A DNA stretch of 64,000 nucleotides from Bacteroidota bacterium (GTDB lineage: Bacteria > Bacteroidota > Bacteroidia > UKL13-3), in contig CANLPK010000004.1 in NCBI GenBank assembly GCA_947492885.1, forward strand, positions 771 to 64,770. The letters run 5' to 3'. The notes below the pieces were generated by a model. The model worked only from the letters and a program-made list of their open reading frames with translations. It was not told where the DNA came from and made no database searches. Position 1 is the first letter of the stretch, and each line of letters starts with the position of its first letter. Shown in pieces: positions 1 to 64,000 of the stretch. The position numbers and the translations under genes were made by a program.

Positions 1-1
1 A

Positions 2-232
2 CAAATAGGCGAATCAATCGCAGCAGAAGCAAATATAACCCTTACCCCTCGTCATTGGGAAGTGATTAAATATTTACAGAACGAGCATAAGAGCCAAGTT
101 GCTTTAAGTATTCGAAGAGTAGGGAAAAGTGGGGTGGTTGATATCAAAGAATTTTATGCCCTGTTCCCAAATGCACCACTAAAAACTGCGACTAAAATTG
201 CTGGTGTCCCAAAACCCGCCAGCTGTATCTAA
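2..232 (+). CDS. TusE/DsrC/DsvC-family sulfur-relay protein (5' end outside window)
   Basis: Open frame from the window edge to TAA at 230-232. Translation ...TPRHWEVIKYLQNEH...FYALFPNAPLKTATKIAGVPKPASCI* has the family's HWEVI motif and the conserved C-terminal PKPxxC tail. Confidence 0.75.
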   Translation, partial: QIGESIAAEANITLTPRHWEVIKYLQNEHKSQVALSIRRVGKSGVVDIKEFYALFPNAPLKTATKIAGVPKPASCI

Positions 233-253
233 ACTTTTAAATTTAAAATTATC

Positions 254-736
254 ATGGAAAATAATAATGGAAAAATTAGAAAGATGATGATCATCTTATC
301 TAAAGGAACCTTAGAAAATGTATACGCTGCCTTTGTTCTAGCCAATGGGGCACGTATGGAAGGCATCGAAGCAGAAATGTTTTTTACCTTCTTCGGATTG
401 GAAGCCATTCATAAGAAAAAATTAGAGCACCTGCATGTAGCAACCGTAGGTAACCCCGCCATGCACATGCCTACCATGTTAGGTGGATTGCCTGGAATGG
501 AATCACTTGCCTCCATGATGATGAAAAAGGAAATGGAGAAAATTGATATGCCCGATGTTCATGAATTTTTGGATATTCTAAGTGCATCAGGTGTAAAACT
601 ATGGGCATGCAAATTGGCCATGGATATGTTTCACTATAAGAAAGAAGATTTATATGAAGGAGTAGATGCCATCATTACCGTAGGCGATTTTTATAAGCAA
701 AGTGAAGGTGAAGGCGTACATATGTTGATGGTATAA
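254..736 (+). CDS. DsrE/DsrF-like (DrsE2-type) family protein
   Basis: 160-aa ORF. MMIILSKGTLENVYAAFVLANGA...KLWACKLAMDMF resembles the small DsrE-like sulfur-carrier/peroxiredoxin-like family. It sits 21 nt after the DsrC-like gene. Confidence 0.6.
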   Translation: MENNNGKIRKMMIILSKGTLENVYAAFVLANGARMEGIEAEMFFTFFGLEAIHKKKLEHLHVATVGNPAMHMPTMLGGLPGMESLASMMMKKEMEKIDMPDVHEFLDILSASGVKLWACKLAMDMFHYKKEDLYEGVDAIITVGDFYKQSEGEGVHMLMV

Positions 737-805
737 AAAAGGAAGATGCGAGATGATGAGACATCGTCGCAGAGGATTGGTAAGGTTGAGAAGTTCGTGA
801 TGTTA

Positions 806-838
806 AACCCTGGAAAGTAGAAACTTCTGGGGTTTTTG
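806..838 (+). terminator. putative rho-independent terminator after the DsrE-like gene
   Basis: Imperfect hairpin ccctggaa/ttctgggg (two G-U pairs) followed by ttttt. Confidence 0.35.
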
Positions 839-967
839 TTTACCATTATTCGCTCCAACGCTTCATTGTGATTTTTAATTTCAATTCGAAAAACTGACCA
901 ATATCAAACTTTCTCTCCGTATGTTCTTTTACTTTCGCGGAATGGTTGAAAATGAACCATGTACTAA

Positions 968-1273
968 ATGCAAGCAATTAATACACCCGAAAAACAATTG
1001 GAGCACCTGCGCAAGCAAATTCATTCACAGGATCGTGAATTGTTATTGGTATTAAAAAAACGGATGCAATTGGCTTCGAAAATTGGCACTTTAAAAGCGA
1101 AAAATGATTGGGATATTGCCCAAAATGAATACTGGGAGAAAACAGTGGAAGCACGCTCGAAGCTAGCTCAAAAACTAGGTTTGAATGAGGTTTTAGTAAA
1201 ACAACTTTTTTCAAAAATTCATAGCGAATCGAAAAAAGCCCAACAAGAAATTATTACAAATCGTAAAAAATGA
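968..1273 (+). CDS. chorismate mutase (stand-alone AroQ type)
   Basis: 101-aa all-helical ORF. LEHLRKQIHSQDRELLLVLKKRMQLASKIGTLK matches the AroQ helix-1 pattern. Its stop overlaps the next start (ATGA at 1270-1273). Confidence 0.75.
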   Translation: MQAINTPEKQLEHLRKQIHSQDRELLLVLKKRMQLASKIGTLKAKNDWDIAQNEYWEKTVEARSKLAQKLGLNEVLVKQLFSKIHSESKKAQQEIITNRKK

Positions 1274-2511
1274 AACAATCAGTTATGGAGCTTATGGCTC
1301 CTGTTGGCTCCTTTGAAGCCCTCATGGCAGCCATTCAGGGAGGTGCCAATGCCATTTACTTTGGTGTAGAGCAACTTAATATGCGTACTCGATCATCGAA
1401 CAATTTCACGATTGACGACCTTGAAAAAATTGCAGCAATATGCAATGAACATTCAATTCGCTCTTATCTTACATTGAACACAGTCATCTTCGATCACGAT
1501 ATCATGCTAATGAAAAACATTGTGGATGCTGCACAAAAAAGTGGCATTAGTGCAGTCATTGCATCTGATCATGCGGTAATGAATTATGCTAAAAAAGTGG
1601 GGGTGACGGTACATGTATCTACCCAAGCCAACGTTACCAATATCGATACCATTGAGTTCTACGCTGCTTATGCCGATGTCATGGTATTGGCTCGCGAGTT
1701 GAGCTTAATGCAAGTAGCAACCATTAGTGAAGAAATTAAACGACGCGATGTTCGTGGTCCCAATGGAAAATTGGTGCGTATTGAAGTATTCGGACATGGA
1801 GCTTTGTGTATGGCTGTCTCTGGCAAATGTTATCTGAGTTTGCATACTAATTTTGCCTCGGCGAATCGTGGCGCTTGTATTCAAAACTGCCGTCATAGCT
1901 ATATTGTAACCGATAAAGAGGAGGGCACCGAATTGGAAATTGACAATGAATATATTATGTCGGCAAAAGATTTATGCACCATCGGATTTCTCGACCAAGT
2001 AATTGATGCTGGAGTGAGTGTATTGAAAATTGAAGGCCGTGGGCGCAGTGCCGATTATGTTTACACCGTTACCAAATGCTATCGGGAAGCCATCGATGCC
2101 ATTTATGGTGGATCGTATAATAAAGAAAAAGTAGCCGAATGGACCGAGCGTCTTGCCACGGTGTATAATCGCGGTTTTTGGGATGGGTATTATTTGGGGA
2201 GAACTATGGGAGAATGGAATAATGAATACGGATCGAAAGCCACAAAACGCAAAATCCATATTGGTAGAGGCCTAAATTATTTTGAGGCAGTAGGTGTTGG
2301 CGAATTTCAATTGGAATCGCATTCATTAGAAACTGGTGATGAAATTATTATCATTGGACCTACGACGGGCGTAGTGCAAATGGTGGTGAATGAAATTCGT
2401 TTGGATGATAAAAAAACAAATCAAGTACAAAAAGGAGATGTATTTTCTGTGGCTGTTGGAACAAAAATTCGACCATCAGATAAACTCTATAAACTCGTGG
2501 ATGCTACATGA
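1270..2511 (+). CDS. U32-family Fe-S protein (annotated family name: peptidase U32; RlhA/TrhP/UbiU-like)
   Basis: 413 aa. N-terminal ELMAPVGSFEALMAAIQGGANAIYFG and LKIEGRGRS are U32 hallmarks. It carries an exact CX6CX15CX3C cysteine motif (C-MAVSGK-C-YLSLHTNFASANRGA-C-IQN-C). Confidence 0.85.
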   Translation: MKQSVMELMAPVGSFEALMAAIQGGANAIYFGVEQLNMRTRSSNNFTIDDLEKIAAICNEHSIRSYLTLNTVIFDHDIMLMKNIVDAAQKSGISAVIASDHAVMNYAKKVGVTVHVSTQANVTNIDTIEFYAAYADVMVLARELSLMQVATISEEIKRRDVRGPNGKLVRIEVFGHGALCMAVSGKCYLSLHTNFASANRGACIQNCRHSYIVTDKEEGTELEIDNEYIMSAKDLCTIGFLDQVIDAGVSVLKIEGRGRSADYVYTVTKCYREAIDAIYGGSYNKEKVAEWTERLATVYNRGFWDGYYLGRTMGEWNNEYGSKATKRKIHIGRGLNYFEAVGVGEFQLESHSLETGDEIIIIGPTTGVVQMVVNEIRLDDKKTNQVQKGDVFSVAVGTKIRPSDKLYKLVDAT

Positions 2512-2738
2512 TCCGGATAACCCAACAACGCCAGAAATGTATTGGTTGCAATGCCTGTGTTGAGGTGTCTAAATTTCGTTGGCGCCTCTCTAAAAAGGAT
2601 GGTAAATGCACCCTCATTGGTGGCACCGAAAAGAAGGGTTGGTATTCGATCACCGTGGGTGACGATGAACTGGAAGAAACATTATTGGCAATTAAAAATT
2701 GTCCTGTGAATATTATTCGGGTCGAAACCCTCAAGTAA
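2508..2738 (+). CDS. small single-cluster ferredoxin
   Basis: 76 aa with CIGCNAC near the N-terminus and a distal NCP (CxxCxxC...CP). Its start overlaps the U32 stop (ATGA at 2508-2511). Confidence 0.7.
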   Translation: MIRITQQRQKCIGCNACVEVSKFRWRLSKKDGKCTLIGGTEKKGWYSITVGDDELEETLLAIKNCPVNIIRVETLK

Positions 2739-2784
2739 TTCTCAATCAGAATGCTATCCCTGCTTGGGTTTGGTAGTTATTTCC

Positions 2785-2813
2785 TTGCGCTTCAATCAAA
2801 ACCCTTAAATTTG
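2785..2813 (+). promoter_or_regulatory. Bacteroidota-type promoter (TTG ... TAAATTTG) for hscA
   Basis: Exact TAnnTTTG at 2806-2813, with TTG 18 nt upstream at 2785-2787. It lies 63 nt before the ATG at 2876. Confidence 0.45.
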
Positions 2814-2875
2814 CATTTTTATCAGCATTGAACTTTTGCCGCGCTAAACTTAAGCGCAAAAGTTAGCATACAATA

Positions 2876-4732
2876 ATGGCTAAAGTAGGGATTAATATTG
2901 CCACTGGCAGTATACAACAAGAAGAGATCATCGTTGGAATTGATTTGGGTACTACCAATAGTTTGGTAGCCTTCATTAATTCCAATCAGCAACCATACGC
3001 ACTAAACGATATGGATGGATATACCATTGTACCATCTATCGTTCACTTTACAGCAACAGGAGAAGTAATGGTTGGAAATGAGGCGAAACAACACCTCATC
3101 GATGACCCGCAACATACAGTATACTCTGTGAAGCGTTTATTGGGTAAGAGTTTCAGCGATTTAGGAAATATCCAACAGTATTTTGGTTATAAAATTTTGG
3201 ATGAAGATTCGGAAGGACTTATCAAAATAAAAATTCACGATAAGTACTATACAGCAATTGAAATATCGGCACTCATCCTTAAAGAACTAAAATCGAGAGC
3301 CGAGCATTATCTTAAAACACCGGTAAAGCGCGCTGTAATTACGGTTCCAGCCTATTTCAACGATGCTCAGCGACAAGCTACTCGCGATGCAGGAAGGCTT
3401 GCTGGTTTAGATGTATTGCGTATTGTAAACGAACCTACGGCAGCCAGCTTGGCGTATGGTTTGGGCTTGGATAAAAATGAACATCAAAATATTGCAGTGT
3501 ACGACCTCGGTGGAGGCACGTTTGATATCTCTATCTTAAGCCTTCAGCAAGGCATCTTCGAAGTGTTAAGTACCAATGGTGATACTTTCTTAGGTGGCGA
3601 TGATTTTGATAAGGCCATCGTAAATCATTGGATAGAAGCAAATCAAAAAAACCTTGATGAAATTCTCGCTGATAAAAGTTTAAGTCAATGGCTTCGACTC
3701 AAAGCGGAAGAAGTGAAAAAACAGCTCAGCTATGTGGAAGAAGTTTCGTTAGAAGAAAATGGATGGAACCTTTGCATGTCGGCAGAGAAATTTGAGGAAT
3801 TAATTCTTCCCATTGTAAAACGAAGCATGGACTGTTGTGAAAAAGCCCTTGCCGACAGTGGCTTACAACTCAGTGAAATAAGCAATATAGTTATGGTGGG
3901 TGGAAGTACCCGTACCCCATTGGTAAAGAAAATGGTGGACGAATTTTTTAAAGGCGCCCTCCTTTTTGATGCCCTCAACCCCGATGAAGTAGTAGCGCTA
4001 GGCGCTGCCATTGAAGCCGATATCTTGGCGGGTAACCGAAGTGATATATTACTTTTGGATGTAACGCCTTTGAGTTTGGGAATTGAAACACTTGGAGGAT
4101 TGATGGATACGCTCATTCCTCGAAACAGTAAAATCCCTACACGTGCAGCACGTCAATACACCACTTCTATTGATGGACAAAGCAATATTAAAATCAATGT
4201 ATATCAAGGAGAACGCGATTTGGTTGCAGAAAACCGTAAGTTGGCTACATTCGATTTGAAAGGTGTTCCAGCCATGCCTGCTGGTTTGCCCAAAGTGGAG
4301 GTGGGATTCCAACTCAATGCCGACGGTATTTTAACAGTGACCGCTAAAGAACTTAGAAGCGGTGTTTCTCAAGTAATTGAGGTGAAACCACAATATGGAT
4401 TAACCGATTCGGAAGTAGAGAAGATGCTGATGGATTCGCTGGTGAATGCTCAGAAAGATGTGGACACACGCATGATTGTTGAAGCACAAACAGAAGCACA
4501 ACAACTCATTTATCTTACCGAAAGATTTTTGGAAAAGAATTCGGGTATGTTAAGTGCAGAAGAAATAAGCGGAACAAAACAAAAAATTGAAGATTTGCGT
4601 GCCTCACTTGCAACCAATGACAAAAATAGTGTACTAAAATATAACGAGGCGCTTAATGAGTATACTGCCCCATTTGCCGAACGACTCATGGATATTGCCA
4701 TTGCACAAGCCATGAAAGGAAAACAGATTTAG
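2876..4732 (+). CDS. hscA: Fe-S cluster assembly Hsp70 chaperone HscA
   Basis: 618 aa. [44 protein letters not shown] and [20 protein letters not shown] fit HscA better than DnaK. Confidence 0.8.
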
Positions 4733-4787
4733 AAACAATTAAAGCAAAACAAAAAATAAATTGCCGCTATTGGCGTTCTCAATAATC

Positions 4788-5486
4788 ATGAATAAGTCAA
4801 ATCCATTACAATACAACTCCACTCCCAATCGATTTTGGGTGTTGTTAGGCATGATGTTGTTTTGGATAACGGCTGCTTTTTCACAAAATGACAATATAAG
4901 TGGTACCGATTTCGATGATAATCCGAACCTCCATCTTGGGGTTAAAGCCGGTATTAATTTCAGCAACTTAAAATCGGTTGAACTCACCCACAAATCGACT
5001 TATATAGGAATGGATGTTGGGTTATACGCCAATTACAAGTTAAATAAAGTATTGGCTTTGCAAATCGATTTTATTGGGAATGTAAAAGGAGCCAATTTTA
5101 ATTATGGTACCGCTTCTTCATTAAATAAACTTGCCTTGTTTTATTTAGACATCCCCATTACAATGCAATTTTCATTTATAAAAAAAGCCAAATTAATCCC
5201 TTATGTTGGAATCATGCCCTCTGTAGTATTCCGAAAAGATGCATATAAAACCCAGGAAGCCGTACCTCAACCAATTTCTATAGGTATTAAGAAATATGAT
5301 TTCGGTGTTAGTGCCGGATTATTATATAAAATGGACCCACGTGTTGGATTGCAATTACAATTCAATTATGGATTGATTGACGTTAATAATCCCGCTCCCA
5401 ATCAGTTAGTCTTACCCTTTTATCCATACCTGGGTGGGGGTGGCAGCATCTATAACCGAAATTTACAATTGAGTTTGGTGTTTTAG
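4788..5486 (+). CDS. outer-membrane beta-barrel (porin-family, OMP_b-brl_2-like) protein
   Basis: Signal-peptide-like FWVLLGMMLFWITAAFSQ, alternating amphipathic strands, and a terminal aromatic (...LQLSLVF). I chose the ATG at 4788 over the TTG at 4761. Confidence 0.6.
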   Translation: MNKSNPLQYNSTPNRFWVLLGMMLFWITAAFSQNDNISGTDFDDNPNLHLGVKAGINFSNLKSVELTHKSTYIGMDVGLYANYKLNKVLALQIDFIGNVKGANFNYGTASSLNKLALFYLDIPITMQFSFIKKAKLIPYVGIMPSVVFRKDAYKTQEAVPQPISIGIKKYDFGVSAGLLYKMDPRVGLQLQFNYGLIDVNNPAPNQLVLPFYPYLGGGGSIYNRNLQLSLVF

Positions 5487-5505
5487 CCTTAACGGAATAC
5501 TTTTG
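5474..5505 (+). promoter_or_regulatory. Bacteroidota-type promoter (TTTG-N20-TACTTTTG)
   Basis: TTTG at 5474-5477 and an exact TAnnTTTG at 5498-5505, 26 nt before the ATG at 5531. Confidence 0.5.
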
Positions 5506-5530
5506 TACTCTCTAATTTTATTTTATTTCA

Positions 5531-5929
5531 ATGGATATTTCAGGAAAGTTATCGTTGCACCTACCTATAACTACAGGTGAAGGTAAAAATGGCACATGGC
5601 AAAAAAGCGGATTCGTAGTAGAAACTTCGAATGAAAAATACCCGAAAAAGGTATGCTTCACTACTTGGGGTGACACCATCGCACAATCTCAGGTATTTCA
5701 AGCTGGTGAAGAGGTGAAGGTGAGTTTTGATGTGGAATCGAGAGAATATCAAGGTAAATGGTACAGTGATATCAAGGCTTGGAAAGTAGAACGCAATGCA
5801 GGTGGCACTCCTAATGTAGCACCTTCTACTCCTCAAAATTCCCAAAAGAACAATGCTACCGAAACTCCAGCAAGTTCAGGAAACAACGAAAGCTTTAATG
5901 TAACCCAAGACGACGATCTTCCTTTTTAG
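5531..5929 (+). CDS. DUF3127-family protein
   Basis: 132 aa. GKNGTWQKSGFVVETSNEKYPKKVCFTTWGD matches the DUF3127 core, followed by a low-complexity tail. Confidence 0.6.
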   Translation: MDISGKLSLHLPITTGEGKNGTWQKSGFVVETSNEKYPKKVCFTTWGDTIAQSQVFQAGEEVKVSFDVESREYQGKWYSDIKAWKVERNAGGTPNVAPSTPQNSQKNNATETPASSGNNESFNVTQDDDLPF

Positions 5930-5943
5930 TAAGCATTTTTGAT

Positions 5944-5951
5944 TACGTTTG
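5944..5951 (+). promoter_or_regulatory. -7 box TACGTTTG upstream of the ECF sigma gene
   Basis: Exact TAnnTTTG 26 nt before the TTG start at 5978. Confidence 0.4.
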
Positions 5952-5977
5952 CAACCATATTCCGCTAAATAACTCCA

Positions 5978-6556
5978 TTGAGAAAGAAATTTAACATCAC
6001 CGAAGAAGAACTGGTTGAACTGTTGAAAGACGGCGATGAAAAAGGCTTGGAAGTTTTATATCAAAACTATTCGAAAGCCTTATACAATGTTATTTTTCAA
6101 ATTGTACGTAGCGACGAAATGGCCGAAGAAGCTTTGCAAGATGGCTTCTTAAAAATTTGGAAAAACGCCTCAAGCTACGATAAAAGCAAGGGCACCATCT
6201 TTACATGGATGCTTAATATTTGCCGCAATATCGCCATCGATAAAACACGTAGCAAAGATTTTAAGAACGAAGCCAAAAACCAAAACATTGAAACTTCCGT
6301 AAATGTTGAAAGAGATCACAGTACTGAAATTACTCCCGATCATATAGGAGTAGCCAAGGTAGTGGAGAAATTAAAACCTGAGTTGAGGGAAGTGATTGAT
6401 ATGATATTTTTAAAAGGATACACCCAAATTCAGGCAGCAGAGGCATTGAAGATTCCATTAGGTACTATTAAAACACGAAGCCGAAATGCTATTCTAGAAT
6501 TGCGGAAATATTTTACACTCATCTTAGCACTTATCACAACGATATTAAATTTTTAA
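5978..6556 (+). CDS. RNA polymerase ECF-type sigma-70 factor
   Basis: 192 aa. Region 2 (ALQDGFLKIWKN...FTWMLNICRNIAIDKTR) and region 4 (IPLGTIKTRSRNAILELR) are present. TTG start. Confidence 0.85.
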   Translation: MRKKFNITEEELVELLKDGDEKGLEVLYQNYSKALYNVIFQIVRSDEMAEEALQDGFLKIWKNASSYDKSKGTIFTWMLNICRNIAIDKTRSKDFKNEAKNQNIETSVNVERDHSTEITPDHIGVAKVVEKLKPELREVIDMIFLKGYTQIQAAEALKIPLGTIKTRSRNAILELRKYFTLILALITTILNF

Positions 6557-6560
6557 TGCA

Positions 6561-7325
6561 GTGAACACCAGAGAAATCATAGAATCGGGCAAATTGGAAC
6601 TTTACGTATGCGGCGCACTAAGCGAGCGTGAGATGCGTGAAATTGCCTTGCTTGCCGATTTGAATGCCGATCTGCGTCAGGAAATCTCTCGCATTGAAAA
6701 TGACTTGGTAAACTATGCTGAAAGTTTTGAGAAGGCTCCTAATCAAGCTACCCTCGATAAGGTATTGAAGAATATTAAATCGGGTAACAAAACTTTTCAG
6801 GTTGACTTTAGAACCAACCGATTCAATTGGGCCTATGCTGCCAGTGTCATTGGATTTCTTATAATGGGTGGCTTATCGTACTATTTCTGGAATCAATCCG
6901 AGGCATACAAAAAACAAGTGGAAGCACTCGTTCCGCTCAACGATACCATCAGCAATATCAAAAATGAATTGGCTCATAACGCTTCTGAAATTGAATTCCT
7001 CAATCGTACCACCACACGCAAATATAAATTGGTAGGAATTGAAGGAAAAGATAGTAGCGATAATTTCATCTTGCTTTATTGGTGCTCTTTGAAGAAAGAT
7101 GTGGCCATTAACCCTGGTAATTTACCAAAGCCTCCAACTGGAATGCAATACCAGCTATGGGCTATGATCGATGGCAAACCGGTAAGCTTGGGAATGATTA
7201 ATATGCAGGAGATGCAAATCATGCAAAGTACACCTCGTGCCGAAGCCTTTGGGGTAACCCTAGAAAAAGAAGGTGGCGCATCCGAACCCAATATGGATGA
7301 ACTTAGAGTATTTCGTAAAGTTTAA
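6561..7325 (+). CDS. anti-sigma factor (RskA-type C-terminal domain)
   Basis: 254 aa, starting 4 nt after the sigma gene. It has one central TM segment. The C-terminal YQLWAMIDGKPVSLG...AFGVTLEKEGGASEP is typical of the anti-sigma-K/RskA domain. Confidence 0.75.
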   Translation: MNTREIIESGKLELYVCGALSEREMREIALLADLNADLRQEISRIENDLVNYAESFEKAPNQATLDKVLKNIKSGNKTFQVDFRTNRFNWAYAASVIGFLIMGGLSYYFWNQSEAYKKQVEALVPLNDTISNIKNELAHNASEIEFLNRTTTRKYKLVGIEGKDSSDNFILLYWCSLKKDVAINPGNLPKPPTGMQYQLWAMIDGKPVSLGMINMQEMQIMQSTPRAEAFGVTLEKEGGASEPNMDELRVFRKV

Positions 7326-7340
7326 TTTTAATTCCATGTT

Positions 7341-8354
7341 ATGAAACCACGCATCCTTTCGTTTTTGGTTTCGCTCCTCATCGCGTTAGTGATTTTTATT
7401 TCTGGTGTTTTTTTACTTCATGGCTGGCGCAATGCAGCAATACTATCAAGCATCGCATTCCTAGTTAGCTTTTTTGTAACCATTCTTGCTTTCGAACGAT
7501 TTATTGCACATAAGATAAGTTTGGTTTATAAACTTATTTCCAATTTAAAAATTGGTAAAGAGCTCAAACAGGCACTAGGCAATAATGTTAGCGACGATCC
7601 ACTAAATCAGATTGAGCAAGAGGTAATACGATGGGCGCAATTGAAATCTATTGAGATTGATACCCTCAACAAAATTTCTGATTATCGAAAAGAATTTCTG
7701 GGCAACCTCTCCCATGAATTAAAAACACCTTTATTTAATATTCAAGGATACGTGCAGTCATTGATTGATGGCGGGCTCGACGACCGGAAAATAGCCGACT
7801 CCTTTCTTTTGAAAGCCGAGAAAAATATCGATCGACTCTGCGCTCTAGTGGCCGATGTAGATGTGATGTCGAAACTTGATACAGGTGAAATGCCTCTGAT
7901 CCTTACCAATTTTGATATTGTATCACTCATCAAAGAAATTGCATTCACCCTCGATGAAAATGCAAGAGTTGAAAATATTAACTTTGAATTTACTTCCATC
8001 GATAAACGAGTGGTAGAAGCCGATCGCGAGAAGATGGCTCAAGTAATCACCAACCTACTCGATAACAGTATAAAATATGGTAAGACGAATGGTACCACTA
8101 GTATTAAGTTTTTCGATATGGATAAGCAAGTGCTTATTGAAATTACAGATGACGGAGAAGGCATTGATGAAGAACATATCCCTCGCCTATTCGAACGCTT
8201 CTATCGCGTTGATAAAAGCCGCAGAAGCCAGTCAGGCAGTGGAATTGGACTCGCAATTGTGAAACATATCATTAGTGCACACCATCAAACCATCAATGTA
8301 AGAAGTGCAAAAAATGTAGGTACTACTTTTGCATTTACCCTCAACAAAGCCTAA
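7341..8354 (+). CDS. sensor histidine kinase (two adjacent TM helices, no periplasmic domain)
   Basis: H-box LSHELKTPL, N-box NLLDNSIKY, G-boxes DDGEGI and GSGIGLAIVKHI. Confidence 0.85.
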   Translation: MKPRILSFLVSLLIALVIFISGVFLLHGWRNAAILSSIAFLVSFFVTILAFERFIAHKISLVYKLISNLKIGKELKQALGNNVSDDPLNQIEQEVIRWAQLKSIEIDTLNKISDYRKEFLGNLSHELKTPLFNIQGYVQSLIDGGLDDRKIADSFLLKAEKNIDRLCALVADVDVMSKLDTGEMPLILTNFDIVSLIKEIAFTLDENARVENINFEFTSIDKRVVEADREKMAQVITNLLDNSIKYGKTNGTTSIKFFDMDKQVLIEITDDGEGIDEEHIPRLFERFYRVDKSRRSQSGSGIGLAIVKHIISAHHQTINVRSAKNVGTTFAFTLNKA

Positions 8355-8435
8355 TTAACGAATCAGTGATCGGTAGTTATTGAATGCTTGTTAAAAATCA
8401 TTTTCACTTTTCTTTTTTCCCTACTTTAATATAAA

Positions 8436-9173
8436 TTGCGCACCGTGAGCCAAGCCATAGTTATAATACCCACTTACAACGAAAAAGAAAATGTTGAGCG
8501 CATGATACGTAAGGTGGTATCGCTGGCCTTACCTTTGCATATTTTAATTGTTGACGATAACTCTCCTGATGGGACTCGTGAAATTGTAAAAAAATTACAA
8601 CTAGAATTTTCTAATTTACATATACTCGAAAGAGCTGGTAAGCAAGGCTTGGGTACTGCATATATCGCCGGATTTAAATGGTGTCTTTCCAACGATTACG
8701 AGTATATTTTCGAGATGGATTGCGATTTTAGCCATAACCCCGACGACCTGCTAAATTTGTATCATACTTGCACCACGGCCCCTGCCGATATGGTGGTTGG
8801 ATCTCGATATGTGAATGGAGTGAATGTTGTAAACTGGCCTATGAGCCGCGTTATTCTTAGTTATTACGCCAGTATGTATGTTCGCATTATTACAGGCATG
8901 AGTATTCGTGATACCACCTCTGGTTTTGTGTGCTACCATCGCCGCGTATTAGAAAAATTAAATTTGGATGCCATCAAATTCAAAGGGTATGCCTTTCAAA
9001 TTGAAATGAAATTCAAGGCATGGCGCTCGGGTTTCAATATCAAGGAAGAATCTATCATCTTCACCGATAGAAAAGAAGGTCAATCTAAAATGTCGGGGGG
9101 TATTATTAAGGAAGCACTATTTGGAGTACTCGAACTCAAAATTAAAAGTGTGCTCGGCATCTTAAAAATTTAA
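8436..9173 (+). CDS. GT2 polyprenol/dolichol-phosphate mannose synthase
   Basis: VIIPTYNEKENV and IVDDNSPDGT, about 245 aa. The start is TTG at 8436 or GTG at 8445. Confidence 0.75.
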   Translation: MRTVSQAIVIIPTYNEKENVERMIRKVVSLALPLHILIVDDNSPDGTREIVKKLQLEFSNLHILERAGKQGLGTAYIAGFKWCLSNDYEYIFEMDCDFSHNPDDLLNLYHTCTTAPADMVVGSRYVNGVNVVNWPMSRVILSYYASMYVRIITGMSIRDTTSGFVCYHRRVLEKLNLDAIKFKGYAFQIEMKFKAWRSGFNIKEESIIFTDRKEGQSKMSGGIIKEALFGVLELKIKSVLGILKI

Positions 9174-9179
9174 GTGAGC

Positions 9180-11495
9180 CTAATTTACAAAAGCAATTTT
9201 CGTTTCAAAATGTTTGGTACCATCTCTATTTGATGCCAATACAATATAAATCCCGCTACTCGCTCTACGTCCTTGAAAGTCGTTGCCATCCCATACAGCA
9301 ATACCGCCATTAGAAACCGTTTCGTATACCAGATTGCCTGCTATATCTGTAATTTTTACAATGCAATCTGCAATCAGACCTTTGATGGCGATGGAACCTG
9401 TATATCCAGGGCGAACTGGATTGGGGTAAGCATATACATCACCAAAATCTTCTTCAGCAGTAACCGCATCTGTTTTAAATGTGATTAGTCCTTTATCGGT
9501 AGCAATATATAATTCACCCGTTTTAGGATTGAGTTCGAGGTCAATAATATTATTACTAAACAATGGGCTATTGCTGATATTGAAATTCTTCAATACTCTC
9601 GAGCCATCACTGCTAAAAAGCCATAACCCGTTGCGAGTGCCAATCCATTTTCTATTGGCTCCATCAATTTCAATGGCGGTTACAGTTTCATATTGTAGTA
9701 ATGGCACTCCTGCAGAACCTTCGCGTACATAAGGAGTGCGAGAATCGGGTGCATCTAAATCAAATACTCGGCTAGGACTGCTGATAACCGATACCCCATT
9801 GCCAGTGCCAATCCAAACTTCTCCATCCAAATCTATCGCAACACATTGTACATCTTTACTTGCTAAGGCACCTTGCCCTTTCTGGTCGTTCAATAATCGC
9901 ACATTCACATTGTCACGATTATTCACATCAAATTCTTTAAATGCGAGTAAGCCATTCGACTCGAAGGTGCGAATCCATTTGGTTCCATTATGATCTATCA
10001 CAACCTTTCCCAATACATCTCGAGTACCAAGTAGTCCGTTAATGGTAAAATTTTTCCATGTTCCATCGCTAAGTCGGCAATGAATTGGATAAGGACCAGA
10101 AAGGAAATTCACCGCCCATAAAATATCATCTTGATCGTAGGCTAACCCTAAAACCTTTACGCCTCCAGCGGTTCCATTACGTACTGTGAAATTAGCTGGA
10201 GCGGCCGTGCCCAATACATTCGTGATATCTCCATTTATCATTTCAATGAGTCCGTAATTGAACGTGCCGATATATGTATGACTCCCATCCTTGCTAGTAG
10301 CCGAAACAGCGCAATCACGTAAGGTATCGAAGGCTTTGTAATTTGGAGCATCATAAGGATAATAAATAGGAGCATATTTTTCAATGGCATAAAACTGAGT
10401 GGGGTTATATGCAGGCTCTAGTCTCTGACTATATTTACCACCCATCACCCACATTTTATCATTATTATAATTCAAGGAAAATGCATCATTAAAACGAGGT
10501 CCTAATGGAGATGGGAATCTTACTGAACCATCTGAAATTTTCTTATCAATTAAACCATTGTCTTTCTTAATAAACCAAACATGGTCGTTTGTTAATACTG
10601 CCATCTGAGGAAATTTCTCTACAACATATTGCCGGTTGCCAGCCATATCTTCAATATAAAAACCATCTTCTTTAACCGTGAGTAATTGATTATTGAAAAT
10701 ATCGTATCCAAATAAAGTATGCTTGATATTGGTTTCGTAAAGCGACCAGGTACTGCCATTATACACTTTGTAAACGCTATCTACCTCAGCATAAATTTTA
10801 TTATTGAAAGAAGTGATATGCCCTGAAGTTTCATGCTTGCTGGAATCGGTGATAATACTCCATGAGGTACTGTTGCTTAAATTATCAATACCATTCATAT
10901 TGGCTTGCATTACTCCGAAATTGGTGCTTGTATATATTTTATTATTATTGATTGTTACACCAAACACATCGGGAACCGCGCCCCCAGGTCCAATATTCAA
11001 ATAGGAGTCTTTCACTTCTCTTTGAGTCATATCGTATACTATGATTCCAAAGCTGGTGCAGATATAAGCAAATTGATCTTTGAAATAAACGTCGTGCAAT
11101 GATTTAGTACCTACCACACTATATCGCGACAAATCGGAGACCTGAAATTTAGAAAAATCATCAATACTACTAAATGAAGATTCATTATGATAAAGAATAT
11201 CAATATTTGTACTTTCATATCCTATAAAGAGCGCTTTTGATCCAGGGTCGTATTTCACAATAGCGATATCCAATTCTGATAATCCATGAATCGTATTAAT
11301 ACGCTTTACCTCATCGGTTTCAGTGTTGAAGGAGAACATCCCACTCTGACCACCAATAAATATCATTTGTTGGGCACGAGTAAGATAATTCATATTAGCA
11401 TAGGAGAGATAGGAATTCCACGTTCCCAAGGCTGTTGGTTGTGCCAACGCTCCCAATGAAAATATAATTGAAAGAAGTAAAAATCGAATTCTCAT
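9180..11495 (-). CDS. porZ: PorZ-like beta-propeller protein with T9SS C-terminal domain
   Basis: About 770 aa with a signal peptide, repeated propeller-like blades, and the C-terminal YAYPNPVRPGYTGSIAIKGL...IYIVLASN...KIAFVN. Size and architecture match PorZ. Start taken at MRIRFLLL. Confidence 0.5.
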   Translation of the reverse strand: MRIRFLLLSIIFSLGALAQPTALGTWNSYLSYANMNYLTRAQQMIFIGGQSGMFSFNTETDEVKRINTIHGLSELDIAIVKYDPGSKALFIGYESTNIDILYHNESSFSSIDDFSKFQVSDLSRYSVVGTKSLHDVYFKDQFAYICTSFGIIVYDMTQREVKDSYLNIGPGGAVPDVFGVTINNNKIYTSTNFGVMQANMNGIDNLSNSTSWSIITDSSKHETSGHITSFNNKIYAEVDSVYKVYNGSTWSLYETNIKHTLFGYDIFNNQLLTVKEDGFYIEDMAGNRQYVVEKFPQMAVLTNDHVWFIKKDNGLIDKKISDGSVRFPSPLGPRFNDAFSLNYNNDKMWVMGGKYSQRLEPAYNPTQFYAIEKYAPIYYPYDAPNYKAFDTLRDCAVSATSKDGSHTYIGTFNYGLIEMINGDITNVLGTAAPANFTVRNGTAGGVKVLGLAYDQDDILWAVNFLSGPYPIHCRLSDGTWKNFTINGLLGTRDVLGKVVIDHNGTKWIRTFESNGLLAFKEFDVNNRDNVNVRLLNDQKGQGALASKDVQCVAIDLDGEVWIGTGNGVSVISSPSRVFDLDAPDSRTPYVREGSAGVPLLQYETVTAIEIDGANRKWIGTRNGLWLFSSDGSRVLKNFNISNSPLFSNNIIDLELNPKTGELYIATDKGLITFKTDAVTAEEDFGDVYAYPNPVRPGYTGSIAIKGLIADCIVKITDIAGNLVYETVSNGGIAVWDGNDFQGRRASSGIYIVLASNRDGTKHFETKIAFVN

Positions 11496-11659
11496 AACTA
11501 CCATAACGCTTCAAAGATAAAATTAGTGCCCTATATGTTGGTAATGAATTTTTCTTGACCAAGAAATGACCAAAACTGAAAGCTATCAATACAATCTGTT
11601 CTACAAAAGAGGAATTTCATGAACTAAAACCCTCAAAAAGTTATATAACAAGAAATCAT

Positions 11660-11667
11660 TACTTTTG
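11660..11667 (+). promoter_or_regulatory. -7 box TACTTTTG upstream of the MMPL gene
   Basis: Exact TAnnTTTG 21 nt before the ATG at 11689. Confidence 0.4.
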
Positions 11668-11688
11668 AAATCAAAATTCAAATAGTAT

Positions 11689-14022
11689 ATGTGGGTAAAA
11701 TTTGCGGCCTGGGTGCTTCGTTTTCGTTTATGGATTATCGCATTGATCTTAGGCCTCACCGCTATCCTCTCTTTTTATGCTAAGAATATTGAAGTCTCCT
11801 ACGATTTCAAAAAACTAATTCCCGCCAACGACTCCGACAATGTATTTTACGAAAACTTCAAAAAACAATTTGGGGAAGATGGAAGTGTAATGGTTATTGG
11901 TATTCAAAGTGATCATCTTTTTGAAAAAGAAACCTTCATACAATGGTGCAAACTCAATGATGATGTTGCCGCTATTGATGGAGTAAAGCGAGTTCTTTCC
12001 TTTCGCACTTTAGTAAATATTATAACTGATAGTACTACCGGGCAATTCAAACTCGATACTATTATCAAGCAAATGCCAACAACACAGGCAGAGGTAGATG
12101 ATATTCGAGATAAAATTTTAAACCTGCCCTTCTATCGTCAATTGGTATACAGTAAGGATACAAAGACCACCTTGATGGCCATTACTCTTGATACGTTCAA
12201 ACTCAATCATATTGATCGAATAGGCCTGGTTAATAGCATTCAGGATTTAGCTTCAAAATTCGAGAATGAGCATCAGATTGAAACACATTTATCGGGATTA
12301 CCACTCATTCGTACGATGTATGTTACGCGTATCAGTAAGGAGGTGGTTCGATTCATCATCCTTGGATTCCTCGTAACCGCACTTATACTTCTACTCTTTT
12401 TCCGTTCATTCACTGCGGTAGTCGTTCCAATTTTCTTAGTGGCTATCGGTGGCATTTGGTCGGTGGCATTTATTGTTATTGCTGGTTATAAAATAACCAT
12501 GCTTACAGGCCTCATACCTAGTATCATTATAGTTATTGGAGTGCCCAATAGTATTTACTTCCTCAATAAATACCATTATGAATACCGGCTCAGTGGGGAT
12601 AAGTTTGGAGCTTTACGTGCGATCATTTCAAAGGTTGGGATTGCATCTTTACTTGCCAACTCTACCACCGCCATTGGCTTTGGGGTATTTTACTTTTCGG
12701 GTACGCAAATTTTGAAAGAATTTGGAGTAGTCGCTGCATTGGGTATCATGTGTATGTACATCATTTCTTTGGTGATGGTACCTTGTATATTTAGCTTCTT
12801 GCCTGCCCCAAGTCGTCGACAAACCAAACACCTGGATAATCGCTCCTTGGATAAAATCGTTGCATTTCTCGATCGATTGGTATTTCATCATCGCAAACAA
12901 ATTTATATTACAACAGCAATAGTATTAATTATTGCTCTGGGGGGATTCTTCAAATTACGTTCGGTGGGATATATGGTCGATGACCTTCCTCAGAAAGATA
13001 AAATTGTTACCGATTTGAATTTCTTTGAAACGAATTTTGGGGGTGTTATGCCTTACGAGATATTGATTGATACAAAGAAACGAAAAGGCATTCGTAGCCT
13101 CGAAACCCTCAATAAGGTAGATCAAGCACAACAAATTATTAGCACGTATCCTGAATTTGCAAAACCAATTAGTGTTATCGAGTTATTGAAATTTAGTAAG
13201 CAAGCCTTCTATGCAGGCGATAGCAGTATGTATGCTTTGCCCGACGAATCGGAAATTGCTTTCATGTCGGATGCCATTGGGAAGCATAGTAGTGGCGAAC
13301 AGTTATTACGTGCCATGATCGATAGTAATCAGCGGGTCATTCGCATCTCAGCACAGATGTCCGATGTAGGCTCTAATAAAATTAAGGTGATCACCAATTC
13401 GTTGCAGCATCAGCTCGACTCAATATTTCCTAAAGAAAAGTATGATGTAACTATTACGGGTACCAGTTTTATCTTCCTAAAAGGAAATGAATACATGGAA
13501 AGTAGTTTGGTAGATAGCTTGATTCTAGCATTCATACTTATAACCCTTATCATGATTTACCTTTTCCGTACATGGCAAATGGTACTCATTTCTATCATAC
13601 CAAATTTGATACCTATTATCATCACCATTGGTTTAATGGGGTATTTAGATATTCGATTGAAACCATCCACGATTTTAATTTTTAGTATTGCTTACGGGTT
13701 AAGTAGCGATTTCACTATTTATTTCTTGAATCGATATCGTCATGAGTTCAAGCAACATAATAATACCATCTCGAAAATTATTAGCAATACCATGCGCGAA
13801 ACAGGGGTGAGTATGCTTTATACTGCTATTGTATTGTTTTTTGGATTTATTATCTACACGGTATCGAGCTTTGGAGGTACCATCAGTATGGGTATCCTCA
13901 TTTCATTTACCTTGATTGTTGCTGTGATATCGAACCTGCTTTTCTTGCCAAGCTTATTATTATGGCTTGAAAAATCTATCAATAAGAAAACACTTGAGCA
14001 AGGATTAGATTTTGAAGAATAG
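11689..14022 (+). CDS. MMPL/RND-superfamily (HAE3/HpnN-like) transporter
   Basis: 777 aa. Two repeats of TM1, a large loop and a 5-TM bundle, which is the RND topology. Confidence 0.75.
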   Translation: MWVKFAAWVLRFRLWIIALILGLTAILSFYAKNIEVSYDFKKLIPANDSDNVFYENFKKQFGEDGSVMVIGIQSDHLFEKETFIQWCKLNDDVAAIDGVKRVLSFRTLVNIITDSTTGQFKLDTIIKQMPTTQAEVDDIRDKILNLPFYRQLVYSKDTKTTLMAITLDTFKLNHIDRIGLVNSIQDLASKFENEHQIETHLSGLPLIRTMYVTRISKEVVRFIILGFLVTALILLLFFRSFTAVVVPIFLVAIGGIWSVAFIVIAGYKITMLTGLIPSIIIVIGVPNSIYFLNKYHYEYRLSGDKFGALRAIISKVGIASLLANSTTAIGFGVFYFSGTQILKEFGVVAALGIMCMYIISLVMVPCIFSFLPAPSRRQTKHLDNRSLDKIVAFLDRLVFHHRKQIYITTAIVLIIALGGFFKLRSVGYMVDDLPQKDKIVTDLNFFETNFGGVMPYEILIDTKKRKGIRSLETLNKVDQAQQIISTYPEFAKPISVIELLKFSKQAFYAGDSSMYALPDESEIAFMSDAIGKHSSGEQLLRAMIDSNQRVIRISAQMSDVGSNKIKVITNSLQHQLDSIFPKEKYDVTITGTSFIFLKGNEYMESSLVDSLILAFILITLIMIYLFRTWQMVLISIIPNLIPIIITIGLMGYLDIRLKPSTILIFSIAYGLSSDFTIYFLNRYRHEFKQHNNTISKIISNTMRETGVSMLYTAIVLFFGFIIYTVSSFGGTISMGILISFTLIVAVISNLLFLPSLLLWLEKSINKKTLEQGLDFEE

Positions 14023-14039
14023 GGTACGAATCACCCTGC

Positions 14040-14294
14040 TTATTTTTTTATCTCTCCTATCACTTTGAATCGGCCAAATACGGCTTCGGTATGTGGTGCA
14101 TCCTTCAGTTCATCGGTTAAATCTTGTCCGGCCCAATGCTCATAGTGCTTTCCATTAAACCAAAGACGGCTCCCCGACACATCATAAATTAAACCCTGGT
14201 AGGCAATCCATATTTCGGGCCTATCCTGCCCATTGCGCAATGCCAGTTGTTGAAGGGTATATTGATCGTGCATACTATCTAAAATGCTTAACAA
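14040..14294 (-). CDS. cytochrome b5-like heme/steroid-binding domain protein
   Basis: 84 aa. IAYQGLIYDVSGSRLWFNGKHYEHWAGQDLTDELKDAPH matches the small bacterial b5-like family. Confidence 0.65.
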   Translation of the reverse strand: MLSILDSMHDQYTLQQLALRNGQDRPEIWIAYQGLIYDVSGSRLWFNGKHYEHWAGQDLTDELKDAPHTEAVFGRFKVIGEIKK

Positions 14295-14348
14295 TTAGTT
14301 TACATTACGTAAACATGCTGTAAATATAAATCTTTAATATTTGCATAT

Positions 14349-14561
14349 ATGATTACAATTCAAGGAATTTATGATGGGGTTAAAATAGTACCCACACAAA
14401 GAATCCCACAAGGAGGTGCATCGAAAGTAGAAATTACTTTTTTTGAAGAGATATTAACCACCGTGGAAGAACAAATGCACCATTTCGCGAGTCACAGTAT
14501 TTTCGATTTCTGGGGTAATGAGCGCGACGAATCAGAATCGAATAATATCAACGAAAAATAA
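14349..14561 (+). CDS. small AF2212/DUF104-like (antitoxin-like) protein
   Basis: 70 aa. IQGIYDGVKIVPTQRIPQGGASKVEITFFEE resembles the DUF104 antitoxin fold, and the tail ...DFWGNERDE is also typical. Confidence 0.4.
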   Translation: MITIQGIYDGVKIVPTQRIPQGGASKVEITFFEEILTTVEEQMHHFASHSIFDFWGNERDESESNNINEK

Positions 14562-17500
14562 TTATTCGAAAAGTCCTTTCACTTCCTGTTCATCGAGGAA
14601 TTTGAAAAAATTCTCATCGTTATCGGTGATCTCTTTTGCCAATTGCGTTTTGCGTTGTTGCAATCCAACAATCTTCTCTTCTAGCGTATTGCGAGAGATG
14701 AATTTATAAATAAATACTTTCTTATCCTGCCCTATTCGATGTGCACGACTGATGGCTTGTTCCTCCACCGCAGGGTTCCACCAAGGGTCGGCCAGAAATA
14801 CATAATCGGCGGCAGTTAAATTCAAACCAATACCACCTGCCTTCAGGGATATTAAAAACACTTTAATATTCGAATTATTCTGAAATTTATCGACCTCATC
14901 TCGGCGTTGCTCTGGGGTTAATGTTCCATCGAGGTATGCATATGGAATTTTCAAATCATCGAAATGTTTTCGGAACAAAGCCAAATAAGAAGTGAATTGA
15001 GAAAATAATAAGAGCTTATGATTTTCATCGATTACACTTTGTGCTTTTTCTACAATATCATTAAACTTTCCGGATTCAAACCGATAATCCTTTTCATGTA
15101 AGAGCGGGTGGTTGGCAATCTGACGCAGTTTCATTAAGCCTGTAAGCACTTGCAACTTGGAACGTGAAAAGCCTTCTTCGGCAATGGTTTTGATGATTTC
15201 GTTGCGGTATTCCGATTTCACCCTTTCATACATCTCATGTTGTTCATCGGTCATATCACAATTCACTATGAACTCTGTTTTATCCGGCAAATCAGGGGCC
15301 ACCAACTCCTTAGTACGTCGCAATAAGAATGGTCGGGTAATCACTTTCAATTCATCAAGTTTCTGTGTTATATTATTTTTCTCAATAGGGATCGTATAAT
15401 GTTGGTTGAAATAATTCTGAGTACCCAATAACTTTGGATTCAAGAAATGCAATTGACTCCATAAATCACGTAAGGTATTCTCAATGGGAGTGCCGGTAAG
15501 TACTAGCCGGTATTTCGATTGCAATTCATACACCGATTGTGCTACCAAAGAGGAGGCGTTTTTTATCGCCTGCCCTTCATCAAGTATGATATAATGAAAG
15601 TATATTGGCTTGAAAATATTGATGTCCTTACGAAGCACCCCGTAAGTAGTAATCACCACATCATAAAGAGCAAAAATTTGTGACGATTTAATTCGTTGAT
15701 TACCGCTATGAATATAGAATCTTAGTTTTGGTGTAAACTTTTTTGCTTCACTATACCAGTTATAAACCAAACTGCTTGGAACAATGACAAGGCTAGTGCG
15801 CCGAGGTTCCTTCTTCTCTTTAGGTGCTTGTAAATCGTGTTCAATTTGTTCGGTGACGGTTTTTCCGCTATTCTCGGGCAAATCGGAGAGACCAAAGATA
15901 TCGAGCTGAACAACCGTTTGATGAAATACATCTGGCTTCGATTTTTCTTCAGGAGAAATAATTTCCGGTATGGCTTCCGTTTGTTTGGTCAGATCATCAG
16001 CTTTATTTAACTCATTGGCATGCTGCATATCTTCCTTTTCCTTTTGAAGCAATGCCAGCGTTTGCAACGTTTTACCCAAGCCCATATCGTCGGCTAGAAT
16101 TCCCCCAATATTATATTGTTGCAAGAAATAAAACCAATCGAAACCATGCTTTTGATAAGGTCGCAGGGTTGCCATAAGGTGCTCAGGCAATGGCACGGAA
16201 GGAATTATTTTTTCTTTATCTATCAATAATGGATTGATGATACGCAAATCATTGCCTGTTTGCAAATCTTCGATGAGTCCATAATTATATGCCTTAATTT
16301 TTATCTCATCATCATCCTGTTCGCTTAATTGAAACATGGTGGCATACTTCGAGAACCACTCTTCAGGAATGATTGCTACGGTGCCATCGGGTAATGAATA
16401 TTCTCGGATATTACGGAGGATATGATTTTTTAGTCGGATAAATGGAATCTCAAAATTTCCAAATTTCACCATGGCTTGCACATCAAACCAATCGTTGACC
16501 TTACTTACATTTATTTGTAATTCTGTGCGTGAGAAAACAAATTTCTTCTCTTGCGTTTGCACCACCTTGATATTGTTTTCCTTTAAAATATCTTCGTGTG
16601 ATGCAACCCAGGAAATAAGGTCGGAGAGGCTGCTACTGTTGCTTTCAAAGCCATTATCAAAATTTTCATTAAGCCCATTCTCTGTGAGGATAGCAAGGAT
16701 TTTCTTTTCGAGTTTTGCAAATCGTTTGAGGCGCTCGAAATGCATTTCTCCATTTTTATAGTTCAATCGAACCAATACATCACGGGTAGATAGATAATGA
16801 ACACTATCAATTTTATATTTGAAATACAATACAAAATGATAGGTGCCATCCAGCTTCTGTTGCAGTTGCAACTCAGAAATAAAGCTATTAGAAATGGTAT
16901 CAATAGAAAATCCTTCTGCGTATACATCATACTTCTCGATGACTTTGGTAACGAAGGTGCTATAAAATTTTTCTTCTGCCGATTTCGGAACGAGAATAAA
17001 TTTCTTGTTGATGAAAGGCGTTAATTTCTTTCCATCGATTCCATCTTCAAAAAAATACAAGGTGCGATTTAATAGCAACCATGCGGGTTCATTGCAAATA
17101 ACACTTGCGCTGTTCTGCATGAAATCAATCTTCTGACCAGCATTTTTTATTGTTGCAAAATAGCGGGTATCAATTTCATTGCGCCTAAAATGAAATAGCA
17201 CGCTACTTGGCTCGCTCGCAATTCTAAGTCGGTAAGCTGCGGGGTTACTTCCGATACCTTGCAAATAAAACTGGCGCTTTTTAAGCATAGGAAGCACCTC
17301 TTGCATGCGGCGCTCAATGAAGGGCTTGATATGATTTTGGATGAGTTCGGGCGTACAATGCTTTTGAAAGAATTCGGAAGGACGGATTTTTTTCTTCTCA
17401 CGATAAAACTGACGCGTGATATGCTCATTATCGAATTCATCTAAAATTTTAATGATTTCTAAATCTTCATCGGTGATTACATCCTTAAACAAATCGTGGG

Positions 17501-17645
17501 TCTTGGTGAAGATTCGTTGGTGCGTGAAGGTTAAATGATTTTGATCATTGAGCTGCACCACGAAAGGCTCAATAAGGTATCCCAACTGGGTATGCTCCAG
17601 TAGGCTATAAATTAATATATGTGGTTTATCGGGGTCTACTCTCAC
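14562..17645 (-). CDS. SNF2-family DEAD/DEAH-box helicase
   Basis: 1027 aa. ILADDMGLGKT, DEGQAIKN, LTGTPIEN and ADPWWNPAVEEQAISRAHRIGQ are present. GTG start. Confidence 0.9.
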   Translation of the reverse strand: MRVDPDKPHILIYSLLEHTQLGYLIEPFVVQLNDQNHLTFTHQRIFTKTHDLFKDVITDEDLEIIKILDEFDNEHITRQFYREKKKIRPSEFFQKHCTPELIQNHIKPFIERRMQEVLPMLKKRQFYLQGIGSNPAAYRLRIASEPSSVLFHFRRNEIDTRYFATIKNAGQKIDFMQNSASVICNEPAWLLLNRTLYFFEDGIDGKKLTPFINKKFILVPKSAEEKFYSTFVTKVIEKYDVYAEGFSIDTISNSFISELQLQQKLDGTYHFVLYFKYKIDSVHYLSTRDVLVRLNYKNGEMHFERLKRFAKLEKKILAILTENGLNENFDNGFESNSSSLSDLISWVASHEDILKENNIKVVQTQEKKFVFSRTELQINVSKVNDWFDVQAMVKFGNFEIPFIRLKNHILRNIREYSLPDGTVAIIPEEWFSKYATMFQLSEQDDDEIKIKAYNYGLIEDLQTGNDLRIINPLLIDKEKIIPSVPLPEHLMATLRPYQKHGFDWFYFLQQYNIGGILADDMGLGKTLQTLALLQKEKEDMQHANELNKADDLTKQTEAIPEIISPEEKSKPDVFHQTVVQLDIFGLSDLPENSGKTVTEQIEHDLQAPKEKKEPRRTSLVIVPSSLVYNWYSEAKKFTPKLRFYIHSGNQRIKSSQIFALYDVVITTYGVLRKDINIFKPIYFHYIILDEGQAIKNASSLVAQSVYELQSKYRLVLTGTPIENTLRDLWSQLHFLNPKLLGTQNYFNQHYTIPIEKNNITQKLDELKVITRPFLLRRTKELVAPDLPDKTEFIVNCDMTDEQHEMYERVKSEYRNEIIKTIAEEGFSRSKLQVLTGLMKLRQIANHPLLHEKDYRFESGKFNDIVEKAQSVIDENHKLLLFSQFTSYLALFRKHFDDLKIPYAYLDGTLTPEQRRDEVDKFQNNSNIKVFLISLKAGGIGLNLTAADYVFLADPWWNPAVEEQAISRAHRIGQDKKVFIYKFISRNTLEEKIVGLQQRKTQLAKEITDNDENFFKFLDEQEVKGLFE

Positions 17646-17701
17646 GGCGAATACTTTCTAAAATCGTGTTGTTAAGAAATTTAAATACTCGTAAAAAACT
17701 T

Positions 17702-17709
17702 CAAATGTA
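17702..17709 (-). promoter_or_regulatory. -7 box TACATTTG (minus strand) upstream of the SNF2 gene
   Basis: The reverse complement of caaatgta is an exact TAnnTTTG, 57 nt before the start. Confidence 0.35.
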
Positions 17710-17807
17710 AAGTAAACAATGGGTGAAATATTATTTTTTTATTCACCGTTTTTAAGCAAATTTGTGGAGTATAGTTTTCTAATTTTAACATCAATAAATT
17801 TTAAGAT

Positions 17808-19355
17808 ATGCCAGTAAGAATGGAACAAGACGAGGACAATTCTCCTCAGGATAATTATGATGATAATAACCGTGGCGGTGGTGGTGGTTTTCCTGGTGGT
17901 GGCATGATTTGGATGTTTCTGCCTTATTTAATGCGTAACCCCAAACTCCTCATCGTAGTTATAATAATTGGTGGTATTTATTTTTTTAAAGGTGGTTGTA
18001 ATAATGCAGTTGCTCCCAACCAAGCAACTAAAAATGGATATGGTGTTGGTGCGGAATTAAATCCTAAAGAATTTGATAAGGCAGAAGTATTCGCTGCCTT
18101 GAGTGATAAAGAAAAACTACCTGAAAGTGTTAGCTTACTAAAATTCGCTCCCGATCGCCAAAATCAAGGCTCACAAGGGAGTTGCGTTGGATGGGGAAGT
18201 GCCTATGCTGCACGAACTATTTTACAAGCAACAGCCACTGGTGAGGATCCAAATAAGATAGCCTTCAGTCCTTCTTTTTTATACAACCAAATTAAATTAA
18301 ACAACGATTGTGAAGGTTCCTATATTCAGCGTGCTGCCGAGTATATGCAACAAAAAGGTGCCCTTCCATTTGAAAAATTTGGATATAATGATCGCGATTG
18401 TACCAAGCGCCCTGAAGCGTTTCAATTGGAAGAAGCCGATCAGTTTCGTATCAATGGTTATAACCGTTTAACCAAAGATGGAGACGATCAAACGATTGAT
18501 ATATTGGCCATCAAACAAAACTTGGCAAAGGGTGCTCCCGTAATAATTGGGATGGCAGTAGGCGGTACCTTCATGCAAGAGATGATGGGTAAAAAAGTAT
18601 GGCACCCCACAGAAGATGATTTGAGTAAACAAGGATTTGGAGGCCATTGTATGTGTGTTATTGGTTATGACGATTATATGGAGAATGGTAGGGGTGGATT
18701 TCAAATTATGAATAGCTGGGGCCCTGAATGGGGCGATAATGGGGTGGCGTGGGTTTCTTATAAAGATTTCAGATACTTTGTAGTAGAAGCTTATGGATTA
18801 GATCCATTGATATCAAAATCAAACCCCAACAACACCAAGTTGGGTATCACTGTAGGGTTGATAAGCAAGGATTTGAAAGGCTATTATGGCCTGCAACATG
18901 AAGGAGATATTTTCCACACAGCGCAAACTCTTTCAAAGAAAACTAAATTTAAAATTGAAGTTACCAATACCATCGAATGCTATACCTATGTTTTAGGAAA
19001 AGATACCGACCAATCGAGTTATGTATTATTTCCTTATACCGAGAAACATTCGGCTTATTGCGGCATCACTGGAACCCGCGTGTTTCCGAGAGATTACAGC
19101 ATGGTACTCGATGAAATAGGCAATCAGGATTATATCACCATCATTATTTCTAAAGAGCCATTGGATATAAAAGCAATCAATACTGCGATGAATACCAACA
19201 AGGCAGGCGATTATAAAAAACGTGTGGAAGTTGCTATCGGTAATCGATTATTGAAAGGACTAAACTTCACAGGTACCAACGGAAAGATTGCTTTCCAAAC
19301 CGAAACAACGGAGAAAAATACTGTGGCGATGATTATTGAAATCAATAAGCAATAA
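17808..19355 (+). CDS. membrane-anchored papain-like (C1 family) cysteine peptidase with uncharacterised C-terminal domain
   Basis: QGSQGSCVGWGSAYA (catalytic Cys), GGHCMCVIGYDD (His) and NSWGPEWGDNG. The N-terminus has a Gly-rich tail and one TM helix. Confidence 0.75.
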   Translation: MPVRMEQDEDNSPQDNYDDNNRGGGGGFPGGGMIWMFLPYLMRNPKLLIVVIIIGGIYFFKGGCNNAVAPNQATKNGYGVGAELNPKEFDKAEVFAALSDKEKLPESVSLLKFAPDRQNQGSQGSCVGWGSAYAARTILQATATGEDPNKIAFSPSFLYNQIKLNNDCEGSYIQRAAEYMQQKGALPFEKFGYNDRDCTKRPEAFQLEEADQFRINGYNRLTKDGDDQTIDILAIKQNLAKGAPVIIGMAVGGTFMQEMMGKKVWHPTEDDLSKQGFGGHCMCVIGYDDYMENGRGGFQIMNSWGPEWGDNGVAWVSYKDFRYFVVEAYGLDPLISKSNPNNTKLGITVGLISKDLKGYYGLQHEGDIFHTAQTLSKKTKFKIEVTNTIECYTYVLGKDTDQSSYVLFPYTEKHSAYCGITGTRVFPRDYSMVLDEIGNQDYITIIISKEPLDIKAINTAMNTNKAGDYKKRVEVAIGNRLLKGLNFTGTNGKIAFQTETTEKNTVAMIIEINKQ

Positions 19356-19649
19356 TAGAATTGAATAACCTTTATTCTGTAACATTCCCATTTGAATGGT
19401 TGTACAACCTTACATGCTATACTAAATTGTATCGAGAGATGTATGCGAAGAAAAACTAAAACAACAATTTTCTCATTATGCCAAGGTGCGAACCGAATAT
19501 GCTCCCTTTAGACAAATACAAGTAAAGAATTTAGGTGGAGTGATGCCATGATCCGTGATGGTGATGATTGAGATACAGATTTCAATACATGTATCACTTG
19601 TAAAGAGGCAGCTATCATAACTTTCAAAAATGCCTTCGACGAGTCATTT

Positions 19650-21488
19650 TCAGGACAACGGAGGTGTGAAATAATCTTTCACCAACTTGGCCTTCGCCTT
19701 TCCAATAATATTTTCGAGCAACTCCAAAGGAGCTTCCTTTATTTTCTTAACCGATTTCAGTTCTCGAAGCAATTGCTCTGCAGTTTCAGGACCAATGCCT
19801 TTAATGGCTTCCAATTCATTTTTCAACGTCCCCTTATCTCTTCGATTACGATGATGGGTAATTCCGAAGCGATGCACCTCATCACGCATCTGTTGGATGA
19901 TACGCAAGGTCTCACTCTTCTTATCAATATATAATGGAAATGGATCTTCAGGATAATAAATCTCTTCCAATCGTTTGGCGATGCCTACCACAGCAATCTG
20001 ACCATACAATCCCAAATCCTTCAAAGCCTGAATGGCACTGCTTAATTGGCCTTTGCCCCCATCCACTACAATGAGTTGTGGAAATGGTTCTTGCTCATCG
20101 CGCAGTCGGCGATAACGTCTTGTAATGACTTCGTACATGGTAGCAAAGTCGTCTGGGCCTTCTACGGTTTGTACATTATAATGACGGTAATCTTTTTTGC
20201 TTGGCTTGCCATCTCTAAAACATACCATCGCACTCACTGGGTAGGCTCCTTGAAAATTGGAGTTATCAAAACACTCAATATGCCTTGGCAATTCTTTCAA
20301 GCGCAAATCGTCGCGCATGATGCCAAGCAAGCGGTCGACGCGCACTTCTGGATTGAGCTTTTCATATTGCTCTAGTCGGTCGCGCTTATAATACATCGCA
20401 TTCTTTAAACTTAAATCGAGTAGCTTTTTCTTTTCACCAGCTTTAGGTATGAGTAATGTAAATGATGGGTCGCTCAATTCTAAATCAATGGGCACGATAA
20501 TTTCACGAGCATCACTTTTATAAGTGCTTCGAATCTCTGCGATTGCCATCTCTAAAATCTCTGGACCACTTTCATCGAGCATCTTTTTATATTCAAGCGT
20601 CTTGGTTTGAATAATCATTCCATTCACCACTTTGAGAAAATTCACAAATGCATATTTCTCATCCTCCGCAATACTAAATACATCCACATTGGTAATGCTA
20701 TTGCTTACGATAGTCGATTTGCTTTGATAGTTTTCTAATGTATCCAACTTGTATTTCATGCGCGCCGCTTCTTCAAAATTCAAGGCAGTGCTTGCTGCAA
20801 CCATCTGTTGTTTCAAAACCGAAATAACGCTACCAATATTTCCTTTTAGTATATCACGAATCTGTACAATGGCAAACATATATTCCTCCTCCGATTGGGC
20901 GCCAACACATGGGCCTTTACAATTACCTATATGATATTCCAAACACACTTTAAACTTGTGTGCCTTAATATTCGCTTCGCTTAAAACCAAATTGCAATTG
21001 CGTGTTGGAATGGTGGTACGAATCATATCCAAGATGGTATGCATCATCGAGATATTGGCATATGGACCAAAATATTCTGATCCATCCTTCACCCGATTTC
21101 TGGTAGGATAAAACTTAGGGAAACGTTCGTTGGTTACTTTAATTGAGGGATAGGTTTTATCATCCTTCAGATTAATATTAAATTTGGGTTGGTGCTTTTT
21201 TATGAGAGAGTTTTCCAGAAGCAATGCATCAATCTCACTATCCACAATAGTTATTTCAATATTCTCAATTTTACTTACGAGCATGGCCGTCTTCCGATTA
21301 TCGTGAAGTTTATTAAAATAACTACTGACCCGCTTCTTCAAATTCTTTGCTTTCCCAATATAAATTATCTTGCGCTCCCCATCGAAATACTTATATATAC
21401 CCGGGTTGTCGGGTAAATTTTTCAGAATGGTTTGAAGATGTTCAGAACGCTCGGGAGTACTCAAGGTTTTAAAAGAAAATAAGGACAC
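19650..21488 (-). CDS. uvrC: excinuclease ABC subunit C
   Basis: 612 aa. GIY-YIG motif (PGIYKYFD...IIYIGKAKNLKKRVSSY), a UvrBC domain and a C-terminal HhH. Confidence 0.92.
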   Translation of the reverse strand: MSLFSFKTLSTPERSEHLQTILKNLPDNPGIYKYFDGERKIIYIGKAKNLKKRVSSYFNKLHDNRKTAMLVSKIENIEITIVDSEIDALLLENSLIKKHQPKFNINLKDDKTYPSIKVTNERFPKFYPTRNRVKDGSEYFGPYANISMMHTILDMIRTTIPTRNCNLVLSEANIKAHKFKVCLEYHIGNCKGPCVGAQSEEEYMFAIVQIRDILKGNIGSVISVLKQQMVAASTALNFEEAARMKYKLDTLENYQSKSTIVSNSITNVDVFSIAEDEKYAFVNFLKVVNGMIIQTKTLEYKKMLDESGPEILEMAIAEIRSTYKSDAREIIVPIDLELSDPSFTLLIPKAGEKKKLLDLSLKNAMYYKRDRLEQYEKLNPEVRVDRLLGIMRDDLRLKELPRHIECFDNSNFQGAYPVSAMVCFRDGKPSKKDYRHYNVQTVEGPDDFATMYEVITRRYRRLRDEQEPFPQLIVVDGGKGQLSSAIQALKDLGLYGQIAVVGIAKRLEEIYYPEDPFPLYIDKKSETLRIIQQMRDEVHRFGITHHRNRRDKGTLKNELEAIKGIGPETAEQLLRELKSVKKIKEAPLELLENIIGKAKAKLVKDYFTPPLS

Positions 21489-21532
21489 GAAGATAAAAAT
21501 AAAAGAGTTGGTTGAGAAGAATAAACCATGTT

Positions 21533-21540
21533 CAAATGTA
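21533..21540 (-). promoter_or_regulatory. -7 box TACATTTG (minus strand) upstream of uvrC
   Basis: Exact TAnnTTTG on the minus strand, 45 nt before the uvrC ATG. Confidence 0.4.
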
Positions 21541-21619
21541 ACTCCTAAAATTAATCGATTGGTTTAAAGTGAGGCGCAAAAGAATATCTATACTTTGCAT
21601 CCTTGCATCCAAATTTTTC

Positions 21620-21627
21620 TATCTTTG
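21620..21627 (+). promoter_or_regulatory. -7 box TATCTTTG upstream of the GNAT gene
   Basis: Exact TAnnTTTG ending 1 nt before the first ATG (21629). This favours the second ATG (21641) as the start. Confidence 0.4.
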
Positions 21628-21640
21628 AATGCCAATAATT

Positions 21641-22474
21641 ATGCAACGCATCTCCTATTCACAAGCATCCGAATACCTTGCAGCTACCCAACAGTGGCTG
21701 ATTGAGAAGGAGCTTGAGCATAATTTAATATTGGGGATTTCAAATGCCATTATCGCATCAGGAGAAAGCAATCCCAATCATGTTTTTGTCAACGTAATTG
21801 AAAATCAACAAGTATTGGCTTCTTCCATGAAGACGGCTTCAAGAGCCATTATTGCGAACTTTTCAAAAGATGATGAAGCTATTAAAATGCTCGCTGAATA
21901 TTATCAGGAAATTTCTATGGCCTTGGATGGCGTGGTTGGCGAACAGTCCATAGCTAAGGCCTTCTCAAAATATTATGGTAAAGATCAAATAGCTGAAACA
22001 GGACTCTTGGTTCATCAATTACATTCTTTGAACCCAATCAAATTTGCACATGGAGAAATGAACGTGGCCACACAAGACCATTTTAATTTTGTATGTGGAT
22101 GGACGCATAAATTCGAAAGAGATGCATTGATTGACCCGCCTAAAAGCAAGGAAGAAATTGCAAGAAGCACCCAACGCTGGATAGATGCTGGTCAGATATT
22201 TTTTTGGGTCATTGATGAGGTCATTGTTAGTATGGCCGCTATCGTTAGAACTACTGCCCATGTTGGAATTGTAGGCTTGGTATATACCCCTGCATCCCTG
22301 CGTGGCAATGGATACGCAACAGCCTTGGTACATGCTGTAAGCGAAACCATCCTTAAACAAGGATTTGCTTCTTGTGGGTTGTTTACCGAAAAAGCCAATC
22401 CAACATCGAATAAAATTTACCATCGTATTGGTTACGTACCCATCGCCGAATTTTCGGAGATTACCTTCCTCTAA
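21641..22474 (+). CDS. GNAT-family N-acetyltransferase
   Basis: About 277 aa. The C-terminal acetyl-CoA motif region is VYTPASLRGNGYATALVHAV. The alternative start is 21629. Confidence 0.65.
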   Translation: MQRISYSQASEYLAATQQWLIEKELEHNLILGISNAIIASGESNPNHVFVNVIENQQVLASSMKTASRAIIANFSKDDEAIKMLAEYYQEISMALDGVVGEQSIAKAFSKYYGKDQIAETGLLVHQLHSLNPIKFAHGEMNVATQDHFNFVCGWTHKFERDALIDPPKSKEEIARSTQRWIDAGQIFFWVIDEVIVSMAAIVRTTAHVGIVGLVYTPASLRGNGYATALVHAVSETILKQGFASCGLFTEKANPTSNKIYHRIGYVPIAEFSEITFL

Positions 22475-22694
22475 AATTTTAATATCTTTCATTTTTTAAT
22501 TGCTGTAAAAGCATCTCAAAATAAATTTTGCGTAACCAATTTATTGCATCGGGCAAAAAAACCAAAGTAGAAATAGCACTTTCATATAGCGATTTAGCCC
22601 AACTACAAAGACATTTAGAAATGGGCTTCGAAGCTGGATTCGATATAGCCTTGAACACTTTCGAAGGAATTATCTGATTTTATAATTTTGTAGG

Positions 22695-22928
22695 ATGCCA
22701 TTTCAAGCCTACCTCGAGAATATCGAAGCCAAGACTGGCAAGGATATCAACGAATTTAAAAAAAATGCAGAACAAAGAGAATTTCTTCAATAAGGAAAGT
22801 TGAACCTAGAAGTGAAAGCCGGTGCCATCGTGGCATGGCTGAAGGAACATTTCAATTTGGATCATGGTCATTGCATGGCCATCTTTGCAGCCTTCAAAGG
22901 GAAGAAAGAACAACAGCAACTTCTGTAA
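22695..22928 (+). pseudogene. DUF4287-family gene interrupted by an in-frame TAA (22791-22793)
   Basis: MPFQAYLENIEAKTGKDINEFKKNAEQREFLQ*GKLNLEVKAGAIVAWLKEHFNLDHGHCMAIF... is colinear with DUF4287 on both sides of the stop. Confidence 0.7.
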
Positions 22929-22962
22929 ATTTTTTCTCGACCATTTCTATTACCTTCGAATC

Positions 22963-23448
22963 ATGGCAACATTATTCGAACGCATGATACAATTGGCTGA
23001 TGAAGTATTTGAGGTAAAGCACGACCCCAACCAATTGGATGTGAATGAAGCCGTGATTCAACGATTGCTTCAAATTCATCCAGCCACAGTTTCTGAGTAT
23101 AATGAAGGAGAAGGACCTGCGGCATGGGTACTTATTTTTCCAACCAACGCTGAATTGATGCATTCGTTTTTGAAGGGAAAAATTTCTGAAAAAGAATTAT
23201 TCGAACAAACTCCAATAGGTGTCTCCTACGATTGTATCTACCTTTGTTCGGCATTGGTATTGGAAGAATATCGCCGACAAGGAATTGTAAAAAATCTGAG
23301 CACACTTTCAATTCAAAGTATTTGCAAAGTCCATCCCATTGAGCATCTTTTTGTTTGGGCTTTTAGTGCTGTAGGGGATCAATGTGCTACACAAATTGCG
23401 AAACGAGCTTCCTTGCCTTTATTAAGAAGAGAAAATCCAAAACACTAA
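22963..23448 (+). CDS. hypothetical protein (possible GNAT-like fold)
   Basis: 161 aa from MATLFERMIQ. EEYRRQGIVKNL resembles a GNAT motif A. Its stop overlaps the next start (TAATG). Confidence 0.4.
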   Translation: MATLFERMIQLADEVFEVKHDPNQLDVNEAVIQRLLQIHPATVSEYNEGEGPAAWVLIFPTNAELMHSFLKGKISEKELFEQTPIGVSYDCIYLCSALVLEEYRRQGIVKNLSTLSIQSICKVHPIEHLFVWAFSAVGDQCATQIAKRASLPLLRRENPKH

Positions 23449-24974
23449 TGTCTAAATATTATTTATTGTTGCTAATCTTATTGGCCGCCTGCGGAACCAA
23501 CCCTGGTGCCTTGCCCGAGCAACCCGTTGACTTCTGCACCAGTATTCATCGCAACGATTCAATAAGCTTAACCAAGGAGCTTGAGCCATTTGTAGAGCAG
23601 ATGAAAACAAAAACGGGTGTCTATGTATTGGAAGATGGTGGCAATTCCATGATTGCACGTGCATGGCTCTCTGAGTATGCCGAGAAAACAATCGATATAC
23701 AATACTTCATTTTCTCAACCGACAACGTAGGACTAATTGCCTGCGACTACCTTGTACGTGCCGCCGATAGGGGGGTTAAGGTTCGTATCCTCATCGATGA
23801 TATTATGGTAGAAGCTGGAATTCATGATTTGCTTACCCTGGATTCACATAAAAATATTGAAATTAAAATTTATAATCCCGGAGTGAATTTGGGCAAAAAT
23901 ATTTTTGATAAACTAAAAAAATATGCCACCTCTTATAGCAATGCCAATCAGCGCATGCATAATAAAACATTTACAGTTGATGGGAAAGTTGTCATCACTG
24001 GTGGCCGAAATATTGCCGATGAATATTTTGATTATGACCATGAATATAATTTTCGTGATCGTGATGTATTGTTGTTAGGCAAGGCCACCGAAACAGTAAA
24101 AAACTCATTTGAAAGTTTTTGGAGTAGTTGGCTCTCAGTGGATGTGACAAAACTTATTTCGGAAGAAGACCAACAAACCGAGGACTCCACTCGCTTTGAG
24201 CGCTTGCATCGCTATGCATGTAATCCTGAAAATTTTTGGCCACAGGTTCGTAAACGTATAGAAACATTACCTGCTACATTTCAAAAAATTCGTGAATCGG
24301 GCGAATTGCTATGGTTAGATAGCGTAAACTTTGTATCGGATATTCCTGGAAAAAATGATGGAAGCAAAGGCCTCAATGGTGGTGGCGTTTGTACCGATGC
24401 TTTGATTGCCCTCGTTAATAATGCACAATCCTCCATCGATATTCAATCGCCCTATTTAATTACCACCGAATTGAGCCGAGCCCTATTTAATGCCGCTACC
24501 CAGCGGGGTGTAAAAATCCGCATCCTCACCAATAGCCTGTCTTCAACCGATAACTTAGAAGCCTTTAGCGGTTATAAGCGCGATCGGAAGGCACTTCTTG
24601 AAACAGGAGTGCGTATCTTTGAATTCAGGCCCGATGCTGCCGAGCGTTTTCGAATTATGACAGGAGCCTTGCAAGAGAAATTAAACTATTCTCCAATCTT
24701 TGGATTGCATGCCAAGTCAATGGTTATCGATGGTAAAATTACTGTGATTGGTACGTTTAACCTCGACCCACGCAGTGCTAACTTGAATACCGAATGTGTA
24801 GCAGTAATCTATTCCAATGCCATTGCAGCCAGTGTGGGCCAGGGAATGGAAGAAGAATTCAAAGCCGAGAACTCCTGGGAAACCACCCTGGATAAGAATC
24901 CCGACGAAGAAGCAGGGAAAATGAAACGACTCAAAACGATGACTCGTAGGGTAGTACCCAAAAATATTTTATAG
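23448..24974 (+). CDS. phospholipase D-family lipoprotein (two HKD motifs)
   Basis: Lipobox LLAACG, with HKD motifs HNKTFTVDG and HAKSMVIDG. Confidence 0.85.
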   Translation: MSKYYLLLLILLAACGTNPGALPEQPVDFCTSIHRNDSISLTKELEPFVEQMKTKTGVYVLEDGGNSMIARAWLSEYAEKTIDIQYFIFSTDNVGLIACDYLVRAADRGVKVRILIDDIMVEAGIHDLLTLDSHKNIEIKIYNPGVNLGKNIFDKLKKYATSYSNANQRMHNKTFTVDGKVVITGGRNIADEYFDYDHEYNFRDRDVLLLGKATETVKNSFESFWSSWLSVDVTKLISEEDQQTEDSTRFERLHRYACNPENFWPQVRKRIETLPATFQKIRESGELLWLDSVNFVSDIPGKNDGSKGLNGGGVCTDALIALVNNAQSSIDIQSPYLITTELSRALFNAATQRGVKIRILTNSLSSTDNLEAFSGYKRDRKALLETGVRIFEFRPDAAERFRIMTGALQEKLNYSPIFGLHAKSMVIDGKITVIGTFNLDPRSANLNTECVAVIYSNAIAASVGQGMEEEFKAENSWETTLDKNPDEEAGKMKRLKTMTRRVVPKNIL

Positions 24975-25045
24975 TCAGGTTATCAGCTACCTACGCAGGC
25001 ATACCCGATTCTACGTTCGATTGCTTATTTTCGCATTTTTATCCC

Positions 25046-26044
25046 ATGGAAAATCAATCGTATTCATTTAACTTTATCAATTTGCTTAAGTTTCTAGTTC
25101 GCTGGTACAAGCATCTTTTAATTATCACGCTTATTGCTGGCATCCTCACATTTATCGTATGTAAGTTTGTTATTACCCCGCAATATCAGAGCTCCGTGGT
25201 GTTTTACCCAAGTACGAATAACTCCATCTCCAATGCTTTGCTTCCCGGTATTACAGGTAAGGAGCGCGATGTGCTTGCCTTTGGAGCCGAAGAAGAGGCG
25301 GAGCAGTTATTGCAACTCCTCAAATCGGAGAAATTAAAATGGGATATCATCGGTCGTTTCGATTTGATGAACCACTACAAGCTCGATGCTTCCCAAAAAA
25401 ATGTATATACCAAACTTAGTAAAGCATTTGATGCCAATGTAAGCTATCGACGTACCGAGTATGCTTCACTTGAAATTGGGGTAACCGATGAGGACCCACA
25501 AATGGCTGCGAATATGGCCAATGGAATCGCCGACATGCTCGATACCGTGAAGATGAATATCCAACGCGAATGGGCATTAAAAGCTTTGAAAATTGTAGAA
25601 GAACAATACGAAAATAAAAAGAAACAAATTCAAATCATACAAGATTCGTTGAAGTCGCTAGCGGCATTGGGAGTATATAACTTCGAAGAGCAAAGCCGTG
25701 GTTTGGCAGAGAAAGGCTCGAATGCTGACCCACGCACGGTGGAGGCATTGCAAAAATATGGCGCAATTCAATTCTCATTCCAAGAGCGATTGAAACTCGA
25801 GAGTGAAGCCCTGGGTGATTTGCAAACCAAATACGAAAAAGTAAAAATTGATGCCGAACAATTCTTACCATGTAAATTTGTTGTAAACAGCGCAGGAAAA
25901 TCGGAAGAAAAAGTTTACCCTCGTACCATCATCACTACATTGGCCATGATGATGACTACCTTCTTTATGTGTTTATTGGTTTTGATTGCCTTCGATTATT
26001 TCAAGAAAAATAATATCATCGCTCAGGTTAACGCCAATGAGTAA
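25046..26044 (+). CDS. Wzz-like polysaccharide chain-length determinant protein
   Basis: N-terminal TM followed by PQYQSSVVFYPS, a long coiled-coil middle and a C-terminal TM. Confidence 0.6.
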   Translation: MENQSYSFNFINLLKFLVRWYKHLLIITLIAGILTFIVCKFVITPQYQSSVVFYPSTNNSISNALLPGITGKERDVLAFGAEEEAEQLLQLLKSEKLKWDIIGRFDLMNHYKLDASQKNVYTKLSKAFDANVSYRRTEYASLEIGVTDEDPQMAANMANGIADMLDTVKMNIQREWALKALKIVEEQYENKKKQIQIIQDSLKSLAALGVYNFEEQSRGLAEKGSNADPRTVEALQKYGAIQFSFQERLKLESEALGDLQTKYEKVKIDAEQFLPCKFVVNSAGKSEEKVYPRTIITTLAMMMTTFFMCLLVLIAFDYFKKNNIIAQVNANE

Positions 26045-27506
26045 TCATTCTTTTTTACCTACTTCCCTTAATCTAAAATGGTTCTATGGCCTAGGACTCG
26101 CATTCATTTTGCTGAGTTTGGCTGGACTGCTTTATTTTGAATTTGAAGTAGGCATGGTATTTCCTATTGTTCTGGCCATTGTTTTGGTGGCCATTTTAAG
26201 AAGCGATATTTTAATACTTGTCATCACCTTTTTAGTACCCCTTTCCATCAGCATTAAAGATATTGGAGAAGGAACAGGTTTTGGGATGAACTTTCCATCG
26301 GAACCAATCACGTTTGTGTTGATGGTAGGCACTTGGATTAAATTTTTTATCGATGGACAAATTGACCGAAGGATTTTAAAACATCCACTCACCAAAGGAA
26401 TTTTATTTTATTTGGGATGGATTTTATTTACTGCCATCTTCAGTACCCGCTTCGAAGTAAGCATCAAATTCTTCATCAACAAGCTTTGGATTATCACCGT
26501 ATTTTATTTTTTAGCTGCGCAATTATTTTCAAAAACCATAAATATAAAACGATTTTTATGGTGCTATATGGTGCCCATGATTGGCATTGTGGTATATACC
26601 ATGATCAATCATAGTCAGTTTAATTTTCTGCAGAAAGATGCGTATTGGGTATCCAAACCTTTCTATATCGACCATGGAGTTTATGCAGCCTCTATGGCCT
26701 TTTTTGTGCCTGTGCTTATAGGATTTTTAGCCTATAGTGGCACATTCCGTTTCAGCAATTTTATGCGATTCGTCATCGGCTTGTTTCTCGTAATTCTGAT
26801 TATGGGTGTGGTACTTTCATTCACTCGTGCCACTTGGGTTAGTTTGGTTGCAGCTGGTATTTTTTTTATTGCCCTCCTACTGAAAATGAAATTGCGCAAC
26901 ATCATTATTATCGGTGCATTTAGTGCATTTATCTACCTTAATTATAAGGAGCAAATTAGCATGGTGCTCCGCGATAATAAGCAAGATAGTGCCAATGATT
27001 TTGGTGGACATGTGAAAAGTATTTACAATGTAAGTACCGATGATAGTAACCTAGAGCGTATCAATCGCTGGCATGCAGCATTACGCATGTGGAAAGAGAA
27101 ACCCATACTGGGCTGGGGACCAGGGGTTTATAAATTTGAATATGCCCCGTATCAAGTATCCTTTGAGAAAACAAAAATCAGTACCAATTTTGGGATTGGA
27201 GGAAATAGTCATAGCGAATATGTCGGGCCATTATGTGAAACCGGTTTCATTGGCCTAGGATCGTTCTTATTGGTTATTATTTTATTTACATCTACAGGGA
27301 TGCGATTTATTTATCATACCAAAAACAAGGAACATAAAATCATTGCCACCTGTTTACTGCTGGGCTTAACTACCTACTTTGTGCATGGCTTTCTTAATAA
27401 CTACAGCGACAGCGATAAAGTAGGTGTTATGATTTGGGGCTTTATGGCCGGGTTGGTTGCCTTAGAATTACAGGAAAAGAAGAGCGCGGAAGGGTTGGAA
27501 TCATAG
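26037..27506 (+). CDS. O-antigen ligase/polymerase-family (Wzy_C) membrane protein
   Basis: Polytopic. The Wzy_C-like loop FTRATWVSLVAAG...ERINRWHAALRMWKEKPILGWGPG is present. The ATG overlaps the upstream stop. Confidence 0.7.
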   Translation: MSNHSFLPTSLNLKWFYGLGLAFILLSLAGLLYFEFEVGMVFPIVLAIVLVAILRSDILILVITFLVPLSISIKDIGEGTGFGMNFPSEPITFVLMVGTWIKFFIDGQIDRRILKHPLTKGILFYLGWILFTAIFSTRFEVSIKFFINKLWIITVFYFLAAQLFSKTINIKRFLWCYMVPMIGIVVYTMINHSQFNFLQKDAYWVSKPFYIDHGVYAASMAFFVPVLIGFLAYSGTFRFSNFMRFVIGLFLVILIMGVVLSFTRATWVSLVAAGIFFIALLLKMKLRNIIIIGAFSAFIYLNYKEQISMVLRDNKQDSANDFGGHVKSIYNVSTDDSNLERINRWHAALRMWKEKPILGWGPGVYKFEYAPYQVSFEKTKISTNFGIGGNSHSEYVGPLCETGFIGLGSFLLVIILFTSTGMRFIYHTKNKEHKIIATCLLLGLTTYFVHGFLNNYSDSDKVGVMIWGFMAGLVALELQEKKSAEGLES

Positions 27507-27642
27507 GCATCTTATTATTCCATTTTAGTAAATAATTTTTTAATTAGATAATCCACTTGCCATTTGATTTGGTAGCCAAGAGGTAGCACCTGCCCCAATA
27601 ATTACGCAAAAATTTTATGCTTCAACATTCCTAACTTACTTT

Positions 27643-27650
27643 TATATTTG
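27643..27650 (+). promoter_or_regulatory. -7 box TATATTTG upstream of the E2 gene
   Basis: Exact TAnnTTTG 28 nt before the ATG at 27679. Confidence 0.45.
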
Positions 27651-27678
27651 CGGTTCTCAAAAAAACATACAAAAAGCA

Positions 27679-28935
27679 ATGGCTGTAGTTATAAGAATGC
27701 CCAAAATGAGCGATACCATGACCGAAGGGGTTATCGTGGCATGGAACAAAAAAGAAGGTGATACGGTGAAAGTTGGTGATATCCTTGCCGATGTGGAAAC
27801 CGATAAAGCCACTATGGAATTGGAAAATTTCGAAAAAGGCACCCTTCTTCATATCGGTATTAAAGCTGGTCAGGCAGTTCCTATCGATGCCATCATCGCC
27901 GTAATTGGTGAGCCTGGAGAAGATTGGAAAGCGTTGCTCGATGCTCCTAAAACAGAAGCAACTAAAGAAACAACCCCTGCTGCCGTTACGCCAGCAGCGA
28001 CGAATACCCCTGCTGCAATAGCAACTCCCGCAACCCAAATAACCGTTGTGGCTGCACCAGCCCAAACCGCCGACGAAAGTCGTATTAAAGCCTCTCCTTT
28101 GGCCAAATCAATTGCCAAAGAAAAAGGAATTGCCTTAACACAAATTACAGGTAGTGGTGAAAATGGTCGTATCGTTAAACGCGACCTCGAAAATATTCAA
28201 TCGGGTAGCAGCACCCCAAGCAAGCAAGTTACAGTTACTGGAAACTTCATGGCCGAAAGCTATGAGGAAATTCCTGTATCGCAAATGCGCAAAACCATTG
28301 CCCGCCGATTACTCGAAAGCAAGAATGGTGCACCACATTTTTATCTTACCATCGATATCAACATGGATAAGGTATTGGAAAGCCGCAAGAGCATCAATGC
28401 CAATGGAGAGTTTAAAATATCGGTGAACGATTTCATTGTGAAAGCATCTGCTGAAGCACTCACCCGCCACCCCATGGTAAACAGTAGCTGGCTGGGCGAT
28501 AAAATTCGTATCAACCACCATGTAAATATTGGAATTGCTGTTGCAGTTGAAGATGGCTTGCTGGTTCCTGTTGTACGCTTCGCCAATGGCAAGAAATTAT
28601 CTCAGATAAGCAAAGAAGTAAAAGAGTTTGCTCAGAAAGCAAAAGATAAAAAACTACAACCATCCGATTGGGAAGGAAATACTTTCAGTATATCAAACTT
28701 AGGAATGTTTGGCATTGAAGAATTCACTGCCATCATCAATCCACCCGATGCATGTATCCTCGCCGTGGGAGCTACACGCGAAACAGTGATTGTAAGCAAT
28801 GGTAACTTTAAAGCAGCCAATATGATGAAAGTAACCATGAGTTGCGATCATCGTGTTGTTGATGGCGCTACCGGTGCAGCTTTCCTTAAAACATTAAAAG
28901 ATTTACTGGAAGATCCGATTCGTATTATTCTTTAA
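27679..28935 (+). CDS. 2-oxoacid (pyruvate) dehydrogenase E2, dihydrolipoamide acetyltransferase
   Basis: Lipoyl domain DVETDKATMELE, a P/A-rich linker, a subunit-binding domain SPLAKSIAKEKGI, and the catalytic SCDHRVVDGA. Confidence 0.9.
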   Translation: MAVVIRMPKMSDTMTEGVIVAWNKKEGDTVKVGDILADVETDKATMELENFEKGTLLHIGIKAGQAVPIDAIIAVIGEPGEDWKALLDAPKTEATKETTPAAVTPAATNTPAAIATPATQITVVAAPAQTADESRIKASPLAKSIAKEKGIALTQITGSGENGRIVKRDLENIQSGSSTPSKQVTVTGNFMAESYEEIPVSQMRKTIARRLLESKNGAPHFYLTIDINMDKVLESRKSINANGEFKISVNDFIVKASAEALTRHPMVNSSWLGDKIRINHHVNIGIAVAVEDGLLVPVVRFANGKKLSQISKEVKEFAQKAKDKKLQPSDWEGNTFSISNLGMFGIEEFTAIINPPDACILAVGATRETVIVSNGNFKAANMMKVTMSCDHRVVDGATGAAFLKTLKDLLEDPIRIIL

Positions 28936-28950
28936 GAGAATACTTACCCT

Positions 28951-29973
28951 TTATTGATAATCCACCAGGGCTTCAACATGATAGCCATTCTGATCCCAGT
29001 CGAGTACTGTTGGGTAATGGTTTCTGCGTAGATAATCATAATCTACATTCACCGAATTCAATACCTTATCATTGAGTCCTAACTCATCGAGCCATAATTT
29101 GAAAGTGAAATTATCGAAGGTATAAAAATGGTCGTTTACTTTATAACTACCAACATCTATATCACTCGGAAAATACCATGTAGCTGGATATTCTTTATAC
29201 AAATAAATTTTACTCAGTAAATTGCTGTTATTATTATAAAGCATTTCTACATACAATGGTGTTCCCTTGTCTTTGGATAAGGCCTGACTTCCACCATATA
29301 CCTTAAACCTTGTGAATACAATGCTTCCGGGCTCATTGGCAATACTTATATTTTGCGAATAGGTAGCTTGACGGGTTCCACATTTACTGCGAAGCAATAC
29401 AGTATAATTTCCACCACTGGTATAGGTATGAGTTGGGCTGGTTAACGAAGAGGTGGTACCATCGCCAAAATCCCATACAAACTCCCCCGCGAATGCCGAA
29501 TAATTATAGAAGGTGATAATTGATGGTGCTCTATAACTTCCTTTCTCTGCATAGTAACTAAAATTGGCGATGATTGGTTGTAAAGTATCGAGCTGAATTA
29601 CAATCTGACGAGTGCCTTCCTCAATGCCGTTGATGGCTTTCACCAACACTGTATAACTCCCACTAGCATTAAATACATGATAAGGATTTTGATCAGTAGA
29701 AGTAACCCCATCTCCGAAATTCCATTCATACTTTGTATCACATGATACATTGGTTACATTGGAACTGAAATACACACCATACGGTGGCTTGCAACTATTT
29801 GGATAATATCGTGCATAATCGATTATCGGTTTCACAAACTGGCAAGAGCCATCATCATTCTTTGCTCGATTATAATTCTTCGCGCATTTATTGGTACATC
29901 CATTTTTCTTACGGCAGGCACCAATGCCTAGCGTTAGGCTAATAGCAAAGAGCAACAAGAAGATTTTTTGCAT
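28951..29973 (-). CDS. lipoprotein with two PKD domains
   Basis: Lipobox LGIGAC. PKD motifs WNFGDGVTSTDQNPYHVF...YTV and WDFGDGTTSSLTSPTHTYTSGGNYTV. Confidence 0.75.
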   Translation of the reverse strand: MQKIFLLLFAISLTLGIGACRKKNGCTNKCAKNYNRAKNDDGSCQFVKPIIDYARYYPNSCKPPYGVYFSSNVTNVSCDTKYEWNFGDGVTSTDQNPYHVFNASGSYTVLVKAINGIEEGTRQIVIQLDTLQPIIANFSYYAEKGSYRAPSIITFYNYSAFAGEFVWDFGDGTTSSLTSPTHTYTSGGNYTVLLRSKCGTRQATYSQNISIANEPGSIVFTRFKVYGGSQALSKDKGTPLYVEMLYNNNSNLLSKIYLYKEYPATWYFPSDIDVGSYKVNDHFYTFDNFTFKLWLDELGLNDKVLNSVNVDYDYLRRNHYPTVLDWDQNGYHVEALVDYQ

Positions 29974-30014
29974 AAAGTGGTTTTGTTTCTTACAAAAATA
30001 GCAGTTTTAGCAAA

Positions 30015-31391
30015 CTAACCAAACAGTTGTGAGAATAAGGCATCGAGCTTGCTCACCGTTTGAATTTCAATTTTAAATTTATTCAAACTCAGACCTTTGG
30101 TATTGTAGCGCGAAATGAAAATTTGTTCGAAGCCTAATTTCTCTGCTTCGGCAATACGTTGTTCAATGCGATTCACACTGCGTATCTCACCACTCAATCC
30201 TACTTCGCCAGCAAAACAAATTTTACTGTCAATTACCATCTCTTGATTCGATGATACCAAGGCTGCTACCACACTCAAATCTACTGCTGGATCTTCAATT
30301 CGTAATCCACCTGCAATATTTAAAAACACGTCTTGGGTGCCAAAACGGAATCCACATTTTTTCTCGAGCACTGCCAGTAACATACTCATGCGTCGTAAAT
30401 CGAAACCGGTGGCGGTACGTTGAGGCATACCATAGGCAGTAACACTTACCAAAGCTTGTATCTCAATGAGCATAGGCCTTAAGCCTTCGAGTGCGGCACT
30501 AATGGCAACACCCGTTACCGGTTCATCACGCTGCGAAATAAGAATTTCTGAGGGGTTATTTACTTGTCGTAATCCCGTTCCTTGCATCTCATAAATTCCG
30601 AGTTCGGCCGTCGATCCAAATCGATTTTTTATCGTACGTAAAATACGATAGCTATAGTGGCGGTCGCCCTCAAATTGAAGCACCGTATCCACCATATGCT
30701 CCAACAATTTCGGACCCGCGATACTTCCATCTTTGGTAATATGCCCAATTAAAAAAACGGGGGTATTGCTCTCTTTTGCAAAGCGCAATAACTCTCCTGC
30801 ACATTCTCTAATTTGTGTTATGCTACCTGCTGTACTATCAATATTTTCACTGAAGAGGGTTTGAATGGAATCCACAATCACCACTTCGGGCTTCAGTTGT
30901 TTCAACTGTTGCGAAATGATTTTGGTATTCGTTTCGGTGAGGATATAACATTGATCGGGAATAGTACCAATGCGGTCGGCACGCATTTTTATTTGAGCTT
31001 CACTCTCTTCACCACTAACATACAATACATTTTGACTTTTAAGAGATAAGGCTATTTGCAACATCAGTGTTGATTTTCCAATGCCAGGTTCGCCTCCAAT
31101 GAGCACCACACTTCCTGCAACGATGCCACCACCCAATACGCGATTGAGCTCAGCATCATTCGTTACTAGGCGTTGCTCATTACCCGCTTCAACTTCACTC
31201 AATGGGCGAACTTTGGGAATGGCTTTTTTCCCATTCGCATCTTCCTTCCATTGGGTACGTTCGTTTTTTTCTTTCACAACAACTTCTTCAACGAGGGTAT
31301 TCCACTCGCCACAACTATTGCATTTACCCATCCACTTAGGAGATGAATAGCCACAGTTCTTACAAAAGAAAACGATTTGTTGTTTTGCCAT
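30015..31391 (-). CDS. radA: DNA repair protein RadA
   Basis: Zn finger CKNCGYSSPKWMGKCNSCGEWNT, Walker A GGEPGIGKST, KNRFG, and a Lon-like C-terminal domain. Confidence 0.93.
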   Translation of the reverse strand: MAKQQIVFFCKNCGYSSPKWMGKCNSCGEWNTLVEEVVVKEKNERTQWKEDANGKKAIPKVRPLSEVEAGNEQRLVTNDAELNRVLGGGIVAGSVVLIGGEPGIGKSTLMLQIALSLKSQNVLYVSGEESEAQIKMRADRIGTIPDQCYILTETNTKIISQQLKQLKPEVVIVDSIQTLFSENIDSTAGSITQIRECAGELLRFAKESNTPVFLIGHITKDGSIAGPKLLEHMVDTVLQFEGDRHYSYRILRTIKNRFGSTAELGIYEMQGTGLRQVNNPSEILISQRDEPVTGVAISAALEGLRPMLIEIQALVSVTAYGMPQRTATGFDLRRMSMLLAVLEKKCGFRFGTQDVFLNIAGGLRIEDPAVDLSVVAALVSSNQEMVIDSKICFAGEVGLSGEIRSVNRIEQRIAEAEKLGFEQIFISRYNTKGLSLNKFKIEIQTVSKLDALFSQLFG

Positions 31392-31492
31392 GAATATTGA
31401 TGGACAGGTCCAGTTTTAAATTTTTATTATCAATAACAAAAAGGTCATTACCCAAAAAGAATTGGCGTCGAAAGTGATTATCGTAAGTAATA

Positions 31493-31518
31493 ATTCGCTA
31501 ATGAAAACATCAGCGAAT
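31493..31518 (-). terminator. possible terminator hairpin after accD
   Basis: A 7-bp stem attcgct/agcgaat with a 12-nt loop, just downstream of the accD stop. The U-tract is weak. Confidence 0.3.
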
Positions 31519-31522
31519 GAAC

Positions 31523-32413
31523 TTACGCATCAATCATATTTCCTTCCTGACGTTGTATTTTATTGTCTTTCCACAAATCGGCCAATAATACCAATTGTTT
31601 CTTAAGGTTTTTTCTATGAACAATAAAATCGAGGAAACCATGCTCTACCAGGAACTCACTACTTTGAAAACCTTTTGGCAAATCCTTACCAATGGTTTCA
31701 CGAATTACACGAGGACCTGCAAATCCAATGAGGGCTTCAGGTTCGGCAATATTAAAATCGCCCAGCATCGCAAAAGAAGCGGTTACACCTCCAGTAGTTG
31801 GGTCGGTAAGTAAAGAGATATAAGGAATTTTATCTTGAGATAGCAAAGCCAGTTTCGCGCTGGTTTTTGCCATTTGCATTAAGGAGAATGCCGCTTCCAT
31901 CATACGTGCACCACCCGATTTTGAGATCATAAGAAAAGGCATTTTGTGTTCGCGGCAATAGTCGATACTGCGCGCTATCTTCTCGCCCACCACACTACCC
32001 ATACTTCCACCGATGAATCCGAAATCCATACAGGTAATCACAAAATCGTGCTGATCAATTTTACCCACGGCACTGCGGGCAGCATCTTTTAAGCCCGTTT
32101 TCATAATGGTTTCTTCTATCCTTTTGGTGTATGGCTTACTATCCACAAATTCCAATGGATCACCACTAATGAGGTTCTCAAATAATTCTTTGTATTCGCC
32201 TCCATCAAAAAGGATATCGAAATATTCCTCACTGCCAATTCGGGTATGATATTCGCAATGCGGACATACGTATAAATTTTGTTCTAAATCGGTTTGTAAT
32301 GTTACTTTCTTACACCGAACGCACTTGTACCAGAGTCCATCAGGAGTCTGTTTCTTTTCCTTTGTGGAAGTACGGATATTTTCTGTAAGTCGTTTGTACC
32401 AAGGTTCACCCAT
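31523..32413 (-). CDS. accD: acetyl-CoA carboxylase carboxyltransferase beta subunit
   Basis: Zn finger CVRCKK...CPHCEYH plus a carboxyltransferase domain. Start chosen at MGEPWYKR. Confidence 0.9.
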
Positions 32414-32459
32414 AACCGCAAAAGTAAAGTTTTTTTGCAGTTCAAAAAGCACATTTTTT

Positions 32460-34241
32460 TTAGTTCAAAGAAGGGGTCATTTCCGATACCGGAGTGCGGT
32501 GTTTACGTTCCCCAATTTGTTGCCTCCACATGGCATAATACAAGCCCTTTTCGGCCAGCAATTCTTCATGGCGGCCCGACTCAATGATGCGTCCCTGCTC
32601 TAATACAAAGATACGGTCGGCATGCATGATGGTACTCAAACGGTGCGCAATTAAGATGGTAATAATGTCCTTATTGGCATTAATTTCCTTGATAGTATCG
32701 GTAATTTCTTCCTCAGTAATTGAATCGAGTGATGAAGTAGCCTCGTCAAAAACCAGCAAATTGGGGCGACGAAGCAAGGAGCGGGCAATGCTTAATCGTT
32801 GTTTTTCACCCCCACTCACTTTCACGCCGCCTTCACCAATAACGGTATCGATGCCTTTATCGGCACGGGCCAATAACTTATCACAGCTCGCTTTCTTCAA
32901 TACATCGCTGATGTCGGCATCGGTAGCTTTAGGTGCTACAAACAATAAATTTTCTTTGATGGTTCCCGAAAATAATTGAGTGTCCTGGGTTACAAAACCA
33001 ATTTGTTCGCGTAACTCGTTTTTATCAATTTCCATACCATCAATTCCATCATAAAGTACTTTACCTGTGATGGGGTGATACAAGCCTACCAAGAGCTTCA
33101 CCAAAGTAGTTTTTCCACTGCCACTCGGGCCAACAAAGGCAATAGTTTCGCCCTTATTAATTTTGAAACTGATATTCTCCAAAGCTGGATGCTTCGCACT
33201 TTGGTGCTGGAAACTTACATTCTCAAATTCGAAACTCACCAACTTGTTTAATACCTTAGGTTTCTCAGGTTTAAATTCAATGGGGGTATCAAATATTTTT
33301 TGAAGGTTATTGAATGAAACTTCTGCTTCGCGGTGTATTAAAATGATATTACCTAGTTCTTGTAATGGATTAAAGATAAAGAATGAGAAGAACAAGAATG
33401 AGAAATAATCGCCTTGTGTGATACGTGTTTGATAAACCAAAAACAAAAGCAATACTACCATACAACTGCGGGTAAACTGAATGATGGTACCTTGCACGAA
33501 ACTCAAACTACGAATGTATTTCACCTTCTTGAGTTCGAGACCTAAAATTTTGTAAGTAGTATCGTTTAATCGCTTAATTTCTTGGTTGGCCAATCCCAAA
33601 CTCTTTACTAATTCTATATTACGCAAACTCTCGGTAGTACTACCAGCCAAAGCTGTTGTTTCTTTCACAATCGTTTTTTGCATTCCCTTGATTTTGCGAC
33701 TTAGGTATTGGCTCAAAAATCCAACGATGACCACGCCACCAAAATAAATCAAGGCGATATGCCAATCGCGTTGAATCGCATACCAAAACACAAAGATGAT
33801 ACCTACTAAACTAGTAAATAACACCCCTACCAAAGCACCGATAAATTTTTCGCTATCGGTACGCGCCTTTTGTAAAACTGATAATGTTTCTCCACTACGT
33901 TGGTCCTCAAATACCTGATAAGGCAATTCGAGTGAGTGCTTCAAGCCATCGGCATATACATCGGCACCCAGTTTTTGAATCACCACATTCATAAAATAAT
34001 CCTGAATGTTTTTGGCAATACGTGAAACCATGGCTACGCCTACACTGCAGGATACCAAAAATATTATGGTGTGCCAAAATTGATCACTGCTCAAAGTATG
34101 TATTGGAACAATTACCTGATCAACGAGCTTCCCAATGATGATGGGGTCAATCATGGTAAAAACCTGACTGATAGTTGCTAATAATAATGTAATAAATACA
34201 GTGGATTTATATCTTTTTAAGTACTGAAATAATAACTTCAT
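32460..34241 (-). CDS. ABC exporter, fused permease/ATPase (MsbA/ABCB type)
   Basis: Six TM helices, then Walker [10 protein letters not shown], signature VSGGEKQR and Walker [13 protein letters not shown]. Start at [11 protein letters not shown]. Confidence 0.88.
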
Positions 34242-34330
34242 TTGAATAATTCTAAATAAGGGCACAAAGGTAGTAGAATATTCGAAAAAATTAAGTTCCA
34301 AAAAATTTTTTTTTAGGTGCGACTAAATTA

Positions 34331-34338
34331 TATTTTTG
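34331..34338 (+). promoter_or_regulatory. -7 box TATTTTTG upstream of the DtxR/MntR gene
   Basis: Exact TAnnTTTG 24 nt before the ATG at 34363. Confidence 0.45.
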
Positions 34339-34362
34339 CACAATCGAAATTATTCATACCGT

Positions 34363-35025
34363 ATGTCAAACTTGAGCATTTCTGAAGAAAATTACCTGAA
34401 GGCCATCTTCCATTTATACAAGCCTGGAGAAGGTATTGGCACCAATGCTATTGCCCGACATTTGGATACCAAACCCGCATCGGTAACCGAAATGCTGAAG
34501 AAACTGGCCGATAAAAAATTGCTCACCTACGAAAAATACCAGGGGGTAATTCCAACCCGAAAAGGATTTACTTTGGCATTGGTGGTAATTCGAAAACACC
34601 GTTTGTGGGAATACTTTTTAGTAGAGAAACTCAAACTAAAATGGGATGAAGTACACGAAATCGCGGAACAATTAGAACATATTCAATCGGACTTACTGGT
34701 GGAACAACTCGATGCCTTTCTTGGGTTTCCAAAGCTCGATCCGCATGGGGATCCCATTCCAGACAAAGAAGGGAAAATGTGTGCAATGAATTGCTGTTGC
34801 GTGAGTGAAATAAAACCCAATTCAAATGCTAGAATATTCGGAGTTAAAAATCACACCTCGGCATTTTTAAAACATTTGGAAAAGCTCAATCTCACCATTG
34901 GCAAGACTTTCACGCTGGTGAACAGAAACGATTTTGATCAATCGGTAGAATTGGTTCTTAACAAACAAACGATGCATATCAGTAAAGAAGTGGCAGAAAA
35001 TATTTTGGTAGAAAAATTAAAGTAA
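34363..35025 (+). CDS. DtxR/MntR-family metal-dependent transcriptional regulator
   Basis: SEENYLKAIFHL winged helix, a metal/dimerisation domain (HRLWEYFL...HEIAEQLEH) and a FeoA/SH3-like C-terminus. Confidence 0.85.
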   Translation: MSNLSISEENYLKAIFHLYKPGEGIGTNAIARHLDTKPASVTEMLKKLADKKLLTYEKYQGVIPTRKGFTLALVVIRKHRLWEYFLVEKLKLKWDEVHEIAEQLEHIQSDLLVEQLDAFLGFPKLDPHGDPIPDKEGKMCAMNCCCVSEIKPNSNARIFGVKNHTSAFLKHLEKLNLTIGKTFTLVNRNDFDQSVELVLNKQTMHISKEVAENILVEKLK

Positions 35026-35035
35026 AGATTCAACC

Positions 35036-36904
35036 ATGTCAAATTCAAGCTTAAGCGAAGTCAATCAAACCGTAGCCACCAACAATTCGAATATCTGGTG
35101 GAAGCGTTTGTTTGCCTTTATTGGTCCTGCCTACTTAGTAAGTGTAGGCTATATGGATCCGGGCAATTGGGCAACAGATATTGCAGCCGGAAGCAAATTT
35201 GGGTATTCCCTCATTTGGGTTTTGCTCATGAGCAACTTAATGGCAATTTTATTACAGTCGTTGAGCGCCCGACTGGGACTCATTCGTGGGGTAGATTTGG
35301 CCCAGGCTTCCAGAGAAAGTTTCCCAAGATTCATCAATGTCCCATTGTATTTATTGGCAGAGATTGCCATTGCCGCCTGCGACCTGGCCGAAGTAATAGG
35401 AATGGCCATCGGTTTAAATTTACTCTTTGGCTTGCCTTTAATTTGGGGAATCGCAATCACAGTGCTTGATACGTTTCTGCTTTTATTTTTATTGAATAAA
35501 GGAATTCGCAAACTTGAAGCATTTATTTTTTCGCTCGTATTCATTATTGCTGTTTCCTTCTTCTTAGAAATACTCATTGTCAAGCCCGTAGTTTCCGAAA
35601 TCCTTGGTGGTTTTACTCCGAGCATGATTGGAGGTGATGCCTTATATATAGCCATTGGAATTATTGGTGCTACGGTGATGCCACATAATTTATATCTGCA
35701 TTCTTCCTTGGTTCAAACACGTATTGTACAGCGCAATGAAAAGCACTTATGGCAAGCACTAAAATATAATTTGATCGATTCTACAATTGCTTTAAACCTG
35801 GCTTTCTTTGTTAATGCATCCATATTGATTGTTGCCTCTGCAGCATTCTTTAAAGCAGGTTATAATAATGTGGCTGAGATTCAAGATGCTCATCAATTAT
35901 TGCGTCATATTTTCGGGAAGGCCGCTCCAGCACTGTTCGCCATTGCCTTGATCGCTGCCGGACAAAGCAGCACGGTTACTGGCACATTAGCAGGTCAGAT
36001 CATCATGGAAGGGTATCTTAATTTACGTATTCGACCCTGGTTGCGCCGAATTATCACCCGATTATTAGCCATCATACCCGCAGTTTTTTGTGTACTTTAT
36101 TTTGGAGAAAATAGTCTGGGGCGTTTACTCATATTAAGTCAGGTAGTGCTTAGCATTCAACTTGGGTTTGCGGTAGTTCCACTTATTCACTTTGTGAGCG
36201 ATCGAAAGCGAATGGGTGATTTCACTATCAAGCTTTGGATGAAAATATTATCGTGGGTAGTTGCTATTATTATTCTAACTTTAAACATTAAACTCGTCGT
36301 TGAGCAAGTAATGGATTGGTTAGAAATTTCGGGCGATAATGCTATCTATATTTATTGGATTGTAATTCCAGTAATGGTGCTCTGTGCCTTGCTATTGCTG
36401 TATATCGTATTTGTACCCTTGGTGAAGAGTTCGCTCGAAAAAGAAACACGTACCCCACATGATACCTTTAAAGAACTCGATTTTACTTCACTTGTTCAAT
36501 ATCAAAAAATTGCCGTGACCATCGATTTTGGAAAGATGGACCAAAAAACAATTAATGGTGCGATGAAGCAAGGTGGCACGCAAGCACAATATTATTTGAT
36601 ACATGTGGTGGAGAGTGCCAATGCCCGTATTTATGGAAAAGATGCGGATGACTTTGAAACGCAAGCCGATATTAAATACCTCGAGCGTTACGCCTCTGAA
36701 TTAAATGCGCAAGGATTTAAAACTGAAACCCGTATTGGTTTTGGTAACCCTCGCGAAACCATTGCCAATATTGTGAATGAGCTCGAAGCAGACCTCCTAG
36801 TGATGGGAGCACATGGGCACTCAGGCCTTTACGATTTAATTCTGGGTGATACCGTTGATAAAGTGCGTCACTCGGTGAAGGTTCCAGTTTTCATTGTTAA
36901 GTAA
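35036..36904 (+). CDS. mntH: Nramp-family divalent metal transporter fused to a C-terminal universal stress protein (USP) domain
   Basis: GYMDPGNWATDI and MPHNLYLHS Nramp motifs. The last ~140 aa (IAVTIDF...LLVMGAHGHSGLYDLILGDTVDKVRH) form a USP domain. Confidence 0.85.
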   Translation: MSNSSLSEVNQTVATNNSNIWWKRLFAFIGPAYLVSVGYMDPGNWATDIAAGSKFGYSLIWVLLMSNLMAILLQSLSARLGLIRGVDLAQASRESFPRFINVPLYLLAEIAIAACDLAEVIGMAIGLNLLFGLPLIWGIAITVLDTFLLLFLLNKGIRKLEAFIFSLVFIIAVSFFLEILIVKPVVSEILGGFTPSMIGGDALYIAIGIIGATVMPHNLYLHSSLVQTRIVQRNEKHLWQALKYNLIDSTIALNLAFFVNASILIVASAAFFKAGYNNVAEIQDAHQLLRHIFGKAAPALFAIALIAAGQSSTVTGTLAGQIIMEGYLNLRIRPWLRRIITRLLAIIPAVFCVLYFGENSLGRLLILSQVVLSIQLGFAVVPLIHFVSDRKRMGDFTIKLWMKILSWVVAIIILTLNIKLVVEQVMDWLEISGDNAIYIYWIVIPVMVLCALLLLYIVFVPLVKSSLEKETRTPHDTFKELDFTSLVQYQKIAVTIDFGKMDQKTINGAMKQGGTQAQYYLIHVVESANARIYGKDADDFETQADIKYLERYASELNAQGFKTETRIGFGNPRETIANIVNELEADLLVMGAHGHSGLYDLILGDTVDKVRHSVKVPVFIVK

Positions 36905-36906
36905 TC

Positions 36907-37446
36907 ATGATCTACGAAAAGAAAAATAAAATCTATCTCATCGGATTCATGGGCAGTGGAAAATCAACCCTTGGGAAAAAATTAGCGCGCCTACTTCATT
37001 ACGACTTCTCCGATTTGGATCAATACATAGAATCTACGGCAGCGGCTTCGATTAGCAATATTTTTGATTTGCATGGTGAAGATTATTTCAGGAATTTAGA
37101 AAGCCAATGCTTGAATGATTTCAATAACGAAACCTATAAAGTGATTGCAACGGGTGGCGGTACACCGTGCTTTCACGATAATATGAATTTAATGTTATCT
37201 CATGGTTGCTGTGTTTACATACGAATGCCTGAAGGAGCATTATTAGAACGCTTACGAAAAGCCGCCCCAAAACGTCCCTTACTAGCTGGAAAAGAGGAGA
37301 CGGAATTGCGCACCTTTATTCATGATACTTTGAAAGCCCGCGAAGAAACTTATCTAAAAAGCCATATAGTCATTGATGGCGTTAGTTTGAGCATGCCCTC
37401 CTTGGCACAAATTCTCAAAAGCAAGATGCTGGAAAGACCCCATTAA
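36907..37446 (+). CDS. aroK: shikimate kinase
   Basis: IYLIGFMGSGKSTLGKKLA Walker A, ATGGG, 179 aa. Confidence 0.88.
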   Translation: MIYEKKNKIYLIGFMGSGKSTLGKKLARLLHYDFSDLDQYIESTAAASISNIFDLHGEDYFRNLESQCLNDFNNETYKVIATGGGTPCFHDNMNLMLSHGCCVYIRMPEGALLERLRKAAPKRPLLAGKEETELRTFIHDTLKAREETYLKSHIVIDGVSLSMPSLAQILKSKMLERPH

Positions 37447-37520
37447 TTAATACTTTGCACTGTTGTTTTAAATCAAAATGTATCTTAAGAAAAGGCATAA
37501 AACGACGAAAAGCGATAAAA

Positions 37521-37550
37521 TTGTCGATTATTTTCAATCTGTTATCTTTG
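37521..37550 (+). promoter_or_regulatory. Bacteroidota-type promoter (TTG-N19-TATCTTTG) for pgk
   Basis: TTG at 37521-37523 and an exact TAnnTTTG at 37543-37550, 27 nt before the ATG. Confidence 0.5.
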
Positions 37551-37577
37551 TCTCCCTAAAAAAAGATAACCCACCGC

Positions 37578-38768
37578 ATGAAAACCATTGATAACTTTAA
37601 TTTTGCCGGTAAGAAGGTACTCCTTCGCGTTGATTTCAATGTGCCTTTAAATAAGGATTTCAGTATTGGCGATGACGCACGTATTCAAGCCGCCATACCT
37701 ACCATTCAAAAAATCCGCAAAGACGGAGGTGCTGTAATTTTAATGAGCCATTTAGGTCGACCAAAAACAGGACCTGAAGAAAAATATTCTCTCAAACATA
37801 TTGTTAGCCATTTAAGCCAGGTGCTCGATTGCACCGTGAAATTTGCTGATGATTGTATTGGCGAACAAGCTGTAACCATGGCGGCAGGACTCGAAGCCCG
37901 TGATGTACTTCTTTTGGAAAACCTAAGATTTTACAAGGAAGAAGAAAAAGGAGATGCTGCCTTCGCAAAGAAACTCGCCGATTTGGGAAATTTCTATGTG
38001 AATGATGCTTTCGGAACAGCCCACCGTGCCCATGCGAGTACCGCCATCATCGCTCAATATTTCCCTGAAAATAAATGCTTTGGTTATGTCATGGCCAAAG
38101 AAATTGCTAATGCAGAAAAGGCGATGCATAATTTCGAACGCCCTTTCACTGCCATCATGGGAGGAGCAAAGGTGAGCGACAAATTGCTCATCATTGAAAG
38201 CTTAATGGATAAGGTAGATAATATGCTGATTGGAGGAGGAATGGCCTATACTTTCTTTAAGGCCATGGGTGGGAAAGTAGGAAAATCGCTGGTTGAGGAA
38301 GATCGTATTGAATTATGCAAGGAGATACTTCAAAAAGCGAAAGATAAAAATATACAGTTCTTATTACCATTCGATAGCATCACAGCCAATGCATTTAGTA
38401 ATGATGCTGTTTTGGGTGAAGCCGATAACATGAATATTCCGGAAGACATGATGGGATTGGATATTGGCGCCATGGCTCGCAAAAGCTTTTATGATGTTAT
38501 TGTTAAATCTAAAACTGTATTATGGAATGGCCCTATGGGTGTTTTTGAAATGAGTAATTTCGAGAATGGAACCAAAGCAGTGGCTGTAGCTGTAGTTGAA
38601 GCCACCGAAAAGGGGGCTTTCACCTTAATTGGAGGTGGTGATTCGGCAGCAGCGGTAGCCAAATTCGGTTTTGAAGAAAAAGTGAGCTATGTGAGCACTG
38701 GAGGTGGTGCGTTGCTCGAATATTTCGAAGGCAAAGAATTGCCAGGTATCGCCGCAGTGAATGCCTAA
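37578..38768 (+). CDS. pgk: phosphoglycerate kinase
   Basis: 396 aa. LLRVDFNVP, NDAFGTAHRAHAS and GGGDSAAAV are present. Confidence 0.95.
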   Translation: MKTIDNFNFAGKKVLLRVDFNVPLNKDFSIGDDARIQAAIPTIQKIRKDGGAVILMSHLGRPKTGPEEKYSLKHIVSHLSQVLDCTVKFADDCIGEQAVTMAAGLEARDVLLLENLRFYKEEEKGDAAFAKKLADLGNFYVNDAFGTAHRAHASTAIIAQYFPENKCFGYVMAKEIANAEKAMHNFERPFTAIMGGAKVSDKLLIIESLMDKVDNMLIGGGMAYTFFKAMGGKVGKSLVEEDRIELCKEILQKAKDKNIQFLLPFDSITANAFSNDAVLGEADNMNIPEDMMGLDIGAMARKSFYDVIVKSKTVLWNGPMGVFEMSNFENGTKAVAVAVVEATEKGAFTLIGGGDSAAAVAKFGFEEKVSYVSTGGGALLEYFEGKELPGIAAVNA

Positions 38769-38773
38769 ATTTC

Positions 38774-38800
38774 AAAACCTTATTTTGAAAGGTTTTATTT
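38774..38800 (+). terminator. rho-independent terminator after pgk
   Basis: Perfect 8-bp stem aaaacctt/aaggtttt with a 7-nt loop, followed by a T-rich stretch. Confidence 0.6.
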
Positions 38801-38833
38801 AATCCTTCCTTTTGTTATTATTCTCAAAAACAG

Positions 38834-38865
38834 TTTGGGTATTTAACAAATTACGGATATGTTTG
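38834..38865 (+). promoter_or_regulatory. Bacteroidota-type promoter (TTTG-N20-TATGTTTG)
   Basis: TTTG at 38834-38837 and an exact TAnnTTTG at 38858-38865, 29 nt before the ATG at 38895. Confidence 0.5.
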
Positions 38866-38894
38866 TAGTGTTTAAAAAAATTAATTTTTCAATC

Positions 38895-39728
38895 ATGAAG
38901 AAATTATCTTTAGTCATTGCCTTTCTTATTGCCCTTGGTAATATCACCTTCGCACAGAAAAGCAAAAAAGGTGCAGGTCCGGAAATAGATGTTCCAACTC
39001 CTGTTCTCAAAACTTTCAACACCAAATATAAGTTGGCCACTAAAACCAAGTGGGCTCAAGAAGAGGACAACTATCGTGTAGATTTCAAATACAACGATCT
39101 AAACATGGCTGCTGCATATAGCGGTGATGGTAAGTTGCTTTATACTGAAAAGGAAATGGCCAAAGCGCAATACAACAAAACTGCGTTGAAATACATCTCT
39201 GAAAATTATGCTGGATATAAAATTTCTTATATGCGCAAGCGAGATACTTACGATAAGAAAACAACTTATATTGCCATGCTAAAGAAAACTAAGGAAATGC
39301 TTGAAGTAGAATTCGATAAAAAAGGCGGATTCATTCGTGATGCTGATAAAACTCCTGTAACTGCTAGCAAGAAGAAAGCGAAGAAAGAAGAGGATGAGGA
39401 AACCTCTACTGACGAGGATACACCAGCTAAGAAGGACACCAAAGCTAAAAAATCTAAGGATAGCGAAGACAATGAAGATGAGGAAGAAGCAACCCCTCCT
39501 CCTGCAAAGAAAGAAACCAAAGCAGCTCCTAAGAAAAGCAACGATGATGATGATGAAGAAGCGACCCCGCCTCCTGCTAAGAAAGAAACCAAAGCAGCTC
39601 CTAAAAAATCGACCAGCAAAGATGATGAGGACGAGGAAGAAGCAACACCTGCTCCTAAGAAAGAAAAAGCCAAACCAGCTCCAAAACCTAAAAAGAAAAC
39701 CAGCGACGACGACGAGGATGATGAATAA
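38895..39728 (+). CDS. secreted PepSY-like (DUF2874-like) protein with long charged repeat tail
   Basis: Signal peptide MKKLSLVIAFLIALGNITFAQ. The N-terminal ~140 aa resemble PepSY-like beta-lactamase-inhibitor-like domains, and the C-terminal half is K/E/D/P-rich repeats. Confidence 0.55.
   Translation: MKKLSLVIAFLIALGNITFAQKSKKGAGPEIDVPTPVLKTFNTKYKLATKTKWAQEEDNYRVDFKYNDLNMAAAYSGDGKLLYTEKEMAKAQYNKTALKYISENYAGYKISYMRKRDTYDKKTTYIAMLKKTKEMLEVEFDKKGGFIRDADKTPVTASKKKAKKEEDEETSTDEDTPAKKDTKAKKSKDSEDNEDEEEATPPPAKKETKAAPKKSNDDDDEEATPPPAKKETKAAPKKSTSKDDEDEEEATPAPKKEKAKPAPKPKKKTSDDDEDDE
39483..39695 (+). repeat. imperfect in-frame tandem repeat (units starting 39483, 39555, 39636)
   Basis: gaagaagc[a/g]ac[c/a]cc...aagaaagaaaccaaagcagctcct recurs, encoding EEATPPPAKKETKAAPKKS twice plus a degenerate third copy. 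Confidence 0.8.
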
Positions 39729-39751
39729 TTCTGTTGTCTGCCAATAAAATT

Positions 39752-39787
39752 AAAACCCTGCAGTATTGAACTTGCAGGGTTTTTTTA
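39752..39787 (+). terminator. strong rho-independent (potentially bidirectional) terminator
   Basis: 11-bp stem aaaaccctgca/tgcagggtttt with a 10-nt loop and a run of 7 T. Confidence 0.75.
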
Positions 39788-39955
39788 TGATTTATAATTT
39801 GGTTTACCTCTATGACTCCCACACTCAATGGACTTTCTAATCTAAATAGTAAAGAAGCTACTAATAAGTTTAAAAGGCTAGGGTAGAATGCGTTCACGAA
39901 ACCCTGGAGGGCATGCGTATCGTACTGAAAAATTCCATTATGCAAACAATTAATG

Positions 39956-39963
39956 TATATTTG
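39956..39963 (+). promoter_or_regulatory. -7 box TATATTTG upstream of the T9SS cargo operon
   Basis: Exact TAnnTTTG 26 nt before the ATG at 39990. Confidence 0.45.
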
Positions 39964-39989
39964 TTATTCAAATTTTAACACTTATCAAT

Positions 39990-42341
39990 ATGAAAAAAAT
40001 TCTTTTGACCCTCCCGCTATTTCTTTTATTCTTCTTAAATAATAACGTAAAAGCTGCTGATATTACTTTTACATATTCTTCTACTCCACAATACATGAGT
40101 GCTATAAATGGTTGTGACAACATTATACTTGATCGAGGTGCATATGTTATAATTAGTGGTGTTACAATAAAAATGAATCCAAACAAATCAATAACTATTA
40201 ATAAAGGGGCTGTCTTGAAAATAGAAAACAGTGGTGCGGATCGCGGCCTGATTACTCATACTGGAAGTGGCACCAATTATTGGAGTGGAATTGACATTAT
40301 AGGTGATAGAAATTATGCTCAAATGCCAGAGAATATTTACACTAGTAATTTCCTTAGCAGTAATAATGCTACCAATTACCAAGCCATGAATCAAGGATTA
40401 CTCTGGGTGGAAAATAGTGATATCATGTGGGCAAACATCGCAGTTAACTCTTCCTGGGGCACTGGAGGTGGGTATTTCCTGATAAACAATGCCGGATTTG
40501 ATAATAATAACTATTCTATTGTTTTAAGAGGTTATTCAAAATTTGATCAGTTATCAAGTGTACACGGATCTTTATTTAATTGTTCTACTTATTTACCGTC
40601 AACCAACTACGACTTCGCTCATATCTTAATCCAAGATTGTTCAAAAATAAATAACACTGGGTTTTATATTGAAGGTTGCCTTTTTAGAAATAGCAACTTG
40701 TATTCAAATCTAGTCGGAGTCTCGGCTCTTAACTCATTTATTAGTATTATAAAGGAAACCAAATTTTATAATTTGAAAATTGGAGTCCTTTCTGAAAAGG
40801 GTACCTATGTAAACAGCGGAGGGTATTTAGGTAGTGCAATTTTTGAACATTGTGATAGAGGAGCCGTGGTATTGGGTGCTAATAGTTTTATCGCAAGTTA
40901 CTGCTTCTTTGGTGTTGATAGAAAAGTAATTTACGGTAACTTCAGTAAATTGGTTCCTGCTAATGTGCCTGTGGGACTTTTTATTTCTGGTGCCGCTTAC
41001 TATCGTGTTGATCATTGTTTCTTTGATAAGGCCGCTGCACAATCCATACCACCTTACACTGTTTCAAATTATGGAATCATCGTTGATAATAATGCCAGCC
41101 TTGGATTTAACCTTATAGATAATAATACGTTTATTCGAGAATGTGTAGGAGTCCAATCTCAAAATGAGATCAAATCAACATTTTTGCAATGTAATGATTT
41201 TGGTATGGGGACAGTTAGTTTAGAAACCATAAACTACGATATTACTGTACCAAAAGGCACCTTACGACAACATTTCGGATGTGGAAGTTCAGGCGCCTTC
41301 TATGATAGACTTCCTGGAAATAAATTCAGTACCAAAGTTCAATTTGAACATAATATTCATATTATTTCGCCCGATTATACTATTCTAAAAAGGTTACAAT
41401 ATAGATGGGGAGGTGGAACAAGGCAACAGCCCCAAGCTGCGAACAATTTAATTAAATCAAATTCAGGTTGTAGCATACCTGGTTGCAGCAAAGGGGAAGA
41501 CGATTCTATCCGTGCTAATAACTTTCTCAAAAGTTTTGTTAGTTACTATGGATCGGCATCGATTTTAGATTCATTAACGAATGTGAACAGCAATGACACC
41601 GCCGAAGTTGAAATGGCGATATATTTTAAAAATCATTTTTTAAATGAATTGGTAAGTAGTATTTCAAATGCTGAGCAATTAGATACCGCCTTAACTGTTC
41701 TGAGAAACGATACATCGCTTACAAGCGCCTATCAATTAGTTATTTTACAACTCAATAGTGGAAATTACACCGATGCTCAAGGTACTTTAGATAATATTTC
41801 TTCGACAACACAAGAAGCATTAAATTTTAAAGGGCTTTATAATATATTAATTCCAGTTTATAATTCTGGCACTTTTGAAAGTTTAGACTCAGTTAGAAAC
41901 TTAATTGACTCCATTGCCTCTGACTCGGATTTTATTGCCAAACAAGCAAAGTATCTGGTTAATTATATTGATGAAACCAATTCAATAATAGACAGTGTTG
42001 AATTTACTCCTGTTTATCTTGACAGTATCTTACCCGATGAAATTATAGATACTGGTGCTGTTGAAGGTAACAACTATGAAATCGTGGTTTACCCAAATCC
42101 AATTCAAGAAAATTTATATGCAGATCTTACCAATAATTCTGGATCTGTTGGGAACTACACTATGAAATTATTCAATTCCTTCGGTACTTATATAAATGAA
42201 AACCAAACTATTATTAATAATACAGAGACCCAAACCTTACATATTGATACTTCGGGTTTAGGTATTGGATTTTATTATCTTTTATTTTATGATAATGATA
42301 ATGCAGTAATTGACAACAGAATTATTATAAAAACCCCATGA
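39990..42341 (+). CDS. large secreted protein, beta-helix-like N-terminal half, T9SS C-terminal sorting domain
   Basis: 783 aa. It has a signal peptide and N/G/S-rich short-strand repeats suggestive of a parallel beta-helix. The C-terminus is VVYPNPIQENLYADL...GFYYLLFYD...IIIKTP. Confidence 0.6.
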   Translation: MKKILLTLPLFLLFFLNNNVKAADITFTYSSTPQYMSAINGCDNIILDRGAYVIISGVTIKMNPNKSITINKGAVLKIENSGADRGLITHTGSGTNYWSGIDIIGDRNYAQMPENIYTSNFLSSNNATNYQAMNQGLLWVENSDIMWANIAVNSSWGTGGGYFLINNAGFDNNNYSIVLRGYSKFDQLSSVHGSLFNCSTYLPSTNYDFAHILIQDCSKINNTGFYIEGCLFRNSNLYSNLVGVSALNSFISIIKETKFYNLKIGVLSEKGTYVNSGGYLGSAIFEHCDRGAVVLGANSFIASYCFFGVDRKVIYGNFSKLVPANVPVGLFISGAAYYRVDHCFFDKAAAQSIPPYTVSNYGIIVDNNASLGFNLIDNNTFIRECVGVQSQNEIKSTFLQCNDFGMGTVSLETINYDITVPKGTLRQHFGCGSSGAFYDRLPGNKFSTKVQFEHNIHIISPDYTILKRLQYRWGGGTRQQPQAANNLIKSNSGCSIPGCSKGEDDSIRANNFLKSFVSYYGSASILDSLTNVNSNDTAEVEMAIYFKNHFLNELVSSISNAEQLDTALTVLRNDTSLTSAYQLVILQLNSGNYTDAQGTLDNISSTTQEALNFKGLYNILIPVYNSGTFESLDSVRNLIDSIASDSDFIAKQAKYLVNYIDETNSIIDSVEFTPVYLDSILPDEIIDTGAVEGNNYEIVVYPNPIQENLYADLTNNSGSVGNYTMKLFNSFGTYINENQTIINNTETQTLHIDTSGLGIGFYYLLFYDNDNAVIDNRIIIKTP

Positions 42342-43153
42342 AAAAAATAATTTCTATTTGTTTTCAACTAGGTATAGTGCTATTGGCCAATTCACAATGT
42401 ACCCGACAAGTAACGCATACTTCAGGGACGATGAATATTGGAGGTATTAATATAAATGTAACATCTTCAGGAATAGTTGATACTATGACTACCTATTGTA
42501 CAAGTACCTTCCCATTTGTAGTTGGAGGACATTGGCCAAACATAAGCGGGATTGGTAGATATATGTTCAGCTTTTCCCCCCCTATTGATTCCCTCACTTT
42601 AAATTTTAGTCAAATTAATGATGCTAATGATACAAATGAACAAGAAGTAGTTAGGCTCTATATTAATTCTGTACATTACTCAATACCATCTCCCGGTACC
42701 AGAAAAGGTTGTGATTCCTTCGCTGTATTAACTCCGTATGGTGATATAACAGGATGTAAGAACTGTGGGGTTGCGGGATGGAATGGTACTACAATTCGAG
42801 GTAAAATTTCAACCTTAACTGTGGTTGACACGACTGGAGACGGACTTGGTTTTGGAGGCTCCCTATTTTCACTTTTTATTTCCAGTCCTTGGGGTAACGG
42901 CATAAAAACTAGCAATAAAATTTCGCCTGCCGTTTTTTATCCTAATCCAATTACAAACAAAACCCAATTAACCGTTCCCGATTTTATTCCTGCACAGGTA
43001 ATAATATACGACCTACAAGGCCTTGAATGTAGGCGGCAGTCATTTAATCATACCATTATAATAAATATGGAATCATTGCCTAAGGGTATTTATTTTTACC
43101 AAATAATGAATGAGCAAGGCGAGGTGCAAATAGGTAAAATTCTAAAAGAATGA
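42338..43153 (+). CDS. secreted Cys-containing protein of unknown function with T9SS C-terminal domain (paralog 1)
   Basis: 271 aa. Signal peptide, then FYPNPITNKTQLTV...GIYFYQIMNEQGEVQIGKILKE. Its start overlaps the upstream stop (ATGA). Confidence 0.6.
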   Translation: MKKIISICFQLGIVLLANSQCTRQVTHTSGTMNIGGININVTSSGIVDTMTTYCTSTFPFVVGGHWPNISGIGRYMFSFSPPIDSLTLNFSQINDANDTNEQEVVRLYINSVHYSIPSPGTRKGCDSFAVLTPYGDITGCKNCGVAGWNGTTIRGKISTLTVVDTTGDGLGFGGSLFSLFISSPWGNGIKTSNKISPAVFYPNPITNKTQLTVPDFIPAQVIIYDLQGLECRRQSFNHTIIINMESLPKGIYFYQIMNEQGEVQIGKILKE

Positions 43154-43192
43154 ATATATTTAAACATCACTATCACCAAAAATAAAAACTCC

Positions 43193-44008
43193 ATGAAAAA
43201 ATTAATTTCTGTTTGTCTCCTTTTAGGAATAGTGCTATTGGCCAATTCACAATGTACCCGACAGGTAATGCATACCTCTGGGTCCTTGAATATTGGAGGT
43301 GTTAATATTACTGTAACTTCATCTGGATTTGTTGATACAACAACGACCTATTGTCTAAACACAATTCCATTTCTAATCGGTCAACATCAGCCTAATCAAT
43401 TTGGATTCGGAAGTTATTTTTTTACATTTTCCCCGCCAATTGATTCTCTTACTTTAAATTTTAGTGGAATAATGGATGATTTAGATACTAATTTACAAGA
43501 AGTAGTAAAGCTTTATATAAATTCGATTCACTACCCAATACCTATTCAAGGTATTAGGAATGGCTGTGATTCGATGGCTATTTTAACACCTGCTGGTGAT
43601 ATAACAGGATGTAAAAATTGTGGAGTTTCTGGTTGGAGTGGTACCACGATTCGTGGTAAAATAGCCACATTAAAAGTTGTTGATACAATAAATAGTCAGT
43701 TTGGAGATGGAGGGTCATCTTTTTCACTTTTTATTTCCAGTCCTTGGGGTAATGGAATAAATACTAGTAATAAAAATTCGCCTGCCGTTTTATATCCTAA
43801 TCCAATTACAAACAATACCCAATTAACTGTTCCCGATTTTATTCCTTCACAGGTAATAATATACGACCTACAAGGCCTTGAATGCATGCGGGAGTACTTT
43901 AGTCATTCCGTTATACTAAATATGGAATCATTGCCTAATGGTTTTTATTTTTACAAAATAATGAATGAGCAAGGCGCGGAGTACACTGGCAAAATTTTGA
44001 AAGAGTGA
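43193..44008 (+). CDS. secreted Cys-containing protein of unknown function with T9SS C-terminal domain (paralog 2)
   Basis: 271 aa and gaplessly colinear with paralog 1. I hand-counted 202 of 271 identical residues. Confidence 0.6.
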   Translation: MKKLISVCLLLGIVLLANSQCTRQVMHTSGSLNIGGVNITVTSSGFVDTTTTYCLNTIPFLIGQHQPNQFGFGSYFFTFSPPIDSLTLNFSGIMDDLDTNLQEVVKLYINSIHYPIPIQGIRNGCDSMAILTPAGDITGCKNCGVSGWSGTTIRGKIATLKVVDTINSQFGDGGSSFSLFISSPWGNGINTSNKNSPAVLYPNPITNNTQLTVPDFIPSQVIIYDLQGLECMREYFSHSVILNMESLPNGFYFYKIMNEQGAEYTGKILKE

Positions 44009-44587
44009 CATTTTGAAGGTTTGAAAATTGAATGAGTAATTCATTACGATTTGTTCAAAATCAATTCCCTGAAAGTTCCGATCAACAATAGTCAAATTTA
44101 TACCTATGGGGCAAATGATTCAAGATTCAACAATTTCAACTCCGCTGGGGTTGTAATGCATTTTTTAGCAATTAATTAAACAACCATAAATTGTAATTAT
44201 GTTCCGATTTCATTCCATATTGTATCCTAATAAATTCTCTAATTTGTTTATTTCTGGTTGAACAAGAGGGTAGTTAAACTTTACTTTGATGTCTCATTAA
44301 TTCATTTTGGGTTGTGCCGATAAGGAATTTCTCAGAAGCATTTGCATTATATTTATGAAAAATTTCACCACGCACCTGCTTTTGTATTGCACACCAATAG
44401 AATTAGATAACAATCGAAACGATATTCATATTGAATCGGCTCAAAGTTTCACTTAAAAATATGTTTAGGTAAGATGTAAAAAATTTAGACCCGAAGGTAG
44501 TGCTTGTAATAGGACACAACGTTTGATTAACGAATTTAATAAATATCTTCGCACAACGATTTCAGCGATTCAAGCGATTAGTATTAT

Positions 44588-45586
44588 ATGAACAAAAGAC
44601 GTGTCTTATCACTCCTGGCCATCTTATTATTGGCAGGAATTTCAGTTTTTATTTTCCGTAAAAAAATCTTTAGAGAAAATAGTATTAGCGATTTCGCTGT
44701 GCAGGATACCGCCGCTATAACACGTATATTTTTGGCCGATAAAAATGGGCATCAAAGCACCCTCGATAAAACGGCCGATGGGCATTGGCGCGTAAATAAT
44801 AAGTTTGATGTACAAGAAAGTAAAATGCAAACATTAATGGATGCCATCTATCGTGTTCGCGTAAAAAGCCCTGTACCTCAAAAAGATCGAGAGGATGTAA
44901 TAAAAATTTTAGCAACCTCCGTGAAGGTTATGATATACAAAGGAGAGGATCTTCTTAAAGTATATTACGTGGGCAGTGAAACAGCCGATTACTTAGGAAC
45001 TTATATGGTTATTGAAAATGCAGAATCACCCATGATTACCGAAATTCCTGGTTTTAATGGCTTCCTGACTCCCCGTTTTATGACTCGTGAAGAAGATTGG
45101 AAATCGAATTCCATAGTGCGTATTCGGCCAGAAAATTTAGAGACTGTCTCGGTGAGTTATGCAAACCATCCTGAAGTATCTTATACAATTAAAGGGAGTA
45201 ACGGCAATTATGAAGTGCATTCTCTGGACCCTTCAATTAAAGTGGTATTTAACAACCAGCAAAAAATTTCAGAGTATCTGCAACTCTTCTCCAATCTTTC
45301 AATGGAGGGTTATGATAACCGTGCCAATAAAGCATTTAACGATTCCCTCAATACATCCGAGCCATTGATGTCGATTAACTTAAAAGAGGTGAATGGAAAT
45401 ACATCATGGATACATGTGTACTTAAAAATGTTACCCGTAGGCAACGAGCGCATCGATGAATATGGAAAAGCCACAAATATTGACCCTAACAGATACTATG
45501 CGATAAGCAGTACTGAAGGCAGGGTAATGGTAGTGCAAGCAGCCAATTTTGGCCGCGTCATGCAGCGTTTCGACTTCTTCAAATAA
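44588..45586 (+). CDS. DUF4340-family protein
   Basis: 332 aa. N-terminal TM anchor, then ITRIFLADKNGHQSTLDKTADGHWRVNNKFDV, typical of DUF4340. Confidence 0.55.
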   Translation: MNKRRVLSLLAILLLAGISVFIFRKKIFRENSISDFAVQDTAAITRIFLADKNGHQSTLDKTADGHWRVNNKFDVQESKMQTLMDAIYRVRVKSPVPQKDREDVIKILATSVKVMIYKGEDLLKVYYVGSETADYLGTYMVIENAESPMITEIPGFNGFLTPRFMTREEDWKSNSIVRIRPENLETVSVSYANHPEVSYTIKGSNGNYEVHSLDPSIKVVFNNQQKISEYLQLFSNLSMEGYDNRANKAFNDSLNTSEPLMSINLKEVNGNTSWIHVYLKMLPVGNERIDEYGKATNIDPNRYYAISSTEGRVMVVQAANFGRVMQRFDFFK

Positions 45587-45595
45587 GTATCCGAT

Positions 45596-46984
45596 TTAGT
45601 TGGTGGTAGTAGGATGTAAAGCCCTCCACTGTTCATTAAAACTTTTCTCAGCCACAATGGGTGTTTCGCGTTTATCACCCCAAGTTTCTTTGAAGAAGTA
45701 TTTCATGAATTGATTTTTGAGGCCACTACTTTTATTCATTCGGCTGCGTTCCATCATACCCCAACGCCATAGTTTCCAACCGTTATTTTCCGTCCACTTA
45801 TTCAATTTGCTTTTCACCGCATCTCTTCTATTAAAAAGAAGCAGGTTATGGATATCAATTTTTACTGGGCATACTTCGGTGCAATTACCGCAAAGTGTAG
45901 AAGCATAGCTAAGATGCTTGTATTCTTCCATCCCTCGTAAATGAGGCGTTATTACCGAGCCTATTGGACCTGAATACGTTGTTTGATAACTATGCCCTCC
46001 AATATTTTTATATACCGGACAAGCGTTTAAACACGCACCGCAGCGAATACATCCCAAGGCTTGTCGTTGCTCGTGTTGCGCCAATAGTTCGGTACGTCCA
46101 TTGTCGAGGAGTAATACATACATCTCCTTCGGTCCGTCGGCTTCCTCTTTGCCTGCTGGCCCACTAATGATGGTATTGTATGCGGTGATTCGCTGACCGG
46201 TACCCGCTGTTGCCAGCAGAGGCAGAAACAAATCAAGATCGGTTAAGTTTGGAATTATTTTTTCGATACCAACCACCACGATATGTACTTTGGGAAATGC
46301 AGTAGTAAGTCGAGCATTTCCTTCATTCTCGGTAATGGATATACTTCCAGTATCGGCAATTAAAAAATTAGCTCCGGTGATTCCCACTTTTGCTTCCGTA
46401 TACTTATCGCGAAGAAGCATACGTGCATGCAAGCTCAATTGCTCAGGAGTTAAATCGGGTGAGGTGCCTAGTTTACGAGCAAAGAGATCGGCAATATCTT
46501 CCTTGCTTTTATGCATCGCTGGAGTAACAATATGGTAAGGTTTTTCTCCATCGAGTTGTTGTATGTATTCACCCAAATCTGTTTCAATGCTATCTATTCC
46601 CTGATGCTTGAGAAGTTCATTGAGTCCTATTTCTTCGGTGGCCATCGATTTGGCTTTCACAATCATCTTAGCATCGTTGGCTTTTAGAATGCTCATCACC
46701 TCTTTCTGTGCACCTTCCACATCTTCACACCAAATTACCTTCGTTCCCTTTCTTTGCGTATTGGCCTCAAATTCTAAAAGGTATTTATCTAAATTTTCAA
46801 GCACCTTCCATTTAAGCATGGCGGCACGTGTTCGGGCAAGTTCGTAATTGTCGTATTGCTTCCGACCATTACTTACAGCCACTTTATATTTCCCAATATT
46901 ATTATTGATTATCTGGCGGTGACGCGTATCGAATGCCTTGGCATCAGAGGCTTCCAGAAAGGATTCTAATTCTTTTTTTGACAC
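45596..46984 (-). CDS. lutB: LutB-like iron-sulfur protein (LUD domain plus 2x4Fe-4S)
   Basis: 462 aa. CIRCGACLNACPVY and CGNCTEVCPVKI sit after a LUD-type domain. Confidence 0.75.
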   Translation of the reverse strand: MSKKELESFLEASDAKAFDTRHRQIINNNIGKYKVAVSNGRKQYDNYELARTRAAMLKWKVLENLDKYLLEFEANTQRKGTKVIWCEDVEGAQKEVMSILKANDAKMIVKAKSMATEEIGLNELLKHQGIDSIETDLGEYIQQLDGEKPYHIVTPAMHKSKEDIADLFARKLGTSPDLTPEQLSLHARMLLRDKYTEAKVGITGANFLIADTGSISITENEGNARLTTAFPKVHIVVVGIEKIIPNLTDLDLFLPLLATAGTGQRITAYNTIISGPAGKEEADGPKEMYVLLLDNGRTELLAQHEQRQALGCIRCGACLNACPVYKNIGGHSYQTTYSGPIGSVITPHLRGMEEYKHLSYASTLCGNCTEVCPVKIDIHNLLLFNRRDAVKSKLNKWTENNGWKLWRWGMMERSRMNKSSGLKNQFMKYFFKETWGDKRETPIVAEKSFNEQWRALHPTTTN

Positions 46985-46990
46985 GGTGTG

Positions 46991-47824
46991 TTAGTTTAAA
47001 ACCAAGTTGTCAATCAATCGCACCTCATCAACAAAGGCGGCACAAAGTGCAACCGCAGGCTCTGCTAAGGAGTGTAATGGCAACAAGGTTTCTGCATTCA
47101 CAATATTAAAATATTCTGTTCGGTATAATGGCTCCTCATCTAGCCAACTTTTACACCGTTGCTCCAACATTGTAATATTTTGTGTACGGTAATGCGCTTG
47201 TGCATATTGCAGCGCTTCATAAATACGAATGGCTTTATCACGTCCATTTTCACCCAATCGAGTATTTCTAGAACTCATTGCCAATCCATCGTTTTCTCTT
47301 AGAGTAGCTTCGAAATGCAATAGCACGGGAAGTTTCAGGTCGGCAACTAATTTTTGTATCAGCATGCATTGCTGATAATCTTTCAATCCGAAATACGCAT
47401 TGGATGGATTTACAATCATGAAAAATTTATGAACCACGATGGCCACTCCTTTAAAATGACCTGGTCGCAAAGCCCCTTCAAATACGCTATCTAGCGCACC
47501 TACTTCAAACTTCAATTCGGGCTCCTTCGTATCTGGATACATTTCTGAAGCATCGGGTGCAAATAAAATATCACATCCTGCACTAACCAGCAAGTCCATA
47601 TCGGATGGCAAGGTGCGAGGATACTTTTGTAAATCGTTCGTATTATTAAATTGTAATGGGTTGACGAAAATACTGCATACAGTAAATTCATTTTCTTCTT
47701 TACTCTTTGCTATTAATGACATATGGCCCGCATGTAAAGCCCCCATGGTGGGCACAAAGCCGATAGTACCGGTGCGTGTTGAAAGATGAATTTGAAGGTC
47801 CTTTATTTTTTTAAATAACAACAT
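46991..47824 (-). CDS. panC: pantoate--beta-alanine ligase
   Basis: 277 aa. GFVPTMGALHAGHMSL and SIFVNPLQF are present. Confidence 0.92.
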   Translation of the reverse strand: MLLFKKIKDLQIHLSTRTGTIGFVPTMGALHAGHMSLIAKSKEENEFTVCSIFVNPLQFNNTNDLQKYPRTLPSDMDLLVSAGCDILFAPDASEMYPDTKEPELKFEVGALDSVFEGALRPGHFKGVAIVVHKFFMIVNPSNAYFGLKDYQQCMLIQKLVADLKLPVLLHFEATLRENDGLAMSSRNTRLGENGRDKAIRIYEALQYAQAHYRTQNITMLEQRCKSWLDEEPLYRTEYFNIVNAETLLPLHSLAEPAVALCAAFVDEVRLIDNLVLN

Positions 47825-47833
47825 GATGATGTT

Positions 47834-48304
47834 TTATGGGGTAACTTTATCCAATAACTTTTTCAGCTCAAAAGGGAAAAATCTTTTTACATACAACGGA
47901 AACGTAACAGATACGCCCAATTTGCGCAATTGCACATTACCATTTAATTGAAGCGGCAGGGTGATTATTCCATCATTAAGGATATTTAGTAAATGATCTT
48001 TCAATGCTTCCTTGATGGCTAATGCATCCAATACCACAGGGATGGTAACTGTAAATAATGACTTTTTCTCAATTTGAGTATTCAGGCGAAGTTGTGTGTT
48101 TCCAATAAGTATATCCCAGCACCTCCAATCCATTGAAATTTCGCGAAGTGTCACACCAATCGCATTAGGGTTTCGAAGTGTAACAGTAAATACGGTGGGT
48201 AATTTCCCTTCATGTAAATCTCCAAATTTTAAATCATCAAAACTCACCCATTCTGGTGGTTTCGGTTTTAAGCCAGAGGTGATGTCGGAGAAGAAGGAAG
48301 CCAT
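47834..48304 (-). CDS. LEA_2/WHy-like (NDR1/HIN1-like) family protein
   Basis: 156 aa. FTVTLRNPNAIGVTLREISMDW fits the LEA_2 beta-sandwich pattern. No signal peptide. Confidence 0.4.
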   Translation of the reverse strand: MASFFSDITSGLKPKPPEWVSFDDLKFGDLHEGKLPTVFTVTLRNPNAIGVTLREISMDWRCWDILIGNTQLRLNTQIEKKSLFTVTIPVVLDALAIKEALKDHLLNILNDGIITLPLQLNGNVQLRKLGVSVTFPLYVKRFFPFELKKLLDKVTP

Positions 48305-48317
48305 ATGATTATTTTAG

Positions 48318-49688
48318 TTAGTTGCTTTTCTTAAAGGCACCCTCCCATTTACTTACCACAACCGTAGCAATGGCATTTCCTACTACATTGGTAGCACTGC
48401 GTCCCATATCCAATATTTGATCAATACCTATAAATAATAAGATGCCTTCTGTTGGGATTCCAAAATTGGCGAGCATGGCGGTAATAACTACCAAACTTGC
48501 ACGTGGCACACCAGCAATGCCTTTACTGGTCACCATCAGCATCAATAACATCGTGAGCTGTTGCTGAAATGATAAATCAATTCCATAGATATGACCGATG
48601 CTAATACTTGCGAAGGTCATATACATCATGCTACCATCCAAATTGAATGAATATCCCAAAGGCAATACAAAGCCTGTGATATTTTCGGGACAACCAAAAC
48701 GATTGAGTTCTTCGATGGTTTTAGGCATGGCTGCTTCACTGCTCGAAGTACTAAATGCCAAGATGATAGGCTGACGAATATGTCGGAATAAGCTAATTAC
48801 TTTCTTACCTACCGCTAAAAAGCCAAACCCGAATAAGATACACCATAATAGCCCCAGGGAAGCATAAAATGAAACAATATAAACCGCAAATTTATTTAAT
48901 ACTCCGATACCCAGAACTGCTACTGCTGCTGTCATAGCGCCAAATACTGCCAAGGGAGCCAGGTACATAATATAACTCGTTATTTTTAACATAACGTGCC
49001 CGGCAGTATCTAATGCACTCACCAAACTTTTCCCTTTTTCTTTTAAGGCGGCAAGTGCTACACCAAATAAAATCGAGAAGATGACAATTTGTAAAATTTC
49101 ATTTTTCGCCAGGGCATCGAAAATGTTTTCTGGAAATATATGTGTGATAAACTCTTGAGGGTTGATTGCCGTAGCTTTAATGCCTGTTTCAGCACCTTTT
49201 GCTGGTAATGGCATATGAATGAGTTTGCCTGGATGAAATACGTTCACAAGCAGCATTCCTAAGAATAGCGACACGAGCGATGCAAACACAAACCATCCTA
49301 AGGCTTTACCTCCGATACGGCCCACTTGCTTTAAATCGCCAAGTTTAGCGATGCCTACTATGAGAATACAAAATACCAAGGGTGCAATGATCATTTTAAT
49401 TAAACGAAGAAAAATCGTCGTTAATGTTTGATAGAAAATCAAGGCATTATTTTTTTCTTTTTCGGCAACAACTTTGGTCTTTTTAGCTTCTGCTATTTTA
49501 AGATGCAAGGCAATGGAATTGGCACTATCGGCCTGGACACTATCCTTTTGCATGGCCTGTATTTGAGTGCCCGTTTCATCAATTTTTTGAATGATGGCTC
49601 CAACCTTATTTACATTTAAATAGTATCCCATGAGAATACCTAGAAACATGGCAACAAAAATTACCGTGGTGAGATTCTTAAAACGCAT
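48318..49688 (-). CDS. dicarboxylate/amino acid:cation symporter (DAACS/GltP family)
   Basis: 456 aa. FSTSSSEAAMP, GIAGVPRASLVV and DMGRSATNVVGNA are present. Confidence 0.88.
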   Translation of the reverse strand: MRFKNLTTVIFVAMFLGILMGYYLNVNKVGAIIQKIDETGTQIQAMQKDSVQADSANSIALHLKIAEAKKTKVVAEKEKNNALIFYQTLTTIFLRLIKMIIAPLVFCILIVGIAKLGDLKQVGRIGGKALGWFVFASLVSLFLGMLLVNVFHPGKLIHMPLPAKGAETGIKATAINPQEFITHIFPENIFDALAKNEILQIVIFSILFGVALAALKEKGKSLVSALDTAGHVMLKITSYIMYLAPLAVFGAMTAAVAVLGIGVLNKFAVYIVSFYASLGLLWCILFGFGFLAVGKKVISLFRHIRQPIILAFSTSSSEAAMPKTIEELNRFGCPENITGFVLPLGYSFNLDGSMMYMTFASISIGHIYGIDLSFQQQLTMLLMLMVTSKGIAGVPRASLVVITAMLANFGIPTEGILLFIGIDQILDMGRSATNVVGNAIATVVVSKWEGAFKKSN

Positions 49689-49705
49689 ACTGCGAAAATA
49701 ATAGT

Positions 49706-50527
49706 TTACGAATTGACCGAGGCGATTTCTTTTGGCTTATAACTCACCAAATATACACCCGAGAAGATGATGAGCATATAAGCAACCTTCTCAAAGCTAA
49801 TAGTATCGGTATTTTTAGCAATGGCGATGAGAATGGCAAGCACTGGTTGCAAATAAATATAACTGCCAACGGTTGCAGCAGAAGCTTTGCTAAGTGCATA
49901 TGCATTAAGTAGGTAGGTGATGAATGTAGCACCTATCAAAATAAAAATGATATAACCCCAAATTTCGTAAGGAATAATACTGAAGTCGGTATGCTGCAAA
50001 TCGCTCCATCCAAAGGGTAGTACAAATAAGAACCCAATGCCAAAGGTGTAAGCCGATAGTGTAATTGGATGATATTTCTTTAGTAATGGCTTTGCATAAA
50101 CAAGATAAAACGAATAGATGATGGCATTTAGTGCCACGGCAATATCACCCCAAACATTTTTAGTATCAAAAGTAAAATTCATGCCTCCTAACAACAAAAT
50201 AGCACCCATACAAGCAATACCAATTCCGATATAACGAATGATAGATAATTTTTCGCGAATAAGGAAAGCGGCAAATACTGCCACAAACACAGGAGTACAA
50301 GCCATCAAGATGGCACCATTAATGGGTGTAGTAATGGATAAGCCTTTAAAGAATAGGAGCATATTGGCGCCGCAACCAGTAATTGCACAAAGAATTATTT
50401 TCGGCAAATCTGCTTTCAAATCCACCTTCTGGCGAATAAAAATTAAACTGCAAAGGGTGAAGAGAATTCCAGCGGTACCAACCCTTAGTACAATAAAACC
50501 AAAGGGTTGCAAAAAACCAGGCATCAC
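49706..50527 (-). CDS. DMT-superfamily (EamA) transporter; annotated start probably truncates TM1
   Basis: Two EamA repeats. The frame stays open upstream to 50617 and encodes a canonical TM1, but the only candidate start codon there is ATC (50603-50605). Confidence 0.75.
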   Translation of the reverse strand: MMPGFLQPFGFIVLRVGTAGILFTLCSLIFIRQKVDLKADLPKIILCAITGCGANMLLFFKGLSITTPINGAILMACTPVFVAVFAAFLIREKLSIIRYIGIGIACMGAILLLGGMNFTFDTKNVWGDIAVALNAIIYSFYLVYAKPLLKKYHPITLSAYTFGIGFLFVLPFGWSDLQHTDFSIIPYEIWGYIIFILIGATFITYLLNAYALSKASAATVGSYIYLQPVLAILIAIAKNTDTISFEKVAYMLIIFSGVYLVSYKPKEIASVNS

Positions 50528-50613
50528 TAGCTTACTAAAGCTAAAGGTGCATGCGTAAATGAATGTTACGGTAAAAAGTGCGAGATGTACTAGAAAGTTT
50601 TTGATACCGTATT

Positions 50614-51009
50614 TTAATTAGCTTTGAATTGCCATTCGTAACTCGACCCGTTCACATTTTCGATAAGCCACATCGCCTTGTTTTTTAATTTCAAAATTTT
50701 AAAACGATGCAGTACCTGGCTGGCATTATAATTAATGATGATGGAATCTTGGTTGGCAGTAAAAGCCCAACTGCCCTTGATGGAGTTGAAGCCGTTGTCC
50801 TCTGTATAAGAATTATCGGAGCCATAACTATAGGTGTACTTCGAATAATAACCGGTGCTTTCTTGCGAATTCACCACTACCTTCTCCACTGCCCAACTTC
50901 CTGCTACACGGGCATCACGTGATTGTAGCGACAAGATAGGTCCTTCAGGATATTTTTTACAAGCACCTACGGTTAAAAGTACAACTAGAGATAATAATAG
51001 AATACGCAT
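50614..51009 (-). CDS. lipocalin-like lipoprotein
   Basis: 131 aa. Lipobox LTVGAC and an 8-strand-like pattern (GSWAVEKVV...GSWAFT...). Confidence 0.5.
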   Translation of the reverse strand: MRILLLSLVVLLTVGACKKYPEGPILSLQSRDARVAGSWAVEKVVVNSQESTGYYSKYTYSYGSDNSYTEDNGFNSIKGSWAFTANQDSIIINYNASQVLHRFKILKLKNKAMWLIENVNGSSYEWQFKAN

Positions 51010-51201
51010 GAATTTAAAAATAAGCTGCGAATATAATTATTTGATATAGATGCTTGTAGTAATTTCTGATCGAACTGATATAATCATTAATCTATAAGCC
51101 GCCTTCCGAAGTTTCCATAACCTTAGGGTTGAATCTTAGCCGTGAAAAAATTGCGCAACAAAAGGTTCGTATTCCAGGAGTTTTATTCTCAATTAAATCT
51201 T

Positions 51202-51209
51202 TATTTTTG
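51202..51209 (+). promoter_or_regulatory. -7 box TATTTTTG immediately upstream of the Fe-S membrane protein gene
   Basis: Exact TAnnTTTG ending 5 nt before the ATG at 51215. Confidence 0.35.
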
Positions 51210-51214
51210 CCATC

Positions 51215-52510
51215 ATGCATATACTATCACAAGTTTTATTTGCCGGAGTCCTGGGTGTTGCGGTATTTTATTTTACAAGAAATATTCAGCGCATTCGACG
51301 TAATATATTTTTAGGCCGCGATTGGGAAGTACAAGGTACTGCCGATATGCGATGGAAGAATATGTTTCGTGTGGCCTTAGGCCAAAGTAAAATGGTACGC
51401 AAACCTATTGCAGGGATTTTACACATCATTGTTTATGCAGGTTTTATTTTAATCAATATCGAAGTGCTGGAAATCATGATTGATGGGCTCTTTGGCACCC
51501 ATCGTGTATTGAGTTTCTTCGGGCCACTTTATAATTTAGCCATTGGCTTTTTCGAAATACTCGCCTTCCTGGTACTTGCTGCCTGTGCCATCTTTTTAGT
51601 ACGTCGTTATATTTTAAAAATAGGTCGCTTCAATCATATCGATTTGAAAGGATTTGCAAATCGCGATGCCGCCATTATTTTAACCACTGAAATTGTATTG
51701 ATGTCGGCCCTCCTAATCATGAACGCAGCCGATCAGCGCTTACAAGCCTTGGGCAGCGAGCACTACCATCAGGCAGGTAGCTTTCCTGTTTCACAATACT
51801 TGGTTTCGCTTTATGGTGATGCAAGTGAAAATGCTTTAATGATTGCAGAGCGAGGCATGTGGTGGGCACATCTCATTGGTATTTTAATGTTCTTGAATTA
51901 TCTGCCTTTCAGTAAACATTTTCATATCATCTTAGCGTTTCCAAATACATTTTATGCCCGGTTCAAACCCAAAGGTGAGTTTACCAATCCTGAGAATGTA
52001 ACCAAAGAGGTGAAGCTTGCTTTCTTTCCCGATTTACCCGTTGATGAGTCGAAGGAGCTTCCTAAAACCTTTGGTGTGAAAGATGTTCAGGACCTTACCT
52101 GGAAAAACTTGATGGATGCATACACGTGCACCGAGTGCGGTCGTTGTACAAGCCAATGCCCGGCGAATATTACTGGCAAATTACTATCGCCTCGTAAAAT
52201 CATGATGAGCACCCGCGACCGATTGGAGGAAGTAGGTAGAAATATTGATCAAAAAATTACTGACGAGAAATCCTTGCATGATAATATTAGTGCTGAGGAA
52301 TTATGGGCTTGTACTAGTTGCAATGCCTGTGTTGAGGCTTGCCCGGTAGAAATTAATCCATTGGAAATAATTGTTGAAATGCGTCGCTATTTGGTGATGG
52401 AGCAGAGTGCAGCTCCTCAGGAACTCAACCTCATGACCACCAATATCGAAAACAACGGTGCACCATGGCAATATGCTCAAAGTGAGAGAATGGGCTGGAC
52501 ACAAGACTAG
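51215..52510 (+). CDS. membrane-anchored (Fe-S)-binding protein (polytopic N-domain plus HdrC-like 2x4Fe-4S)
   Basis: 431 aa. About 5 TM helices, then CTECGRCTSQCP and CTSCNACVEACP. Confidence 0.75.
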   Translation: MHILSQVLFAGVLGVAVFYFTRNIQRIRRNIFLGRDWEVQGTADMRWKNMFRVALGQSKMVRKPIAGILHIIVYAGFILINIEVLEIMIDGLFGTHRVLSFFGPLYNLAIGFFEILAFLVLAACAIFLVRRYILKIGRFNHIDLKGFANRDAAIILTTEIVLMSALLIMNAADQRLQALGSEHYHQAGSFPVSQYLVSLYGDASENALMIAERGMWWAHLIGILMFLNYLPFSKHFHIILAFPNTFYARFKPKGEFTNPENVTKEVKLAFFPDLPVDESKELPKTFGVKDVQDLTWKNLMDAYTCTECGRCTSQCPANITGKLLSPRKIMMSTRDRLEEVGRNIDQKITDEKSLHDNISAEELWACTSCNACVEACPVEINPLEIIVEMRRYLVMEQSAAPQELNLMTTNIENNGAPWQYAQSERMGWTQD

Positions 52511-52629
52511 TATTTCTCGCTGCACTCATAATAAAGATTATATAGGTACGAACTGTCTATGCACGTATAACCCCGATTTGCATTGCTTTTTAAATGTGAA
52601 TCAAAAACTTTGATTGTATTCTCCATCAC

Positions 52630-53334
52630 CTAGTTTTTTACGAATACGTAGGTGAAAATTCCTGCCTGAAAGTAATATAAACCCGAAACTAAGTTGTTAA
52701 TATCAAGGGTGTTTACAGGTGAATTTAAATAGCCAGTCATAACTTCAATTCCTAAATAATTAAATATACTAAATTGCAAATTAGCAGGTTGACCTTCACT
52801 TTTAATATTTAGGAAATTTAATGCAGGGTTCGGGTAAATTGTTATTTGACTGGGGCTACTTATTTTCGAGCTAATCCCAACAAATTGATTCCCGCCTCCA
52901 TTGGTAGTTCGCAAAATAGTGCCGATATCCCCAACGATAATTCCTATCCTTCCATCCTCCGTAAATTTAATATCATTGAGTGGAGCGGTTACTGGGCATC
53001 GTTGTTCTTTCCAAGTAATACCTCCATCAAAACTTTTTAAGATGAGGGCTTTGCCATTTTTACTGCCTACAACATAACCAGTATCCCTATTTACAAACCA
53101 AACTTGATTAAAATTACAATTGTTATTGGTATATTCTATTTTCCAATTAGTATAATTATCGCTCTTTGCAATAAACGTATCTCCAATAATAACTCCAGCA
53201 GTATCATTAAACATATATAGCGATTTTGAATACGGGAGATTTGGAATATTATCAAATTGAGATTGGTTTGGTGTTATTTTTTTTAATTTCACGTCTGACA
53301 ATTGCGGTATAGCTTTTCTGTAAACCAGGTTCAT
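52630..53334 (-). CDS. C-terminal fragment of a BNR/Ycf48-like propeller T9SS cargo protein (frameshifted gene)
   Basis: SFDGGITWKEQ and RTTNGGGN BNR-like motifs, with a T9SS CTD IYPNPALNFLNIK...GLYYFQAG...VFVKN. It overlaps the upstream fragment in a different frame. Confidence 0.65.
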   Translation of the reverse strand: MNLVYRKAIPQLSDVKLKKITPNQSQFDNIPNLPYSKSLYMFNDTAGVIIGDTFIAKSDNYTNWKIEYTNNNCNFNQVWFVNRDTGYVVGSKNGKALILKSFDGGITWKEQRCPVTAPLNDIKFTEDGRIGIIVGDIGTILRTTNGGGNQFVGISSKISSPSQITIYPNPALNFLNIKSEGQPANLQFSIFNYLGIEVMTGYLNSPVNTLDINNLVSGLYYFQAGIFTYVFVKN

Positions 53335-53917
53335 AATTGTTTAAAACAAAAAAGGTGCTATTCTTTTGAAATAATGCCTTAAATACTAGAGAGTCGTACC
53401 AAAAATAACCTCGGCTAAATCCTCCTTTATATACTACATAAGGCTGAGTTATGGCAGATACAACACTATACTGATTGGTCAACCGTCTTATATTTCTTTC
53501 TTGAAATACCCAAACAATCGAATCTTCATACCTCAAGGTAGAAAAGTTATAATCACTCAGAAAGGAATTAAGTATTGTGGTATCAATAAACTTGGTATTA
53601 GGTAGGATTTTAAAATATTTTTGATGATAGTAATAATTGGAATTTAGATTATTGTAACTTGTAACATATACTGTATCTGCGTTTCTGAACACATCATTGA
53701 ATTTGTTGATAAAATCATACCCCGCGAGATAAAATGTTTTACAGGAATCACTCGAGCCATATAGATAATTATTACCTAAAATATAGAAAGTACTATCTAA
53801 TTGTTTTATTCTTTCTAAAGAAGAATACACTCCAGTAGATTTATTGAACCACTGTGCTTGTAGGTTATTGAATAATAGTATTAGAATTAATGTATTTAAT
53901 AGTTTTTTCATGGTCAA
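53252..53917 (-). CDS. N-terminal fragment (signal peptide plus first blades) of the same frameshifted gene
   Basis: MTMKKLLNTLILILLFNNLQAQ signal peptide. The ORF ends 25 nt after an A8 run (plus-strand T8 at 53277-53284). Confidence 0.6.
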   Translation of the reverse strand: MTMKKLLNTLILILLFNNLQAQWFNKSTGVYSSLERIKQLDSTFYILGNNYLYGSSDSCKTFYLAGYDFINKFNDVFRNADTVYVTSYNNLNSNYYYHQKYFKILPNTKFIDTTILNSFLSDYNFSTLRYEDSIVWVFQERNIRRLTNQYSVVSAITQPYVVYKGGFSRGYFWYDSLVFKALFQKNSTFFVLNNYEPGLQKSYTAIVRREIKKNNTKPISI

Positions 53918-54147
53918 TAATTAATGATAAGCTTTTATGTATTCAAAACCAAATTGGTTTGGTCCCTGAATTAGAATTTATTTCAAATTTAACAGATTCT
54001 CTTCTTAAAAAAAATTCAAAATCGCTGCATACTACATCATACACATTTTACTTATTCACAATAATAACCTCAATAGGTCGTTATTATTCTCCCGGGGCTT
54101 CCTTTACTTTTACGGATTACTAACTCCCGCGTTTCATCTCATTTAAG

Positions 54148-56646
54148 GTGGCTAAAAAAATACAATCAAAAGAATCAGCAAAGAGCGATTTCGAAAAAGA
54201 AAAAGTGTCGAAAGAAAAACCAAGTGTAAGTGGTTTTGTTGGATTTCTGCGCAGTGAAAAATTTCGTCGCATCCTCGGCTTTCTCTTCATCGCATTTGCT
54301 TTGGCCTTACCGCTTGCATTCACTTCCTTTTTGATTTCATGGGAATATGATCAGAGTGTCGTCACTGGATTATCCTTAGGGAAGCTATTTGAAATAAATC
54401 CGGATGCTGCCCAAAACTGGTTAGGTATAGGCGGCGCATGGATAGCCCACGTAATGATTTATAATGGGTTTGGAATTGCGGCATACAGCTTTTCACTCCT
54501 CTTCTTTCTTATTGGAATAAAATTATTTTCAGGTACTTCCCTCCTTCCCATTGGTAAAACATTTGCCTATACTTTTTTCGGAGTTATTTGGTTGAGTATT
54601 TTATTGGGATCCATCTTCACTACTCATTTCTTTAATGCGGGTGGCTCTTTTGGTTACTTTGGTTTTCTCTGGTTAAAAAGTATTGCGGGTTATATTGGTG
54701 TTGTGCTCTTCCTCATTGGATACCTGGCCATCTTTAGCATCGTTGTATTCAATACCGATTTCTCTTTCTTACTTACCCCTTTTCAAAAGCTGGCAAATAT
54801 TTCGCTCAAAAAACAATCTCCACTATCCAACGAAGAGCTCGAAATAACACAACCTGAAGTAGCTGCTGAGATGCCAACGGGTAACGTGATAACATTCAGC
54901 CCCGATTCATTTGAGAACGAAGCCAATAGTTTTAAAGAGCATTTGGAGGATACCAGTGAAGAAGAGGATATCAATGAAGAAGAAATAGCACAAAGTATTT
55001 CCTTATCGAAAAAAACAGTTCCTGTGATGAAACAAGAACTCACCTTCGAAGTAGAAGACACTACACTAAGAGAAGAAGAGGTAGCCGAAATTGTTGAAGA
55101 GCGCCCCCGCACTACCGCAGAGGAACTGGTAGCCGAGTTTGGTCTCTACGACCCCACCCTCGATTTGAGTAATTATGTGAAGCCTACGCTCGATTTACTA
55201 AGCGATTACCCAAATATAAAATCGCAGGTGGATGTGAAGGAGCTGGAAGAAAAGAAGAACATGATTTTAGATACTTTGAAGAATTACAATATCGAAATTC
55301 AAAGTATCAAAGCAACCATAGGACCCACGGTTACACTTTACGAAATTGTGCCTGCAGCAGGCGTACGTATTGCTAAAATTAAAAACCTGGAAGATGATAT
55401 TGCATTAAGTTTGGCAGCCCTTGGTATTCGGATCATTGCGCCCATGCCAGGCAAAGGTACGGTGGGTATTGAAGTACCCAATGCACGCCCGGAAATGGTA
55501 CCGATGAAAACGGCATTGATGAGTCCGAAGTTTCAATCATCGGATATGGACCTTCCTATTGTGATGGGAAAGACCATCACCAATGAAGTATTCGTTGCCG
55601 ATTTGGCGAAGATGCCGCATTTACTGATGGCAGGTTCTACAGGTCAGGGAAAGTCGGTTGGATTGAATGCACTCATCGTATCGCTGCTGTATAAGAAGCA
55701 CCCCGCCGAATTAAAATTTGTGATGGTCGATCCCAAGAAGGTGGAGCTTAGTTTGTACAAGCATATTGAAAATCATTTCCTGGCCAAACTACCAGGCGAT
55801 GCAGATGCGATTCTTACGGATACCTCATTGGTAGTAAACACCTTGAAGAGTTTGACTTTAGAGATGGATCAGCGCTACGAACTTTTGAAACATGCCGAAG
55901 TTCGTAACCTCAAAGAATACAATAAGAAATTTTTAGAGCGCCGATTATCTCCTGTTGATGGGCATCGATTCTTGCCATATATCGTTTTAATTATTGATGA
56001 GCTGGCCGACTTGATGATGACCGCTGGTAAAGAGGTAGAGCTACCCATCGCTCGTCTTGCACAGTTGGCTCGTGCCATTGGAATTCATTTGGTACTGGCT
56101 ACACAACGTCCGAGTGTAAATATTATTACAGGAACAATTAAAGCAAACTTCCCGGCGCGATTGGCTTTTAGGGTAATTAGTAAAATCGATTCACGCACCA
56201 TTCTTGATTCGGGAGGAGCCGATCAGCTCATCGGAAAAGGAGATATGCTTTTTAGCACTGGCAACGATTTAATTCGTTTGCAATGCCCTTTTGTAGATAC
56301 TCCTGAAGTAGAACGCATTGCAACCTTTATAGGGCAACAGCAAGGCTATGCGCACCCAATGCATTTGCCTGAAAACTTTGAAGGCGCTGAAAAAGAAAAA
56401 GAAACTTTCGATCCCAAAGAACGCGATCCATTATTTGAAGATGCAGCCCGCATCATTGTTCAGATGCAACAAGGATCTACCTCATTGCTTCAGCGTCGTA
56501 TGAACCTTGGATATAACCGTGCTGGCCGCCTCATCGATCAGATGGAAGCTTGCGGTATTGTGGGACCCAACGTAGGAAGCAAAGCCCGCGATGTACTGGT
56601 GAAAGACATGGAGATGCTGGAACGCATGTTGGAGAATATGATATAG
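54148..56646 (+). CDS. ftsK: DNA translocase FtsK
   Basis: 832 aa. N-terminal TM helices, an acidic linker, Walker A GSTGQGKSV, Walker B LIIDELADL, and a gamma domain LLQRRMNLGYNRAGRLIDQME. GTG start. Confidence 0.92.
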   Translation: MAKKIQSKESAKSDFEKEKVSKEKPSVSGFVGFLRSEKFRRILGFLFIAFALALPLAFTSFLISWEYDQSVVTGLSLGKLFEINPDAAQNWLGIGGAWIAHVMIYNGFGIAAYSFSLLFFLIGIKLFSGTSLLPIGKTFAYTFFGVIWLSILLGSIFTTHFFNAGGSFGYFGFLWLKSIAGYIGVVLFLIGYLAIFSIVVFNTDFSFLLTPFQKLANISLKKQSPLSNEELEITQPEVAAEMPTGNVITFSPDSFENEANSFKEHLEDTSEEEDINEEEIAQSISLSKKTVPVMKQELTFEVEDTTLREEEVAEIVEERPRTTAEELVAEFGLYDPTLDLSNYVKPTLDLLSDYPNIKSQVDVKELEEKKNMILDTLKNYNIEIQSIKATIGPTVTLYEIVPAAGVRIAKIKNLEDDIALSLAALGIRIIAPMPGKGTVGIEVPNARPEMVPMKTALMSPKFQSSDMDLPIVMGKTITNEVFVADLAKMPHLLMAGSTGQGKSVGLNALIVSLLYKKHPAELKFVMVDPKKVELSLYKHIENHFLAKLPGDADAILTDTSLVVNTLKSLTLEMDQRYELLKHAEVRNLKEYNKKFLERRLSPVDGHRFLPYIVLIIDELADLMMTAGKEVELPIARLAQLARAIGIHLVLATQRPSVNIITGTIKANFPARLAFRVISKIDSRTILDSGGADQLIGKGDMLFSTGNDLIRLQCPFVDTPEVERIATFIGQQQGYAHPMHLPENFEGAEKEKETFDPKERDPLFEDAARIIVQMQQGSTSLLQRRMNLGYNRAGRLIDQMEACGIVGPNVGSKARDVLVKDMEMLERMLENMI

Positions 56647-56704
56647 TAGTGTATCGCTCCAAAAACTAAATTCAGAAACATTTTTAAAATTTCTAAAATA
56701 CTCC

Positions 56705-57145
56705 TCAATTAAATGGAGGCAACTTCTCATCCGTATAGCGATTGAAATACATCGACTGGCCAAAAATCGTGAGCCATACAAAACCAGTAACTTTTAAGGT
56801 ATTGGCATCCTTAAGTATGATATACGAATCGTACTTCTTTCCTGAATTCAAATCATAAATTTCACCATTTTTCCATTGATTTCCAACATAAGAAAAGTGT
56901 TTCATCACAACATAATTTAACCATTGATCCTCGGGTACAGCTACATTTTTCCCATGCTCATTATCATAGTAGTTTTTGTACCAAACAATTTTCCCGTAAT
57001 ACAGGCCATTTACTTTATAACAACTAACAATTAAATCCTTCTTGGGGCTTATCCAATTGCCAATAATTTGATCGCACGCAGGTACTTGTGAAAAGGCCAC
57101 GATATTATTAATGAATACTGCAATAAAAAAAAGTATTCTTTTCAT
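56705..57145 (-). CDS. DUF2147-family secreted protein
   Basis: 146 aa. Signal peptide, then IIGNWISPKKDLIVSCYKVNGLYYGKIVW. Confidence 0.6.
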   Translation of the reverse strand: MKRILFFIAVFINNIVAFSQVPACDQIIGNWISPKKDLIVSCYKVNGLYYGKIVWYKNYYDNEHGKNVAVPEDQWLNYVVMKHFSYVGNQWKNGEIYDLNSGKKYDSYIILKDANTLKVTGFVWLTIFGQSMYFNRYTDEKLPPFN

Positions 57146-57255
57146 CTTTAGAAAAATTATTGAATTACGATTCTTTTAACGAGATTGTGTTGATTATTTT
57201 GAGTTATTACTATTTGATAAATCCCAGGAGCAAAATCACTGATATTATAGTGACG

Positions 57256-58659
57256 CTAATTTGAAACTTCACTAAGCTTTTGTTTTTCACCCAATGTATT
57301 GATGAGAAATACTTGTGATTCCTCTTCAATGCCTATTAAGGTTATTTCATAGGATGTTGGATTTGGAAATATTTGAATTGATGAACTACTAACGAAAGTA
57401 GGGATACCATCAATGCTAGCACAAGCTTCATTGCTAAAAGCACTATTGCCAACATTATTAAATGCCAAAACTTTAAAGCAATAATTATTACTTACTAAAT
57501 TAGAATCCAAATAATAATTAATATTTGTAGGAGTAGAATCTATCATGATATAGGTACCTCCAACCGTATTGCTTCTAAATATTTTAAATCCTTTTTCATC
57601 GTTGCTGCTATCCACCCAATTCAATTGAATATTTTTTTGAGTCACCTTCTGCAAACTCAAATTCACTGGGGCTTTCGGAACGGTGGGCGCGGGTGCAACA
57701 ATCGAATCCTTGATTGCAAGCCATATGGTGGTATTCATAATTAGCAATTGATGATTTCCAGAAGCATCTACAAAATATCCATTATAAAGCTGGTCACCGG
57801 AATCGCCGCTACCATCATCAAATGGTGAGCTATCGCCTATTGCGGCAACTTTACCTTTGCCAAATCGAGCATATACCACCATAGCTTTACTATTGTTATT
57901 GGTAATACCATTACGATAAACAGCAATTTTCACGTTTGGATTTATGGTAGGATCCACCGTGATATCACAACCATTAAACCATTGAATTTTACTCACGTCG
58001 CCAAAGGGGCCATGTATTAAACTATCGGTGCTAATAGCATTAACACTTGTAGAAGTTTCTGAGATATTGGTTAGATTAAAAGTAATGCCCATACCTGAAC
58101 CTGATAGTAGGTCGTTCCAAATTGCTGGCGAATCCCAGCCATCATTATTTCTATCCGATTGCGTATGATCGGAAATCATGTATAAACTACCGCCATTTTG
58201 CACAAAAGCCAAGATAGCAGATTTCTCGGAGGTTGTAAAGCGGATATTGGGTTCGCACACCACAAAGATTTTATACCTGGAAAGATCCTGTGTGTTACTT
58301 GTATTGTTATGGGTAATTGAACCATTGTATGGCAGGGTTTCTACGGCGTACCCTCTCTTCACACAATCGATTCCCCACGATGAAAGTGCTCCCGACCAAA
58401 ATGTTTCGGCCGTGCCAGATATAATATTTGACTGGGCAGGTAATGGAATTTGTTGCGCATTCGATTCCGTTCCACCATTCAAGCTGGCATTGGGGTTCCA
58501 TCCTAAGTTGTGAGCATCAGCATCGATAATCCAATCAGTATTATTGGCGGTCTCGGCTTTGGTGGCATCGAATAAAATTTTTACTTGCTGTGCATTCAAT
58601 GCAAAACCGAGTAAAAGAAATATTTGTAGAACTAAAATTCGCATGCCTGACTTAATCAT
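57256..58659 (-). CDS. secreted protein (uncharacterised N-domain plus FN3) whose T9SS C-terminal domain is cut by an in-frame TAG
   Basis: Signal peptide, an FN3 domain (PVNLSLQKVTQKNIQLNWVDSSNDEKGFKIFRS...) and the start of a CTD (IQIFPNPTSYEITL...). The frame continues in phase past the TAG at 57256-57258 down to 57157. Confidence 0.7.
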   Translation of the reverse strand: MIKSGMRILVLQIFLLLGFALNAQQVKILFDATKAETANNTDWIIDADAHNLGWNPNASLNGGTESNAQQIPLPAQSNIISGTAETFWSGALSSWGIDCVKRGYAVETLPYNGSITHNNTSNTQDLSRYKIFVVCEPNIRFTTSEKSAILAFVQNGGSLYMISDHTQSDRNNDGWDSPAIWNDLLSGSGMGITFNLTNISETSTSVNAISTDSLIHGPFGDVSKIQWFNGCDITVDPTINPNVKIAVYRNGITNNNSKAMVVYARFGKGKVAAIGDSSPFDDGSGDSGDQLYNGYFVDASGNHQLLIMNTTIWLAIKDSIVAPAPTVPKAPVNLSLQKVTQKNIQLNWVDSSNDEKGFKIFRSNTVGGTYIMIDSTPTNINYYLDSNLVSNNYCFKVLAFNNVGNSAFSNEACASIDGIPTFVSSSSIQIFPNPTSYEITLIGIEEESQVFLINTLGEKQKLSEVSN

Positions 58660-58812
58660 TATATTTTTTACGTAAAAAAGATATTAGTGTCGGAGGTTTT
58701 TACTTAGAAATAAATTCTTAAGATATTGTCATCAAAGATAGTACATTCCTTTCTCTATTAATTTTACAGTATTAATAATCATGAAATGAATTACAACAAG
58801 AAAAATTTAGTT

Positions 58813-59898
58813 CTATCTTTTAAAGGCTTGCATCACGGGTAAGGCTCTTCGATTAAAATTGAAGAGTGCCTGATTCTCCCAAGATGATCCAGTAGTAGAA
58901 ACAGGTCCCTTAAATGCAACCCATTCGCTACCCCAGTAACAAAATCCCATACCCAATTTATTCTGCTCAAGGATGGAGCGAATCTTTTTCAAAAAGTTCA
59001 ATTGGCCAACAGAAGTGGGTTCATAGGTACTAACAAGTTGTGAAGTGTCACCTATAATATTATTGGTATAATCATTCCATCCAAGTGTGAATGGATAGGA
59101 TGTTTCGGCAATCACCACCTTTTTTCCTGTTAGTGAAGTTAATCGTTTTAAACTTTGTTCTAAAGTGTCTAAGTTGCGCCCATGCCATATCGGATAATAC
59201 GAAAGTCCCATGATATCGTAATCCAGTTTATTGGTTTGTAATAGGGTATAAAACCATTCTGAATTATTGAGCCCGGCGAAGTGAATAATTATCTTACTTG
59301 CTGGCAGTGCATCGCGACATGCCTTACTTCCCGCTTTCAATAAATCAATAAAATTGCTTTGATTATTTATACTTCCTATATTCCATAGTAATCCACCATT
59401 GATTTCATTTCCAATTTGCACATACTCGGGTTGTATCGCACTCATCACTCTTTTAGTGTAGGTATACACTGAATCTAATAAAACGGAAACACTTAATCCA
59501 TTCCATGCACCTGGTAATGCTTGATGGCCTGGATCAGCCCAGGTATCCGAATAATGAAAATCAAGCCAAACTTTCATCTTGTTTTGTTTGACTCTTTTGG
59601 CCAACTCATATACTTCATCAAAACTGCTGTGTGTATTCCCTGGATTCACCCATAGCCGAATTCTCACTGTATTGCATCCGGCAGATTGCATGATAGATAA
59701 TACATTTCCCCCTACACTATCAATATTGTAAAACTGGGTGCCCGTCTGTTCAATTTCGGGCAGGAATGATAAATCGGCACCACGAATAAACGTGTCTTCA
59801 ACAATGGTAATAATGGGAGGAGTTATCGGTGGAATTGTTTTCTTGCGGCAAGCAAAAACCAATACGATGGAAAGGAGTATGATTAAATATTTATGCAT
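58813..59898 (-). CDS. GH53 arabinogalactan endo-beta-1,4-galactanase lipoprotein
   Basis: Lipobox VFAC. RGADLSFLPEIE, VRIRLWVNP, DFHYSDTWADPG, VQIGNEINGG and IAETSYP are GH53 signatures. Confidence 0.85.
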   Translation of the reverse strand: MHKYLIILLSIVLVFACRKKTIPPITPPIITIVEDTFIRGADLSFLPEIEQTGTQFYNIDSVGGNVLSIMQSAGCNTVRIRLWVNPGNTHSSFDEVYELAKRVKQNKMKVWLDFHYSDTWADPGHQALPGAWNGLSVSVLLDSVYTYTKRVMSAIQPEYVQIGNEINGGLLWNIGSINNQSNFIDLLKAGSKACRDALPASKIIIHFAGLNNSEWFYTLLQTNKLDYDIMGLSYYPIWHGRNLDTLEQSLKRLTSLTGKKVVIAETSYPFTLGWNDYTNNIIGDTSQLVSTYEPTSVGQLNFLKKIRSILEQNKLGMGFCYWGSEWVAFKGPVSTTGSSWENQALFNFNRRALPVMQAFKR

Positions 59899-59916
59899 TG
59901 GCTAAGCGCCTGCAAT

Positions 59917-61161
59917 TTACTCAACAAAATACATATCAATATCCCCTTTGTTTTTGGCGGCTACCTTGCCACGGTATGAGCATTTGATATCGTCTTTCAC
60001 CAATTCGTAGGTAGTGTTAGATATATTAATTCTATTGGTATCGCCACTTTCTTGCATACGTGCTGCAGTATTTACCGTATCTCCCCAAATATCGTATGCG
60101 AACTTTTTAATCCCTACAACCCCTGCCACCAATGGACCGGTATGAATTCCAATTCGAATATCAAAGGCTACATTGGCATTTCCTTCACTTGCTGTTTTTA
60201 ATTTGTTTACTTCATTTAAAATCTCTTGCGATAATTGCACCGCACGAATGGCGTTGTCCTTAGTTTCCAATGGAATACCCACTGCACAGATATAGGCATC
60301 ACCCACCGTTTTTATTTTTTCTGCACCAAATTGCCCTACCAAATTATCAAAGATTTCATAGTACATATCAATAGTAGAAACTAATTCTTGAGGACTCAAT
60401 TTCTCACTTACCTTCGTAAAATCTTTAAAATCGGCGAATATCACCGAAACCATTTCGTAATGACGCGCACGAGTTTTACCTGTGCTCTTCAATTCCTCCA
60501 TCACCTCGGCAGGAAGAATATTAAGCAACAATTCATCACTGCGTTGCTTCTCTTTATCCAGTTGTTTATTTTTTTCATCCAAATTCTGTAATGCTGTATT
60601 TTTAGTATTTTCAAATACCAAGGCAATTAAAAAAATGAGTACTCCCAATCCGTTGAGGTTAGAGGTATTAAAAATAATTAGAATTGATTGATTGGTTTCG
60701 TCCGCAAATTGAAATCCATTCAATGTAAGTGCTCCAATAAATGAAATGGTGAGATAGGTGACGATAGTCCAAATCCATCCACTTCGTTTATTAATGAGCA
60801 TGAGTGATGCGATGGGTAAAACAGCGAGCCAAGGCAAACTCGTAGAAATAAGACCACCAGTATAAAAAACAGTAACCACCACCCCAATCGTTCCGATGAG
60901 GATATACCCATTGGTAAGCACCTTTAAGGGTAGTAAATCGTGTTTTAATAAAAAGGGTAAAAGTAGAAACCCTATTACATTAAATGCCATGGCCCAAAGC
61001 ACGTGTGGCATCCCCGCCATGTAAGAAGTGAGGAAATAAAAAGATGAAAATAAACTTGTAATAAAACAAGTTGTAACAAAAAGTCTGACTTTCCGAAATA
61101 CCTCTTCATCATTTCGGTATTTATCAGGAATAAAGTTCAGTATAAATTCTTTGATATTCAT
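59917..61161 (-). CDS. membrane-bound class III adenylate/guanylate cyclase
   Basis: About 6 TM helices, a coiled coil, and a CHD (VSVIFADFKDFT...KTVGDAYICAVG...GIHTGPLVAGVVG...YDIWGDTVNTAARME). Start at MNIKEF, 2 nt after the upstream stop. Confidence 0.85.
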   Translation of the reverse strand: MNIKEFILNFIPDKYRNDEEVFRKVRLFVTTCFITSLFSSFYFLTSYMAGMPHVLWAMAFNVIGFLLLPFLLKHDLLPLKVLTNGYILIGTIGVVVTVFYTGGLISTSLPWLAVLPIASLMLINKRSGWIWTIVTYLTISFIGALTLNGFQFADETNQSILIIFNTSNLNGLGVLIFLIALVFENTKNTALQNLDEKNKQLDKEKQRSDELLLNILPAEVMEELKSTGKTRARHYEMVSVIFADFKDFTKVSEKLSPQELVSTIDMYYEIFDNLVGQFGAEKIKTVGDAYICAVGIPLETKDNAIRAVQLSQEILNEVNKLKTASEGNANVAFDIRIGIHTGPLVAGVVGIKKFAYDIWGDTVNTAARMQESGDTNRINISNTTYELVKDDIKCSYRGKVAAKNKGDIDMYFVE

Positions 61162-61163
61162 AT

Positions 61164-63650
61164 TTAACCAATAAAATAAAATGCTATGATACATGCAAGC
61201 CACATCACCAATCCCTGAATAATACCTAGTATTGGAACCCATTTTAATGCAATGGTTTCGCAACGATCAAAGAGGTCGGGGATGGTTAACATCAAAAGCC
61301 CTTCTGCAATAAAGATATATATTGGAACTACACCCCACATTGGTGCATTTTCATAATGCCACCATTCAGCATGAATGGCAAGGTATTCATATAGCGGGAT
61401 AATCATACATCCTAACAAGCCTACAATTAGAGAAGTGATTAACAAATTATATTTCTTGTTGATTAAGAATCCAATATATCCAATTTGTGTTAGTACAACA
61501 ATCCAACTAAACGGCATATAGGCTGGAGATGCATAGAGCATGGGCTCATTGGGAGGATAAAATAAAGTATGGGTTACATTCACCAACCAATTGTCGGGTA
61601 ACAATTCGGTGAAACCTGCAGCTGCCGAGAACAATAGAAACCGCAGCAATATTTTATCATTAAACAAAATAGCATATAATAAATAAAGGCCAGAGAAACC
61701 ATAGCCCCACCATGCTGCTCCTTCCCATCCATGATATTTCCAAGCCGCCAATACCAAGCAGCCAATTGCAATGGGCATGCTCCCTAAAATAAACCAGGCT
61801 CTGCGTTTATCGGCATTTAGATCGGCATTATCGGGAAATATTTTTTTAATGATAAGCTTCACAAATCCTTCTACCAGGCAGAAGGCACTCCAAAATACCA
61901 TCGTAATTTTTAACCACAATGGAATATGCATCGTCCATGGTAATCCTTTCTTCCAGCGCGATTGATCATACAGCTTCATCGGTTCTAAGAACAACGGTTC
62001 TTCTAAATCCCATATGGTGCAATCTTCTGTATTGCTCTTATCTGCATCGAGTAAGCAGTTTACGGCTCTTCGGGCGGCCTCATTGGCGCCTTCCATTGTG
62101 GCCAAGTCGGTGAAGGTTCTCACATAATCGGCAGCAAAAAATAAATTGTTGATTTCACAATTAGCATCAGGGCGCAGATTCCAGGTATTAACATTGTTCA
62201 CCAATAAGGGTTCAATATTTTGAAGTTTATTATTCGGGTCGTTCTTCACCGAAAGTAAATCAAAAATTCTTTTACCACTAGGGTTCCCATCCTCATAAGC
62301 CGCTATCGTTGTCTTTGGACAGATATCACGATCGAGATACCAATCCACCAACATATCATCTCTTAGAATAACTTGTCCATCCACATTGATACTATTACAT
62401 AATTGTGCCCATACCTCATCCTTTATTTGTTTGGCATTACAATCATCTGCATGCAAGGTAGTGGTGAATTTACCCGGAGCAAACCAATCGCTAATATCCA
62501 CACTTAGTAACCCTTTCACCTTTCCATTGCCTCTGGTGGTGATATCAAAATCGTCCCAAAATTGAATTTGAGATATACAGGTTACAGCCCATTCACTATC
62601 ACAACAAATGATATGGCCATTATTCAAGACCACTTCTTCATTCAAATAAAATTGAATTCCATTCATCCAACTCACACTCGGAGCTAAATCTCGAATATAT
62701 TGCAAGGTGGCATCTGCTTTCACCATCTCATCTGAAATTAGCGCTGCAGCTCGCTCCACTGGTGTAGCCAAAATAAAATAGTCACCCGTCACTTCGAAAG
62801 TCGATTTGTCTTCACGCATCACTGTAGCTGACGTAACTTGTTCTGATTTATTGATATTAATCGCTACTACTTCATTACCTAGATGATACTGTACTCCTTT
62901 TGATTGAAGAAATGTAAGCCATGGGTTTAGCCATCTATCGTTGGTAGGACCATCCAATACCCTATCGGTATTAATTGCAGGATTGGTCATGCAAAATAAG
63001 AGTTGTAAAAAAATATCACCTCCCGTTTTGGTACTCGCTGTTTCGGCTCGAGCAGCAACCAAGGTACGTGTAAGCCCTTCTACCAATAAGCTTCGATAAG
63101 TATCACTAAATCGATCGGCTTCTAAATATTGCCACCATCCCAATCGCTCATAATCATTATTACGGCGCAACGTGCAACTCGTCATCAATTGCCATGTGCG
63201 CTCTGCAAAAAACTTTTCTTCCTCTTTGGTAAGTCCCGTATTGGTTCCAAAAATATCTTTCATCAACACTTCCAAGTCGGCCAAACTTTTCGGGAAAGAT
63301 GCATTGGCAACAATGGGAGCCATCCCATATCTCGCAATCATAATTCGGGAAGTGGGTGTCAAATTATCGTATACCGTAGATTGTTTTCCATTATTATTAA
63401 ATGGAATACGCTTCATGGTATCGATGATATGTTTGTAAAATCCAGGAAAAAAACGGAATCCATGTTCGCCTGGAAGTGGGGTTGGGTAAGGCTTATTGGG
63501 GTCGCCAAAATAATCAATACTTCGAGCTTTACCACCTACATAGGTGGTGTTTCTATCGTAAACTTCAACGGCGTAACCGCGCTCAATGAGTTCGTGGGCA
63601 GCACTCATACCAGCTACACCACCGCCTAGGATGACAACTTTTTTTTGCAT
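61164..63650 (-). CDS. FAD/NAD(P)-binding oxidoreductase (phytoene-desaturase/amine-oxidase superfamily) fused to a C-terminal ~8-TM membrane domain
   Basis: 828 aa. Dinucleotide fold KKVVILGGGVAGMSAAHELIERGYAVEVYDR and GEHGFRFFPGFYKHI. The last ~240 aa are polytopic (WLKITMVFWSAF ... IIAFYFIG). Confidence 0.7.
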   Translation of the reverse strand: MQKKVVILGGGVAGMSAAHELIERGYAVEVYDRNTTYVGGKARSIDYFGDPNKPYPTPLPGEHGFRFFPGFYKHIIDTMKRIPFNNNGKQSTVYDNLTPTSRIMIARYGMAPIVANASFPKSLADLEVLMKDIFGTNTGLTKEEEKFFAERTWQLMTSCTLRRNNDYERLGWWQYLEADRFSDTYRSLLVEGLTRTLVAARAETASTKTGGDIFLQLLFCMTNPAINTDRVLDGPTNDRWLNPWLTFLQSKGVQYHLGNEVVAININKSEQVTSATVMREDKSTFEVTGDYFILATPVERAAALISDEMVKADATLQYIRDLAPSVSWMNGIQFYLNEEVVLNNGHIICCDSEWAVTCISQIQFWDDFDITTRGNGKVKGLLSVDISDWFAPGKFTTTLHADDCNAKQIKDEVWAQLCNSINVDGQVILRDDMLVDWYLDRDICPKTTIAAYEDGNPSGKRIFDLLSVKNDPNNKLQNIEPLLVNNVNTWNLRPDANCEINNLFFAADYVRTFTDLATMEGANEAARRAVNCLLDADKSNTEDCTIWDLEEPLFLEPMKLYDQSRWKKGLPWTMHIPLWLKITMVFWSAFCLVEGFVKLIIKKIFPDNADLNADKRRAWFILGSMPIAIGCLVLAAWKYHGWEGAAWWGYGFSGLYLLYAILFNDKILLRFLLFSAAAGFTELLPDNWLVNVTHTLFYPPNEPMLYASPAYMPFSWIVVLTQIGYIGFLINKKYNLLITSLIVGLLGCMIIPLYEYLAIHAEWWHYENAPMWGVVPIYIFIAEGLLMLTIPDLFDRCETIALKWVPILGIIQGLVMWLACIIAFYFIG

Positions 63651-63942
63651 TATTTTTGGAATGATTAACTAGTATAGTACTTCAATTCGTTGGTGAAGGT
63701 AAAATTAAAATGCAATTATGAAAAAATATTTATGACCTAAAAATTACCCGCCTTTTTCTCTTTTAATAATTTCCTCTCAATTTCCTGATTAACAATATCA
63801 AACAGAAACCTAGTATGACTAACCTTAATTAAATTAACCAATGCATCCATTCTTATCTATTCTAGTGCCATTTAGCCCATTCCATAAACTCTTGAATTCA
63901 ATTTTCCTACACTTTAAAAATAAAAATTATTTTTGCTAAGTG

Positions 63943-64000
63943 ATGCAGCCATATATTGTAGGAATTACAGGAGGTAGTGCCTCCGGAAAAACAAGTTTTT
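63943..64000 (+). CDS. udk: uridine kinase (3' end outside window)
   Basis: MQPYIVGITGGSASGKTSF P-loop N-terminus. Only 19 codons are visible. Confidence 0.6.
   Translation, partial: MQPYIVGITGGSASGKTSF

Follow-up and report, generated by a model that had tools for sequence, protein, structure and literature searches.

Three neighboring genes in a 64,000-nt stretch of a freshwater Bacteroidota genome (the window) raise the question of whether the secreted proteins that they appear to encode belong together as parts of one machine. A sequence-only reading had described a large protein of 783 aa, translationally coupled to two small paralogs of 271 aa, and had proposed that the three could form an undescribed coupled surface or secreted system. 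We examined the organization of the genes, the domains of their products, the history of the block and the company that each gene keeps in other genomes.

Organization of the three-gene block

The three ORFs of 783, 271 and 271 aa all lie on the + strand, in agreement with the co-directional arrangement that had been reported. The product of the large cargo gene (39990–42341, +) begins with a putative signal peptide (judged by eye) and continues with a predicted β-helix, a conserved module that contains Cys and a predicted bundle of helices; it ends in a type A C-terminal domain (CTD). Its stop codon overlaps the start codon of small cargo gene copy 1 (42338–43153, +) in an ATGA that we confirmed at 42338–42341, and copy 2 (43193–44008, +) follows after a gap of 39 nt. 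Upstream of the block, the previously noted terminator (39752–39787, +) is present as a terminator-like hairpin at 39752–39783 with a 12-bp stem, followed by a T run. It is probably the intrinsic terminator of the upstream PepSY-like gene and forms the left boundary of the conserved backbone.

The promoter box TATATTTG is likewise found where it had been placed (39956–39963, +), 27 nt before the ATG, and it fits the Bacteroidota −7 consensus TAnnTTTG. This box is the sole + strand match to the consensus within the block, and boxes like it precede both pgk and the PepSY-like gene by 30–35 nt. Since the window shows no enrichment of TAnnTTTG (90 matches versus 80 ± 8 expected), a single match is weak evidence. 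Judged from this layout, in which one promoter-like box is followed by genes separated by an overlap of 4 nt and a gap of 39 nt, the three genes probably constitute one transcription unit. One transcript from a Bacteroidota-type promoter would then carry all three genes, and translation of the second gene may be coupled to that of the first via the ATGA overlap.

All three products carry T9SS sorting domains

The claim that each protein ends in a T9SS CTD held, and the domain is of type A. The Pfam model PF18962 (Por_Secre_tail) scored above its gathering score of 27 in all three proteins, with 30.0 bits for the large protein and 35.7 and 31.5 bits for the small ones. With TIGR04183 (cut-off 23), the small proteins scored above the cut-off (44.4 and 40.0 bits) and the large protein below it (17.5 bits). 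The CTD of the large protein (42075–42332, +) corresponds to residues 700–780 in the PF18962 match and was predicted by AF2 to be a 7-strand sandwich. As judged by eye only, the putative signal peptides start with MKK and continue with a hydrophobic stretch up to a cleavage site of small residues; in the small proteins the +1 residue is Q. Like known T9SS type A cargo, each of the three proteins has a passenger and a C-terminal 7-strand sandwich of ~75 aa, here preceded by the putative signal peptide. They differ from it in that their passengers fit no described family and in that the CTD of the large protein falls under the NCBIfam cut-off.

The genome encodes the corresponding machinery, including SprA (TIGR04189, 2410 bits), two copies of GldM_1st and PorU (NF033707, 1230 bits). 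The products would be exported by Sec, and the small proteins would be cleaved between ANS and QC, fitting the Bacteroidetes Q-rule (PMC5837995, PMC10653852). From what is known of the family, the type A CTD would then be recognized by the T9SS, leading to passage through the SprA translocon and processing by the PorU sortase, after which each protein would be either released or anchored at the cell surface. Among the long ORFs of this genome, ~6% encode T9SS cargo, for most of which no function is assigned.

The large protein is predicted to be a β-helix protein with its own central module

A β-helix followed by a helical region had been suspected in the 783-aa protein from its short-strand repeats. 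This suspicion is supported by the AF2 model, by matches at the level of fold class and by Beta_helix/NosD matches in distant relatives. The model contains a right-handed parallel β-helix (40062–41162, +; residues ~25–391) of ~11 coils of three short strands, with pLDDT mostly 80–93 over residues 25–391 and periodic strand triplets in DSSP. Foldseek matched this part weakly (E 1e-4 to 1e-2) to phage tailspikes, the Klebsiella K1 capsule lyase and proteins of the pectate-lyase superfamily; matches of the β-helix class reached a probability of up to 1.0 at low TM. The most conserved stretch of the family comes next (41172–41519, +; residues ~395–510), with CNxF, GTL, GC and PGNxFS followed by Y, P and C positions. 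Invariant columns concentrate here even in comparison with relatives at 19–24% identity, and the stretch is not confidently modeled (pLDDT <50 for residues 406–442 and 488–510). It is followed by an eight-helix bundle in the AF2 model (41520–41990, +; residues 511–667) with sub-threshold TPR-like signals. Weak TPR_19 and ARM matches were found in this bundle and in short relatives that consist of the helical region and a CTD only.

Outside the CTD, the large protein had no match to Pfam, NCBIfam or PDB sequences, and Pfam Beta_helix (PF13229) and NosD (PF05048) did not match it even at E ≤ 1. These two models scored only in distant relatives (P0039, P0041, P0045, P0050, P0051, P0053 and P0056). 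Similarly, we found no match to a PL or GH family and no identifiable catalytic residues, and the structural matches were generic. The protein resembles established β-helix proteins (PF13229/PF05048, the pectate-lyase superfamily and the tailspike depolymerases 6eu4 and 7w1c) in its predicted ~11 three-stranded coils and through relatives that do score. It differs from them in that it scores on neither Pfam model, in that no catalytic residues can be aligned, and in that it carries its own Cys-containing module and helical bundle before the CTD; it has no trimerization or tail-attachment part. Three T9SS protease cargo proteins, P0041 (trypsin-like), P0050 (S8-like) and P0045 (HEMGHxxxxxH), are related to it at E 1e-8 to 2e-4 and have in common with it the end of the β-helix, the conserved module, the bundle of helices and the CTD. 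However, the 783-aa protein lacks a protease head, its β-helix following directly after the signal peptide. On the strength of the model, the large protein is a predicted right-handed β-helix of the pectate-lyase/tailspike fold class, with a Cys-containing module and a stalk-like helical bundle.

The small proteins carry a rare, predicted β-sandwich domain and are probably old duplicates

The 271-aa proteins had been said to match no recognizable domain, and our profile searches agree. Pfam and NCBIfam scans of both proteins and of all 24 small-family members returned the CTD only, as did profile searches against PDB sequences. The family comprises ~40 clusters among 5.8 billion proteins, all named hypothetical; one member, P0062, has a precomputed match to PF27154.1. 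In copy 1, the N-terminal domain spans 42398–42892 and the CTD 42932–43147, and the AF2 model (pLDDT 79) shows an all-β sandwich followed by the CTD. Whole-model Foldseek results were mostly two-domain or CTD matches with low TM. The best matches were to the sugar-binding N-terminal domain of GH2, and the order of a β-sandwich followed by an Ig-like sandwich is that of the GH2 N-terminus, a likeness to the galactose-binding-like and CBM sandwiches (GH2 N-terminus, CBM51). In contrast, TM was only 0.23–0.28 at 8–15% identity with no relation at the sequence level, and the five conserved cysteines are specific to the small family. As modeled, each small protein would therefore contain a single unannotated β-sandwich domain of ~165 aa with five conserved cysteines, which may be called loosely CBM- or lectin-like.

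The two small genes are indeed paralogs, as had been proposed, encoding proteins that are 75% identical in a tandem repeat unit of 855 nt. Because the genome is a MAG of 183 contigs, we considered the possibility that the pair is an assembly artefact in which variants of a single gene from different strains ended up next to each other. The nearest species, G030, has a single small gene whose 5′ part corresponds to copy 1 and whose 3′ part corresponds to copy 2, both at 100% identity, as this explanation would have it; however, unequal crossover or assembly collapse in G030 would give the same pattern. Moreover, dS between the copies is 1.0–1.4 in the core, far above strain variation (versus 0.23 in the CTD), a unique 39-nt spacer and the regular 855-nt unit join them, and a third paralogue lies on another contig. 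An artefact is thus very unlikely. With dN/dS of 0.25 overall (range 0.14–0.27), the copies would instead be old duplicates held by purifying selection, whose 5′ and 3′ ends were homogenized through recombination.

The block is an insertion with the base composition of T9SS cargo

Comparison with sister species placed the block in its genomic context. In G029 and G031, the order aroK–pgk–PepSY-like gene is followed by 145–177 nt and then by the DUF4340 gene and lutB, with nothing between. Since the flanking genes directly adjoin in these two species, the block is a lineage-specific insertion of ~4.7 kb (39790–44530; edges approximate) that contains the three genes and non-coding flanks. In both species, which are without the block, the PepSY-like gene is likewise followed at this position by a hairpin, whose sequence is a different one. 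On the right, the non-coding stretch of 579 nt (44009–44587) ends in ~55 nt of conserved promoter sequence belonging to the DUF4340 gene, with a conserved box beginning at ~44533, and the remainder came with the insertion. From 44009 to about 44500 this stretch is 100% identical to G030. Searched with blastx, the stretch showed no remnant of the small or large proteins or of the 544-aa protein (described below); it has no copy elsewhere by whole-genome blastn and gave no Rfam match. Insertion of the block at this site, with the PepSY-like gene on one side and the DUF4340 gene on the other, would have taken place in the ancestor that this species shares with its nearest relative.

The A/T-richness noted by eye is real relative to the genome, as G+C of the block is 0.344 compared with 0.383 ± 0.020 in 4-kb windows (2.7th percentile), and GC3 of its genes is 0.24–0.27 (1st–5th percentile of all genome ORFs). 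As a distinguishing mark it did not survive comparison with this genome's other cargo genes. The 127 ORFs with a type A CTD have a GC3 of 0.306 ± 0.050, so low G+C is a property of the class rather than of the block, and a 'foreign island' reading of the composition was rejected by this control.

Horizontal acquisition from an A/T-richer donor has arguments in its favor. The block is inserted relative to G029 and G031, no more than 3% of 4-kb windows have a G+C as low, the distribution of the small family across Bacteroidota is patchy, and a tract that is 100% identical to G030 lies amid a background of 85–98% identity. Conversely, GC3 of the block differs by only about 1 sd from that of the genome's other cargo genes, and the insertion is accompanied by neither an integrase, a transposase nor a tRNA, nor by any convincing flanking repeat; only weak A/T-rich repeats were found, the best inverted repeat being 38 nt with 71% complementarity in A/T-rich DNA. 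In addition, congeners carry orthologues of the large gene at different loci, so some of the block has moved inside the genus. We therefore consider acquisition from such a donor unlikely.

The large gene changes partners

The large protein is found in 5 of the 7 species of the genus and in none of the 112 other genomes of the order (5/119 in all), and only 29 matches to its family were detected in 1.84 billion representatives. The triad, whose absence from other genomes the sequence-only reading had named as one ground for rejecting its proposal, was found nowhere else; in the nearest species, the large gene is accompanied by one small gene only. In three other congeners and at two metagenome loci, the large gene is coupled to an unrelated cargo protein of 544 aa, which replaces the small gene downstream of the large gene in L001, L002, G027 and G031. 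The small family, for its part, is found elsewhere as a stand-alone short cargo gene in varied contexts in scattered Bacteroidota MAGs. These findings argue against an undescribed coupled system.

A weaker form of the proposed system is suggested by the junction itself. The same CCATGA, with its 4-nt overlap, joins the large gene to its downstream neighbor for both the 271-aa and the 544-aa type, and the gene that follows encodes T9SS cargo in all species possessing the large gene. The large protein might need some co-made partner, and one could imagine an obligate two-part surface complex of the β-helix protein and the next-translated protein with an exchangeable second subunit. However, the 544-type partner in G031 is set off by a 9-nt gap, the 541-aa homologue of the 544-aa protein in this genome stands alone on contig C88, as do almost all small-family members in their genomes, and tightly packed same-strand cargo pairs are common here (15 clusters hold 33 of the 127 cargo ORFs, with one more −4 overlap pair among them). 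We consider an obligate complex quite improbable. It is highly improbable that the β-helix protein is a fixed subunit whose partner is swapped at CCATGA and that the ~165-aa sandwich is a new glycan-binding (lectin/CBM) family limited to Bacteroidota T9SS cargo.

From these data we conclude that the three adjoining genes are likely an accessory, lineage-specific cluster of ordinary T9SS cargo rather than a conserved multi-component system. What stands of the earlier description is a probable single unit of T9SS cargo genes, a predicted β-helix with a helical region and small domains without a match; the undescribed system does not. The products are most likely accessory surface or secreted proteins, a β-helix protein with β-sandwich paralogs. 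Their fold class alone tentatively hints at a role in binding or cleaving extracellular polysaccharide, or in adhesion, and the fold matches are too weak (TM 0.14–0.28) for assigning an enzymatic activity or a binding activity.

Although the locus opens no new mechanism, it adds two unannotated passenger families, a genus-restricted β-helix protein with a conserved Cys-containing module and a rare β-sandwich domain of ~165 aa. It also illustrates insertion, duplication, recombination and re-partnering of T9SS cargo genes among close species, which is of use when annotating domains and when trying to understand how the surfaces of freshwater Bacteroidota vary.

Organization of the cargo gene block

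Three plus-strand genes encode a large protein of 783 aa (39990-42341) and two small proteins of 271 aa (copy 1, 42338-43153; copy 2, 43193-44008), exactly where the sequence-only reading had placed them. As it had noted, the stop codon of the large gene and the start codon of small copy 1 overlap in an ATGA at 42338-42341; a 39-nt spacer separates the two small genes. The upstream terminator that it proposed is also present, in the form of a 12-bp hairpin with a trailing T run (39752-39783) directly after the upstream PepSY-like gene. Its promoter box, TATATTTG at 39956-39963 on the plus strand, lies 27 nt upstream of the ATG of the large gene and fits TAnnTTTG, the Bacteroidota -7 promoter consensus. 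Because this consensus shows no enrichment across the window (90 occurrences vs. 80 ± 8 in shuffled sequences), the match by itself is weak evidence. TATATTTG is the sole plus-strand TAnnTTTG match within the block, and boxes resembling it precede pgk and the PepSY-like gene by 30-35 nt.

Inspection of the flanking genes revealed two further boxes. The first ATG of the PepSY-like ORF (289 aa) is overlapped by TATGTTTG (38858-38865); therefore, the true start of this gene may be the Met codon at 38895, which this promoter-like box precedes by ~30 nt. A ~29-nt box upstream of the DUF4340 gene (GAATTTAATAAATATCTTCGCACAACGA, 44533-44561) is kept in three species (the window and loci L043 and L044) and includes a near-match to TAnnTTTG. 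This box is likely the promoter of the DUF4340 gene.

The block is a lineage-specific insertion

In two other species of the genus (G029 and G031) the gene order is aroK-pgk-PepSY-like, then 145-177 nt, then DUF4340-lutB, with a terminator hairpin at the matching place and the conserved box before the DUF4340 gene. Since the PepSY-like and DUF4340 genes are adjacent in these genomes, ~39790-44530 is a ~4.7-kb insertion in the lineage that this genome shares with its nearest relative, the MAG G030. We found no mobility gene or convincing flanking repeat around the insertion, and no gene relic or Rfam match in the 579-nt non-coding tail of the block. The PepSY-like protein ends in a K/E/D/P-rich repeat tail (39483-39634) that is only ~66% identical to that of the nearest species vs. 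87-100% for its flanks, and the ORF is 289 aa here vs. 310 aa there (4726-5658 of the G030 locus L025), which fits repeat-number variation.

The impression that the block is A/T-rich proved correct when computed: its G+C content is 0.344 vs. 0.383 ± 0.020 for 4-kb windows of the genome (2.7th percentile), and the GC3 values of the three genes (0.262, 0.266 and 0.236) fall in the 1st-5th percentile among all long ORFs. As a control set, a profile of the T9SS C-terminal sorting domain (CTD) built from the small-family alignment picked out 127 ORFs with a type A CTD across the genome; their mean GC3 is 0.306 ± 0.050 vs. 0.363 for all ORFs. The three genes fall within ~1 sd of this cargo-class mean (~1.4 sd in the case of the second small gene), which makes low G+C a trait of the cargo genes of this genome and not specific to the block.

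Probable exchange between the small genes

The single small gene of G030 (8267-9082 of L025, contig C6 of that genome) matches copy 1 at 100% identity over its first ~600 nt and copy 2, again at 100%, over its last ~300 nt and the flank downstream. Such a chimera is the product expected of unequal crossover between tandem copies, or of assembly collapse. The two genomes are also 100% identical from 41635 to ~42940 and over ~43900-44500, against a background of 85-98%, suggesting either recent exchange or reads common to both MAGs. For the small paralogues, dN/dS is 0.14-0.27 and dS is 1.0-1.4 in the core vs. 0.12-0.26 in the linker and CTD. From this difference in dS we conclude that the paralogue ends were homogenized; judged by their substitution rates, the small paralogues are old and functional.

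Features of the three cargo proteins

As anticipated, all three proteins carry a T9SS CTD, exceeding the Pfam gathering threshold for PF18962; both small proteins also passed TIGR04183, for which the large protein scored below threshold (17.5 vs. 23 bits). The genome encodes T9SS machinery, including the SprA translocon, two GldM homologues and the PorU sortase.

Searches with the large protein returned very few relatives: three from a collection of 5.8 billion proteins and, at E ≤ 1e-3, 29 from 1.84 billion representatives, about seven of these 29 being close. AlphaFold2, with 11 sequences as input, gave a four-part model (mean pLDDT 71): a β-helix of ~11 coils with three short strands each (residues 25-391, pLDDT mostly 80-93), a weakly modelled stretch (~400-510), eight helices (511-667) and a seven-strand sandwich CTD (696-781). 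This bears out the β-helix, and the helical region after it, that the sequence-only reading had suggested. Foldseek gave weak but consistent matches to phage tailspikes, Klebsiella K1 capsule lyase and proteins annotated as 'pectate lyase superfamily' or 'right handed beta helix'. No β-helix model scored in a Pfam scan of the protein itself, and Beta_helix and NosD scored on its distant sequence relatives; the protein is classed by fold and not by family. Conservation is highest in the poorly modelled residues 395-510, which retain CNxF, GTL, GC and PGNxFS motifs and then Y, P and C positions even at 19-24% identity. Some distant relatives bear trypsin-like or S8-like protease heads, or an HEMGHxxxxxH motif. 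In P0041, P0045 and P0050, the β-helix end, the conserved Cys-containing stretch, the helical bundle and the CTD lie behind such heads (trypsin-like, subtilisin-like or with a zincin-type HEMGHSLSLGH motif). The helical bundle and CTD alone make up short relatives of ~230-270 aa.

In each small protein, a putative signal peptide precedes a ~165-aa N-domain and a CTD. The putative cleavage site reads ...S|QC..., consistent with the Bacteroidetes Q-rule (PMC5837995, PMC10653852). Among 24 aligned family members, five cysteines are conserved (C54 and C125 invariant; C21, C140 and C143 in at least 90%), and the other invariant residues include E103, H113, Y114, W148 and D164. That these proteins match no recognizable domain was borne out by Pfam, NCBIfam and PDB sequence searches, which gave no match beyond the CTD. 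A profile search returned ~40 clusters, one with a type B CTD, all titled 'hypothetical' or 'T9SS type A sorting domain-containing protein'. AlphaFold2 (pLDDT 79) predicted an all-β sandwich plus CTD, with best fold matches to a GH2 N-terminus (sugar-binding and Ig-like), GH85 Endo-A, CBM51 and MAM at TM scores of only 0.23-0.28.

Distribution of the genes and possible partners

The sequence-only reading had proposed an undescribed system of a large protein coupled to small partners. This proposal was not supported: the triad turned up in no other genome, an outcome that the reading itself had named as refuting it. The small family is mostly stand-alone, and outside this genome and G030 the large gene pairs with a 544-aa T9SS protein. 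Among 119 species genomes of the order, the large gene is restricted to a single genus, where five of the seven species carry it, and the small N-domain is confined to this genome (three copies) and G030 (one). The 544-aa protein gene, which has only the CTD in common with the 271-aa family, directly follows the large gene in G027, G031 and two metagenome loci; in G029, the cut-off start of such a gene follows it at a contig end. Small-family genes elsewhere stand alone beside restriction-modification, two-component, toxin-antitoxin or phytase genes, and in seven further MAGs the members are short cargo proteins (261-418 aa) with varying neighbours.

The third small paralogue of this genome (275 aa; 84% identity to copy 1) is a mosaic with a middle like copy 1 and ends like copy 2. 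It is encoded on contig C100, 149 nt downstream of the gene for an unrelated 1261-aa protein that carries PKD domains and a CHU_C (type B) T9SS domain; the two genes together occupy 5824-10585 of locus L012. A 541-aa homologue of the 544-aa protein, whose only Pfam domain is the CTD, is encoded stand-alone on contig C88 (L034, 1048-2673), where its gene is flanked by alaS and by a gene that, named by eye, encodes a MiaB/RimO-like radical-SAM methylthiotransferase.

Cargo genes often cluster in this genome: 15 same-strand clusters hold 33 of the 127 CTD ORFs. Among them, another cargo pair, on contig C171, overlaps by 4 nt, and four paralogous T9SS cargo genes (~1900 aa each) stand in tandem, with 67-72-nt spacers, on the minus strand of contig C25 (1051-24096). 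The AAA-NNN-CCATGA junction is identical before 271-aa-type and 544-aa-type next genes, the one feature that keeps alive the idea of a partner for the large protein. We conclude that the locus consists of ordinary lineage-specific T9SS cargo genes whose passenger domains are unannotated. Judging from their predicted fold class, the proteins would most likely bind or cleave polysaccharides, or act in adhesion, at the cell surface.
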